In this document: piece by piece, positions 1 to 64,000 of the stretch
Layout: every line of letters starts with the position of its first letter
How positions within the stretch are numbered: position 1 is the stretch's first letter
Source: Candidatus Thorarchaeota archaeon
Lineage (GTDB): Archaea; Asgardarchaeota; Thorarchaeia; Thorarchaeales; Thorarchaeaceae
Assembly (NCBI GenBank): GCA_019057475.1
Contig: DXJO01000039.1
Location: forward strand, 38,640-102,639
DNA: 64,000 nucleotides
Direction: 5' to 3'
Made by a program: the position numbers and the translations under genes
The notes under the pieces: model-generated
What the model saw: the letters and a program-made list of their open reading frames with translations, nothing else
The model's database searches: none
What the model was told of the DNA's origin: nothing

Positions 1-405
1 TTCTGCCAGAACCCGCGGAGGATCAGCAGCAGAATCCACTGATAGAGACTGTTTTGTTCGGACTAAGCTGAAGCGCATCCCGATAATCTCATCGATTGTC
101 CTGTTAAGCCAAAGATCAGGGCGCTCCATCAGGGCGGTCTCTTCACCTTTAATCGGCGGAATCAATGGTCCAATCAAAACTTTCGGATAGCCATGTTCGC
201 CCACAAAAACTGACGGGGGCGAAGAACCTGTAAGAGTCAAATTCGTGACTGCGTCATCGATGCGGACCAATGCCTTTGCTCTCATTAACAAGGGACAAGG
301 TTTCACTCCACACAGCGCGCGGTGACCCATACACCTGGAGCAGACTCGCTCATCATATGATGTGACTCTTTTCTTGCTGCCCACAAGGGGTGTCTGTGTC
401 AACAC
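1..405 (-). CDS. nreA: Nre family DNA repair protein, N-terminal part (runs off window start)
   Basis: Not in ORF track. Manual translation from GTG at 405 (AGGAG upstream) gives ...CSRCMGHRALCGVKPCPLL...GSSPPSVFVGEHGYPKVLIGP..., the Cys cluster and GSSPPSVFVGxxGYPKV signature of archaeal Nre. Confidence 0.9.
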   Translation of the reverse strand, partial: MLTQTPLVGSKKRVTSYDERVCSRCMGHRALCGVKPCPLLMRAKALVRIDDAVTNLTLTGSSPPSVFVGEHGYPKVLIGPLIPPIKGEETALMERPDLWLNRTIDEIIGMRFSLVRTKQSLSVDSAADPPRVLAE

Positions 406-499
406 ATTGACTCCTTGAACTCAGTTCAAATAGTGGCTTCTTGCTGCGTTCTGTTGGTTCTACTGCACTTCTACATCCCAGAGAGTACACCGAAACTAT

Positions 500-829
500 A
501 TGACTGAAGTGATTGCTACAGATGAACAGATGACAACGAGAAGAAAGTCTATTGCTGAGCTGCTGGAGAAATCTGAGCATCCAATGACTGCGCATGACAT
601 CTGCAGTATTCTCGATATAGAAAGCCGGTCGATTGTGTACGAAGACATTGGGCATATCGCGAAATCCGTAAAGAACTCCGGAAAGGAGGTACTAATCCGA
701 CCTGCAAGCTGCGGTAAGTGTGGGTATGTCTTCTCAAGTCGCAAGGTGGCAAGCAGGCCTTCAAAGTGTCCCAAGTGTCGTTCTCAGTGGATATTGCTAC
801 CGGGTTATCTCATCCGTTCCAAGCGCTAA
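500..829 (+). CDS. HTH + Zn-ribbon transcriptional regulator (COG3357-like)
   Basis: TRRKSIAELL..VYEDIGHIAKS HTH followed by PASCGKCGYVF..PSKCPKCRS. Confidence 0.85.
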   Translation: MTEVIATDEQMTTRRKSIAELLEKSEHPMTAHDICSILDIESRSIVYEDIGHIAKSVKNSGKEVLIRPASCGKCGYVFSSRKVASRPSKCPKCRSQWILLPGYLIRSKR

Positions 830-1138
830 TCAGTCCTCGAACCGATGTACTTTCTGAATGCCGGCCCCTTCATGCTTGATGTCGGAAACTCTAGTCACTA
901 CGAAATCTGACAACCCATACTCTGCCTCCTCAACATAACCATGAAGAATGACCTTCATGCCAACCCGAGGTAAGAACTGATTTCGATCCATGACTTTAGC
1001 AGAGAGCTTGACGCTGTACGTCTGTGTGGTAGATTCATCCTGAACGACGATTGTTGTGGAGCCATACCATCTTTGCGCACTGATTCTTGTTGTAGTGCTG
1101 CGACCAATCTCCCGTATGATTCCCCTTACAACAGTCAC
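830..1138 (-). CDS. Small OB-fold-like hypothetical protein
   Basis: Beta-rich pattern VRGIIREI...IVVQDE...VGMKVILHGYV; begins 2 bp after the endoQ stop. Confidence 0.55.
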   Translation of the reverse strand: MTVVRGIIREIGRSTTTRISAQRWYGSTTIVVQDESTTQTYSVKLSAKVMDRNQFLPRVGMKVILHGYVEEAEYGLSDFVVTRVSDIKHEGAGIQKVHRFED

Positions 1139-1140
1139 GG

Positions 1141-2421
1141 CTAACTCACTTCCCAGGGAGCGATAATCGAACCGTACCGGCCTCCACCCCCAGCCACATA
1201 GCCTACTGAGCCATCCCTATATGATTCTATCACGTGAGCAATCCGCGAGTTGAATGCCCTCAACGATTCGATAGGAGTTTCAGTCAGGATTACAGTTTCA
1301 GGGCCAAAAGACTCTCTCATGCTCTTGTAAGCGCTCATGACTGTCTTAGACTTTGTCGAGCGTACACCAAGTCCAACAGAGATTACCTCTAGCAATGGAG
1401 GGATGTGAAGGTAAGGCGGCCGATGGAGTGGCGAACAACTTTGACCATCGCCTAACATGAGCGCGCGGTCTCTTACACCAAGCCTCAAACGTTTGCCATC
1501 AGCAGGACAGCGCACATTCCTTTTGTGTATGTCTTGGAGCAACAGCATCTTCTCATCACTAGTCCTGCAGTGGATGTAGATGTTGATATCATCGAATTCC
1601 GGATAGTCGAACCCAGTCCCAAGGACCAAAGTCCTTCTACAGGATGAACAGAATGATAGGTAGTACTTACCGAGGCGCGGGTTGAAGCCAACATTTAGAG
1701 TTGGTTTGCGGCCCTTCTTCCTTAGGATAGCAAGCTTCAGTTCTTCAAAGGTTGGTGCTTTCATCAGGAATCGAACAAACTCCCTGCCGATCTTGTCGGG
1801 AGTTGGCGAATGTGCGTCGCTGGAAGTGATGTATGTCAGTCGCCTTAGCTCGGGAATGCAGTCAGCAATCTCTGTATCCGCAGAGAGTCCGAGCTCTAGG
1901 AAGTGGATATTCGGCGTTTCATCTCCGTAGCAATCTTTTAGGCTGTCATGTTTCCCCTCTCTAAAGATTGACCTAAAAGGGGTGAATGCGTGTGCAGGTC
2001 CGATGAGACCACCCACGTCTCGCACCATACCGGCCAGCTCCTCTCCGCTCACATTGACACGAGGACGCCCACCCCATTCAGCATCAAGATTTGGGGAATG
2101 TGGACGCAAAACGCTCCGTAGGTTTTCCACAGACTCAAAGTCAGGCAGAATGACAACATGATGAACCGCCTCTTCGTCCTCTATCTCCACCGTTAGGATG
2201 AACGCAACTGATCCTGTCGTCAAGATCCCTCTCTTCTCATTTAGATGAGTCCTAAGATGGTCAAGCCAATCGGGCTGGGTCGCATCACCAGTGCCAAGAA
2301 CTGCAAGACCCTTCTCGATTGCACCCTGTGTAAGCGCGGGAATAGTCATGTGTTTACTTACGCCTATTGAGTGAAGCGAGTGTATGTGCAGGTCGACGTC
2401 GTATTCTTCCATGTGCCCCAT
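1141..2421 (-). CDS. endoQ: Endonuclease Q family PHP protein (TIGR00375-like)
   Basis: DLHIHS, GTGD, HHVVILP, GPAHAFTP, ELGLSAD, SDAHSP..KIGRE, LGKYY-CxxC, GGGGRYG motifs. Confidence 0.88.
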   Translation of the reverse strand: MGHMEEYDVDLHIHSLHSIGVSKHMTIPALTQGAIEKGLAVLGTGDATQPDWLDHLRTHLNEKRGILTTGSVAFILTVEIEDEEAVHHVVILPDFESVENLRSVLRPHSPNLDAEWGGRPRVNVSGEELAGMVRDVGGLIGPAHAFTPFRSIFREGKHDSLKDCYGDETPNIHFLELGLSADTEIADCIPELRRLTYITSSDAHSPTPDKIGREFVRFLMKAPTFEELKLAILRKKGRKPTLNVGFNPRLGKYYLSFCSSCRRTLVLGTGFDYPEFDDINIYIHCRTSDEKMLLLQDIHKRNVRCPADGKRLRLGVRDRALMLGDGQSCSPLHRPPYLHIPPLLEVISVGLGVRSTKSKTVMSAYKSMRESFGPETVILTETPIESLRAFNSRIAHVIESYRDGSVGYVAGGGGRYGSIIAPWEVS

Positions 2422-2429
2422 CTGTCTCC

Positions 2430-3419
2430 TCAGATGTTCACGAGGACCTTCGTTACGTTAGGCTGACTGGCGTGCTCAAAAGCCTTGAGACCTTCCTCGA
2501 GAGGAAACTTTTTGCTGACCAATCGATTCACCTCGATTCTGCCTTTGGATAGCATGTCCAATGCCTTGTTGTATGGACCTCTGCTGGTGCCCACGATTCT
2601 AATCTCACGGTTCACAATCTCAGTGGCATTGATTCGAACGCCGTTGCCGTGCATACTCTTGAGCGCGATTGTTCCGCGGCTCCTTACGATTTCGAGTGCC
2701 ATTGCGAATCCGTCAGGAGTGCCTGTGGCTTCAACAACTAAGGCCGGGCCTACTCCGGAAGTAGCTTTCAGAACCGCCTTCTTCCAATCCGTTTCTTCCG
2801 TGTTAATCGTGTTTGTGAGGCCAAGCTGTCTTCCGATGCCCAGTTGGTAGCGGTTGCGATCCAACAAGAGTACGTCAGCACCGGTTGCATCGTATATCTG
2901 AGAGATGAGTAAACCTAGCTTGCCACTTCCGATAACTAGGACAACTTCCCCAGGTCCAACCGGAGAGTCGATTTGCGTCTGAATGGCCGAAGCTAAAGGC
3001 TCGACAAAAGTGCCAGCTACCATGTCTACACCTTCAGGGAGTAGATGGACTAGGTCGGCAGGTACACTGAGGTATTCTCTCAACCCGCCGTCTGCCGTGA
3101 TTCCAAGAGTCTGCTTCGCGATGCAGAGATGCTTGAGGTGATTCTTGCAGTACCAGCAGCGACTGCAAGCCAGATCTATTTCAGTCGTTACCATAGCCCC
3201 TGGTGTAAACTCGGACATGGAGCTTTCATGGACAACCCCAGCAATCTCGCGTCCGAGGATTATCGGCAATGGTGTGTCGAGGTCACCATTCCAGATGGCA
3301 AGGTCGGTACCACTAATCCCCACTGATCTGACCTCTATTCTCACATCTCCGGGCATAAGTGGCGTGATAGGTGTGTCAGCCAACTGTAGACCATCACGCG
3401 TTAAGACTAGAGATTGCAT
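2430..3419 (-). CDS. MDR (Zn-dependent alcohol dehydrogenase-like) protein, catalytic Zn ligands substituted
   Basis: Structural Zn CSRCWYC..C, VEPLA, GSGKLG Rossmann motif; GISGTD/GRE in place of GICGTD/GHE. Confidence 0.85.
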   Translation of the reverse strand: MQSLVLTRDGLQLADTPITPLMPGDVRIEVRSVGISGTDLAIWNGDLDTPLPIILGREIAGVVHESSMSEFTPGAMVTTEIDLACSRCWYCKNHLKHLCIAKQTLGITADGGLREYLSVPADLVHLLPEGVDMVAGTFVEPLASAIQTQIDSPVGPGEVVLVIGSGKLGLLISQIYDATGADVLLLDRNRYQLGIGRQLGLTNTINTEETDWKKAVLKATSGVGPALVVEATGTPDGFAMALEIVRSRGTIALKSMHGNGVRINATEIVNREIRIVGTSRGPYNKALDMLSKGRIEVNRLVSKKFPLEEGLKAFEHASQPNVTKVLVNI

Positions 3420-3571
3420 AGTTGTACCCTCAGCAAGGAAACTGGTTCTCTACTAGCACAATAAACCCTTCGATTACGTTGAATTTGAAACTGCCGCGTG
3501 AGAGCCTGTAGGGAGTTTCACTTATCTGGTACCGATATTAGTAGCTAGTGTGAAAAAGGAGGCCAAGGTTA

Positions 3572-4636
3572 GTGGTTCGCTTTGGAATTGAGTTCGTACC
3601 TGACAAGCCAGTAGACAAGATAGTTCATTGGGCCAAGCTCGCTGAGAAGAACGGTTTTGACATCGTCTGGCTCACAGATCACTACAACAATCGCAACGTA
3701 TGGTCAACATTAACGGTTATTGCATTGAACACAAGCAGGGTCATCATTGGTCCGGGGGTTTCGAATCCATATCACATGAGCCCGGCCCTTTCAGCATCAG
3801 CAGCAGTCACTCTCAATGAGATAAGCAATGGACGGGCGGCAATAGGTTTCGGTGCTGGAGATAGGACTACACTCAACAGTATCGGCATCGATTGGGTCAA
3901 GCCAGTTTCAACTGTTGTTGAGTGCATAGAGTATGTCAGAGCACTGACGGAAGGACGAAGGTTCACACTCGACGGGAAAGCCTTCAAGATTAGAGGAGCA
4001 AAGCTGAGCATCGTGAAGCGTGAGGATGCACTAGATGACAAGGGTAACCCTGTGCTGAAAGATGGGAAGCCTATCAAGCGTGGACCAAAGATACCTATCT
4101 ATGCAGGAGCGCAAGGGTCCCAGATGCTAAAGCGTACTGCAATGGTCGCTGATGGAATCCTCATCAATGCTAGTCATCTCAAGGACTTCAAGATCGCATT
4201 GGAGAAGATAAGAGAGGGAGCTGAAGAGGCAGGTCGTGATCTATCCGATATCGATGTCGGGGTGTATGCCGCGTGCAGCATCGGAGAAACGTATGACGAA
4301 GCGTTGAAGGGGGATTTGAAGACAGTCGTTGCATTCATAGTTGCTAGTTCCCCGGAGGTGATACTAAATAGACACGGAATTGATGCAGATTCCTGCAAGC
4401 GTGTCAGGAAACTCCTTGGGGAGGGTAACTTCAAGGAGTTGCCCAAAGCAATCTCTGAAGGAATGCTGGAGGCATTCTCGATAGTTGGAGATAGCAGGCA
4501 ATGTATCAGTCGCATAGAGGGTCTAGTGAAGGCGGGGATGACTCAAATGGTAATAGGCTCGCCCATAGGGCCAGACAAATCAAAAGCCATAAAACAGATC
4601 GGGCGGGACATCATCCCACACTTTAAGGCAATGTAA
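3572..4636 (+). CDS. mer: F420-dependent 5,10-methylenetetrahydromethanopterin reductase
   Basis: RFGIEFVP, WLTDHYNNRNV, GPGVSNPY, GAQGSQML, DGILINASH, GSPIGPDK; AGGAGG SD upstream. Confidence 0.92.
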   Translation: MVRFGIEFVPDKPVDKIVHWAKLAEKNGFDIVWLTDHYNNRNVWSTLTVIALNTSRVIIGPGVSNPYHMSPALSASAAVTLNEISNGRAAIGFGAGDRTTLNSIGIDWVKPVSTVVECIEYVRALTEGRRFTLDGKAFKIRGAKLSIVKREDALDDKGNPVLKDGKPIKRGPKIPIYAGAQGSQMLKRTAMVADGILINASHLKDFKIALEKIREGAEEAGRDLSDIDVGVYAACSIGETYDEALKGDLKTVVAFIVASSPEVILNRHGIDADSCKRVRKLLGEGNFKELPKAISEGMLEAFSIVGDSRQCISRIEGLVKAGMTQMVIGSPIGPDKSKAIKQIGRDIIPHFKAM

Positions 4637-4698
4637 CTCTACGACACTAAGTCCATGCTCAACTAGTCTGGCAACTCACAAGGGAAGGAAACCCTTTT

Positions 4699-5736
4699 GT
4701 GAGCGAAATGATGAAGTCGGATGGTCAAGACATGCCCACTCTTAGCCTGAAAAAGCACGGGACCGGCATAGCCCTAGAATACGGTAAGGTAAAGCTGGCA
4801 CTTGACACCGGGGTGCAGGGTGCGACAACTCTTCTTTCTCATTCACATACAGACCATATTGGCAGACTTAACCGAGCGGACCAAGTCATTGGAACCAAAG
4901 GAACCTTCGACACCTATTCTGCGCGAGGAGGAAAACTACCTGCTAACCGAATCGTTGTTGAATATCAGCAGGTGACATTTCTCAATGGAGCCGACATTAC
5001 GGCCATCAATGCAGGACATGTGCTGGGCTCAACGATGTTCCTAATCGAGTTTGAAGACGGCCTGAGAGCATTGTTTACAGGAGACTTCAATGTTGTTGAT
5101 AGCATTGTGCACGAACGTGCTCGTCCGGTCAAGGCGGATGTACTGATTACTGAAGCGACCTACGGTTCACCCTCTTGGATTTTTCCAAGCAGAGTCGAAA
5201 CACATGAAAACATCTTGAAGGCCGCCGCCAACAGTCTTGCTGAAGGGGTCAACCCGTTGTTCAATGCATACTCTTTGAGAAAAGCCCAAGAAGTAATCGC
5301 TCTTCTACAAGGTCGGGGGATAAGCGTGGTTTCAGGAAATCGTAGCATTGACCAAGTATGTAAAGTATACAACCGCCACGGCTTCGACCTAAAACAGGTT
5401 CCCGTCACTTCAAAAGACCTCGCCCATCTCATTGAAAGGGGCTGCGCAATCGTGACTTCTTCACCTCGACATACTGAACAGCATATTCGCAGGATGCTTG
5501 GGAAGATGGAGAGCAGAACAATTATGGACAGAATGAAATCTTACTTTCTTTCAGGTTGGACGCTTGGCAAGTTCAGACAACGCGGTTTCCCTTTAAGCGC
5601 ACATTCTGACTATCTAGGACTTTTGGAATTCGCCAAGGGAGTTGATCCCAAGGTCGTCTACTGTTTCACAGAAAACGCGCGTGAGTTCTCAGGGCATCTT
5701 GCAACGGCGGGATTGAATGCAGTGCCACTGGAGTAG
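4699..5736 (+). CDS. Metallo-beta-lactamase/beta-CASP family nuclease
   Basis: SHSHTDH, AGHVLGS, FTGDF, EATYG, LSAHSD. Confidence 0.88.
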   Translation: MSEMMKSDGQDMPTLSLKKHGTGIALEYGKVKLALDTGVQGATTLLSHSHTDHIGRLNRADQVIGTKGTFDTYSARGGKLPANRIVVEYQQVTFLNGADITAINAGHVLGSTMFLIEFEDGLRALFTGDFNVVDSIVHERARPVKADVLITEATYGSPSWIFPSRVETHENILKAAANSLAEGVNPLFNAYSLRKAQEVIALLQGRGISVVSGNRSIDQVCKVYNRHGFDLKQVPVTSKDLAHLIERGCAIVTSSPRHTEQHIRRMLGKMESRTIMDRMKSYFLSGWTLGKFRQRGFPLSAHSDYLGLLEFAKGVDPKVVYCFTENAREFSGHLATAGLNAVPLE

Positions 5737-6300
5737 GTGAATGGTTTGTTGAACGAACTCTCTGAATTGGTTGAACCTGTTCATGCTGAATCATTTTTCT
5801 CGGTATCAAGAACAGGAGAGATACACGAAAGACTCTCCTACGAGTATGCTGACGCCGAAGGATACTATCGAAAAGTAGTTCGCAATCAGGACCTCCTAAC
5901 AAAGGAAGTTGAGAAGCTCGCCGCGAACATGCAATTCTATCTCGATAAGGAGCGCGTCGAGATTAACGACGAGAAAGTTAAGTCGAAGGTCAGCATGTGT
6001 GACATCTTTCCCAAGGGTGCAACAGAGGTAGTCGCAGTTATTTTTCTCATAGATTTCACGGGCAAGTTCAAGCCAAGCAAAAACAAGATTGTCACTTGGC
6101 TCGAGGAGGAAACCGCACCCTATGACTTTGAGATTCAATGGCGTTTTCCTTTGGGGACACGCATTGTCGAGATCGATACGTTACTTGAATACGAAATCTA
6201 CGACGACATAGTGACGCTATGGGCTACCGAGGGACAATATGTCGGAGGTTATGAACGCATGGAGTTCGTGCTGCCGGAGGTATCGCTTGATGCAGATTAG
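5737..6300 (+). CDS. Conserved archaeal hypothetical protein
   Basis: 187-aa ORF abutting the upstream gene; protein-like composition. Confidence 0.7.
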   Translation: MNGLLNELSELVEPVHAESFFSVSRTGEIHERLSYEYADAEGYYRKVVRNQDLLTKEVEKLAANMQFYLDKERVEINDEKVKSKVSMCDIFPKGATEVVAVIFLIDFTGKFKPSKNKIVTWLEEETAPYDFEIQWRFPLGTRIVEIDTLLEYEIYDDIVTLWATEGQYVGGYERMEFVLPEVSLDAD

Positions 6301-6541
6301 CGGCTTATTCGGTATCATAGGACTGTCATTAGTGGTTCTAGGCATCGTGGTCATTCTTCTGGGCGTGGCCTTTGTTATGCGTCAGTCGAGCCAAGGAAAC
6401 ACAGAGGTCCGGAGAGAAAGCAAGGGCATAATCCTGTTGGGGCCAATACCAATCGTCTGGGGATACGGGAAAAAGGGGTGGGCTGTAGCAATCATTATGG
6501 GGATAATGCTCGTCCTTGTGTGGTTCATGTTCCGTGGCTAA
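6290..6541 (+). CDS. DUF131 (TIGR00304-like) small membrane protein
   Basis: GIILLGPIPIVWG signature between two TM helices; start reassigned to ATG 6290. Confidence 0.82.
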   Translation: MQISGLFGIIGLSLVVLGIVVILLGVAFVMRQSSQGNTEVRRESKGIILLGPIPIVWGYGKKGWAVAIIMGIMLVLVWFMFRG

Positions 6542-6648
6542 TCGATATGGTATATTCTTGGACATTATATTATCGAATGTAGGTATTACCTATGGAGTAC
6601 GAAACCTCATAGATATAGAATAACTCTGTCTATTGGAGACAAACTCTC

Positions 6649-6906
6649 ATGATATTCAAATGCAGAAACTGCGGTGACACATCAGCTGACATCGATATGG
6701 TACTCGATGGCACATGCCATTGTGGATGTACCCACTTCCAGTTGGCTTCTGAAGACTTACCCGGAGTATCCAAGGAGATTTCACAGAAAGAGCAGATACG
6801 AAGAGACCTACATCTCTGGGTAGACCTCAACCTAGATTCTATGGAGTCAAGTGACATCGGAAGTATCCGAGTCGCTTTCGAGTGCGAGAATCCAAAGATG
6901 ACTTGA
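6649..6906 (+). CDS. Small Zn-ribbon protein (OapC/DUF2072-like N-terminus)
   Basis: CRNC...LDGTCHCGCTHF. Confidence 0.6.
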   Translation: MIFKCRNCGDTSADIDMVLDGTCHCGCTHFQLASEDLPGVSKEISQKEQIRRDLHLWVDLNLDSMESSDIGSIRVAFECENPKMT

Positions 6907-6920
6907 ATGCGTGAGTTCTA

Positions 6921-9539
6921 CTATTCTGGCGTTTTCGAATTCAGGGGGCGTTCTATTCGGGAGATTTGCCCCTCTATCTCTTCATTAATATCGGTCTCGC
7001 CAGCAACGGCAGCGATTCTCTGAACTGCTTTGAGATTGTGAATCAAAGTGTCCAACCATGAAAAGAGGTCTCCAGGGTACGCCCACAGCTCGTATTTCTC
7101 GTGTAATTCTTGGGCAATGCCTGACGGGTTAAGGCCCTTCTTTCTGGCGTCCACAATCCATCGACCCAGCTTGATGTGACCGTGGCTGCACTCTGGGAAA
7201 TCCCGACAACCGCATCCAAAGAAATCCAATGTCCATCGTCCGAACAACTCAAACACCCACTTCGGAAGCCTAGTGGCACCTCCACGTGGTTGCCTCATAT
7301 CAGTTAGGTCTGCAAACACGCCCGAGAAAAGGCGCGTTGGCATATGGGTCCGGAATGCTGAGTTAACTTCGCTCTGAAGCTTGGGACTGAGATAGACATT
7401 CTCGAAGGGGTCAAGCAAGATGGCGATATCGAGCACATCCATTGAGGTCACTTGCTTCTGAACCTCAAATCCAGATGTAGGTGTTAGGAATGACACTGAC
7501 GTTGCCCGTCCCAGCGGAGTCGGATGTGCACCACCCTCGCGAACACGAATCATGTGTTTCCTTACGAGATGCTTCAAGGCATCAGAGGGGGGAATACTTC
7601 TTGAAAGCATCTTGTTGTAGGCTCGGGCGACTGCTTTCAACTCCACCAGTCCGGTTGAGCATATTGTTGCAAGAATTTGCTCTGCGCAGGCTTCGGTGTC
7701 CGCGAATGGTTCAACGTCCTCAACGATGCCTGCAAGCAACTCTGACGCTATCTCATCCTCAGTCTTGCTTTGTCCTCCATGGTACTTCCGCTCGGGCTCA
7801 ACAATGATGTACACTTTTCCTCGATCATGCTTTCCGAGCCTTCCTGCTCTCCCTAGCATCTGCTCAAACGCTGCTGTAGTGAGCCATTCAGCACCCATTG
7901 CTAGAGATTCAAAAATAACCTGAGAGGCTGGGAGGTCAACTCCAGCCCCGAGAGCTGCAGTCGTGACCACGCATGCGTACCGTTGTTTAGCGAAAGACCA
8001 CTCAACACTCCTCCTCCGCGAGTACGAGAGACCTCCATGATATACAACACTTGAAACGTGATGCTCCCTGAGCCAGTCAGCTAAAGCTTGAGCTCGTCGA
8101 CGAGAGAATGTGAAGATAATTGATTGTCCTTTGGCCCCTGAACTGCTTACGTGTCGGAACTCGTTTGAAACCAACCTTTGGATTATGGATCGCTTATCCA
8201 CATCACTTCGAGCGAAGATCAAGTGACGCTCGAGCGGAACTGGACGACCTACGTAGTTAACGAGTTTTAGCTTCATATCCTTGGCCAGACGATCAGGAGA
8301 CCCCACTGTGGCAGAGAGCGCTATGACTTGGGCATCAGGGGCATAAAAGTGCAGCCTTGCAAGCAGGCCATCCAGCTCTGGACCCCGGTCCGGGTCGGCA
8401 AGGTTCTGAACCTCGTCCACTATGATTGTGCCAATCGTTCCTAGTTCCTTGGATGCTCCTGTTCTAAGGAGCACGTCTAGCGCTTCGTAGGTTGCACAGA
8501 TGATATCGGACCTGGAAACGCTAGTATCGACGATTACAGGATGTTCTTTACTAACAGCAAGGCGCGACATGCCAACGCGAATACCAACGCGGAGCCCAAG
8601 AGACTTGTAACGTTTCTTAAACACCTCATATTTCTCATTGGTGAGGGCAACGAGCGGCGAGAGGTATAACATTTTAGCGCCGTTCATGGCTTTAGGTACT
8701 CCAGCTATCTCCGCAAGGAGCGTTTTCCCTGATGAGGTGGACGACACAATAAGCAAGCTAACTCCATCAAGCAAACCTGCATCCACAACCATCTCCTGTA
8801 CAGGTAGAAGTTTCGTAAACCCGTCAGAGATTAGGAGATTCTTCAGTTTAGCGGGAAGCGCAAGCTCATTTACTTCTCTACCCGCTATAATGTCCCCAAC
8901 ATCAATAGTATCAATCAGTGTAAGTTCAGGCTCTTTTACAGGGTCGAAACCAGGAGTAAGGAGTCCCATCATGCGGGGTACTGATTTAACGGATGCAAGT
9001 TGCTTCTCTAGGTGGTTGATCATTCCCTTTGAAAGGTGGATGCCAAGGCTCTTCATATCAGTTCGGAAATCTATTCGGGCACAAGTAACGCATGCCACCT
9101 GATCTTCTGTCACTTTGATTGCATTTCGTCTAGTCAGTATGGTGAGTTGCTCTTTGCGCAGGCAGCCCTCACACACTTGCACTACACGAGGCTCAACGGT
9201 TTGAAGGCGCTGGAGCAGATCCTTCAATTTATCAGTGAACGCGGGTTTCTGTTTCCGTGGGATAATTATGTTCTTAGCTTTCCGGAGAAACTGATGAAAC
9301 TTTTTGGGTTGATAGTAGATAGGCTTGTTATATTTTACAAACCAAGCACGCTTAATCTCCAATAGGTCAGACGTTCGATGCCCATACTCAACCATTCCCG
9401 AGAGACGTGCACGTTGTCGATCAAGCAGAACGTCAGAGAAAACATCAACTCTGGTCGTTAGGTCTTGGCGGCCTGCCCGGAAGACAATCGTGTAGGGCTT
9501 GGCCAACTGCCTTTCAATATCTGCTTCCGCGACTTCCAA
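6921..9539 (-). CDS. Archaea-specific SF2 Ski2-like DExH helicase (COG1202/ASH-Ski2 type)
   Basis: STSSGKT, PLVAL, DEVQ, LSAT, QMLGRAGR; N-terminal CxxC pairs and C-terminal CGC..PEC module. Confidence 0.9.
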   Translation of the reverse strand: MEVAEADIERQLAKPYTIVFRAGRQDLTTRVDVFSDVLLDRQRARLSGMVEYGHRTSDLLEIKRAWFVKYNKPIYYQPKKFHQFLRKAKNIIIPRKQKPAFTDKLKDLLQRLQTVEPRVVQVCEGCLRKEQLTILTRRNAIKVTEDQVACVTCARIDFRTDMKSLGIHLSKGMINHLEKQLASVKSVPRMMGLLTPGFDPVKEPELTLIDTIDVGDIIAGREVNELALPAKLKNLLISDGFTKLLPVQEMVVDAGLLDGVSLLIVSSTSSGKTLLAEIAGVPKAMNGAKMLYLSPLVALTNEKYEVFKKRYKSLGLRVGIRVGMSRLAVSKEHPVIVDTSVSRSDIICATYEALDVLLRTGASKELGTIGTIIVDEVQNLADPDRGPELDGLLARLHFYAPDAQVIALSATVGSPDRLAKDMKLKLVNYVGRPVPLERHLIFARSDVDKRSIIQRLVSNEFRHVSSSGAKGQSIIFTFSRRRAQALADWLREHHVSSVVYHGGLSYSRRRSVEWSFAKQRYACVVTTAALGAGVDLPASQVIFESLAMGAEWLTTAAFEQMLGRAGRLGKHDRGKVYIIVEPERKYHGGQSKTEDEIASELLAGIVEDVEPFADTEACAEQILATICSTGLVELKAVARAYNKMLSRSIPPSDALKHLVRKHMIRVREGGAHPTPLGRATSVSFLTPTSGFEVQKQVTSMDVLDIAILLDPFENVYLSPKLQSEVNSAFRTHMPTRLFSGVFADLTDMRQPRGGATRLPKWVFELFGRWTLDFFGCGCRDFPECSHGHIKLGRWIVDARKKGLNPSGIAQELHEKYELWAYPGDLFSWLDTLIHNLKAVQRIAAVAGETDINEEIEGQISRIERPLNSKTPE

Positions 9540-9593
9540 CTGATGGACCTCAACATGTCCCGAACCTAAACACCAAAGACTCTTCCGGAAGAA

Positions 9594-10376
9594 TCAGAGC
9601 TCATAGATGAATGCATCTGATTCCTGCTCCACTATTGACAATGTAGACGCATACTCTTCGTCAATTGCGGGGATGCCTACCTTATCAGTCCGACCGGCTT
9701 TTTCCACTATCATCCACTCGCCCAGCACATCTTCATCATCAAATGTGCTGAATTTATCGAATGGGGTTGCCAAAACCTTGGAATTCTTTGCCCAATTGTA
9801 CTTCCCCTTTTCAAATCGCTGAACGAATGGTCGATACAACGGACTATTGGTACCTGCAAGGATAAACTTGGCGCGTTGCACACCCGACACATGTGTAATT
9901 CTGATCTTCTCCATTCTCTCGTCGTAATGAGCTGTTTCAGGCACACCCGTCCCATACTTGATACGTGCGAGCGGGTCTGCAATTAAGATATTGCCCTTCT
10001 CAAGGATAAGCTTACGAATTACGCTGTAGATGTCTTCAGGGCGGGCCGCAGAAAGCGGATCAATAACTTCAGGATTCACAATGTCCACGAATGGCAAAGG
10101 TTCGTCGTATCTCATCTGGGTTGGGTCAAAAATCAGTGCTGAGATGTATTCTAGAACATCAACTCTGCGCGGTCCGCTTTCAGCCACACCTTTGAAGATG
10201 CCTGGCCCCACCAAGATTGAAACAACCTTATTTCCTCGGATTAGAGACCAAAGCTGACGTGAAACAATTAGTGCCCGTCCGGACAAGTCTGTATCCCGAA
10301 GAATGCCTACGTCGAAGCCATGTGCCTTCACATCAAGAAGCCAGAATAATGCGCCTTGGTCCTCCAACATAATCAC
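9594..10376 (-). CDS. Hypothetical protein
   Basis: 260-aa ORF overlapping the upstream gene by 4 nt. Confidence 0.72.
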   Translation of the reverse strand: MIMLEDQGALFWLLDVKAHGFDVGILRDTDLSGRALIVSRQLWSLIRGNKVVSILVGPGIFKGVAESGPRRVDVLEYISALIFDPTQMRYDEPLPFVDIVNPEVIDPLSAARPEDIYSVIRKLILEKGNILIADPLARIKYGTGVPETAHYDERMEKIRITHVSGVQRAKFILAGTNSPLYRPFVQRFEKGKYNWAKNSKVLATPFDKFSTFDDEDVLGEWMIVEKAGRTDKVGIPAIDEEYASTLSIVEQESDAFIYEL

Positions 10377-11548
10377 TCCGAAAGGTAGTAGGTGTTTACA
10401 AAATCGAAGACTAGTTTGCCGGCTACTGTGTCACGCTCCGGGATTCCTACATCAACCAGAACTTGCTCAGCAGACTCGTACTGCTCGTCCAATGAGATAT
10501 TCTCAAGTCCTAGTCTGTCTATTAGTTCACTCAAACATGTTTTCACGATGTCCTGAATTGGGTCGCCCTGGAATTTCAAGACACGAATCACTCTGTCAAT
10601 CCTCTCTATGAGAAACGTGGATTGCTCCTCACCGACTCTCCGTCGGGCCAGACGAACATCTCGCTCAAGAAAATCAAAAGGTGACGCCATGTCCGGCTCG
10701 GTCTTGCTGCCTCTTGTAGATGCCGTCCCAACTTGCACATAGCGCGACCTGTCACCACGACCCGTAGGACGCGGGGCCATATGAAGAATGAGATGAGCTA
10801 TGGATTTGATAGTCATACCACTAAGCGGTTCGTTCATGTCCTCAATCACGGCGTTGAGCCGCGTGATGGACATGTCAACCGTTGCAGATTCCGAAGCTGT
10901 GGAAAGGATTTCGCGGAGTCTTCGAAAGAGCGCTTGATTCCTTCGTAGCAAATGATGGAATTTTCCTTTGAGTGTTTCAGGCTTCCACTTGGTCACAGGG
11001 GGGCCGAAATACAGCAGTGCTTCTTGCGAAGTGGATTTCAGATGCTCTTTCAACCAAGCCTGAAGCACTGGCACAATGAAACCTTCAGCCAGTTTGGTGC
11101 GAGCGGCGATAACGGAAATCGCTTTTTCAACAGTGGACGATTCTTCATCCAATGTGCTCTCTAGGTTTGCCAGATCCCTGACTTTCAACTCTAGGTCACG
11201 AGCGAATGTGCCATAGACATATTCAATCCAACGACCCTCAGTTAATGCAAACTCCATAATGTTTCCAGGAATGTTCGGTACATCTTCACCAACAGATGCT
11301 CGCCTTTGGAGCTCAGCACTCAGAAGGGCAATCGACTGCTTTAGGCTCTGAATCCCATCCATGTGGATAAGATAAGCCATCATTGCTACCTCAAGGGGGC
11401 ATGAGAACTCCTCAGCAATCCTTTGAGATTCCTCAATGGGAACTCTTCGAACCCGCTCTCTTAGGTTTACATACTTGTCCGCAAACTCCTGTGTGAGCCT
11501 TTGTCGACTCGCTACAGCCAGCTTTTCAAGATCAGGATCGCGCAGCAA
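10373..11548 (-). CDS. Hypothetical alpha-helical protein
   Basis: 391-aa ORF, amphipathic helical pattern; TTTAGATA-type box upstream. Confidence 0.75.
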   Translation of the reverse strand: MLRDPDLEKLAVASRQRLTQEFADKYVNLRERVRRVPIEESQRIAEEFSCPLEVAMMAYLIHMDGIQSLKQSIALLSAELQRRASVGEDVPNIPGNIMEFALTEGRWIEYVYGTFARDLELKVRDLANLESTLDEESSTVEKAISVIAARTKLAEGFIVPVLQAWLKEHLKSTSQEALLYFGPPVTKWKPETLKGKFHHLLRRNQALFRRLREILSTASESATVDMSITRLNAVIEDMNEPLSGMTIKSIAHLILHMAPRPTGRGDRSRYVQVGTASTRGSKTEPDMASPFDFLERDVRLARRRVGEEQSTFLIERIDRVIRVLKFQGDPIQDIVKTCLSELIDRLGLENISLDEQYESAEQVLVDVGIPERDTVAGKLVFDFVNTYYLSE

Positions 11549-11674
11549 CCAAGAACACCTCTTTGCCCGTGAAGTCTATCTAAATGACATAAACACAGTT
11601 AGAGTAGGCTCTTGTTAGTCCTCAAATATGTATTGCGCGTGTGGAACCGCATTGCTGTTGCGCGCTCAACTCAG

Positions 11675-11902
11675 TCACGCGCCGCCGGATAGAAGCAGGA
11701 AATGAATGCCAAAACCTAGGAAAAGCGCTCCGAGTATTAGAGCAAATGCTGCTTTCATCTTTGAGAAGTGGCGACCATGTTCAACATGTATTACGAGCCA
11801 ACCAAAAGACATGAGTCCAAAGGCGATGAAGATGAGGGCAAAGTAGATGTTGAGTGATTCGACAATGATTTCAAAAGTGGGTAACTCGAACAGTTGCATC
11901 AT
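11675..11902 (-). CDS. Small two-TM membrane protein
   Basis: Two hydrophobic helices separated by HVEHGRHFSK; GGTGA SD upstream. Confidence 0.65.
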   Translation of the reverse strand: MMQLFELPTFEIIVESLNIYFALIFIAFGLMSFGWLVIHVEHGRHFSKMKAAFALILGALFLGFGIHFLLLSGGA

Positions 11903-11975
11903 TCACCAACCTCATTTCTGGGCTATCTTGACCGCGGACTCTATTGGGGTTTTAAAGGTCACGGTAATAAAAGAT

Positions 11976-12746
11976 TCATGCCACGAAATCGTATTCACTC
12001 GTGTATTCCTTGTCATCAATGACTACTTTCCTCAGGAGCCTTGCACTCCGCTTGGCTAATTTCCTTTTCTCCGCAAACGATAGGCTCGGATCTTCGGGAA
12101 TCTCGATGGATTCAATGACTATTGTGTGTAGTATCTGCACCTTCTTGGTCTTCGGACCTATTTCTTCCCACAAGTCAGGAAGGGTTTCCTGAAGAATGAA
12201 CTTCATTGTATCTGGAGTGTTAGCCAATGCGCCCTTGCAGAAGACGGGGGCTTTCACTTTCGTTTGGCCGTCCTCTGCACCCTTGGGCGCCTTGGGGAAA
12301 GATGTCTTGGTTGTGATTTTCCATGGGGTCCCGGCGTCGCTTGGACTCATACTGAGCAGGAAAAAAGTCGTAGGTGCTTCGTTATACGCTAGTTGCCTGA
12401 TGTCCTGAAGTGGAGCGATCTCCTTGAGTTTAGCCTTATACGTTGGTGGCCCTTTTCCCCCGGACTTTTTCCATAGGAGTGGCATATTCAAGTTAGCGAA
12501 CTCATTCGCCCGATCTGAGTAGGAAACTATCAATCCGGAAATTCTGTGCGTTCCTTCCGGTGCTCCATCAACATAGCATTGAATGAATGTTTCCTCAAAC
12601 CCAAGGTCAACCTTGAAAGAAATTCTCTTCTCGCTGAAGGCCAAGTGCGCTCTCGGACCATGATGAGATCCGATGCCGTACTTTACCAACTTCGCATGCA
12701 CAAATTCGTCGGGTTCGTTTCGTACAACCTTGGCCAGCCAATTCAT
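11976..12746 (-). CDS. Conserved archaeal hypothetical protein
   Basis: 256 aa; N-terminal DEFVHAKLVKYGIG and C-terminal RKLAKRSARLLRKV motifs. Confidence 0.72.
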   Translation of the reverse strand: MNWLAKVVRNEPDEFVHAKLVKYGIGSHHGPRAHLAFSEKRISFKVDLGFEETFIQCYVDGAPEGTHRISGLIVSYSDRANEFANLNMPLLWKKSGGKGPPTYKAKLKEIAPLQDIRQLAYNEAPTTFFLLSMSPSDAGTPWKITTKTSFPKAPKGAEDGQTKVKAPVFCKGALANTPDTMKFILQETLPDLWEEIGPKTKKVQILHTIVIESIEIPEDPSLSFAEKRKLAKRSARLLRKVVIDDKEYTSEYDFVA

Positions 12747-12818
12747 CCCTACGGACCTCTTTGGAGTCCGGTTAACTGGGAGTTTTAAACTTGCCGTGAA
12801 ATCAGAATACGAAAATAA

Positions 12819-14582
12819 TTACAGTACAACAAGGCCCAACAATCCCCATATCCAAACGACAACGATTGTCACAACCAGGATTGCCACCAAGTCAATCATA
12901 AGTCCTGTCGTGACCATCTCTCTCATCGTCACTTTTCCGGTGGAGTATGCAATCGTGGAGGGAGGGGTTCCGGTGGGTAACGCAAAGTCCATGGAAACCG
13001 CAATCGCGATGACCATCGTCACCAACATAGGATCTATCCCGAGCCCTATAGCCAATGGGATAGCAACTGGAATGAGTATTACGGCCGCTCCAGTGTTAGA
13101 GGCAACCATCGTCACTAGAACTGCCACAACTCCCAATATCACCACAATGAGAAAAGCTGGAAACATGCCTAGGCCATTCATTTGGTGAGCCAGATAGGCT
13201 GAAAGACCAGTGTCAATCATTGCACCTCCTAATGCGATTCCGCTGCCTAGTATTAACAAGGATGACCAGCTAATTTCTGAGGATATATCCTTCTCATCCA
13301 AGATTCGAAGTACTAGAAGAAACAGACCACCCATCAGAGCGACGATGGAGCTTGGAATTCCATGTCCGGACCAGTTGAGAACAGAGGCCATGAAATCAGG
13401 AAGCCCTTCGGTAAGCCACAGCCCCACGACCCCTGCGAAGACTACGACTACCAGCTTCTGCTGCAACGACATCGGTCCTAGTTTGAGGTACTCCTTCTCA
13501 GAAATCCCCTTGAGGTCTCGGATCTCCTCAATATCCTTCGGAAGCTTGAATCTGATTAGCAGCCATTGCCACACAATGGGCAGCATTATCAGCACCACGG
13601 GAACCCCAAACGGAAGCCAGCTCATGAAGGAGAATTCAATATCGAGGAAGGAATTGATGTATGTTGCCGCCAACGGATTCGGAGGCGAACCAACAAGACT
13701 GGCCACTCCGCCCAGAGTTGCTGCGTAGGCAACTCCAAGCACGAGAGCCTTCCCATACTTGCTTCTCGTTTCCTCATTCCGTATCCTTGAGATAACAGCG
13801 ATAGCTATCGGAATCATGATTGCGGCTGAAGCGGTGTTGCTAATCCACATTGAGAGGAATGCGGTCACAGCCATCACGGTCAACAGCAGACTGGAGCCAG
13901 ATCCAGTGCTTCTAGACAGGATTAGTAGGGCTAGCCTCTTATCGAGGTCATACTTGCTCAGAGCGCGTCCGAGAAGGAATCCTCCTAGAATGAGCACAAC
14001 TGCAGGATCAAAGAATGGAGCCAGTGCAGCCTGAGGAGTGCGTATCTCAGTGGTAACGAGCAGGATGGGGATTAGCATTGATGTAGCAACCAAACTGATT
14101 CCTTCCGAGAACCAAAGAATCGCCACGACTGCCAGTATCATCAGAGCGGCTTTTGATTTCACAAGAGGTTGATATGTGACTGTGAATGTCTGACCACTCT
14201 GTCGCGCTGGTCTAATCGTCTGATCAAACCCTGCTTCATTCTGGAGACGAACCTCTATCTGATCTGCTGCCAGGGGCGCTCCTATCGCGCTTATGATGAA
14301 AGTCAGCGCAGTGTCAGGAGCTAGGGGAACTCGAGTCATCACTGTGACCGTGACATTCGTTGTTGTGCCATTGAGATTGTATACGCGTTGTTCCAGTTGT
14401 CCGCCCTCAGCAAGTAAAACAATCACTGGGAGATCCACATCAATGCCGGGCGAAACGACAGTAATTGTGGTCTGATATTCGCCTGTTTGGAAATCCGGAG
14501 GGGCGAGATTGTAAAGTGCTAACCCGACAACAGCCGTCACGACCATTACAATCGCGGTTTTTCGCGAAATCCGGTATGACAA
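12819..14582 (-). CDS. DASS/SLC13 family sodium:di/tricarboxylate-sulfate symporter
   Basis: SMWISNTAS, GSPPN, ASNT, ALPTGTPP motifs; many TM helices. Confidence 0.92.
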   Translation of the reverse strand: MSYRISRKTAIVMVVTAVVGLALYNLAPPDFQTGEYQTTITVVSPGIDVDLPVIVLLAEGGQLEQRVYNLNGTTTNVTVTVMTRVPLAPDTALTFIISAIGAPLAADQIEVRLQNEAGFDQTIRPARQSGQTFTVTYQPLVKSKAALMILAVVAILWFSEGISLVATSMLIPILLVTTEIRTPQAALAPFFDPAVVLILGGFLLGRALSKYDLDKRLALLILSRSTGSGSSLLLTVMAVTAFLSMWISNTASAAIMIPIAIAVISRIRNEETRSKYGKALVLGVAYAATLGGVASLVGSPPNPLAATYINSFLDIEFSFMSWLPFGVPVVLIMLPIVWQWLLIRFKLPKDIEEIRDLKGISEKEYLKLGPMSLQQKLVVVVFAGVVGLWLTEGLPDFMASVLNWSGHGIPSSIVALMGGLFLLVLRILDEKDISSEISWSSLLILGSGIALGGAMIDTGLSAYLAHQMNGLGMFPAFLIVVILGVVAVLVTMVASNTGAAVILIPVAIPLAIGLGIDPMLVTMVIAIAVSMDFALPTGTPPSTIAYSTGKVTMREMVTTGLMIDLVAILVVTIVVVWIWGLLGLVVL

Positions 14583-14622
14583 AGCGCTTCTTCCTCACTC
14601 ACGTTGTGTGGCATTCAAAGAC

Positions 14623-14985
14623 TCAATCGATAGGACGCGTTTCAAGAATTCTCAACATCTCGGTAGAAGGCGAAACAAAACCCTTTGTGCCTACTATCGT
14701 CCTGGTCTTCTCTACCAGATGACCAGTATACTTGTCGAGGATGTCAACGGTTTCCTCAAACTTATCGAAGGGACCTTCGAAGACTGTGAACCCAGTGAAT
14801 GCGGTTCCAAAAGCACTACCGGCCTCGGCCAGAATCTTGATTCCCGCGGGTAGTTTGTTCCTTATTGTGCCCCATTGCTTGAACCATTCCCGCTTCTCAT
14901 CATCCGTCATCGTACGAAGCCGATACATTAGTATGTAATAAAAATCCGGGTGACTGGAGTCACCGGGTTTCGTGCGGCCAGCCAT
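14623..14985 (-). CDS. Hypothetical protein, probable ferredoxin-like (dimeric alpha+beta barrel) fold
   Basis: 120-aa ORF with beta-alpha-beta-beta-alpha-beta hydrophobic pattern. Confidence 0.55.
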   Translation of the reverse strand: MAGRTKPGDSSHPDFYYILMYRLRTMTDDEKREWFKQWGTIRNKLPAGIKILAEAGSAFGTAFTGFTVFEGPFDKFEETVDILDKYTGHLVEKTRTIVGTKGFVSPSTEMLRILETRPID

Positions 14986-15059
14986 ACTCTAACGAACGCA
15001 CTGTATAGCTTATAACGGTGATGTACCCTGAAACTCGAAACCTACAAGGGGTAATTCGT

Positions 15060-16286
15060 ATGGGTCTCAGAGCGTCCGAGTATACAGGTAACCTGTTGGC
15101 TCTCTACTTTGTCACAATCATTATGCGCGCGTCATTCTACATTAGCATAGCTGTCATTCAAAGCTTGAACTACATGGGCGGAGGCATACATGAATGGGAA
15201 ATCGCAGCCGTTATGGTTGTGTACCCACTTGCAGAACTCACCTCGGTTTCATTCTTTGGCTCATATAGTGATAAGATTGGCCGGAGGCCCATCCTGATTG
15301 CTAGTCTCTTCATCACTGCAGCTTCAGCATATCTCTTCGCCATAGCACCAACCGCAGCGATTCTGATTGCATTCTCGGCAGTCTTTGGAATCGGTGCCGC
15401 ATCCAAGGTTTCCACAACTTTGTCGATGATTGCGGATATGTCATCTGAGCACGATCGAGCTCGTCTGATGGGGTACTATGATCTCTCTACACTCTCGGGT
15501 CTTGCCGGGGGCTATGGCTTGGGAATCATACTGCTGGAGATGACCATTGCTCCGAGCTCAATCCTCTTCATGGCTGGCTCAGCCTGCGCTGTGAGCGGAA
15601 TAATTGCATTCTTTGTAATAAGGGAAACCCGAACTCACGTGCATGTTGACATGAGCACGCTCGATTTAATCAAGAAGGTTGCAATGGATCGGAAGATCCA
15701 GATGTTGATTCCGGTTTACGTTCCTATAATCGCAATGTACGGTCTGCTCATTGGATATGCAGAGAGGATAATCGAGGAACATTTCGATCTGCTGACTGGT
15801 ACTGACCTGCTATACCTCTTTGCTGTGCTCGGCGGCTCACTCATTCTGGGAATCGTTATCATGGGACACCTCTCAGATCATTACATGAAGCGACGGCCGT
15901 TCATTGTGGCAGGACTTATCGGCTTTGGAATCTTGGGATACTTGATGGTTGCATACGCTGACAATTTACCGGGACTTTGGAGCATTTGGCCAGCGTTGCC
16001 CATACTTGGCTTCATGGCAGGCGCATTCCCCCCAGCGGCAATGGCCTATCTCACGGACGTATCTGACAAGGAAGCAAGAGGAGCCACGATGGGTGTCTAT
16101 AGCATCTTCTTCGGCTCAGGTATGATCATTGGACCGCTAGCTGGAGCGTTTGCTTACGGTAACTACGGGCTCTACGGGATGGCTGCCCTCGTAGGCATTT
16201 TCATCACTATCGCAATAGCTGGAACATACTTCATGCCTGAAAGACATCATAAGGAAGAAAGCCCCGCGCTAGAATCCGCTGACTGA
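15060..16286 (+). CDS. MFS transporter
   Basis: Motif A GSYSDKIGRRPIL and GHLSDHYMKRRP; ~12 TMs. Confidence 0.9.
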   Translation: MGLRASEYTGNLLALYFVTIIMRASFYISIAVIQSLNYMGGGIHEWEIAAVMVVYPLAELTSVSFFGSYSDKIGRRPILIASLFITAASAYLFAIAPTAAILIAFSAVFGIGAASKVSTTLSMIADMSSEHDRARLMGYYDLSTLSGLAGGYGLGIILLEMTIAPSSILFMAGSACAVSGIIAFFVIRETRTHVHVDMSTLDLIKKVAMDRKIQMLIPVYVPIIAMYGLLIGYAERIIEEHFDLLTGTDLLYLFAVLGGSLILGIVIMGHLSDHYMKRRPFIVAGLIGFGILGYLMVAYADNLPGLWSIWPALPILGFMAGAFPPAAMAYLTDVSDKEARGATMGVYSIFFGSGMIIGPLAGAFAYGNYGLYGMAALVGIFITIAIAGTYFMPERHHKEESPALESAD

Positions 16287-16348
16287 GCAAAGGTTAATAG
16301 CAAGCACATCCTTCAACGCGATAGAATCTCATAACGGAGAGCGTAATC

Positions 16349-16960
16349 ATGGCTAGGCTTACTACCATTGGTAACTTAATCGCAGGGATAGGTCTCGCAG
16401 TGTTGGCTTTTGCAGCGATACTGCACTATCTACTGTCAGGAATCGCAGAATTGGCGGGGGTTGGTATCATTACATGGACGGTGGCCGCAGGGTTGCTTGT
16501 TCTAGTCCTAATCTTCGCCGTAGTCAACACGTTCACGGAAGTCACAGGATTTGTGCATCCAGAAGACAAACTCGTCGCCAACATGTTTGTCTTCATCATG
16601 GCTATTGCAACTATTCTGATCTACGGAATCTTTCCTGACTTGGCCGTCCCCCAGGATAGCCTTTTCCAGATGGCTTCAATGATTGTGATAGCTTACGTGT
16701 TTCTGTTCGTCTTCACCTACTTTAGCTCAACAATAACTGAAGGCGCGGATATGTCCCAAGTGAAGGAGATGACTGCTCGATTCATGCTTGTTTCGCTATT
16801 GCTAGGAGCAATCATGGCAGGGCTTATGGTGATACTTGACTGGATAATGTTCACTCTCTCATACGAGTGGGCGAGTGTTTCGCTGGGTGCCTTCGCTGTT
16901 GGACTCGTATTCGTCATGGCATTCGCGCTGGGAAGAAAATACGAACCTGTCGGAGGGTAG
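16349..16960 (+). CDS. Hypothetical membrane protein (~6 TM)
   Basis: Hydrophobic 203-aa ORF with GGAG upstream. Confidence 0.75.
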   Translation: MARLTTIGNLIAGIGLAVLAFAAILHYLLSGIAELAGVGIITWTVAAGLLVLVLIFAVVNTFTEVTGFVHPEDKLVANMFVFIMAIATILIYGIFPDLAVPQDSLFQMASMIVIAYVFLFVFTYFSSTITEGADMSQVKEMTARFMLVSLLLGAIMAGLMVILDWIMFTLSYEWASVSLGAFAVGLVFVMAFALGRKYEPVGG

Positions 16961-16966
16961 AATCTC

Positions 16967-17023
16967 AACAGAGGATGGACTTTTCTCCCCATCCTTCCCC
17001 CTTTGGGGGGTTCTGTTTCTTTC
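16967..17023 (+). terminator. Branched stem-loop followed by T-rich run, putative terminator
   Basis: AACAGA/TCTGTT closing GGATGG/CCATCC and CCCCC/GGGGG hairpins, then TTTCTTTC. Confidence 0.4.
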
Positions 17024-17148
17024 AAGTAGAATGTGTAATTAGGGCAATCTCTCAGCAAATGTATTAAATGCTGGTACATCCGTTGTTCGTAACTAGTTGA
17101 GGCAGGCGATCTCCGCCCCAACAAGACAAGCTGAAGCTGGTGTGACAT

Positions 17149-19098
17149 ATGACAGACGGCAAGCTATGGCTAGGTTTTTACCTGGATGAGGAAGGAAAGC
17201 GGACCAAAAACAAGTTCGAGATTAGTGTGGACCTTCTTCGAAGACATGGTGGCGTATTCGGATCTACGGGCTCGGGGAAGACGGTACTTAGTAAGGCCGT
17301 CATAGAAGAGGCCGCAATGCAGGGCATCCCCGTTCTGGCGTTCGACCCCCAAGGTGACATCGCCTCGTTAATGTTACCTGGTGATCCCAAGGAACTCCAA
17401 TCGAAAGGTGTTCCACCAGAACGTTTGAAGGAGTACATGGATAAGGTCATAGTACGTGTATACACACCAGCAAGCAGCAAAGGATTAGCAATCTCGATCA
17501 ACCCCTTGAAGCTGCCTGACAGGAAAGCAGACCAGGATGACGTCATAAGACTTCTTGATAACTCTGCAAGAACCCTCGTCAAAGTCCTGGCAAAGGTTGC
17601 GGGCCTCTCAAAGTCGTGGGAGAGTAAGTCATTCGCGGCGGTCTATGAGCTCCTCCGAAGCATCTGGGAGAATCCCAAGAAGGAAATTGGCACCTTAAAG
17701 GATCTCGCGAATATGCTCGTTTTGGACAAAGAAGAAATCGGAGTCGACTTGGAACCCTATATGAGGTTAACAGAGCGTCAGAAACTGGCGTCTACAATTA
17801 GGGCTCTTACTGTTGGCTCATCCCAGCTGCTCTTCAAAGAAGAAGGCCAGATTGACTTTGATTATTTGATCAAGCCTGTGAACGGGAAGACCCCAATCAA
17901 CGTTCTGTTTCTGAAGACCTTGCGCAGTGAGGAGGAAAAGCACTTCTTCATCGCTATAGTTCTAAATCAGCTATATTCTTGGATGCTAAGGCAAGGCTTT
18001 ACGAGTAAACCCAGACTACTCCTCTTCCAAGATGAAGCGGCACCCTTCATACCAGCTGGAATGCGGGCTCCAGGTCCCAAGGAAACTTTCCTTCTCCTCT
18101 TCAGACAGGCGAGGAAGTATGGAGTGGAATGCCTAATCGCCACTCAGAGCCCAAAGGATATCGATTACAAGGCATTCGAACAATTCAACACAATTGCCTC
18201 AGGCAGAATCAGCAGCGAGCAATCATTGAAGGTACTGGAGAGAATTCTCGAACCCATCGCAGGCGAGAAGCAGTCTGAAGAGATAATCCGGGCCCTCCCA
18301 GGCCAGCAGACGGCGACCTTTATTTTCTCGTCAGCAGAGATGAAGCCGAAGGTCAATCACATCGGAGTGCGATGGCTGCTCACTAGGCACATTACGCTGA
18401 CAGAGAAAGATGTTCAGAAACATATGTCTCAACTCGTCAAGCAGCAGCAAAAGATCCTTCAAGAGATGGAGCGCGTTCGACTAGGAGCGAAGGCAAAGAA
18501 GGAAGCCGAACGCCGAAGACTTGCCGAACAGAGGAAAAAGGATGCTGAACAACAACGCGCGGATGAGGAAAGGAGAAAGAAAGAAGAAGAAAACCGTCGT
18601 CGAAGGGAGAAAGAGCTTGCAGAGAAGAAGGCCAAGTTCAAGAAAGCCTCTGATAATGATAAGGTATTCTCAACTCGTGGCCAGGCGGGCACAATTTCTT
18701 ATGATGACCTCATCAATGGGTTCGTAGCAATGATAGAGGCTATCGCAAAAACCGCCTTTGGACTTCCGTTCTTGAGGGAGCTCGTGAAGCGAGGAGAACT
18801 CAACTACGAGAAAGCTCTGTCCTACTATCTAACGGAAACGAGAGCGGCAATTAAACAAGGCTTAGCTAAGAAAGAGAAGAAGGAAATCAAGAAACGAGGG
18901 AAGACCAAGAAGGTCACGTACATCGTCTATGATTTCGAATATGTGCTCAATGCAGTCATTAAAAGCATGGGCGTCAAAGAGCCCGATTACGTCGATGAAA
19001 AGAGGCTGAGAAAGCGCTTTGAACAGCTGGTCAAGAAAGCCTCCAGAAACAGCCTTCTCGAGCGCATCGTACTGGGAGAACCTTTCCTCCAGTTCTAG
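17149..19098 (+). CDS. HerA/FtsK-superfamily ATPase (DUF87/DUF853-like) with charged helical tail
   Basis: GSTGSGKT, FDPQGD, LFQDEA, RQARKYG..ATQSP. Confidence 0.88.
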   Translation: MTDGKLWLGFYLDEEGKRTKNKFEISVDLLRRHGGVFGSTGSGKTVLSKAVIEEAAMQGIPVLAFDPQGDIASLMLPGDPKELQSKGVPPERLKEYMDKVIVRVYTPASSKGLAISINPLKLPDRKADQDDVIRLLDNSARTLVKVLAKVAGLSKSWESKSFAAVYELLRSIWENPKKEIGTLKDLANMLVLDKEEIGVDLEPYMRLTERQKLASTIRALTVGSSQLLFKEEGQIDFDYLIKPVNGKTPINVLFLKTLRSEEEKHFFIAIVLNQLYSWMLRQGFTSKPRLLLFQDEAAPFIPAGMRAPGPKETFLLLFRQARKYGVECLIATQSPKDIDYKAFEQFNTIASGRISSEQSLKVLERILEPIAGEKQSEEIIRALPGQQTATFIFSSAEMKPKVNHIGVRWLLTRHITLTEKDVQKHMSQLVKQQQKILQEMERVRLGAKAKKEAERRRLAEQRKKDAEQQRADEERRKKEEENRRRREKELAEKKAKFKKASDNDKVFSTRGQAGTISYDDLINGFVAMIEAIAKTAFGLPFLRELVKRGELNYEKALSYYLTETRAAIKQGLAKKEKKEIKKRGKTKKVTYIVYDFEYVLNAVIKSMGVKEPDYVDEKRLRKRFEQLVKKASRNSLLERIVLGEPFLQF

Positions 19099-19811
19099 TT
19101 GGAACTGAACGTGGTCCATCCCTCAACCGTACAAGTGACCCACCGGTCCACCATTTCAAGCGTAAGATTCGCTGCAGAGGTCATCATGTCAGGCGTTGCG
19201 ACCGGAGCACCATAGATGAGAAGCAAGATGTTCTTGCTCTTTGGTGTAACCTTTGTTCTCTCCGAATCATGAGTAGCGTACCCAAAGCAGACTATTTTCT
19301 CGTCATCAGCAAGAACAATCTCCCGCCCTCTGCATGTGAGCTGCTTGCCCCCAATCCTCTCGAAAACCTCTCCCTTGTGGGCAGTGCGCACAACTAGGTT
19401 TCCCTCTAGAACAGTTTCATCAATCAATCCTATCGGAAGCTTGTGATAGGCTGACGCAAGATTCGCCACATCAACAAGAGTGGATATGCGCCAGAGGTTT
19501 AGGCCTCGCACAATCCTTCGCAGCAATGCCTCACTCGATACGCGAAGCTTGGTGGGATCCATTCCGAATGTCCAGTATAGGTCGCGATATGACCTGAAAA
19601 CAAGGTCATCCTTTACATCATCCAAAGTTGTTCGAGACCGTATCTCACCAAAGAGCTCCTGCTCATACTTCTCGAAATCAGAACTGGATTTGCCCAGGTC
19701 CAGCTCGATTAACCTTGCGATCATTAAACTGAGGCCTTCGCGCTGCACATCGAAACGTACAGCACGACCAAGAGAAATCCCCGCTTGAAATCCTGTATTG
19801 GATGGGCACAT
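19095..19811 (-). CDS. B3/4 domain protein (PheRS-beta editing-like)
   Basis: YRDLYWTFGMDPTKLRVSSEALLRR, LVDVANLAS, PIGLID; start uncertain. Confidence 0.88.
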   Translation of the reverse strand: MCPSNTGFQAGISLGRAVRFDVQREGLSLMIARLIELDLGKSSSDFEKYEQELFGEIRSRTTLDDVKDDLVFRSYRDLYWTFGMDPTKLRVSSEALLRRIVRGLNLWRISTLVDVANLASAYHKLPIGLIDETVLEGNLVVRTAHKGEVFERIGGKQLTCRGREIVLADDEKIVCFGYATHDSERTKVTPKSKNILLLIYGAPVATPDMMTSAANLTLEMVDRWVTCTVEGWTTFSSN

Positions 19812-19842
19812 GTTTCTCACGCCTGATTCTGAAGAAGCCCTG

Positions 19843-20709
19843 CTACAGCATCTCAATGACTTCCCGAAGGCTATTCACCTCTAGATCAGGAGTCATATCC
19901 ATGCCATCCACATCGAATGGAATGATATCGTCCGGATTGCGCCGAACAAGAATAGTTGCGAGACCTGCTGCCTTTCCTCCAGCAATGTCTGAAGCCGGGT
20001 TATCCCCGACCATCACAGCATCGCTCATCTCGAATCCAAGAGTTTTCACTGTTTCAATCACGATTTCAGGGAGTGGTTTCCTTACCGCAATTGCCTTCAC
20101 GCCAGTGGCATGCTCAATTGCTGCGACAATTGAACCCTCGCCGATGTAGATGTCCTCGTGCCCGAGATACACCCCAGGATAGTCCTTGCTTCCGCTGATG
20201 CACAGAAGAGATGCTCCTTGATGGACCATCTTGGTCGCAAAGTTGAGACGCTGAAAGGTGAGACCCCGGTCGGCTCCAACTGCCACGTAGTCGATGGGCG
20301 GGTTGTTAGTGACATCAAGACCTCTTGCAACAAAGTCCTCTGTGGCGCCTCCCTCGCTGATTACAAAGCATCTTGCACCAGGAGACCTATTGTGAACGTA
20401 CGCTGCCGCGGCAGCACCAGCACTGAATGTATTCTTGAGGCTGACATCGAACCCCGCAGAAGCCACAGCCCCGTGAATTTGCCGTGCAGAAAGCCGTCCG
20501 GTGTTAGTCAATAACGCAAGCGTTCTACGCTTTTCCATTAGAGCATTCCAGAGAGGCAAGGCGTCGGGGAATGGCTCAGGATGTTCTACATCCTTTATGA
20601 GCGTGTTATCAACATCGAATATCCACAGATGTTTGCTACTGAAGTCCATGGCAGTCACTATCTTGCTCCAATGCGAAGCATCCACAAAAGTCTGTCTGAC
20701 GCGATGCAT
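19843..20709 (-). CDS. HAD-IIA family hydrolase (NagD-like)
   Basis: FDVDNTL, LTNT, RKP (usually GKP), MVGDNPASDIAGG. Confidence 0.88.
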   Translation of the reverse strand: MHRVRQTFVDASHWSKIVTAMDFSSKHLWIFDVDNTLIKDVEHPEPFPDALPLWNALMEKRRTLALLTNTGRLSARQIHGAVASAGFDVSLKNTFSAGAAAAAYVHNRSPGARCFVISEGGATEDFVARGLDVTNNPPIDYVAVGADRGLTFQRLNFATKMVHQGASLLCISGSKDYPGVYLGHEDIYIGEGSIVAAIEHATGVKAIAVRKPLPEIVIETVKTLGFEMSDAVMVGDNPASDIAGGKAAGLATILVRRNPDDIIPFDVDGMDMTPDLEVNSLREVIEML

Positions 20710-21060
20710 CTAGTCCTGTTCAAGAAGCGGAATCACGCAGATGAAAATGAAGGGCTGTTTCCCCTTTGTGTTGTCATACCCATGCTCAACACCGGATGGA
20801 ATGAACACGACATCATCCTTCTTTGCTATAGTACCTTCTGGAAAACCTAGGGCCTTAACCTGACCATGAAGCACGAATATCTGGTGCTCTTCATCATGTG
20901 TATGAAGTGGAATGATGCCACCAGGCTGTATCTCGAAACGTCGCATAGAGTATGTCGTGGCTCCAGTCATCTTCCCAACTAGCCAGCGCATTGTGACCTT
21001 CCTGCTGCCAGGCATTGTGATTTCACACTCTTCGCGCTCGTTGTAGTTCACAATGTACAT
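20710..21060 (-). CDS. Cupin domain protein
   Basis: PLHTHDEEHQIFVLHG...FIPSGVEHGY; GGAGGT SD before ATG 21060. Confidence 0.88.
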   Translation of the reverse strand: MYIVNYNEREECEITMPGSRKVTMRWLVGKMTGATTYSMRRFEIQPGGIIPLHTHDEEHQIFVLHGQVKALGFPEGTIAKKDDVVFIPSGVEHGYDNTKGKQPFIFICVIPLLEQD

Positions 21061-21283
21061 ACGGAAGACCTCCGATATTGCCCGGAAAGTGCCGGATGAA
21101 GCGTTGTGCTGGCTCACAATATAATAACATTAGGTTATGACCACGTGGAATGAGAGATCTATCGTGAATGCTTGGACCAGCGGCATCATCGACTCACCGC
21201 AGAAAGTTTAATCTTGGCAGCTCTCGTTTGCGAATCACCTAGAATGCAGGAGAGTTGGCCTGCAGCTGTGGATGGTACTATTC

Positions 21284-21805
21284 ATGAGTGAAGAGAACAC
21301 ATACCTTCGAGCAAAACTGACCGAAATCAACAGCTCCATCAAGGGCTTGACTGAGATGCTCAATCGGATGATTGACGTCATGTCAAAGATCAGCGAGGTA
21401 CAAGACGCAATGTCTGAAACGAAAGCCCTTGCAACTGCGAATAGCCAGAAGCTTGATGCGCTCATGGAAAAGATCGAAGGCATCACTGTGGCCGCTTCAC
21501 CTGCTGCAAGACAGGCATCAATCGCTGAGAAAGGAGCAGTTCCTTCAATGCAGATAATACTCGACACATTGGAGTCCCAAGTCAGAGAAGGAGTAATCGC
21601 AAGCGATTTATCCATGAAGATAGGCGAAACTGTTCAAACCCTTGAACGAATGCTGGGCAAGTCTGGGCCACTCATTGTAAAGATGCAGCGGTGGACACGG
21701 ATTCTCAAAACGTACGGGAGGGTTGACACCATCAGTCCCCAGGACCTCCAGAAGCTGCGCTTAGACATCAAGGACTGGGGCAAAGAGCTGGCGAAGCTGA
21801 GATAA
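21284..21805 (+). CDS. Coiled-coil protein with Vps28 C-terminal-domain-like four-helix bundle
   Basis: N-terminal heptad repeat; C-terminal IGETVQTLERM...KMQRWTRILKTYGRVDTISPQDLQKLRLDI matches the Vps28 CTD pattern by eye. Confidence 0.6.
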   Translation: MSEENTYLRAKLTEINSSIKGLTEMLNRMIDVMSKISEVQDAMSETKALATANSQKLDALMEKIEGITVAASPAARQASIAEKGAVPSMQIILDTLESQVREGVIASDLSMKIGETVQTLERMLGKSGPLIVKMQRWTRILKTYGRVDTISPQDLQKLRLDIKDWGKELAKLR

Positions 21806-22020
21806 GGCTTACACCTTCTCCTAAGCACCCGCAACAACTGATTTCCGCGTATAATCTGTTTTGGTGCCTTTGAGTGGCAAAAAACGTGATGATAATGCTT
21901 AGTTCGTGATTTGAGGGTAAAGAAGACGTTATTGTTATCAGAATGCTCAAGGCTTAATAACAGAGAATTCAGTTGCACTTGTAGAGGATTCTGCCGGGAA
22001 GCAGTGGAGTTAGACTTCAA

Positions 22021-22359
22021 ATGCTTGATGATAATTGGAAGCGCACTGTGGAGGAAACGATTGAGCGTTTCCCAGTCACGCATAGGGATACTATTCTCAA
22101 AATATGGTATGATTGGCTTGACACCGACCCTCAAGCACCATTCTATGTCAGCTGGTCAGACTTCTCATCACAGCACGACGATCAAGAGGCTCTATACACA
22201 GAAACGAGAGTCTTCCTGAAGAGAGTCGCGAATGAGCTCAGGGAGCGCGAAGTCCCACGCACTAGCTGGCAAAAAATAGCGAAAGCTCTTGCTGCCGCTG
22301 CGAGTGTACTCCTTGTCATATTCCTAGCGCTTTCGAGGGCATTTCGTGCATCAGAGTGA
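22021..22359 (+). CDS. Hypothetical tail-anchored membrane protein
   Basis: Soluble helical N-terminus, single C-terminal TM and short basic tail. Confidence 0.65.
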   Translation: MLDDNWKRTVEETIERFPVTHRDTILKIWYDWLDTDPQAPFYVSWSDFSSQHDDQEALYTETRVFLKRVANELREREVPRTSWQKIAKALAAAASVLLVIFLALSRAFRASE

Positions 22360-22434
22360 ATGCTTCTAATGATTTCTCATGAATTCAGAGCGGCCTACTT
22401 ATAACAAGATTAGACGACCCACGCTGGGGAAGCG

Positions 22435-23925
22435 ATGGAGTCAATAGTGTCAGCCCAGCCGAAAGCCATGCGCAGGCTCTTCCAGAGGGGAGCCAAGGCC
22501 ATTGAAGAATCCTCCAGAGTTCTTGCAATATCTCATATCGATACTGATGGAATCACTTCACTCGCCATTGTGATTAGCATGCTTCAAAGGGCAGAAAAGA
22601 CACTTCACTGGCAGAATATTCACCAGCTCAACTCCGAAACGATTCTTGAAGTCAAGCAGCTTGTCAAAGAGCATAAGCCCGACCTTGTGATATTTTCAGA
22701 CCTTGGTACTGGACAGATGCACTTGATAGAGGAGTACATCATCCCAGAGGACATTGAGAAGATAATCATACTGGATCATCATCTTCCATCTGATAGTCGC
22801 CAGCAGCTATCAGAGAGTTCTGAACAAGACAAGATTATTGAGATAAACCCCTGCCAACATAACATGAGTGGCAGCTATGACATTTCTGCAGCAGGGGTAT
22901 CTTTTCTTCAGGCGTATGCACTCTCGAAAGATAATGTAGACCTCAGCGAGTTGGCCATTGTCGGCGCGTCAGGTGATCTTCAGGATTACTACGGAAAGGG
23001 CTTCACTGGGTTGAACAAGGAGATAGTTAGTCTGGGAGAATCGGTAGGATGCATCCAAGTTGACAAAGACCTCACGTTCTTCGGGATAAACACAAGACCG
23101 TTGCCATTCCTGCTCGAGTATGCTACTGACCCATATCTTCCGGGAATCACTGGTGCACGCGAGGCGGTCTATTCATTCTATCAAGATCTGAAGATACCGC
23201 TCAAGACCTCAGACGACCAGTGGAGAATATGGGTTGATCTTAGTAGCGAAGAGAAGCAGAGAGTGGTTCAAGGTTTAGTCAATGTGATTCTTGAAACCTA
23301 CGAGAACCCCAAAGTTGCCACGGGAATAATAGGAGAGGTCATAACTCTCAAAAACAGACCGGCCAGGACTGAATTGAGCAGTTCGAAGGAGTTCTCCACT
23401 CTACTGAACGCGTGCGGAAGAAACAGGAGGGCTGAAGTTGGCGTCAAAATCTGCCTTGGTGACCAAGAGGCGCTCCTAGAAGGACGCACGCTTCTGAAAC
23501 AGCATAGGATGAATTTGGCAACAGCTTTGCGTAGGCTGGAATCAGAAGGCTACGAAGAGAAGCCTGGCATGTATGTTGTAAACGACCCACAGACTCAAGA
23601 CACCATTGTGGGCATTGTCATTGGGATGGCGCAAGGCTCTCGGATTGTGCCAGCGGATAGACCAGTGATTGGCGTGAGCACGAATACCACCGATGAAGGG
23701 CCAAGAGTCAAGGTTTCAGGCCGGTGTCGAAGATCCTTGGTGAAGAAAGGCATCAACCTGAAGGAAACATTCACTGAAGTTGGGGAGTACTTGAACGAAC
23801 AACATGACTCGCTAATCGTAGAAGCTGGAGGACATCCCATGGCAGCAGGGGCATTTGTTCACCAAGATCACTTAGATGAATTCCTGAATCGTGTTTCAGA
23901 CCTGATGGCGAAGATTCTTGGGTAG
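22435..23925 (+). CDS. DHH/DHHA1 family RecJ-like exonuclease (GAN/Cdc45-related)
   Basis: HIDTDG, FSDLG, LDHH, GDLQD, LLNACGR, GGHPMAAG. Confidence 0.9.
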   Translation: MESIVSAQPKAMRRLFQRGAKAIEESSRVLAISHIDTDGITSLAIVISMLQRAEKTLHWQNIHQLNSETILEVKQLVKEHKPDLVIFSDLGTGQMHLIEEYIIPEDIEKIIILDHHLPSDSRQQLSESSEQDKIIEINPCQHNMSGSYDISAAGVSFLQAYALSKDNVDLSELAIVGASGDLQDYYGKGFTGLNKEIVSLGESVGCIQVDKDLTFFGINTRPLPFLLEYATDPYLPGITGAREAVYSFYQDLKIPLKTSDDQWRIWVDLSSEEKQRVVQGLVNVILETYENPKVATGIIGEVITLKNRPARTELSSSKEFSTLLNACGRNRRAEVGVKICLGDQEALLEGRTLLKQHRMNLATALRRLESEGYEEKPGMYVVNDPQTQDTIVGIVIGMAQGSRIVPADRPVIGVSTNTTDEGPRVKVSGRCRRSLVKKGINLKETFTEVGEYLNEQHDSLIVEAGGHPMAAGAFVHQDHLDEFLNRVSDLMAKILG

Positions 23926-23952
23926 CTTGTCCTACGCTGTATTTTCCAGTTC

Positions 23953-24426
23953 CTAGTAGTCTTCTTTGGTCAAAGAGGCACCAATGATTCCAGGAATACC
24001 GAGCAGAGCAATGGCCACTCCAAAATCGATTCCAAGGTCAACTGCACTAGCGGAGATGGCTTCGAATGTGTACTCCACACCCTGAACAAGGATAGCAAAA
24101 CCTGCAAAGAAAAGACCAACGCAGACCAAGGAAACAACGATCATTCGCTTCCAATCCTTTGAGATAAGACCCGAAATGAAACCAGCCACTCCAAGGGCAA
24201 CGATTGGAGCGTAAGCTGCTTCGTCTCTCGCGAGGGTGTAAGGGCGCATCAATCCTTGGAACAATGCGGCTCCATATACTTTCAACGTGAGGATTATATC
24301 CCCGGAATCTGCAATCAATTGGATTTCCACCAAGCTCAAGCCCACAATCTGAAAAGCGCCGATGATTATCGCGGCAGACAGGGCGATTAGCAATGCAATG
24401 GTTGTTCTGAACATTTTCTCATGCAC
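23953..24426 (-). CDS. Hypothetical membrane protein
   Basis: 157 aa, ~4 TM helices. Confidence 0.72.
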   Translation of the reverse strand: MHEKMFRTTIALLIALSAAIIIGAFQIVGLSLVEIQLIADSGDIILTLKVYGAALFQGLMRPYTLARDEAAYAPIVALGVAGFISGLISKDWKRMIVVSLVCVGLFFAGFAILVQGVEYTFEAISASAVDLGIDFGVAIALLGIPGIIGASLTKEDY

Positions 24427-24527
24427 ATCCTATATCAAGCACGAATCTGTCTTAGGGGATGCAGGAGTCCCTCTGAGCTCTTATATCTCTTGGCAGCCTG
24501 CTCAAGGATACCCCCGATATAGAACAG

Positions 24528-24992
24528 CTAGTCACGACTGGTCAATGATAGCATTCTTTCACGTGATTTTTCAAGAAGTCCCAAAATCTGTATCGGCATC
24601 TCTCCTACTGGCAGTGAGTCAAGCGGGAACCAAGTCACTTCCGCGGCTGGAGTTTCCGGTCGAGTTTCCATCGTCAAGCCCCGTGCAAGATAATGGTTCA
24701 AGAGATAATGATACTCTACACGCCCCTCTGAATCGAGAGTTACAAGGTCAGCCGTGGAAACGAGCTCTAGGACTTCACACTGTACTCCGGTCTCCTCCAT
24801 AACCTCCCTCACAACTGCTTCCTTCTGCGTTTCGCCCAACTCAACCGCGCCGCCAGGAATGCTCCAGAGCCCCTTGCCAGGTTCCTTATCACGACGCAAA
24901 AGAAGAAGACCAGCAGGTCCAACCACGATAGCTCCGACACCGGGGATTGGATGACTGGGATACCTGCGATTATCCACATGCGGCACCATCAC
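24528..24992 (-). CDS. NUDIX hydrolase
   Basis: Nudix box GGAVELGETQKEAVVREVMEETG. Confidence 0.92.
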   Translation of the reverse strand: MMVPHVDNRRYPSHPIPGVGAIVVGPAGLLLLRRDKEPGKGLWSIPGGAVELGETQKEAVVREVMEETGVQCEVLELVSTADLVTLDSEGRVEYHYLLNHYLARGLTMETRPETPAAEVTWFPLDSLPVGEMPIQILGLLEKSRERMLSLTSRD

Positions 24993-25002
24993 TATTCGTT
25001 AA

Positions 25003-26169
25003 TCAGTAGATCGCGAGACTTGCCGGCATTGGCATGGCTTGGCCACACTTCTCGCAGGTCCGGGACTCTGATAGGTCGAAGTAGTGACCGTTCTGATAAG
25101 GTATTCTCATGTCCAGCCCACAAGACGCGCAGTGAATCTTCACGTACCGTCTCAAATCAAATGAAATGCCCCAAGCATGTTCAGCATCATCGGTTTTGCC
25201 CAACTGAGTGTATACGTTGGCCAATGCAATCCATGGAGACGCCGAGCCGGCATCATCCAAAGTCCCACGCACTAGACAGTCAACTATTTCGTCATTCCAA
25301 GCCAGATGATTGTAGACATAGTAGAGAGCACACCACCCCTGCGGTATGTCGACTATCGCATCTTCGGTTTTTCTGATGTACTCATCACGCGCTTCGCTAT
25401 TGCCAGCTCTGTGGGCGAGAACAGCAAGTCTGGCCAATACAGGAGCATCAGGGGAGTCACCATCAGCCATTGCCTGCAATATCTTTAGAGCTGCTTCATC
25501 TTCTTCCCGCTGCATATGCAGCTCGCTGCGAAGAATCTTCGGTCGATTATCTTGGTCATCAAGCTTGCTAGCATGAGCCACAAATGGGTGCGCCTCATTG
25601 TAGAGTCCTTGAAGCAAGAGGTCGTGTGCACAGCTCACGGCAGCCATTAGTGAGTCCGGACGAAGAGCATGCGCCTTGGTCCATTCCTCGGTTGAGGCTG
25701 TGTAGTCGCCAAGTCTGTGCAGACTCAATGCGGAAAGAGTTCTCAAAGCGGCATCCCGAGGAAATCGTTCAAGCCCCTCCTCAGCAACATGAATGACAGC
25801 AGCATACTCCTGCTTAGCAACGAGGACATTCGCAAGATCGCGCCATGCATCTTGAGCTCGAGGGTCGAGTCGAACAGCTCTTCTAAGCTCAGTTTCAGCT
25901 TCATGAAGATGACCTAGAGCCTTCAAAGCTCTACCTAGGAAAAGGGCCAGGACTGAATGTTCTTCAACCAGCTCGCCAGCTTTCCGCAGCACATCGACAG
26001 CCTTTGCAGGCGTTTCTGTCTGCACATAGGCAATGCCAAGATAAACCAAAACATCGGGGTTCTCATTTTCGAGCTCCGCCAACTTTTCAAGGAGCTTCAC
26101 CGCTTCATCGAAGCGCCCTTCTTCTAGTGCTTCCAACGCAAGACTGAGGTCTTCGTCATTCACGTCCAA
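25003..26169 (-). CDS. TPR-repeat protein with C-terminal Zn ribbon
   Basis: Repeated 34-aa TPR pattern; C-terminal CASC...CEKC. Confidence 0.82.
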   Translation of the reverse strand: MDVNDEDLSLALEALEEGRFDEAVKLLEKLAELENENPDVLVYLGIAYVQTETPAKAVDVLRKAGELVEEHSVLALFLGRALKALGHLHEAETELRRAVRLDPRAQDAWRDLANVLVAKQEYAAVIHVAEEGLERFPRDAALRTLSALSLHRLGDYTASTEEWTKAHALRPDSLMAAVSCAHDLLLQGLYNEAHPFVAHASKLDDQDNRPKILRSELHMQREEDEAALKILQAMADGDSPDAPVLARLAVLAHRAGNSEARDEYIRKTEDAIVDIPQGWCALYYVYNHLAWNDEIVDCLVRGTLDDAGSASPWIALANVYTQLGKTDDAEHAWGISFDLRRYVKIHCASCGLDMRIPYQNGHYFDLSESRTCEKCGQAMPMPASLAIY

Positions 26170-26277
26170 TCATTGCTCCTCTACGGGCCTGAGATGACTT
26201 CTGCTGACCGATAGGGCCATCCGAGGCGATGCGTTTCTCCGCACGCTGGTTATAAGTACCTCTCGTTATGGCAAAGA

Positions 26278-27126
26278 TTGGTTGTTATGAAATACGCAAC
26301 TCCATTCCAAATGCTCCATGCAGCAAGTCTTCTGAGCCATAGGTCACGCTTAAGCAAATTCCAGCGTGCACTTCAGGAGATCGTGCGACCAGAATCACGT
26401 GTTGTGGACATTGGAACGGGAACTGGTGTTCTGGCCCTTATTGCCGCCAGAGCAGGAGCGAAATCTGTTACTGCAGTAGATGTGAATAGAGAATCCTTAA
26501 ACTACGCAAGAAAAGCCGCAGAAATTAATGGTCTTTCTCAAAATATAAGCTTCGTTGAATCCCACTTTGAAGACTATGTGCCTGAAGAGCAAGCGGACAT
26601 TGTTGTCTGTGAAATGCTATCCTCGATGCTACTAGTTGAACAACAAGTGCCAGCCTGCGCTCATGCAGCCAAGAGAATATTGAAGCCTGGTGGAATCATT
26701 TTGCCTGCAAGCGCTTCAGTGTACGCTGTGCTTGTCGAATGCCATTCGCTATTGGGACGCTTCACTCTTTTTGACTTGGAATTTCCCAAGGTACCGCAGA
26801 CGCTTGGAAAAGGTGATGCTAAAGATCTGTCCGATGCCGTTTTGGTCGCGAAGTTCGACTTCAGCACACCGGATGTTCCTGCCGAAGTCGATGAGATGCT
26901 CGAGTATACAATTATTGAGGATGGCGTGTTGCACGGTCTTGTTGGCTTCTTCAAAGCGCAGCTGTACGAGGACATCACTCTTGGTATGGATGATGGGTGG
27001 AGAGAACTCTTTCTTCCACTAGCCGAGCCCGTTGAGGTCTCCAAGGGAGCCAGAGTTTCCGTTCAACTCCGGTTCAAACCGGATGAGTTTGATTCATTGA
27101 AACTCGGCAGACCCATTCTTAGTTAG
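26278..27126 (+). CDS. PRMT-like class I SAM-dependent methyltransferase
   Basis: VVDIGTGTG, double-E loop CEMLSSMLLVE, LKPGGIILP, C-terminal beta-barrel HGLVGFF..GWRELFLPL. Confidence 0.8.
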   Translation: MVVMKYATPFQMLHAASLLSHRSRLSKFQRALQEIVRPESRVVDIGTGTGVLALIAARAGAKSVTAVDVNRESLNYARKAAEINGLSQNISFVESHFEDYVPEEQADIVVCEMLSSMLLVEQQVPACAHAAKRILKPGGIILPASASVYAVLVECHSLLGRFTLFDLEFPKVPQTLGKGDAKDLSDAVLVAKFDFSTPDVPAEVDEMLEYTIIEDGVLHGLVGFFKAQLYEDITLGMDDGWRELFLPLAEPVEVSKGARVSVQLRFKPDEFDSLKLGRPILS

Positions 27127-27437
27127 CCTGTTACTTTGCGATCCATATCTTCCGAACGGTCCAGCTCGAAGACGACAGGATTGTGAGGGTCAGGACACGC
27201 ATGTAGCTCCTTGCATTGGTCTTTGAGCCATGGGAAGTATGAGTTATGCATCATGGCATATGCGACTGGAAGCATTGTGAATAGGGCATTGATGCATATG
27301 TCACCTTTCACCCCAAAGTGGTCAATCTCTATTTTGTCGCCCACCTTGTGACCGATGGCACAGTAGCCCTTCTGGCTTATCACTTTGGCAATAATTTTCC
27401 TTGGCTCCTTACCGATACACTTCTTTTCATCTGACAT
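27123..27437 (-). CDS. TIGR04076 family protein
   Basis: GYCAIGHKVGD, ICINAL, ACPDPHNPVVFEL. Confidence 0.85.
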   Translation of the reverse strand: MSDEKKCIGKEPRKIIAKVISQKGYCAIGHKVGDKIEIDHFGVKGDICINALFTMLPVAYAMMHNSYFPWLKDQCKELHACPDPHNPVVFELDRSEDMDRKVTG

Positions 27438-27540
27438 TGCAAGTCAACCCAGCAGTCCCCACGCCGCACCCTATTACTGTTCCTGACTGGTGGATTAGAA
27501 GCAAACTTTTAACGCACCTGTCGCGCTCAATAATGAGTGC

Positions 27541-28218
27541 GTGAAACACATGGAACTCAAAGGACCACTCTGTTACGTGCTGGATTGGGATGACATCTAC
27601 AGCTATGCCTTTCAGACTGCTCGGAATATCAGGAAGTCAGGCTGGAAACCCGACGCCATCGTTGGCATTGCAAGAGGGGGCTGGGTGCATGCACGAATCC
27701 AGTGCGATCTCCTCGGCGTAAAAGACCTCTTCAGCGTAAAGATCGACCACTGGGGTGTCACTGCAACAAAGGACGGAAAAGCCAAGCTATCGTGTCCCCT
27801 TGTTGGCAATATTGATGGAAAACGCGTTCTCATTGTAGACGACATAACTGACACTGGTCAGAGTCTAACCACGGCGGTCAACCATGTCAAGGAAGTGGGT
27901 GACCCCAGCGATGTGAAGACGGCAGCCCTGCTACACATTGTTGGTTCCAAGTTCGTGCCCGACTACTACGGCTTGGAAATCTCGTGGGCATGGGAGATAT
28001 GGCCATGGAACTTCTACGAGGACTTGACAGCACTTATCACCAAGATCTTTGAGGGGGAAGAAACGACTGAGCTTGGCACTCAGGAAGTCAAGAAGTGTCT
28101 CCGAGAGTACAATAATATCGTCTTGTCCGATGAACAGCTCTCGAAGATCAAATCGCACTTGGGATTCCTTGGCAAGATTGAATACCCACTAGACAAGGTG
28201 TGGCGGTTCATCAAGTAG
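27541..28218 (+). CDS. Purine phosphoribosyltransferase (type I PRT)
   Basis: GIARGG, PRPP loop VLIVDDITDTGQSL, WEIWPW. Confidence 0.9.
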   Translation: MKHMELKGPLCYVLDWDDIYSYAFQTARNIRKSGWKPDAIVGIARGGWVHARIQCDLLGVKDLFSVKIDHWGVTATKDGKAKLSCPLVGNIDGKRVLIVDDITDTGQSLTTAVNHVKEVGDPSDVKTAALLHIVGSKFVPDYYGLEISWAWEIWPWNFYEDLTALITKIFEGEETTELGTQEVKKCLREYNNIVLSDEQLSKIKSHLGFLGKIEYPLDKVWRFIK

Positions 28219-28238
28219 ACGAAGGAGATGAGCAAAGA

Positions 28239-29099
28239 ATGGCTTTCGAAGCAACATTAGCGTGTGCTCCTCTGGACAGATCTCAGAAGGAAGGATTGGA
28301 TGCACTTCTACCAGTTGAGATCGGGCTGTTCGGAGGAAGTGGGAACTACGACTCAGAGGCGATTCAAAATCCCATTGAAGTGAAGGTATTCACACCCTTT
28401 GGCGCTGCATCGGATCATTTCATTGTTGGTAAAGCCAAGGGCCGAACATTCGCCTTTCTGGCACGACATCAGAGAGGGCATACGATTCCCCCTCATGCCA
28501 TAAACTACCGTGCCAATATCTGGGGAATGAAATCACTTGGTGTCAAGAGGATTATCAGTCCAGCAGCCTGCGGGAGCCTTCAGCCAGACAGGGTTAAGCT
28601 AGGCGAATTCGTTATTGCAGATCAGATATTCGACCGGACGTTCGGACAAAGGAAGGATACATTCTTCGAGGGGGGTCCAATTGTACATCTTCCATTCGGT
28701 GAACCCTTCTGCCCTGAGCTCAGGCGGGTTGCAATTGACACAGCAGGCAAGCTCGGATACAAAGTGCATGAGAAAGGAACATACGTATGCATTAATGGTC
28801 CACGATTCTCAACCTCCGCTGAGTCGATGTTCTTCCACGGCCAAGGCTGGGAAGTGATAGGAATGACGGCGTATCCTGAGGCTGCTCTCGCGCGAGAAGC
28901 TGGTATCTGCTTTGTGAACATTTCAATGCCCACGGACTACGATGTGCATGGCGATGAACATGTCACTCACGAGAAGGTCATGCAGACCATGGCAAAGAAC
29001 ATTGAACGAGTCAGAAAACTGACCTTCGCGATGATTGAGAAGATCCCAGCAAAAGCTGGCTGCACCTGTCAGACAGCAATGAAAGGCGGTCTCTTCTAG
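28239..29099 (+). CDS. mtnP: S-methyl-5'-thioadenosine phosphorylase
   Basis: GGSG, TPFG, RH..GHTIPPH.INYRANIW, GPRFST.AES, GMT..PEA.LARE, TDYD. Confidence 0.9.
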   Translation: MAFEATLACAPLDRSQKEGLDALLPVEIGLFGGSGNYDSEAIQNPIEVKVFTPFGAASDHFIVGKAKGRTFAFLARHQRGHTIPPHAINYRANIWGMKSLGVKRIISPAACGSLQPDRVKLGEFVIADQIFDRTFGQRKDTFFEGGPIVHLPFGEPFCPELRRVAIDTAGKLGYKVHEKGTYVCINGPRFSTSAESMFFHGQGWEVIGMTAYPEAALAREAGICFVNISMPTDYDVHGDEHVTHEKVMQTMAKNIERVRKLTFAMIEKIPAKAGCTCQTAMKGGLF

Positions 29100-29390
29100 T
29101 TCAGACGGTGAAGAGGTTGGACCGTTTACGTGTGCTTTTGGCCATTAACCTTGGATACTTGGTTAATACGTCAGTAGCGCATTTCTGTCTTTGGGCTACA
29201 TCCAAGAAAAAGAGTAGGTGGCGGAAATGCCCCCAAATTATTCTATTGCAGTTTCGCTCTAGCTCTAGTAAAAATTTAAGCCTTGTATCATTCATAGCAT
29301 AATCGTGTTTATTTCCAGTTATACCGATGTCAGAGTATAGCCTTAAGGATGCGCAGGATTTTTTTTATATTCACAGGTATTTAACAAATT

Positions 29391-39534: not shown

Positions 39535-40380
39535 TTACTGGAACTTGCTGAGTAGAATCACTCCTGCAATGCCAGTCAACAGGCCAAATCCGTAGAACGG
39601 CCAGTTCGTCACCAACTGCCCAAAAATCATGATACCGCCGATTACGACCGTAATCATGCTGAATGTCCCCGTAATAGAATTGAATCGGGAAGCAGGATTC
39701 CGCTGTAGTCCTATCGAGATGGCGTACACACCTGTCACAAACATGAAAGAAGCCAATAGGATAAGCGGAACAAGTCCGTTGATTAGACCTTGGATGATAT
39801 CATCCCCAGCAAATAGAGTAAGCGTGAACCACTGGGTGAACGTAGCACCAAGTGCTTGAAGAAACGAGGTAATCATCGCCCATAGAATCGGCATACGATT
39901 AGACACTGCTAGCATTGCTCCAATCGCTAAAAGCATCATTCCACAATACAATAGAAGGCCATCATATGTGGCGAACATAATGGGCTCAGTCACACCCCCA
40001 AGCGCAATGAAGACGGGTGTGAGAATCATCAGGAGAATTCCGATCTTTGCGGGGGTATCAATCTCTTCTCCCAAGCGGCGATTCGCAAGCACTGCAAGTA
40101 CAATCAGTCCCACATTCATGAGCGGCTGGACTGCAATGATACCTGCCATTTGAGTTGCAAGCATATAGGTCACCCCACCAACGAGTGCCAGCAAGAATCC
40201 GGAGAGCCATTTGCGATTGCTAAAGAGAAGCTTGGTGTGTTTCCAAGGCTGTTTTGCATCAATGTCAGGCATCTCCGCAAGCGCCTCCTTTTGAGGGATG
40301 GGAGCAATGTTCCAGAGCAGAGATGTGATGACTGCAAGGATAATTCCGAGCACGCTACTTGTTAGAATAAGCTGCAACAT
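39535..40380 (-). CDS. DMT/EamA-like membrane protein
   Basis: ~9 TMs; AVQPLMNVGL..RRLGE pattern. Confidence 0.7.
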   Translation of the reverse strand: MLQLILTSSVLGIILAVITSLLWNIAPIPQKEALAEMPDIDAKQPWKHTKLLFSNRKWLSGFLLALVGGVTYMLATQMAGIIAVQPLMNVGLIVLAVLANRRLGEEIDTPAKIGILLMILTPVFIALGGVTEPIMFATYDGLLLYCGMMLLAIGAMLAVSNRMPILWAMITSFLQALGATFTQWFTLTLFAGDDIIQGLINGLVPLILLASFMFVTGVYAISIGLQRNPASRFNSITGTFSMITVVIGGIMIFGQLVTNWPFYGFGLLTGIAGVILLSKFQ

Positions 40381-40438
40381 TCCAAGTCAGTTGTAGCCAG
40401 CGTGCCCGCCTAATAAGATGTAACGTGGAGCATTTGTT

Positions 40439-43294
40439 TCAGTTCAAGGGACCATATCGAACATCAGGACCGAACAACGCGGCTCGAAGATGGTTGCCTG
40501 TGTACGACTTAACAGCGTCACACAGGGTTTCGGGTGTTCCCTCGACAACGACTTGACCTCCGGCGTCCCCACCTTCCGGACCCAGGTCGATAACCCAGTC
40601 TGCAGTCTTGACTACCTCTAAGTTGTGTTCTATAACGATGACCGTGTTACCTGCCTCAACAAGTCGGTTGAGCACCCTCAACAGGACGTGGACATCGAAG
40701 GCCGAGAGTCCGGTAGTGGGTTCGTCAAGGATATACAACGTATTCCCAGTTGCCCTTCTGGATAACTCTGACGCTAGCTTCATTCTCTGAGCTTCCCCAC
40801 CTGACAGAGTTGTTGCAGCCTGTCCAAGCTCCAGATATCCAAGGCCTACATCGACAAGTGTTTGCAGCTTGTCGGCTATTTTCGGAATCTCACCAAAGAA
40901 CTGCAAAGCCTCCTCGATTGTCATTGACAAGACCTCGGTTATGTTCTTGTCTTTGTAGGTGACCTCGAGTGTTTCTCTATCGAATCGCTGACCCTTACAC
41001 ACGTCACAAGTCATGTAGACATCAGTCATGAAATGCATCTCGACTCGTAGTACTCCGCTGCCGCGACATTTCTCGCACCGACCCTCACGTGTGTTGAAGC
41101 TGAATCTACTGGCACTGTACCCCCTTCGCTTCGCCTCAGGCATCTTGGAGAACAGGTCTCGCATATACCCGAAAGTCTTGGTGTAGGTTGCAGGATTGCT
41201 TCGAGGGGTCCGACCAATGGGCATCTGGTCCACAAGAACGAGGCGATCGATGTGCTCGACGCCTTCAATGGCGTCGTGTTTCCCAGGGATAGCAGTTGCG
41301 CCATTCATGTCCTTAGCTAAAGCCCTGTAGAGCGTTTCGTGGGTCAGGGTGCTCTTGCCGCTACCTGAAACCCCTGTCACGCAAATCAGCGTCCCAAGAG
41401 GAAAGGCGACATCAATCCCCTTCAGATTGTGTTGTCCAGCACCTCTTACGACAATCTTCTTGCCGCTTCCAATCCTTCTCTCATTAGGAATCGGTATCTG
41501 CCTCTTGCCAGCAAGATACTGAGCAGTTAGTGATTTCGCGTTTGCTAGGACCTGTTCAGGAGACCCCTCAGCCACGACTTCTCCTCCTTGCACACCAGCC
41601 AGTGGTCCAAGGTCGAGAATATAATCGGCTGCTTGTATTGTGTCACGATCATGTTCAATGACAACAACTGTGTTGCCAAGACTGCGGAGGTAGTAGAAGG
41701 TCTCGATGAGTCTGCTTATGTCGCGTGGATGAAGGCCGACAGACGGCTCATCTAGACAGTACAGTACACCTGTGAGCGCGGAGCCTATCTGTGTGGCTAA
41801 TCGGATTCTTTGGCTCTCGCCGCCGGACAATGTCATTGAAGCGCGATCCAGATTAAGATACTCGAGCCCGACTGATACCAAAAACTTCAGCCTGGCGATA
41901 ATTTCCTTCAGAATCAGTTCCGCAATCTTGAGCTCTCGGTCCGTTAGCTGGATATCCTCGAAGAACTTGAGGGCCTGCTCAATGGTCATGGATGTGATTC
42001 GATCAAGAGGTTTACCTCCAACAGTTACAGCCAGACTCTCAGGGCGAAGCTTCCTGCCGCCGCACGATTCACAGGGGACCCTTCTAAAGAGCTCGCTTAC
42101 CATGCGAGCGGTGTAACGTTGACGCCATTGTTTATCGCTGCTTTTATGGGTGTCAAAGTATTTCGCCAGCCAAGGAATTATGCCGCTCCACTTGCGAGTG
42201 ATTTCCCATTTTGATTTCTCGCTCTCTGCAGTGTAGGTAAGCGTGTACTCTGGACGCCCCCACAGGAAAGCCTCTCTTTGAGCTTTTGACAACTCATTCA
42301 TGCACGTATCCAAGTCAAAGGAGAGCATATTTCCCAGAGCCTCAATCCGGAGTCGAAACCATGTACTCGAGCCCACAGCTCTGCGGATGACCTCTTCCAC
42401 TGTCATGCTTTCGTCCGGAACAACGAGGTCAGGATCTACGGATAGTATCACTCCCAGACCATTACACGTAGGGCATGCGCCGTCAGGTCGGTTGAAGGAG
42501 AAAGCCTTTGGACCGAGCTTCTCGTATTGAACCCCACATTGTGGGCACATCAGCTGTTCTGCAAAAACAAGATCATCTTCATCCTCTCTTGATACAATGG
42601 CTGAACCTTCACCAGTTTCAAGTGCTGTTTCTAAGGAGCCAATGAGGCGCTCCCGAACATTCTGGCCAAGTTCGAGGCGATCCACAACCACTTCGATGTC
42701 GTGCTTCTTCCGACCGTCAATCTCTAACTCTTCAATGTCATGTACTTCGCCATCAACTCTGACTCTAGCGAAACCACTTTCAAGCAAGCTTTGCAGAACA
42801 TCTTCGTGCTTCCCTGTTTCACCACGGACTACTGGAGCGAGTATGTGTATCTTCTGTCCTCCGTTCACATCGAGAAGAAGACGTGCAGCAGCTTCCGCTG
42901 TTAGCAGCTCCATTTGCCGTCCGCATTCCACGCAATGTGGAGTCCCGATATTCGCGTACAGAAGTCGAAGGTAATCATGAATTTCTGTGCTTGTGCTAAC
43001 GGTGCTCCGGGGATTCCTCGTCCGTCCCTTCTGTTCGATGGAGATGGCCGGAGGCAATCCAGTGATGCTATCAATTTTGGGCTTGTCGAGTCGTCCAAGG
43101 AAACGCCTTGCATATGACGATAGTGACTCTACATACCTTCTCTGACCTTCCGCAAATATCGTGTCGAAGACCAATGTCGACTTGCCTGAGCCAGAGGGAC
43201 CCGTTACCACCACAAGCCTGTCGCGGGGGATATCTACGTCAATCCGCTTGAGGTTATGCTCCTCGGCCTTGCGCACCTTGATGTAGCCTGTCAC
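40439..43294 (-). CDS. uvrA: Excinuclease ABC subunit A (second copy)
   Basis: Two ABC ATPase modules ([20 protein letters not shown]; [23 protein letters not shown]), Zn fingers, [11 protein letters not shown]. Confidence 0.95.
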
Positions 43295-46197
43295 TTCCGT
43301 GACCTCCCATTCGTTTTCGACTTAGCAGGCTTTAGTAACGCTTTGAGATACTGCCCAGTGTAGGACTCATTACAGGCCACTATCTCCTCGGGAGCTCCTT
43401 CTGCAACAAGATGGCCGCCCTCGTTTCCGCCTTCGGGACCCAAGTCAATGACCCAATCCGCAGTCTTGACAACATCAAGTTGATGCTCGATTATGAGTAC
43501 AGTGTTACCGAGGTCCACAAGTCGATGGAGAACCTCGAGTAGTTTTTTGATGTCTGCAAAGTGTAATCCCGTCGTGGGTTCATCTAACATTATCAGTGTT
43601 TGACCTGTTGCTGGTCTGGATAGGAACTTGCTGAGCTTGATCCTCTGAGCTTCGCCGCCACTCAAGGTTGTAGCAGGTTGTCCGAGCTTTACATACCCCA
43701 TTCCGACTTCGCATAATGTCCCCAAACGCCTCCTGATTGAGGGCACACTTTCAAAGAAGTCCAACGCCTCATCTATTCGCATGTCAAGGATGTCAGCAAT
43801 ATTCTTACCCTTGAAGCGCACTTGCAGGGTTTCACGGTTGTAGCGTCGTCCCTTGCATTCAGTACATGTGACTTGGACCGGCGGCAAGAACTGCATCTCA
43901 ATGATCTCAACGCCAGCCCCCTTACACTTGGCACAGCGTCCGCCCTTGACATTGAAGCTGTACCTACCAGGCCGATAACCTCGAATCTTTGACTCAGGCA
44001 GACTTGCGAAGAGATCTCGAAGTGGCGCCCAAAGGCCAACGTACGTAGCTGGGTTTGAGCGTGGCGTTCGTCCGATGGGACTCTGATTGATGACTATCAC
44101 CTTGTCAAGCTGCTTCGCACCAACAATCTCGTCGTGTTTGCCGGGGACGCTCTCCGCATGATGGAACCTTCGCGCCAGCTCCCTTTGTAACGTTTCGACG
44201 ATCAGGCTTGACTTGCCGCTGCCTGAAACTCCCGTGATGGCTATGAACAGTCCAAGAGGTATCTTGACATCTATGTTCTTCAAGTTGTGATGGCGTGCAC
44301 CCTTTATCTCAATGAATCGACCGTTCGGTAATCTTCGAGATTCTGGCAAAGGTATGTTGACTTCCCCCCGGAGATATTGCGCCGTGATGGACTTCTTCGA
44401 TTTCAGCACTGCTTCAAGAGGTCCCGCCACCACTACTTCACCTCCCTCAGCCCCCGCTCCTGGGCCCATGTCGACAATATAGTCAGCCCATCTCATCGTT
44501 TCTTCATCGTGCTCGACGACTAGCACAGTGTTTCCTAGGTCTCGAAGACTCATCAGCGACCGCAATAGCCGCAGGTTATCCCGTGCGTGTAGTCCTATGG
44601 AGGGTTCGTCACAGACGTAGGTTACACCGACTAGATTAGAGCCGATTTGACTTGCAAGCCTGATTCGTTGAGCTTCACCCCCAGCGAGCGTCGGCGCAGT
44701 CCTATCAAGAGTCAGATACTCAAGTCCAACTTCCTCAAGAAATCCAATTCTACCCATTATCTCTTTCAAAATGGGGAAGGCTACTGGCTCGAATCTGGGC
44801 TCGACCTTGGCACCCCGAACGAACTGACTCAAGTGCTTAATGGACATCGTGTCAAGGTCGGTGATTGACTTCTCGTTGAAGGTCACAGCCCGTGACACAG
44901 GTTTCAATCGGTCGCCATTGCAGATGGAGCAAACCTTCTCAGACATGAGCTTCTCCAACTCTTTCCGGCGCCACTCTGATTTTGTCTGGCGATACGTTCG
45001 AATCGCACGTTGCACGAAGCCCTCGAACGGTCTCTTGAAGGTGCCCTCCCATCTAACATCGGCGTTAGGGTTGTCACCAATCCACACGTGCTCAAACTCC
45101 CTATCTCCTGACCCCCATAGCAGAATTTGCTTCTGGTCCTCAGTTAGATCCTTCCAAGGAGTGTCTCGGTCGAACCCATACGCATTCTCAATGTTTTTGA
45201 ATGACTTTCTTTTAAACACCCATTTGTCAATCTTAATCGCTCCCTCTCTGAGAGTCAGCTCGGGATCTGTGATGAATCGGTCAGGGTCGAACTCCCTCAC
45301 CACGCCAAGCCCAGTGCAATGGGAGCAGGCACCCTGAGGTGTGTTCCAGGAGAAGATTCGGGGCTCCATCTCAGGAAGACTGATTCCGCATTCCACACAA
45401 GCGAACTGCTCTGATAGGGTCAGGTCTCCTTCCTTTATTGCAATCTTAACAACGCCATCAGCCATGTTGAGAGAAGTTTCCACAGCCTCAGAGATTCTGT
45501 CTCGCTCTTTCGCCGAGACCTTGAGTCGATCTATGACAACTTCTATGGTGTGTTCGTAGTAGCGATCTAGGGAAAGTCCATCTTCAATGTCTATGACTTC
45601 ACCATCAACACGAGCTCTGATGAACCCTTTTTGGAGAAGCTCTCGAAACTCCTTCCGATACTCTCCCTTGCGGCCCCTAACAATGGGAGCCATGATCATT
45701 ACTCTTGTTCCGTCATCGAGATCCAGTACGCGGTCCACAATTTGTTGTGAGGTCTGAGGCTCAATCCTCTTGCCACACTCAGGGCAATGCGGTATCCCCA
45801 CGCGAGCATATAGCAAACGGAGGAAGTCATAGATCTCGGTTATGGTTCCTACAGTGCTCCGGGGATTGCGCCCCACGCTCTTCTGGTCAATTGAGATGGA
45901 TGGCGAGAGACCTGACATGTAATCTACCTTAGGTTTCTCAAGCATGCCCAGGAATTGACGCGCATAGGGGGAGAGGGATTCTATGAAGCGTCTCTGCCCT
46001 TCAGCGAAAATCGTGTCAAAAACAAGACTTGACTTGCCGCTGCCAGAAACCCCAGTCACAACCGTTAGCTTGTTCTTGGGAATCTCTACATTGATATGAC
46101 GAAGGTTGTGCTCCGAGGCTCCAATGACGACTATCGACTTGGGAGTATCGAAGTCAGGAGTGTGACTCCTCTTCATTGGAATCCCCGCTGTCTTCAC
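43291..46197 (-). CDS. uvrA: Excinuclease ABC subunit A (first copy)
   Basis: GVSGSGKSS twice, EGQRR, RGRKGEY UvrB-binding region, [27 protein letters not shown]. Confidence 0.96.
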   Translation of the reverse strand: MKTAGIPMKRSHTPDFDTPKSIVVIGASEHNLRHINVEIPKNKLTVVTGVSGSGKSSLVFDTIFAEGQRRFIESLSPYARQFLGMLEKPKVDYMSGLSPSISIDQKSVGRNPRSTVGTITEIYDFLRLLYARVGIPHCPECGKRIEPQTSQQIVDRVLDLDDGTRVMIMAPIVRGRKGEYRKEFRELLQKGFIRARVDGEVIDIEDGLSLDRYYEHTIEVVIDRLKVSAKERDRISEAVETSLNMADGVVKIAIKEGDLTLSEQFACVECGISLPEMEPRIFSWNTPQGACSHCTGLGVVREFDPDRFITDPELTLREGAIKIDKWVFKRKSFKNIENAYGFDRDTPWKDLTEDQKQILLWGSGDREFEHVWIGDNPNADVRWEGTFKRPFEGFVQRAIRTYRQTKSEWRRKELEKLMSEKVCSICNGDRLKPVSRAVTFNEKSITDLDTMSIKHLSQFVRGAKVEPRFEPVAFPILKEIMGRIGFLEEVGLEYLTLDRTAPTLAGGEAQRIRLASQIGSNLVGVTYVCDEPSIGLHARDNLRLLRSLMSLRDLGNTVLVVEHDEETMRWADYIVDMGPGAGAEGGEVVVAGPLEAVLKSKKSITAQYLRGEVNIPLPESRRLPNGRFIEIKGARHHNLKNIDVKIPLGLFIAITGVSGSGKSSLIVETLQRELARRFHHAESVPGKHDEIVGAKQLDKVIVINQSPIGRTPRSNPATYVGLWAPLRDLFASLPESKIRGYRPGRYSFNVKGGRCAKCKGAGVEIIEMQFLPPVQVTCTECKGRRYNRETLQVRFKGKNIADILDMRIDEALDFFESVPSIRRRLGTLCEVGMGYVKLGQPATTLSGGEAQRIKLSKFLSRPATGQTLIMLDEPTTGLHFADIKKLLEVLHRLVDLGNTVLIIEHQLDVVKTADWVIDLGPEGGNEGGHLVAEGAPEEIVACNESYTGQYLKALLKPAKSKTNGRSRK

Positions 46198-48179
46198 TTC
46201 GGATTACCCTCGACTTTCTTTCTGAGTTTGACAATCTCATCGCGGAGCTTGGCGGCTTTCTCAAACTCCAGGTTCCTAGCCGCCTCTTTCATCTGCTCTT
46301 CCAGTTCAACAATGAACTCCATAATCTCAGCCATCTCAAGCGGGTCGAAATCCATGAGTTCAGTCTGCACATCCTGGCCCTTTGTCTTGATGCCCAGCGC
46401 GATATCTTGGATTGACTTACGAATGGATGTGGGAACAATACCCTGTTCCTCATTATACTTTATCTGATAGTTTCTCCTTCTGTTCGTTTCATCTATGGCG
46501 CTCTGCATGGCACCTGATACATGGTCACCGAAGAGTATGACACGGCCGTTTTCATTCCGCGAAGCGCGACCCATGGTCTGGATGAGAGCCCAGTCAGTCC
46601 TGAGAAAGCCCGCCTTGTCGGCGTCAAGAATTGCAACTAACGCGACCTCGGGGAGGTCCAAACCCTCTCGCAGGAGGTTGATGCCGACCAAGACATCAAA
46701 CTTGCCTTGTCTCAGCTGCCGTATAATCTCGATTCGTTCCACCGTCCCGATGTCAGAGTGGAGATATCGCGCTTTGACTCCAGATTCAATAAGATACTCG
46801 GCGAGCATCTCGGATGTCTTCTTGGTCAGAGTTGTAACCAGTACTCTGTCACCCTCCTGGACAGTCTTCCTGATCTCATCCAGCAAGTAATCAATCTGGT
46901 TGACAACAGGCTTGACCGTTATCTCAGGGTCCAGCAAACCAGTGGGTCGAAGAAGTTGTTCCACAATCTGACTGCTGACTTGTTTCTCATAAGGTCCAGG
47001 AGTTGCGGTCGTGTAGACGACATGTTTCATGTAACTCTCAAACTCATCAAGCTTTAGAGGTCGATTATCAAACGCTGAAGGCAATCTGAAACCGTACTCC
47101 ACGAGATTTCGCTTACGCGCCTGGTCGCCATTATACATCCCGCGAATCTGGGGCAAGGTCATGTGGCTCTCGTCAATGATAATTAGGAAGTCATCGGGGA
47201 AGTAGTCCATCAGAGTGTACGGGTGCTCCCCCTTCTTCCTCTTCTCTATGTATCTGGAGTAGTTCTCGACACCAGAGCAGAAGCCGGTTTCTCTCAGCAT
47301 CTCAAGGTCATAGAGCGTGCGACGCTTGAGCCGGTCAGCTTCAACGAGCTTCCCTTGCTTCTTAAACCATTCAACTCGTTCATGCATCTCCTGCTCGATG
47401 GGTTCAAGGGCTTCCAGCACATTCTCGACTCGTGCTACATGATGCCGCGCTGGGAATATGTCTACCCATGTTTCGTCATAGATTCTGCGAGATGTGAGCG
47501 GCTCCAAGAAAGAGATCCTGTTAACACGGTCACCGTCCAGCTCAACTCGAACGCTGGTTCTAGAGTATGCAGGATGAATGTCAATCACATCACCCCGAAC
47601 ACGGAAGATGCCTGGCTTAACCTCCATGTCATTTCGCTCGTACTGCATCGAGACCAGCTTCTCCAGCAGGGCGCGTCGCTTGATTTCCTGGCCCACCTGG
47701 AGCAAGATAGACAGTCGTTCGTACTCCTTCGGATCCCCGATGCCGTAGATGCATGACACTGAAGCTACTACTATTACATCATCTCTCGACCTGAGCGAGT
47801 GAGTGGCTGAATGACGTAAGCGCTCGATCTCAGAGTTGATGTCAACCTCCTTCTCGATGTACATATCCTTGTGGGGGACATACGCCTCTGGTTGGTAGTA
47901 ATCATAATAGGAAACGTAGTAGCCCACTGCCGCGTCCGGAAAGAACTGCCTGTACTCCGAGGTGAGTTGCGCAGCGAGTGTCTTGTTATGGGATATAACA
48001 AGCGTGGGCCTGCTGTAGGCTTCAATCACATTGGCCATTGTGAATGTCTTGCCCGAGCCAGTGACTCCTAGCAAGGTCTGATGCTGAAGTCCGTCATTAA
48101 GACCGTCCACTAGTTTCTCTATCGCCTGTGGTTGGTCTCCTGTAGGTTTGAACGGAGCTTCTAGCTTGAAGGATGACAT
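46194..48179 (-). CDS. uvrB: Excinuclease ABC subunit B
   Basis: GVTGSGKT, YYDYYQPEAY, DESH, GINLLREGLDLPEV, C-terminal UVR domain. Confidence 0.98.
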   Translation of the reverse strand: MSSFKLEAPFKPTGDQPQAIEKLVDGLNDGLQHQTLLGVTGSGKTFTMANVIEAYSRPTLVISHNKTLAAQLTSEYRQFFPDAAVGYYVSYYDYYQPEAYVPHKDMYIEKEVDINSEIERLRHSATHSLRSRDDVIVVASVSCIYGIGDPKEYERLSILLQVGQEIKRRALLEKLVSMQYERNDMEVKPGIFRVRGDVIDIHPAYSRTSVRVELDGDRVNRISFLEPLTSRRIYDETWVDIFPARHHVARVENVLEALEPIEQEMHERVEWFKKQGKLVEADRLKRRTLYDLEMLRETGFCSGVENYSRYIEKRKKGEHPYTLMDYFPDDFLIIIDESHMTLPQIRGMYNGDQARKRNLVEYGFRLPSAFDNRPLKLDEFESYMKHVVYTTATPGPYEKQVSSQIVEQLLRPTGLLDPEITVKPVVNQIDYLLDEIRKTVQEGDRVLVTTLTKKTSEMLAEYLIESGVKARYLHSDIGTVERIEIIRQLRQGKFDVLVGINLLREGLDLPEVALVAILDADKAGFLRTDWALIQTMGRASRNENGRVILFGDHVSGAMQSAIDETNRRRNYQIKYNEEQGIVPTSIRKSIQDIALGIKTKGQDVQTELMDFDPLEMAEIMEFIVELEEQMKEAARNLEFEKAAKLRDEIVKLRKKVEGNPK

Positions 48180-48361
48180 CTGTTGGACCTCTCTCTCCGG
48201 CTCAGTTCCCTGCTGAACCTAAGTAACTCTTGCGGTACCTGCCGAGCCTCGATGCGATTCAACAAAACACACATACTAGTGGAAGTTACTGCAATGATTA
48301 TTCCATTTGACAGAACATCTGCTACCCGGAGAGGTGTTCGGAAGTATCAGGAGGATAAATG

Positions 48362-48401
48362 AATCCAAAGCTCGGTCAGACCGAGCTGTTTCCTTTGGAT
48401 T
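48362..48401. promoter_or_regulatory. Nested inverted repeat upstream of uvrB
   Basis: GCTCGGTC-A-GACCGAGC palindrome flanked by AATCCAAAG/CTTTGGATT. Confidence 0.35.
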
Positions 48402-48765
48402 GATATGAGAATGCGGACTTTGACCTACAAGATCGTGGACAAGTTCACTATTCCGGTCAAGTATCCAGAGGAGCTAATGATTGACCTGTTCGCTGAAAGG
48501 ATTGTGAGCGGGGAATGGTAGAGGCAAGCAGCAATCAGTGGGTGGCAGGGTCCAACAGAGGTTCGTGGTAGGAGGGGGGAGTTTCGTAATTGAGGGCATG
48601 TACGAAAAACTAGCCTCTGTCTGAACCCTTACCACCGCATATTCATACTCAGTTATGGCCTATAAGTACTCGTCTTGTGTACCGTCGTGTTAATCAATAG
48701 ATAGCCGAGTCTAGAACGGTTCATATCAGTTATTCACTTAGCACTGTCTTATGGGAACGTAGATA

Positions 48766-49815
48766 ATGCAGTACTCATGTCAGACAGATATGGAGCTCAT
48801 CGATGCAATTAAAGCACTTCCCAAGGCAGAGCATCATGTGCATCTGTTGGGTTCAATCAAACCAGCGACTCTGATGAAAGCAATCACCGAAACAGGTGTA
48901 GACACACCCTACGATTCAATTGAAGATATCGAGAGGGCTTTTGAGTTCCAGAATTTCGCCCAGTTCATATCTGTCTACAAACAGATTATCGGCTTAGTTA
49001 CTGAGGAGAGATATTTCGAACCAATGACCTACGAACTCCTTGAGAGCAGTAAGGAATGCAATGTAAAATATGTAGAGATGAGTTTCTCAGCCCCAGACCA
49101 TACTCTGCAAGGTCTCGACTTTGAGTTGATGATGAAGGCTATTGAGAGGGGCATTAGGAGAGGCCAATCGGATTTCGGTGTCAAAGCCGACATCAGGATA
49201 GATATCGTACGTAATTACGGACTGGAAAGTGCAATGGAATCATTGGATATGATAGAGAATAGACCCGAAGGAATTGTATCCATAGACATTGGAGGTTCTG
49301 AGAAAGAGTATTCACCCAAACCATATGCTGAGGTGTATAACAGAGCAAGAGAGATGGGACTGCATACGGTTGCTCATGCGGGAGAAGCAGCAGGGCCGCA
49401 GTCTATCTGGGATGCAGTTACGTATCTAGGAGCTGAGAGGATTGGGCATGGTATCTCTGCTATTCAGGATGATAAATTGATGAGGCACCTCCAAGAAAAA
49501 AGCATAACACTTGAAGTATGCCCAGTAAGCAATGTTCGAACAAAAGTGGTGAATTCACTGAGAGAGCATCCCATACGAACATTCTTTGATAGGGGGATGC
49601 CATTGACAGTAAACAGTGACGATCCCACTTTCTTTGGAACTGACATGAACAACGAGTATGAGCAGCTTCATGAAATTCTTGGATTCACGATACAAGAGTT
49701 GTTCCAAATCTCGCTTAATGCAGTGGAGTCTTCATTCGTTGATATTGAAACCAAACAACAGATGCGTAGAGAGTTCCATAACGATTACAGCAGGATCATT
49801 GACTCAATTGAATAA
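48766..49815 (+). CDS. add: Adenosine/adenine deaminase
   Basis: PKAEHHVHL, AHAGEAAG, RIGHG, EVCPVSN, NSDDP. Confidence 0.93.
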   Translation: MQYSCQTDMELIDAIKALPKAEHHVHLLGSIKPATLMKAITETGVDTPYDSIEDIERAFEFQNFAQFISVYKQIIGLVTEERYFEPMTYELLESSKECNVKYVEMSFSAPDHTLQGLDFELMMKAIERGIRRGQSDFGVKADIRIDIVRNYGLESAMESLDMIENRPEGIVSIDIGGSEKEYSPKPYAEVYNRAREMGLHTVAHAGEAAGPQSIWDAVTYLGAERIGHGISAIQDDKLMRHLQEKSITLEVCPVSNVRTKVVNSLREHPIRTFFDRGMPLTVNSDDPTFFGTDMNNEYEQLHEILGFTIQELFQISLNAVESSFVDIETKQQMRREFHNDYSRIIDSIE

Positions 49816-49888
49816 GCATACCTCATCATTAGCTTAGTCTAGGTCCACCAGAACCCCCTTCAAGGGGCAATGTCTGCCCTTTAATTCA

Positions 49889-51118
49889 TTAGAGCCATTC
49901 AAACGCTTTCTTCCACGTCACGCTTGAGCAGGAGTAGGGGTTGAGATAGATTGTCCTGAAGAACTCTCCAAGTACATCCTTCTTCACTGCCTTCGTAAAT
50001 GTGGGTAAAACGAAGTCAATACGGCCAAATAGGTACGTGAATATGTAGGGCGCCCACAAGTTCGGTTTGCCATTCTTGCTAGTGGGACCAATGAAACCCA
50101 TAACCGATTGTGCCTTCGCCCTCTCTCTGAACCCGTACTCCATCATGTACTCTACTGTTTCTTCAACAGCCTTGTCCTCCCGATTGAGCATGATTGCGGC
50201 ATTAATCGTGACCATGCTTCCAAGCATGGCTATTGACCTATGGGCATGAAGCTCACTGTTCACAACGATCTTGTCGAGAAACTCACGGGCCGTATCAGCC
50301 GTTCCCTCAGAAATCACAGAGCGCCCAGTATGAGTTGGTATGATTGCAAGGTCGGTGAAGCCTCTCTCAAGGTACGCCTTCTCACGCCACATATTCGATA
50401 CATGATGCTCGTATTCATGGTAGGTGAGGAACAGAAGTGAACGCTGACTCATTTGTCTGTCCGTATTGATGGCGTTCACCGACTTGAAACCACCCAAATA
50501 GTAGTTATACCCGCCCCAAGGCATGTTTGTGACAGCCCTACAGTCCACGCCTTTGTCAGTCACGTCTGTTCCCATGAGTGAGAAGATGTTCTCCCTAAAC
50601 ATCTGACCAACCTCCACCACAAGGTCCTGAAGGTCCCCTTCAACCACCTGCTTCAGTTCGTCGCCCTTGATCTCACCAAGTTGTTGGTATCGAATGATGC
50701 GATCTCGCAGATCATCGCCAGGATAATCAGCGAATGCCTCGTCAGCCACAGCCATTGCTTTCGTGATGTCGGATGAAGAGAACCCCCCTGCTGAAACATG
50801 GAACAACCCCTCAACCAAATCGGCATAGGAAATGCTCTCTCCTGCAAGCCAGCGCACAAGAATCTGCAGCGACTCTATCTCGCCCACCAAGAACAGGGAT
50901 CTGAGCTCGGAATCAACCTCATCACGTATCAGGTCTGCCAGTGACTCCATCTCATTGACTAGGGCTACTGGGCCTTTGTCAGACTGCTGGTTCTTTGGGG
51001 CGAGCTCGTCGGGTCCGAAGTAGGCGTCCACGATGCTAATCCCTGTCAGGCTCTCAGTGAAATGCCCAACCTCCCCACACAGTCGAACGTACCGCTCTAT
51101 CGCATCCATCGGTAACAT
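49889..51118 (-). CDS. Putative gluzincin metallopeptidase (DUF885-like)
   Basis: WGGYNYYLG, HEYEHH (HExxH) and downstream SEGTA. Confidence 0.65.
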   Translation of the reverse strand: MLPMDAIERYVRLCGEVGHFTESLTGISIVDAYFGPDELAPKNQQSDKGPVALVNEMESLADLIRDEVDSELRSLFLVGEIESLQILVRWLAGESISYADLVEGLFHVSAGGFSSSDITKAMAVADEAFADYPGDDLRDRIIRYQQLGEIKGDELKQVVEGDLQDLVVEVGQMFRENIFSLMGTDVTDKGVDCRAVTNMPWGGYNYYLGGFKSVNAINTDRQMSQRSLLFLTYHEYEHHVSNMWREKAYLERGFTDLAIIPTHTGRSVISEGTADTAREFLDKIVVNSELHAHRSIAMLGSMVTINAAIMLNREDKAVEETVEYMMEYGFRERAKAQSVMGFIGPTSKNGKPNLWAPYIFTYLFGRIDFVLPTFTKAVKKDVLGEFFRTIYLNPYSCSSVTWKKAFEWL

Positions 51119-51186
51119 CCGGCATGTGCAGGCAACTTACTATTGAGTCTGCTGGCTCGGTAGCAACTCAATCCCGCCAACGTATT

Positions 51187-51573
51187 CTACCACGTATCTG
51201 GGCTTTTTGGTTTCTTGTGGCCGCTACTCTTGCCGCCACTAAAGAGCTGGTCGCGCTTAATATAAAGGATGCAAATGATGGCCGGTATTGCGATAAAAAC
51301 TGGCACAAAGAGAAAAATCAATACGATGGCGCACCACAGCCCTGCATTGCTGGATTTCTTAGGTGCTTCAGTGTAGTCATAAAATTGGGTCTCGACCGGT
51401 CTAGGCGTTATCGGTGTTTCCTCTCTCTCGTCGCTCTCATGTGCACGGAAATGCTTCCCGCAGTTCTGACAGTCCATGAATCCTTCACTGTCGACCGCTT
51501 CAGCAGAATAGACATAGGGCGCTCCGCAGTTAGGGCAACTCAATCCGAACTCGTTGAATTCATTTGACACCAT
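51187..51573 (-). CDS. Zn-ribbon (MJ0042-like) membrane-anchored protein
   Basis: CPNC-x18-CQNC then hydrophobic LWCAIVLIFLFVPVFIAIPAIICIL. Confidence 0.8.
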   Translation of the reverse strand: MVSNEFNEFGLSCPNCGAPYVYSAEAVDSEGFMDCQNCGKHFRAHESDEREETPITPRPVETQFYDYTEAPKKSSNAGLWCAIVLIFLFVPVFIAIPAIICILYIKRDQLFSGGKSSGHKKPKSPDTW

Positions 51574-51735
51574 AACTCACCGGAATTCAGGCGCGTTGCC
51601 GCAGTATAAATTCATTCTGCTCACGTTTATTGCGAGGCAAACCCACGCCTTGATTATGGATTGCATACCTATACATCGTGGTGTTCAAACGGATTCATGA
51701 GCCATTTCTTGGTCCAATCATCGCTACAGTCAACC

Positions 51736-52197
51736 TCATGATTGTGGACCAATTAGTGTCGGTTTTCTGTAATACTCTCTTACCCTTGGAACAAGGAACA
51801 TCGCGGCATGGGCTATGGATAGCAACCATATAGCAAAGGCGTAGAACTGCAGAGATGAGAAGCGCCATAGACCGTCCACTAAAGTCAATATTCCAATAGC
51901 ATACAGAAAGACGTCAAAGGCTGAAGCAAGTAACAACCTGTAGTGACCCGGTCTTCGCAGCAAGGCGAGGACTGCAATGTCGAAGAAACCAAGTGCTGCT
52001 AAGTAGGGTTCATAGTGGGGACAGGACGGCGGGTGGAAAGGCGGGAGACCGGGACCTTTGATACATTCCAAGTACGCAAGGTGGGTTGCGTTCATAAAGG
52101 CAAATAGGTAAGCAATGCGGATAACACTCAGTATCCAAAGGACAAGAATCCCGAACGGTCTTGTTGTGTCTTCCCGAGCAGTCAATTCAGGTCGCAT
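51736..52197 (-). CDS. Hypothetical membrane protein
   Basis: RPFGILVL N-terminus, 4 TMs, PRVREYY C-terminus; start reassigned to ATG 52197. Confidence 0.7.
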   Translation of the reverse strand: MRPELTAREDTTRPFGILVLWILSVIRIAYLFAFMNATHLAYLECIKGPGLPPFHPPSCPHYEPYLAALGFFDIAVLALLRRPGHYRLLLASAFDVFLYAIGILTLVDGLWRFSSLQFYAFAIWLLSIAHAAMFLVPRVREYYRKPTLIGPQS

Positions 52198-52210
52198 CCT
52201 CGCACATGTT

Positions 52211-52762
52211 CTACTTTGGCCCCGGACCTGTCGACCTCTTGTGAACGGCCTTTCTGCTGCCGCCAATCCTGTCACGTTGGCTTATTATGATGCATATGAC
52301 GAGTGGTATGGCGAATATGATTGGCACGAAAAGAAGAATCACCAGGATGGCACACCACAGCATTGTATTGATTGGTTCTGATTCTCCTGACACCGCAGTG
52401 TCTTGATAGATAACGACCTCGTCACCCACTGCATCTATAACCTTAGCACAGTTCTGACACTTCACTCGCCCATCTTCCAGCCTCTGTTCATCCTTGTATA
52501 TGTATTTGGCACCACAATTGGGGCATTTTACATTGACACCCTCGACGGATTTAGTGGTTTCTACAAATGACGGCTCAATAGCCATGGGATCTTTCTCTGC
52601 AGATGTAGCCACCGCTCCCTCGTCGCTCATACGTACGAACATCTGCTTCGCGCAGTTCTGGCACTCCACGAATCCTTCATCGTCAATCTTCTCAGCAGAA
52701 TAGACATAGTTTGCCCCGCAGTTAGGACATTTCAATCTGAACTTGTTCAACTCCTCCGACAT
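52211..52762 (-). CDS. Double Zn-ribbon membrane-anchored protein (paralog of 51187-51573)
   Basis: Two CPNC-x18-CQNC units then LWCAILVILLFVPIIFAIPLVICII. Confidence 0.82.
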   Translation of the reverse strand: MSEELNKFRLKCPNCGANYVYSAEKIDDEGFVECQNCAKQMFVRMSDEGAVATSAEKDPMAIEPSFVETTKSVEGVNVKCPNCGAKYIYKDEQRLEDGRVKCQNCAKVIDAVGDEVVIYQDTAVSGESEPINTMLWCAILVILLFVPIIFAIPLVICIIISQRDRIGGSRKAVHKRSTGPGPK

Positions 52763-52803
52763 AACCTCTCACCACGTATCATAGTTAGTGCTGCATTATA
52801 AAA

Positions 52804-52833
52804 TGCCTGCTTAAGGTTTAAACTAAGCAGGCA
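52804..52833. repeat. Perfect 10-bp inverted repeat
   Basis: TGCCTGCTTA-AGGTTTAAAC-TAAGCAGGCA, directly adjacent to a TTTTATAA box. Confidence 0.7.
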
Positions 52834-52887
52834 GCAATTCATAGGTTGTGCAAAGAACGCCTTGCTCGGGCTCAATGCAAATAGTCG

Positions 52888-53142
52888 CTATTGCTCTTGA
52901 CCACCATCAACAATTTCTAGGTCCTCAATCCTCTTGAGCAGCTCAACCAGCACACACATGAAGATAACATCGAGAGAATGAGGCCTGTTGACCACGGTTC
53001 CCGCATCAGCATGCAGTGCGGCATACTCGAAGACCTTGTCGAGTCTTGTACGATCAGCCCTTCTGAGCTGTCGCCGGAAGTTCCTCCACTTCGCACTCTC
53101 TATGTCGATGACCTCTCGAAAGGTCCTGATGGTTCTACCCAT
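52888..53142 (-). CDS. Small helical MGRT-type protein (family usually encoded beside archaeal polB2)
   Basis: MGRTIRTFR...WRNFRRQLRRADR..LDKVFEYAALHADAG. Confidence 0.7.
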   Translation of the reverse strand: MGRTIRTFREVIDIESAKWRNFRRQLRRADRTRLDKVFEYAALHADAGTVVNRPHSLDVIFMCVLVELLKRIEDLEIVDGGQEQ

Positions 53143-53360
53143 GCCAACCGGTTTCCTGCTCTGGTGTTCTCACGCTTCTTGCGAGGGATTATGGACTCAG
53201 TTCCAGCTGGCCCGATTGGTGCGAGGCAGTCCAATCGGACGGACAGCATCCTGTATGGTAAGAACCGTATTGATACACTATTGAAATCGCTGTACAGTTT
53301 TGGCACACGAGATTGAAGAAAAGCTGTCAGAAATGATTTAGGATGTGAGAACGAAACCAG

Positions 53361-54596
53361 TCAAGGGCCGAGAACGAACTCCAAGAACTCCTGCACCAAA
53401 TCGACATGTTCACCAGGGACTATCAGATGATGGTTAGCCAAAGGTTTCTCAAGGAAGTAGTCTACAGGCTCTTCCAAGGATACGCGAATTTGGGTTCGAC
53501 AGTTGCCTTCAACTCCCAGATTTTCGACAAGCGTGCCTCCAGACACCCAAAACTGGGACAGATCGTTGCCAAAGACCTTGACGATGGTGACTTCTTGCGG
53601 TTTGAATCGACCCCTCAATCCAACACTCTTGCTCGTTTCAGCGTGACTGGTTATCTCGTAGCTATCGACAATTCCAAGCGGAACAGTGCAATGCGCAAAC
53701 GCAACCGAGTTATGGTCTTGGTCAACCTCAGTAACGTTCGCCATGAATGCGGATTGCCCCGTAAGGAACTTGACAAGCATCATTGTGAAAGTGCTAGGAA
53801 TGTCACCCTCGCAACCAGCGCTCAGGTTCTCTGTATCATTGATTTGAGAAAGGGCGAAGCACCCCGTGATGCCAGTTTTATGGAGAAGAGTGAAGCACTT
53901 GACCGTCACAGCATCTAGGCGATTCTGTTTCACAAATCGCTTCACTGCTTGAAACACACGATCTGCATCTCTTAGTGCCTTATCAGTCACATCAACACAT
54001 GCGGCACTGGATACGAATTCCTTGAAGCCCCCTTCTGTTTCAATCGGGGTCTCTTTGTCAATCAACTCCAAGAGGTCTGTCAATGGAAACTTCTCAACGG
54101 TTACACCCCAACGCTCTTGGACTGCGTATGTATCAACATGAGAAGCTACTAGCCAAGATGATGGTTCTCCTAGAATCCCGAGTCTACTCTGAGCTATTCT
54201 CTCTTTAACTTGGGAGAACCGACACCACTTACGTATCAGCTGAGCGAGCCTATCGAGTGGAGCGTGGACAATGCGCGATTCAAATCCTTGCGACGTGAGA
54301 TATGCTTTGATTTCCATAGATGCGGGCAAGGAATTCTGCTGTCCATAGCTCAGCAAGGAAATGGGCTGTGAAAGATGAGATTTGCTTAGGAACTTGATAA
54401 CATCTCGCTCGATGCCCCCAGTACCGATCAAAATGTAGTTGTGCTGGCGCAGCAATGATTGGTCACGCTTAGCTTCCGCAAGAAATTCATTGGAAGGAAT
54501 GATACGAGAGCCAGCTTCAGCGAACTTGTCCAGCACATTATCTCTTGCTTCTTCGTCTATGAATGATGAGAAGAAGGGAATGATATTGATGCCCAT
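53361..54596 (-). CDS. L-fucose/L-arabinose isomerase-like protein
   Basis: GTGG, QNSLPASME, DAVTVKCF, GCEGD, FMAN, AHCT, CRTQ, NHH. Confidence 0.8.
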   Translation of the reverse strand: MGINIIPFFSSFIDEEARDNVLDKFAEAGSRIIPSNEFLAEAKRDQSLLRQHNYILIGTGGIERDVIKFLSKSHLSQPISLLSYGQQNSLPASMEIKAYLTSQGFESRIVHAPLDRLAQLIRKWCRFSQVKERIAQSRLGILGEPSSWLVASHVDTYAVQERWGVTVEKFPLTDLLELIDKETPIETEGGFKEFVSSAACVDVTDKALRDADRVFQAVKRFVKQNRLDAVTVKCFTLLHKTGITGCFALSQINDTENLSAGCEGDIPSTFTMMLVKFLTGQSAFMANVTEVDQDHNSVAFAHCTVPLGIVDSYEITSHAETSKSVGLRGRFKPQEVTIVKVFGNDLSQFWVSGGTLVENLGVEGNCRTQIRVSLEEPVDYFLEKPLANHHLIVPGEHVDLVQEFLEFVLGP

Positions 54597-54751
54597 GTCA
54601 GAGTAGGGCCTTTGCCTAGAACATATTTCTTTGGGCCAACAGCCAAAGGTAATCTAATCCAGAAACCGGAAGATTTTCATGGAATGTGCATGCAAGTGTT
54701 AACTTCAGTGGCAGACCTGCTTTATCTGAGCAAAGCTATCGAGGTGAATAG

Positions 54752-55636
54752 ATGCAGACCGTCTTCAAGGAGAACTTCCCTTCAAAAGAGGAAGTTGCAG
54801 CGTTTTTAGAGGACACAACGTGTATGGATTGGCACGAGGCAATAATAGAGAAAGCGACAGCAGTTGCGTCCTCGATTCCGGAAGTTGAAACCATCTTGTT
54901 GAAGGGCTCGCTTGCCAAGGGAGAAGGAGACATCTTCTCAGACATTGACTTCCTCATTTTGCATATTGGAGATGATTCAACAACTACAAAAATCAGGAAA
55001 AAGATAATGAAGAAGCTGAGTGATATTGGCGCCGTCATTCACTATTTCTTCTCAACAGTCGATCAAGAAACCCCAATAATCTACTTCAAACCATGGGTCA
55101 AGTTCGAGCTTGCTATAGGCCTCGTAGAGAATGCGAAGAATCGCTGGAAGCACTCCTTTTCAAAGATACTGTATGATCGCAATGGACTGGGGGACGCAGT
55201 CGTAGAACAGGCATCCAAAGTGACATTTGATCTTAGTGACCACGTTCTTCAGATTAGCAACTTAGCCATTGCTCTGCCCAGCTTTGTCTACATCATTGCT
55301 GGATTTGTTGTGCGAGGGGAACACATTACGGCAATTGATGGTCTCGATTACGTCAGGAATGAGATGTTGACAGTAAATGGACTCCTGCTTGGATTATGGA
55401 ACGAGGGGCCCAGACGGGCTGGGAAGAGGTTTCCTGAAAAGGTACTCTACTATTACAACCGAACCAGGGTTGCGGAGGTTTCAGAGGTGTGGCTCGCACT
55501 CGGGTACCTACTGGATTGGTACGAAGATTGGCTTATTCCAAGGTTCGAACAACTGGAAACCCCACATGCTCGACATGAGATACCGACACTCAAGCTGATG
55601 TTGCGTCAACTCGAGAAGAAGACCCAAAGCACCTAG
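54752..55636 (+). CDS. Pol-beta-type nucleotidyltransferase with helical substrate-binding domain (ANT/Lnu-like)
   Basis: GSLAKGEGDIFSDIDF; KILYDRNG linker. Confidence 0.78.
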   Translation: MQTVFKENFPSKEEVAAFLEDTTCMDWHEAIIEKATAVASSIPEVETILLKGSLAKGEGDIFSDIDFLILHIGDDSTTTKIRKKIMKKLSDIGAVIHYFFSTVDQETPIIYFKPWVKFELAIGLVENAKNRWKHSFSKILYDRNGLGDAVVEQASKVTFDLSDHVLQISNLAIALPSFVYIIAGFVVRGEHITAIDGLDYVRNEMLTVNGLLLGLWNEGPRRAGKRFPEKVLYYYNRTRVAEVSEVWLALGYLLDWYEDWLIPRFEQLETPHARHEIPTLKLMLRQLEKKTQST

Positions 55637-55669
55637 GAGGGTTCGCAAGGGAATGGGAGGATCCCAAGG

Positions 55670-56305
55670 TTGAAGAAAGGTATGGACCCTGACGAGATGA
55701 GGGAACTCGTGAGAAAGGGGTACGATGAGGGTGACTACTTTGAGCACTACAGAAAAGACCTTGTAATTGATGACCTTGAGAAATGGTTGCTGAGGGAGTT
55801 CCTGCAGAGAGTTCCGAGTGGGGGAACAATTCTTGACCTAGGTTCAGGACCGGGAGTGCCTTTCGATAGGCATCTCGTTGATGAGGGGTTCTCAGTCACA
55901 GGGATTGACATTTCTGAGAAGCACATCAAGATGGCGATGAATCTCGTCCCCGAAGCTCGTTTTATCCACGGCGACTTCATGCAATACGCATTCGACGAGA
56001 AGTTCGACGCAATCGTATCCCTCTACACAATCTTTCACATTCCAAGAAGCTTGCATAGTGCCATCTTCAGGAAGATGCACGGATGGCTGAAGAAAGATGG
56101 CGTCATCCTTGTTTCGATGGGGACATCAGATACCCCCGTTGATGTGCAGGAATTTGTGGGAGCGGAGATGGCGTGGAGCTCATTATCCATTGATGACAAC
56201 CTGCGGCTAATAACAGTGGCTGGATTCGAAACCATGCTCACGGTTGATGATAACCGAAACTCCGATGAACATCATCTCTGGATACTCGCAACCAGGAAAG
56301 AGTAG
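55670..56305 (+). CDS. Class I SAM-dependent methyltransferase
   Basis: ILDLGSGPG, GIDISE, FDAIVSLYTIFHIP, LKKDG. Confidence 0.9.
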   Translation: MKKGMDPDEMRELVRKGYDEGDYFEHYRKDLVIDDLEKWLLREFLQRVPSGGTILDLGSGPGVPFDRHLVDEGFSVTGIDISEKHIKMAMNLVPEARFIHGDFMQYAFDEKFDAIVSLYTIFHIPRSLHSAIFRKMHGWLKKDGVILVSMGTSDTPVDVQEFVGAEMAWSSLSIDDNLRLITVAGFETMLTVDDNRNSDEHHLWILATRKE

Positions 56306-57680
56306 CGAAATGGTGCTATCCGCGATTCTCAAAATGCTTATAGCATTTGTAATCGAATACCGCTCAGACATCAATTGGGAGGGAAATGGAGTCGATGGCG
56401 GATGATTATGCATGCAGTAATGTGGATGATGATTCCACGGGAATAATAGTAGCCAAGTACTTCATGCATGGAGCGGCCTTCATTTATCTAGTAGTGATGC
56501 TTTTTGTAGCTTTGATATTCCTGGCGTTAATGATAGCAATCATGATTGTTCCTGGTGTCCAGTTGGGTGCTCTTGGTATCCTCGGTGTGGTTGTTGCATC
56601 TTTCGCGATTCTGTTCATGGCGGTTGGTTGGCTCAACGTACAGGTTTCGCAACACTTTTGGAAGATTCAGGTGAAACAGAAGTGGCTTAGCCTATTGGGG
56701 CACGGGTTTCTTCTCTTAATTGTCATAACCATCGCTGGAATACCCTCCATGTTAATCAATGCGATGATGATATCCGCAGATCTCTGGACTTACGTCAAGT
56801 TTCTCATTATTAACTTCCTCATCTATTCGTCAGTTATTGGATACATCTGCAAGCGTGTTGCTGAGGTATTTACGGACGACGAGTTGACAACATGTACCGG
56901 CTCCATGAGTGTCCTGGATCGAACAACTTCCCGCGGCCAATGTTCCCACTGTTGAGCGGTCTACATATACAACCATCCTCACGATTGATGACTACCGAAA
57001 CTCCAAAGAACATCATCTCTGGATACTCGCATCCAAGAAAGAGTAGCGAATCTTTCCTTGCATTCTCAAAATGCTTAAAGCACTAGTCTTCGATTGATAA
57101 TCAGGTATTGAGTGGGAGGAAACTGAAGTTGATGGCGGATGATTATGCATTCAGCAATGTGGAGGAGGATTCCACTGGGAAGATGGTGGCGAAGTACTTT
57201 GTTCACGGAGCCGTCTATTCGTTGCTGATGTTGGTGCTTGTGGTGGTGTGGGCATTTTTGATGATAATCATGGTGGCCTTCGGCTCCATCATTGGTCTTG
57301 TTGCATCTTTCGCGATTCTATTCATAATGGTTGGATGGCTCAACGCACAGATTTCGCAATACATCTGGAAGATTGAGGTGAAACAGAAGTGGCTTAGCCT
57401 GTTGGGGCACGGGCTTCTTCTCTTCATTGTTATAGCCATTGCTGGAATACCCTCCATGATAATCAGTGGGATGATGTGGTCCGCAGATATCTTCACTTAC
57501 GTCATGTTTACCATTGTCAATTTCCTCATCTATTCGCTAGTTGATGGATACATCTGCAAGCACGTTGCTGAGATATTCCCGAACGATGAGCTCACAACGC
57601 GTGCTGCCCCCACAAGTTTCCTAGAGCGAACGACTTTCCGCGGCCAATGTTCCCACTGCAGAGCGGTCTACATGTACAAG
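56230..57680 (+). repeat. Diverged tandem duplication, unit ~740 bp (56230-56972 and 56971-~57680)
   Basis: Both copies contain the last ~20 codons of the MTase (HHLWILATRKE*/HHLWILASKKE*), the spacer and the MADDYA.. membrane gene. Confidence 0.88.
56386..56955 (+). pseudogene. Truncated duplicate of 4-TM/Zn-ribbon membrane protein
   Basis: Paralog of 57132; AGA>TGA after CSHC and the duplication breakpoint remove the Zn ribbons. Confidence 0.65.
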
Positions 57681-57946
57681 CACTCAGTGATTGGACCAAG
57701 TGGCACTGTCAAGTGTTTCAACTGTGGGCAGCTATTTGCCCGAAGATTCCAGCTCAATCCCCCAGGCGGAAACCTTCCTCTCTGCCTACGGTTCAATACA
57801 CCATCATCGAATCCACCAAACTGCAAATCGTGTGTCCCTCCTGCGGCCAAAAGGGGGATTACAGTGACGAGGACGTATTTCTTGGATCCATAAGATGTCA
57901 TAATTGTGGCGCAACATTTAGTCCAAGTGGCGAAGGCAATCAGTAG
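57132..57946 (+). CDS. 4-TM membrane protein with two C-terminal Zn ribbons; frameshift near 57740
   Basis: First ribbon CSHC..CFNC in frame; second ribbon CPSC..CHNC lies in the -1 frame ending 57946, matching intact paralog 58611. Confidence 0.72.
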
Positions 57947-58536
57947 ACGCTCTGTGCGATATCCCTCAATACTCGATTGTTGGATACTACACCCCATCCG
58001 CAGAAGGGGAGTCGATTCCATCTATCAAAGGCTTCATGCATTATGGCCTGAAGGTCTGCGAAATAGAGTGTCAGCACAAGACCATGTGAAACCACAAGGA
58101 CCCGCTTTGAACCATGTTGTGACATCGTGTGCTGCACGCCCCTTTTCATTCGGGCTAAGGCGTCTGCGGCGCACTCCCATCCACTAGACCGTGAAGATGG
58201 ATTCTTCAAGACCTCCTGCACGCAGGAAAGGTGCTCCTCTCGGGTTAGGAAAGGACCGGCGTTTCGGTTGAGCTCTCTGAAATCGTGATTGGGATCTATT
58301 TCCAGTCCAAACATTCTGGCAAAAGGCTCGGCAGTCTCGATGGCTTTCATTTCATCTGATGACACTATTGCGTCAATCTCTCCAAGAATACCAGAAGCTG
58401 CCAGCTCGTAGGATTCACTTTGACCCGAGGATGCAAGATGCCATTTGCTTGCTGGCGAGTCCGGGTCAACTAGTGTTTCTGCGTGCCGCAGGAAGACAAT
58501 CTCAATGGGCATATCAATCCATTCCTTGACTGCCAA
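57940..58536 (-). CDS. Histidine phosphatase family protein
   Basis: FLRHAET, SS..KAIETA, LVVSHG. Confidence 0.88.
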   Translation of the reverse strand: MAVKEWIDMPIEIVFLRHAETLVDPDSPASKWHLASSGQSESYELAASGILGEIDAIVSSDEMKAIETAEPFARMFGLEIDPNHDFRELNRNAGPFLTREEHLSCVQEVLKNPSSRSSGWECAADALARMKRGVQHTMSQHGSKRVLVVSHGLVLTLYFADLQAIMHEAFDRWNRLPFCGWGVVSNNRVLRDIAQSVY

Positions 58537-58610
58537 CCCATGTCACGCAAGAGATTTATGGATTCAGTATAGGATTACCCAAGTCAGGTGGTTAGGCGGA
58601 GGAAGAGAAC

Positions 58611-59366
58611 TTGTCATTGCAGGCACCTGAATCCGAAGAACTGAGTGAGGTTCACAAACCTACTCTTATTGCAAAGTATTTTCTCCACGGAGCTGCCTAC
58701 GCTCTTCTGGTTGCCGGCCTCGTCATCGTCCGGGTATTCTTGCTGGTGGCCTTGGTAGTCATTGGCTCGATCTTGGGACTTCTGCTAGGGCTCTTAGTCC
58801 TAATCATGGGAGTTGGCTATGCGAATAGGTTGCTCTCAGGATACTTCTGGAAGATTGAAACGCAGACCAAATGGTCCAGTCTTCTTGTTCATGGACTAGT
58901 GCTCATGATTGCTCTAGGACTCGCAAGCGTCCCATTCATGATTCTTGAATTACTAGCCGGAACTTTGACGCCAGTCTTCTCCATCGTTGCGATTCCAGTG
59001 CTATTCGTAATTCATTCAATCGTCAATGGGTACCTAGGGAAAGCAGTAGCATTGATGCTACAAGAGAGCGATTCTTCATGGACACGTGCGCAGTCGATGA
59101 CGACGTACCGTGAGAAATGCCCATACTGTGAATCAGTTTATGTGTACAAGGCATCTGCTGTGAAGCGCGATGGGACGATAAAATGCTTCTACTGCAATCA
59201 TGGGTTCAAGGTGGAAACTCCGGTTGAAACGCAGAAGAAGCCAGATCTCATGTCGTCTTGGCGGTTCACCTGTCCGCGCTGTGGGCGTGACAGCCAATAT
59301 GAACGTGCGGAGATTTTCTACGGCAAGGCGAAGTGTCACCACTGCAATGAAACCTTTGACACATAA
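58611..59366 (+). CDS. 4-TM membrane protein with two C-terminal Zn ribbons
   Basis: AKYFLHGA, FWKIE, LLVHG shared with 56386/57132; CPYC..CFYC and CPRC..CHHC. Confidence 0.82.
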   Translation: MSLQAPESEELSEVHKPTLIAKYFLHGAAYALLVAGLVIVRVFLLVALVVIGSILGLLLGLLVLIMGVGYANRLLSGYFWKIETQTKWSSLLVHGLVLMIALGLASVPFMILELLAGTLTPVFSIVAIPVLFVIHSIVNGYLGKAVALMLQESDSSWTRAQSMTTYREKCPYCESVYVYKASAVKRDGTIKCFYCNHGFKVETPVETQKKPDLMSSWRFTCPRCGRDSQYERAEIFYGKAKCHHCNETFDT

Positions 59367-59374
59367 CTCTCGGG

Positions 59375-60178
59375 CTAATGACTGTCAATCTTTTCATTGA
59401 TTGGGCATGCGCCTTGGAACCAAGCAACGATTGAATTCACGGTGTCCTCGTAGGCTCGCGGATCTGATAGCACGTGGTTTGCACCTTCGATTATGACTAA
59501 TTCCTTTGGTTCGCCTGCCAAGTCGTACAGTCCGCGTACACCGTTGACATCTACTAATACGTCAGCATCTCCAGTTATGACGAGCAAAGGACGCGGCGAT
59601 ATTTTAGAAATCTCGTTTATGGGATTAAATCTACGCCCGTCATCCACCATACGATCCAGTATGCGTTTCCGCACCGAAGGGTCAACAAGTCCATGCATCT
59701 CATCCGGCGTTTCCTTGAGAATTCTGTTGACTTCAGGGCAGATGAGCGGCGAGAGGGCGAAGGCGTGAGTGTCATAGACCGGGGCTCTTAGGCACACTGC
59801 GCTGATGCGAGTATCGCTGGCAGCTGCACATACAGCCACAGCGCCGCCATAGCTTGCTCCATAGACGCCAACCCAACCTGGAACTACTAAATTGGAATTG
59901 ATGAGATGAGTTATGGCGCTCTTGGCATCAGTCAATTCCCCCGCCAGGCTGAAAATTCCCTCACTCCGTCGGAAACCCCGAAAGTCGAAAGTGAGCACCA
60001 GGAATCCTGCTTCCGCTAGCAGTGTGGAAATGCCGCTAACTTGGTTTGGGGATCCAGGCAGACCATGGAACTTGCATATGCTCGGAAATGGTCCATCTCC
60101 TTGAGGAATGACAAAATCCCCTCTAAGAAGCTCTCCCTCTGATGAGAACTCTGTGGGAATTGTCCTAACTCCCGGCAT
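59375..60178 (-). CDS. Alpha/beta hydrolase
   Basis: HGLPG, FDFRG, nucleophile GASYGG, D and GANH triad residues. Confidence 0.88.
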   Translation of the reverse strand: MPGVRTIPTEFSSEGELLRGDFVIPQGDGPFPSICKFHGLPGSPNQVSGISTLLAEAGFLVLTFDFRGFRRSEGIFSLAGELTDAKSAITHLINSNLVVPGWVGVYGASYGGAVAVCAAASDTRISAVCLRAPVYDTHAFALSPLICPEVNRILKETPDEMHGLVDPSVRKRILDRMVDDGRRFNPINEISKISPRPLLVITGDADVLVDVNGVRGLYDLAGEPKELVIIEGANHVLSDPRAYEDTVNSIVAWFQGACPINEKIDSH

Positions 60179-60308
60179 GGAATTTGGGGCGAGTCCATTT
60201 CTTATAACTCTAGTTGGAGAAAAAGACGGCTTACCAACCGACCAAACTCGCTATTACCTGAGCATATCGGGTGGCAAACCTGAATCAAGTTACACACGCA
60301 GACCTGTT

Positions 60309-62351
60309 CTATGCGGCCTTGCTACCTGGAGGGACACCCTCGATTGTCACAGGAATCCACCGACCAGGTTCGTCAGCCTTCTCAACAGCCAGAATCATCC
60401 CTTTGCTCTCGATGCCGCCAATCTTTTTCGGCTCGAGATTCGTCAGGAACAACGCAGTCAGACCCTTGAGATCTTCAGGCTTGTACTGGTCCGCTAGTCC
60501 TGTGATAATGACCCGAACCTCAGACCCAAGGTCAACTTTGAGCTCTAACAGCTTCTTTGTCTTAGGCACCTTGGTCGCATCTAGTATTTTCCCCGCGCGT
60601 ATATCCATTCGTTTGAAATCGTCAAACGACACTAGCTCCTCTTCCACTTCCGTTTCACCTCTTTCCGCCGCTTCAGCAGCCTTCACTCTTTTTGAAATTG
60701 ATTCTTTGAGGTCAGCCAACACCTTGTCATCTATCTTTGAGATAACTGGAATCGGCTTGCCCAGCTTGGCACCAACCTTGGGAGGATTCAGAGCCTCTTC
60801 GAGCGGTACCTCATGGATCTTAGAACCTTCAAGCCCCAATTGATTCCAAACCTTCTCAGCCACAGTCGGCATGATTGGTTCAATGAGAACTGCAAGTGCT
60901 TTGGCAATGGCGATGGCATTGTAGAGAACCACACCTGCTTTGTCTTTGTCTGCCTTCACCAACTTCCAAGGTTCATTCGCTTGGAAGTACTCATTACCAA
61001 CAGATGCGAGACGCAAGATAGAATCACTCACCTTCTTGAGCTCGTACTCATTTGTTGCAGAGATGATGGTTTCGATTGTCTTCTCTATCTCCTTCCTCAG
61101 TTTCGGATCGAGCTCTCCTTTCGGGACCTCGCCAAAGTGCTTCTTAGTGAAATGAAGACCCCTGTAGATGAAGTTGCCAAAGGTCGCCACTAGCTCATTA
61201 TTCACCTTGTCTGCCAAGCTCTGCCAAGAGAAATCCAAATCCTTTGTTTGCGAAGTGCTTGACACCATGAAGTAGCGGAGATAATCGGGGTCGAGTCCCT
61301 TGTCTAGATAGTCCTCTCTTATCCAGACGACATAGCCCCTGCTCTTGCTGAAGGTGTGATTTTCTATCTTGAGCATTCCAGACGCCACTATTGCATCGGG
61401 TAAGTTGTAGCCACTGCCCTTCAGCATAGCAGGCCAGAAGATGCAGTGATGATATACGATATCCTGACCGATATAGTGGACGAGGCGGCCGTTTCCTGGC
61501 TTCCAGAATTTCTCCCATTCCTTTGGCTTGCCAATCTTCTTGGACCAAATCTCCGTGCCCGACATGTAGCCGATAGGCGCATCCACCCAAACGTAGAGAG
61601 TTAGACTCTCATCGCCAGGAAACTTGAAACCCCAGTCCAAGTCGCGTGTTATGCACCAATCCCTGAGACCTTCCTTGATCCAGCCTAGAGCGTAGTTCCG
61701 AGCATTCTTAGTGCCATCCACGTTAGTGAGGAAGTCCTTCAGGAAGTCTTCAAACGCACTCAGTTTCAGAAATTGATGTTTTCTGGTGATGGGTCGTGTG
61801 GGATTGTCACAGATTGCGCATCTGGGGTTTAATATCAAGCCGGGTTCGATGTATCTACCGCAGCCTTGATCACACTCATCTCCACGAGCATCTGAACCGC
61901 AGTAGGGGCAAGTTCCTCGCACGAATCGATCTGGTTGAGACCGACCACATGTGTCACAGAATGGCGTTTCGATTTCCTTTTCGTAGATGTGTCCATTCTT
62001 TTGAAGAGTGGTCACAATCTGGTTGGTTCTGTTATGGTTCTCGGGGTTGTCAGTGTGCCCATAGTTATCAAAGAATATGTCAAGCTTGGGGAAAGTGTCA
62101 GCCAGTATCTTGTGATACTTCTGATAGGTTTCCTTAGGAGTCACACCTTCTTCCTCTGCTTTCACAATAACTGGAGTTCCATGTGTATCTGACCCGCAGA
62201 TGAAAACAACCTCGGTCTGCAGTTTCTTCAGAAGTCTAACAAACACATCAGCAGGAACATAAGTGCGAAGATGACCTATGTGCATCTCCCCGCTGGCATA
62301 TGGCAGGCCACATGTTACCAGAACGGGTTCTTTGCTTGGATACTTATTCAT
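60309..62351 (-). CDS. metG: Methionyl-tRNA synthetase with C-terminal tRNA-binding domain
   Basis: LPYASG.MHIGH, Zn knuckles, YVWVDAPIGY, FSKSRG, C-terminal OB (DIRAGKI..ESKGMIL). Confidence 0.97.
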   Translation of the reverse strand: MNKYPSKEPVLVTCGLPYASGEMHIGHLRTYVPADVFVRLLKKLQTEVVFICGSDTHGTPVIVKAEEEGVTPKETYQKYHKILADTFPKLDIFFDNYGHTDNPENHNRTNQIVTTLQKNGHIYEKEIETPFCDTCGRSQPDRFVRGTCPYCGSDARGDECDQGCGRYIEPGLILNPRCAICDNPTRPITRKHQFLKLSAFEDFLKDFLTNVDGTKNARNYALGWIKEGLRDWCITRDLDWGFKFPGDESLTLYVWVDAPIGYMSGTEIWSKKIGKPKEWEKFWKPGNGRLVHYIGQDIVYHHCIFWPAMLKGSGYNLPDAIVASGMLKIENHTFSKSRGYVVWIREDYLDKGLDPDYLRYFMVSSTSQTKDLDFSWQSLADKVNNELVATFGNFIYRGLHFTKKHFGEVPKGELDPKLRKEIEKTIETIISATNEYELKKVSDSILRLASVGNEYFQANEPWKLVKADKDKAGVVLYNAIAIAKALAVLIEPIMPTVAEKVWNQLGLEGSKIHEVPLEEALNPPKVGAKLGKPIPVISKIDDKVLADLKESISKRVKAAEAAERGETEVEEELVSFDDFKRMDIRAGKILDATKVPKTKKLLELKVDLGSEVRVIITGLADQYKPEDLKGLTALFLTNLEPKKIGGIESKGMILAVEKADEPGRWIPVTIEGVPPGSKAA

Positions 62352-62663
62352 CGTTTGTCACACTCCTGGTCCACAGCAGGCAGTCAACTCACCTAGATAA
62401 CGCTTGAGAATTGTGCTAAATGAATCACGGGCGTACGCCCAGTCGGCGGCACATCTTACCACCTCTCTTGGAACACGTGTTCTAGTGATTATCTCTGTGA
62501 GCTTTTTTCCCGCCTGAATCTGTAGACTGCAGGTAACGCACGACAGAGGGATATAACTCTAGCGCTATTTCCTAGCGGCCCTTCGTGAGGCCCAACAACT
62601 TAAGCAGATGAATCTGCTAGCTGAAGCCCTCCACTATACACAACACATTTTGAATCAAAGTCG

Positions 62664-62867
62664 TCACTTAGGCGGATTATGCAGAAGGAGCCATCCAGCG
62701 CCAATGACCACTAGCACAAGACCTGCTACAATGGCTATGAGATCAATCAGATTCAACTGACCTTCTAGAAACCAAAACAACCCGCCATAGCAAAGGAAAA
62801 CAGCGCCAATACCCAGGAAGTACTTGGCAAGTTCACGCCTTCTGGATGTTGTTTTAGCGACATGCAT
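62664..62867 (-). CDS. Small two-TM membrane protein
   Basis: GAGGG SD before ATG 62867; two hydrophobic helices. Confidence 0.55.
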   Translation of the reverse strand: MHVAKTTSRRRELAKYFLGIGAVFLCYGGLFWFLEGQLNLIDLIAIVAGLVLVVIGAGWLLLHNPPK

Positions 62868-62982
62868 TTGAGTCCCTCGTGTGATGGTGCTGTGTCGCAC
62901 ATTTTAGTATTCCGTGAGAGCGACGAGCCAGCCGCCTGGACTTCGAATCATGATAATGGATTGATGACAGCAGAACTGTTGA

Positions 62983-63020
62983 AAAGGTGTGAGGGCGGGA
63001 ATTGAGCGTTCCGCCCCCAC
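62983..63020 (-). terminator. GC-rich hairpin followed by T-run
   Basis: Minus strand GGGCGGAA-CGCTCAA-TTCCCGCCC then CACACCTTTT. Confidence 0.4.
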
Positions 63021-63099
63021 GGTTTCTCTATCTCTTTTGCCGGGAGTGCACAGGAGACAGCGAATGTAGACCTCATGTAAAATGAGGATCGTAATGCAT

Positions 63100-63255
63100 C
63101 TACGAACTCGCGTAAAGATAACGCAGGCTCATGGCGTCCGAGTCGGTAGGCTCGCGATCGCTATCAAGCAGTCCGTAAAGCGTGTGAAGAACTTCCGCAT
63201 TCTTCTGGAGGGTTGAGGTCGGTCGAGTTTGAGTGGTCATCATTCGTGTCTCCAT
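63100..63255 (-). CDS. Small hypothetical protein (51 aa)
   Basis: METRMMTTQ...LRYLYASS; TTAAA box and AGGTGAG SD upstream. Confidence 0.45.
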   Translation of the reverse strand: METRMMTTQTRPTSTLQKNAEVLHTLYGLLDSDREPTDSDAMSLRYLYASS

Positions 63256-63466
63256 TATTCGCTTTCCATGGTACAACTCACCTTGACTTCCACTGAATTC
63301 CAATTTAAGCCTACGTGTAACTGAAGCACTATTTCCGTGATACCCAGGTAATACAGGGATTATACGTGGAGCATACAGCCTTTGAGCTGAGCTAGGGGAC
63401 GTTTAGGCTCGCACTGTGAGGGGTATCAGAAGTGGTTCCACACGCAAAGAAGGGGAGAGGGGGTCA

Positions 63467-64000
63467 CCGTTGCCCGAAACTTGTACAATCCTGGACATCA
63501 ATATCCTTGACTGATGTTCGGTTCCTGATTCATTGAGGTCTGCTCTGCAGATCCTGCTGAATCTGCGACTAGTCTCACGTCCTCTCCACAGGCGTTTTCT
63601 GTCTCCGTCCAACTGGCGGCGACAAGATTACATGCAGCGTTCAGGTCGCGGTCCATCTCCAACCCGCACTCATTACAGACGTAGACTCTGTCTGATAAGG
63701 CCAGGTATCTCTTGATGTTCCCACAAGCTGAACATCTCTTCGATGACGCGTAGAACCTTGGGGCAACTACAAGCTCAGAACCGTACCACTTACACTTGTA
63801 CTCCAATTGTCTTCTCAACTCGTAAAACCCCACATCAGCAATCACTCGGGACAGGCTCCTGTTCTTCAGCAGCCCTGCGACACACAGGTCCTCAATCACT
63901 ATCTGACTGTGGTTCTTGGCCAGATATGTCGTGATCTTGTGCAGTGTGTCTTGTCGGATGTTGAAGACTCTTAGATGGAGTCTAGCAAGTCCAAGTCTTG
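63467..64000 (-). mobile_element. Right part of IS200/IS605-IS607-type tnpB element including omega/reRNA region
   Basis: tnpB 3' end followed by ...GTACAAGTTTCGGGCAACGG, taken as the probable right end (GG at 63468-63467). Confidence 0.65.
63498..64000 (-). CDS. tnpB: RNA-guided endonuclease TnpB, C-terminal part (5' end outside window)
   Basis: HKITTYLAKN..IVIEDL (RuvC-II), LEYKC, SSKRCSACG..CNECG Zn finger, DRDLNAACNL (RuvC-III). Confidence 0.95.
   Translation of the reverse strand, partial: RLGLARLHLRVFNIRQDTLHKITTYLAKNHSQIVIEDLCVAGLLKNRSLSRVIADVGFYELRRQLEYKCKWYGSELVVAPRFYASSKRCSACGNIKRYLALSDRVYVCNECGLEMDRDLNAACNLVAASWTETENACGEDVRLVADSAGSAEQTSMNQEPNISQGY

What the first reader, a model, noticed from the sequence alone, without database searches (positions are those of the whole stretch)
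21284..21805. Coiled-coil protein ending in a Vps28-CTD-like domain, away from any ESCRT gene
Seen: an N-terminal heptad coiled coil, an Ala/Pro linker, then IILDTL...IGETVQTLERM...KMQRWTRILKTYGRVDTISPQDLQKLRLDI. From memory, human VPS28 CTD reads ITVMDKL...LRELMETMHRM...TVSQWLQTLSGMSASDELDDSQVRQMLFDL, with the same register of E, T, RM, W, L, D and D-hydrophobic. Known: Vps28 CTD links ESCRT-I to ESCRT-II/III, and Asgards encode ESCRT. Inference: an alternative oligomeric ESCRT adaptor lacking the steadiness-box head.
Basis: partly seen in the sequence, partly recalled or inferred. Interest (0 to 1): 0.72.

Follow-up and report, generated by a model that had tools for sequence, protein, structure and literature searches.

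The report
Thorarchaeial coiled-coil protein with Vps28-C bundle
This small gene, present in every Thorarchaeia genome searched, encodes one long coiled-coil helix tied by a floppy linker to a four-helix bundle that is a true distant relative of the tail domain of the ESCRT-I protein Vps28. Asgard proteins of this general kind were described in 2024, and its role in membrane remodelling is inferred, not shown.

Summary

The Vps28-CTD reading of the bundle is supported three ways:
- Vps28 CTD structures are the top fold matches by two aligners (Z 12.6; TM 0.75-0.80).
- A 33-sequence family profile aligns to canonical Asgard Vps28 over the whole CTD (hhalign 91%, P 1e-6; reversed and shuffled controls P at least 0.07).
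- One Loki-type protein segment is hit by both Pfam VPS28 and this family's profile.

It is not Vps28. It has no steadiness-box head, no Pfam hit, and lies on a different contig from the ESCRT cluster.

In 41 Thor genomes (own included) an Asgard Vps28 profile finds only the N-terminal half, fused to Vps22. All 27 Thor-family genomes in the phylum sample carry this family, nearly all as two paralogues: this 173-aa form and a longer one flanked by two Ras-like GTPases.

Makarova et al. 2024 already described Asgard Vps28-C fusion proteins, including a Thor one, and other follow-ups in this scan reached the same verdict on orthologues. It is a new member of a known kind. ESCRT binding is untested.

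The parts
21284..21805 (+). Complete CDS (173 aa plus stop) of the coiled-coil/Vps28-C-like protein, called 'class 1' of the family here
   Evidence: Translation. The start is fixed by the alignment of 31 homologues. 212 homologous clusters. Found in 26 of 26 sampled genomes of the same family and in the own genome.
21290..21487 (+). N-terminal long helix, residues 3-68, heptad coiled-coil-like
   Evidence: AlphaFold2 helix 3-68. 3.5-residue hydrophobic periodicity, with all seven heptad positions 75-88% conserved. Residues 6-40 are nearly invariant across genera. No similarity to the Vps28 N-terminal/steadiness-box half (hhalign P 0.55).
21488..21523 (+). Flexible Ala/Pro/Ser-rich linker, residues 69-80
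   Evidence: pLDDT below 50. Variable in length and sequence in the family alignment.
21524..21802 (+). Vps28-C-like four-helix bundle, residues 81-173
   Evidence: Folded alone: pLDDT 89.7, pTM 0.79. Foldseek top four hits are all Vps28 CTD. VIA-align Z 12.6 to 2j9u_A. hhalign of the family profile against Asgard Vps28: 91%, P 1.1e-6 over 89 columns.
22021..22359 (+). Conserved co-directional neighbour: 112-aa protein with a single C-terminal hydrophobic segment (tail-anchored type). Context only, not shown to be a partner.
   Evidence: Adjacent in 22 of the 26 other Thor loci examined. Found in 23 of 26 sampled genomes of the same family and 1 of 1 of the sister family, with only two marginal matches (E about 1e-3) elsewhere in the phylum sample. 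No Pfam family.
22435..23925 (+). Conserved co-directional neighbour: DHH / DHH-CID / DHHA1 protein (RecJ/Cdc45-like GAN type). Context only.
   Evidence: Pfam PF21763, PF02272, PF01368. Downstream of the gene in 23 of the 26 other Thor loci.

Best explanation
The gene encodes a soluble scaffold or adaptor protein of Thorarchaeia built on the plan of Vps28: an assembly element, a flexible linker and a Vps28-C four-helix bundle. The assembly element differs from that of Vps28. Instead of the steadiness-box hairpin there is one roughly 65-residue helix with heptad periodicity.

Shown:
- the domain anatomy;
- homology of the bundle to the Vps28 C-terminal domain;
- membership of a family with members in several Asgard lineages, with two to three paralogues per Thor genome;
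- Thor genomes carry the Vps28 N-terminal half only as a fusion to Vps22, and no canonical Vps28.

Inferred:
- the helix docks into a homo- or hetero-oligomeric helical assembly. All of its faces are conserved, which argues for a fixed partner rather than a plain self-coil;
- the tethered bundle makes the kind of contact the Vps28 CTD makes in eukaryotes, with ESCRT-II or with the Vps20-like ESCRT-III. In this genome the candidates are the Vps28N-Vps22 fusion, Vps25, the ESCRT-III proteins and the zinc-finger + PH protein encoded in the ESCRT cluster on contig C26.

On this reading Thorarchaeia have split the two halves of Vps28 between different proteins. My confidence is about 0.85 for the homology and architecture and about 0.4-0.45 for the ESCRT-binding function. 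The figure given is for the whole statement.
For: Anatomy.

Fold: Vps28 CTD is the best match in two independent aligners, for the full-length model and for the domain alone. The values are Z 12.2-12.6, rmsd 2.4 A over 93 of 94 residues, and TM 0.75-0.80. The next unrelated bundles score Z 10.1-10.7.

Sequence:
- hhalign of the 33-sequence C-domain profile against 15 canonical Asgard Vps28 gives Prob 91%, P 1.1e-6 and 89 aligned columns, exactly the CTD.
- Reversed profiles give P 0.16 and 0.24. Twenty column shuffles give P 0.07-0.9.
- Subfamilies alone: this class P 0.007 over 81 columns, the subfamily from the small (about 1.4 Mb) genomes of family f3 P 1.2e-6, the 311-403-aa class 6e-4.

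Transitive link: residues about 689-782 of a 788-aa DDRGK/PCI protein are hit both by Pfam VPS28 above its cut-off and by this family's profile (E 1e-5 and 4e-6).

Phyletic pattern:
- The family is in 26 of 26 sampled genomes of the window's family plus the own genome.
- Pfam VPS28 is over its cut-off in 0 of those 27, against 101 of the 124 genomes from other families.
- The weak VPS28 hits in 414-aa Thor ORFs are not Vps28 (hhalign P 0.33).
- An Asgard Vps28 HMM hits only profile positions 17-100 at E below 1e-10 in 40 of 41 Thor genomes. In the own genome that hit shares the 279-aa frame with the EAP30 hit.

Literature: Makarova et al. 2024 (PMC10936438) describe Asgard multidomain proteins with Vps28-C and argue they could reach ESCRT-II without core ESCRT-I. 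Their Table S3 lists a Thor protein with a BAR-like N-terminus plus a 2J9U_A match, and a Thor Vps22 with a Vps28-N steadiness box.
Against: - No interaction was tested or could be modelled. No multimer prediction was available.
- The gene is not near any ESCRT gene. The ESCRT cluster is on another contig. Its strongly conserved neighbours are a cupin, a HAD hydrolase, a tail-anchored protein and a RecJ/Cdc45-like nuclease.
- Four-helix bundles are common. The tool's own note says Z below about 13 for helical bundles may reflect only a common arrangement, and the Foldseek E-values are weak (0.015-0.17).
- This subfamily on its own reaches only P 0.007-0.05 against Vps28.
- HMMER finds no VPS28 match for the protein. 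Only 1 of 33 C-domains matches, at E 0.047. A profile search of PDB sequences does not retrieve Vps28.
- If Vps28-N is already fused to Vps22, the classical job of the CTD (linking ESCRT-I to ESCRT-II) may not be needed, so the bundle may have another partner.
Confidence: 0.5

Rival explanations
1. The bundle does derive from the Vps28-C lineage, but this paralogue has been recruited to a process unrelated to ESCRT. One candidate is something linked to its fixed neighbours: the tail-anchored membrane protein and the RecJ/Cdc45-like GAN nuclease, for example anchoring or regulating a replication or division factor at the membrane.
For: The order HAD - cupin - this gene - tail-anchored ORF - DHH/GAN is kept in nearly all of the 26 other Thor loci examined, although the proteins are only 45-70% identical. 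The three downstream genes are co-directional. There is no ESCRT gene on the contig. The Vps28N-Vps22 fusion may make a linking CTD redundant.
Against: The intergenic gaps of 216 and 76 nt do not indicate tight coupling. The tail-anchored gene was not found in genus g9 and lies 10 kb away in the sister family. Family members outside Thorarchaeia sit among unrelated housekeeping genes. Conserved order within one taxonomic family can be inherited rather than functional.
Confidence: 0.25
2. The resemblance to Vps28-C is convergence among small up-down four-helix bundles. The protein would then be a generic coiled-coil structural protein with an unrelated helical cap.
For: Many unrelated bundles score Z 8-10.7 (CheA P1/HPt, designed repeats, Psb27, PsbQ). 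The Foldseek E-values are above 0.01. Pfam and PDB sequence searches give only coiled-coil noise.
Against: The profile-profile P of 1.1e-6 covers the whole domain in one register, and reversed and shuffled controls stay at P 0.07 or above. Invariant Trp and Leu of helix 3 and Trp of helix 4 align with invariant Vps28 positions. One segment is hit by both Pfam VPS28 and this family's profile. Vps28 is first in both aligners with both models. No invariant His exists that an HPt domain would need.
Confidence: 0.12
3. The N-terminal helix is a SNARE-like motif with a central polar layer, and it pairs with the neighbouring tail-anchored protein in a fusion or tethering complex. This lead came from another first-stage note in the scan.
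For: There is a weak Pfam Synaptobrevin match (E 0.036, 14.3 bits, residues 28-72). Gln40 is invariant at a core 'a' position with eight heptad layers on each side, and Asn53 is invariant. A tail-anchored protein is encoded next door.
Against: The Synaptobrevin score is far below the cut-off of 26.4 bits, and the family is not among the 25 that most of the 27 members match. The recurrent hits are generic coiled-coil families. The heptad register breaks between residues 39 and 57. The protein has no membrane anchor. The tail-anchored neighbour is not always present.
Confidence: 0.05

Closest known systems
Vps28 C-terminal domain (C-terminal half of Pfam PF03997; PDB 2J9U, 2J9V, 2G3K yeast; 2J9W Xenopus)
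   Same: A four-helix up-down bundle of about 93 residues, tethered by a flexible linker to an assembly element. It is the best structural match (Z 12.6, TM 0.75-0.80). The profile-profile match spans the whole domain (P 1.1e-6), with the Trp/Leu of helix 3 and the Trp of helix 4 in register.
   Different: There is no steadiness-box/core hairpin; a single long heptad helix takes its place. Identity to solved CTDs is only 11-17%. Pfam does not detect the domain. The gene is not next to vps22/vps23-like genes. Binding to ESCRT-II/III is untested.
Asgard multidomain Vps28-C proteins of Makarova et al. 2024 (mBio, PMC10936438), including the Thorarchaeota protein KXH73277.1 (N-terminal BAR-like helices plus a 2J9U_A match at residues 155-235)
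   Same: The concept is the same: a Vps28-C bundle fused to a non-ESCRT-I N-terminal module in an Asgard archaeon, proposed to reach ESCRT-II without core ESCRT-I. By length and domain positions KXH73277.1 is probably the 214-268-aa paralogue of this family. That paralogue shares both the N-terminal helix motif and the bundle with this protein (E 8e-31 in the own genome).
   Different: This is the shorter 173-aa class, with its own fixed gene neighbourhood. I could not retrieve KXH73277.1 to confirm which class it is. The one class-2 accession I could resolve is KXH75334.1. The paper's text does not discuss this class, its presence in every Thor genome searched, or the lack of canonical Vps28 in Thor.
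Loki-type 788-aa DDRGK / PCI winged-helix / Vps28-C protein (L054:3405-5768, family f9)
   Same: Its C-terminal bundle is recognised both by Pfam VPS28 (24.7 bits, just over the cut-off) and by this family's profile. This ties the two families together.
   Different: It is a large multidomain protein with UFM1-ligase-like and PCI domains and has no N-terminal coiled coil.

Membership tests
Vps28 (ESCRT-I subunit, Pfam PF03997, full length) | N-terminal core / steadiness-box helical hairpin that joins the ESCRT-I headpiece | tested here: not met
   AlphaFold2 gives one continuous helix (3-68), not a hairpin. hhalign of the N-terminal profile against the N-terminal half of Asgard Vps28 gives P 0.55. 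In the own genome the Vps28-N signal sits in the same 279-aa frame as the EAP30/Vps22 hit; in other Thor genomes it sits in ORFs of similar size.
Vps28 (ESCRT-I subunit, Pfam PF03997, full length) | C-terminal four-helix bundle homologous to Vps28 CTD | tested here: met
   hhalign 91%, P 1.1e-6 over 89 columns, with negative controls. Top fold match in Foldseek and VIA-align.
Vps28 (ESCRT-I subunit, Pfam PF03997, full length) | Scores above the Pfam gathering threshold (24.5 bits) | tested here: not met
   There is no PF03997 match for the protein at E up to 10. One of 33 family C-domains matches, at E 0.047.
Vps28 (ESCRT-I subunit, Pfam PF03997, full length) | CTD binds ESCRT-II (Vps36) and/or Vps20 | not testable with these tools
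   No multimer prediction or binding assay is available here.
Asgard Vps28-C fusion proteins (Makarova et al. 2024) | Vps28-C bundle joined to a different N-terminal module, encoded in an Asgard genome | tested here: met
   Bundle homology as above. The N-terminal module is a coiled-coil helix. The named homologues are nearly all Thorarchaeota MAGs, and the genome carries Asgard-type Vps22, Vps25, Vps4 and ESCRT-III genes.
Asgard Vps28-C fusion proteins (Makarova et al. 2024) | Genomic association with ESCRT genes | tested here: not met
   The ESCRT cluster is on contig C26 and this gene on C19. The conserved neighbours are a cupin, a HAD hydrolase, a tail-anchored ORF and a DHH nuclease.
SNARE proteins | SNARE motif recognised by SNARE/Synaptobrevin profiles, with a membrane anchor | tested here: not met
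   Synaptobrevin scores 14.3 bits against a cut-off of 26.4, and the family is not among the 25 that most of the 27 members match. No hydrophobic anchor is present in the sequence.
SNARE proteins | About 16 heptad layers around a central polar zero layer | tested here: inconclusive
   Gln40 is invariant at an 'a' position with eight layers on either side, but the hydrophobic register is broken between residues 39 and 57.
HPt / CheA P1 phosphotransfer domains | Conserved phospho-accepting histidine on helix 2 | tested here: not met
   There is no invariant or nearly invariant His in the 31-sequence alignment. The structural score is below that of Vps28 (Z 10.3-10.7 against 12.2-12.6).

The most novel reading that the evidence does not exclude
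Thorarchaeia have taken Vps28 apart. The steadiness-box half is fused to Vps22 (ESCRT-II). The CTD half survives only on coiled-coil proteins that every Thor genome searched carries, usually as two paralogues: this one and a longer one flanked by Ras-like GTPases. The 173-aa protein would then be the lineage's functional stand-in for the Vps28 tail. It would be an oligomeric, ESCRT-I-independent recruiter of ESCRT-II/III, possibly docking on the zinc-finger/PH protein of the ESCRT cluster in the way yeast Vps28-CTD docks on the Vps36 zinc finger. That would give a natural experiment on how the ESCRT-I/II junction evolved.
Probability: 0.3. Interest if true: 0.7.

Novelty: new member of a known kind. 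Interest (0 to 1): 0.45.

Why it matters
Asgard ESCRT systems are the closest prokaryotic model for the origin of eukaryotic membrane trafficking, and the ESCRT-I/II junction is their most variable and least understood part.

This result places a previously unannotated 'hypothetical protein', found in every Thorarchaeia genome searched, among Vps28-C-bearing proteins. It also shows that the lineage has no detectable canonical Vps28, and that the Vps28 head sits on Vps22.

That yields concrete binding tests of moderate interest to specialists: which ESCRT-II/III or zinc-finger partner does the bundle bind, and what does the invariant helix assemble with? It does not overturn current views, because reuse of the Vps28-C module in Asgard archaea is already published.

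Tried and rejected
- Pfam and PDB sequence searches with the single protein gave only coiled-coil noise: FUSC, DUF3584, Synaptobrevin, sigma-1, GCN4 fusions.
- A profile search of PDB sequences with the 33-sequence C-domain alignment did not retrieve Vps28. The best hit was a 27-residue stretch of a photosystem II 'predicted protein' at E 0.005, judged chance.
- The ESM Atlas gave no usable hit for the C-domain.
- The only PF03997 hit in the own genome (E 0.47, contig C26, L001) lies in a 188-aa ORF that does not resemble the Vps28 sequences recovered later.
- The weak PF03997 hits (E about 1e-3) in 414-522-aa Thor ORFs looked like a divergent Thor Vps28. hhalign against Asgard Vps28 gives P 0.33, so I rejected them.
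- N-terminal helix as a steadiness box or Vps28 head: rejected (P 0.55).
- SNARE-like reading: not supported across the family.
- HPt and Psb27 readings: lower structural scores and no conserved His.
- Family members outside Thorarchaeia: their immediate neighbours are housekeeping genes (PHP, phosphodiesterase, AdoMet synthetase, RDD, CoA ligase, Memo, UvrC) and no ESCRT gene.
- I could not confirm which paralogue class the published KXH73277.1 belongs to. Cluster look-up resolved only KXH75334.1 for class 2.

Full report
**The sequence.** An upstream ATG at 21272 is open. Thirty-one aligned homologues start at the conserved MSEE(D)TY, so 21284 is the start. The antisense ORF at 21235-21615 is a shadow frame.

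The protein has 212 homologous 90%-identity clusters, almost all named Candidatus Thorarchaeota. They are 60-65% identical to it, with 52 invariant columns. It is a real gene under strong constraint. An exhaustive search of 1.8 billion cluster representatives found only 12 relatives. They include 214-270-aa proteins that share both the N-terminal helix motif and the C-terminal domain.

**Anatomy.**
- AlphaFold2 with a 27-sequence alignment gives mean pLDDT 80. It predicts one helix at residues 3-68, a disordered segment at 69-80 and four helices at 81-99, 106-124, 129-142 and 152-172.
- Hydrophobic positions in residues 5-68 have a sharp 3.5-residue period. All seven heptad positions are about equally conserved (0.75-0.88). 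The register is regular from 12 to 36 and is disturbed around the invariant Gln40 and Asn53. I read this as a coiled-coil-type helix that sits in a fixed multi-helix assembly, not a generic self-coil. That reading is inference.
- The C-domain folded alone with 33 diverse family members gives pLDDT 89.7 and pTM 0.79.

**Is the bundle Vps28-C? Structure.**
- For the full model, Foldseek ranks Xenopus Vps28 CTD (2j9w) first (target TM 0.75, probability 1.0, E 0.05).
- An all-against-representatives VIA-align search ranks yeast Vps28 CTD (2j9u_A) first, with Z 12.2 and rmsd 2.4 A over 93 of 94 residues. The next rows are a designed repeat protein (10.7) and CheA P1 (10.3).
- For the domain alone, the first four Foldseek rows are all Vps28 CTD (2j9w_A/B, 2j9v, 2g3k_A; TM 0.75-0.80; E 0.015-0.17). 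VIA-align gives Z 12.6 against 10.7 for the next fold.
- The tool warns that helical bundles can reach such Z values by common arrangement, so structure alone is suggestive and not decisive.

**Is the bundle Vps28-C? Sequence.**
- I took 15 canonical Asgard Vps28 proteins from a PF03997 scan of 151 genomes of the phylum.
- The Thor-only alignment (Neff 1.7) aligns to them over the whole CTD, but at P 0.05.
- A broad C-domain profile gives Prob 91%, P 1.1e-6 and 89 columns, covering Vps28 columns 121-217 of 229. This profile holds 33 sequences: this class, the 214-268-aa class, a 311-403-aa class, and members from four other Asgard families.
- Controls: reversed profiles give P 0.16 and 0.24, and twenty column shuffles give P 0.07-0.9.
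- By subfamily: this class alone P 0.007 (81 columns), the subfamily from the small (about 1.4 Mb) genomes of family f3 P 1.2e-6, the long class 6e-4. That f3 subfamily is tied to the Thor classes by HMMER at E 1e-14.
- An independent link: residues about 689-782 of a 788-aa DDRGK/PCI protein are matched both by Pfam VPS28 (24.7-26.3 bits, over the cut-off) and by this family's profile (E 1e-5 to 4e-6).
- I conclude that the bundle is a true, distant homologue of Vps28-C (about 0.85).
- HMMER-level tools do not see it.

**What it is not.** The N-terminal helix shows no similarity to the Vps28 head (P 0.55). A SNARE-like reading, a lead from another note in this scan, rests on a 14-bit Synaptobrevin match that does not recur in the family. 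No conserved His supports an HPt reading.

**Genomic setting.**
- The genome's ESCRT cluster is on contig C26. It holds a zinc-finger/PH protein (573 aa), ESCRT-III, Vps4, Vps25 and Vps22/EAP30. A second Snf7 is on C56.
- The window is on C19.
- Around the gene, the order HAD - cupin - gene - 112-aa tail-anchored ORF - DHH/DHH-CID (RecJ/Cdc45-like GAN) recurs in nearly all of the 26 other Thor loci examined.
- The tail-anchored ORF is essentially confined to Thor.
- None of this points to ESCRT. It is the main argument for the rival that this paralogue works elsewhere.

**Family picture.**
- The family profile finds the protein in 26 of 26 sampled genomes of the window's family, in the sister family, and more weakly in four other Asgard families.
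- Nearly every Thor genome has a second paralogue of 214-268 aa. In the own genome it is at C39:32024-32731. Some genomes have a third of 311-403 aa.
- The second paralogue always lies between two Ras-family GTPase genes, next to a CBS protein and PheRS-beta. This held in the own genome and in 5 of 5 other genomes checked, at only 38-41% identity in four of them.

**Thor has no canonical Vps28.**
- PF03997 is over its cut-off in 101 of 151 genomes of the phylum, but in 0 of 27 of the window's family.
- The weak hits in 414-aa Thor ORFs are spurious.
- An HMM of Asgard Vps28 hits only profile positions about 17-100, at E below 1e-10, in 40 of 41 Thor genomes. In the own genome this lies in the same 279-aa frame as the EAP30 match; elsewhere it lies in ORFs of similar size.
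- This agrees with Makarova et al. 2024, Table S3 (Thor Vps22 with a Vps28-N steadiness box) and with the Thor 'Vps22' sequence printed in Hatano et al. 2022.
- So in Thorarchaeia the Vps28 head is on Vps22, and the only Vps28-C-like bundles I could find are on these coiled-coil proteins.

**Mechanism.**
- Shown: the architecture (assembly helix, flexible linker, Vps28-C bundle) mirrors Vps28 (hairpin, linker, CTD).
- Inferred: the helix fixes the protein in an oligomer or hetero-complex. The bundle contacts ESCRT-II/III, or the zinc-finger/PH protein, by analogy with the yeast Vps28-CTD/Vps36-NZF contact described in PMC10936438.
- No interaction could be tested.

**Novelty.** Makarova et al. 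2024 already report diverse Asgard proteins with Vps28-C and list a Thor protein (KXH73277.1) with a BAR-like N-terminus and a 2J9U_A match at HHpred probability 84. By its size it is probably the longer paralogue, which I could not verify. Other follow-up reports in this scan reached the same verdict on orthologues in other genomes. This is a new member of a known kind. The added points are its presence in every Thor genome searched, the paralogue structure, the fixed neighbourhoods and the absence of canonical Vps28 in the lineage.

Noticed in passing
L052:10016-10819 (-) = G000:C39:32024-32731, with L052:8978-9568 (+) and L052:10900-11496 (+): The longer paralogue (about 239-268 aa; same N-terminal helix motif and Vps28-C-like bundle) lies between two Ras-family small GTPase genes, next to a CBS-pair protein and PheRS-beta. 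The arrangement PheRS-beta / Ras / CBS / paralogue / Ras / 180-aa ORF recurs in 5 of 5 other Thor genomes examined, although the paralogue is only 38-41% identical in four of them. This suggests a trafficking role for that paralogue.
   Followed up: partly
window:22021-22359 (+): A 112-aa protein with one C-terminal hydrophobic segment (tail-anchored type) and no Pfam family. It is essentially confined to Thor and almost always sits directly downstream of the Vps28-C-like gene and upstream of the GAN-type DHH nuclease.
   Followed up: partly
L074:9383-10189 (-) = G000:C26, about 23382-24188: The Vps22/EAP30 gene of this genome carries the Vps28 N-terminal (steadiness-box) domain at its N-terminus. 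The hit to an Asgard Vps28 HMM is E 4.7e-14 at positions 18-96. Comparable hits in ORFs of similar size occur in 39 of the 40 other Thor genomes searched. No Vps28 CTD was found next to it.
   Followed up: yes
L074:4888-6606 (+) = G000:C26, about 18887-20605: A 573-aa protein with weak B-box zinc-finger and bacterial-PH matches heads the ESCRT cluster. It is probably the Znr_PH_CC_SB type described by Makarova et al. 2024, and is a candidate docking partner for a Vps28-C bundle.
   Followed up: no
L053:9944-11152 (-) and L053:5049-8942 (-) (G063:C68): In some Thor genomes a third, 311-403-aa paralogue has several coiled-coil repeats before the Vps28-C-like bundle. In G063 it lies next to a 1298-aa TrmB-HTH / apolipoprotein-like coiled-coil giant and a D-aminoacyl-tRNA deacylase.
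   Followed up: no
L054:3405-5768 (-) (G040:C36): A 788-aa protein of another Asgard family combines DDRGK, UFM1-ligase-like/PCI winged-helix domains and a C-terminal Vps28-C domain. This hints at a link between a UFM1-like system and ESCRT.
   Followed up: no
window:17149-19098 (+): A 649-aa HerA/DUF87-type ATPase with a long, highly charged Lys/Glu/Arg-rich coiled-coil insert, followed by a B3/4-domain protein on the opposite strand.
   Followed up: no
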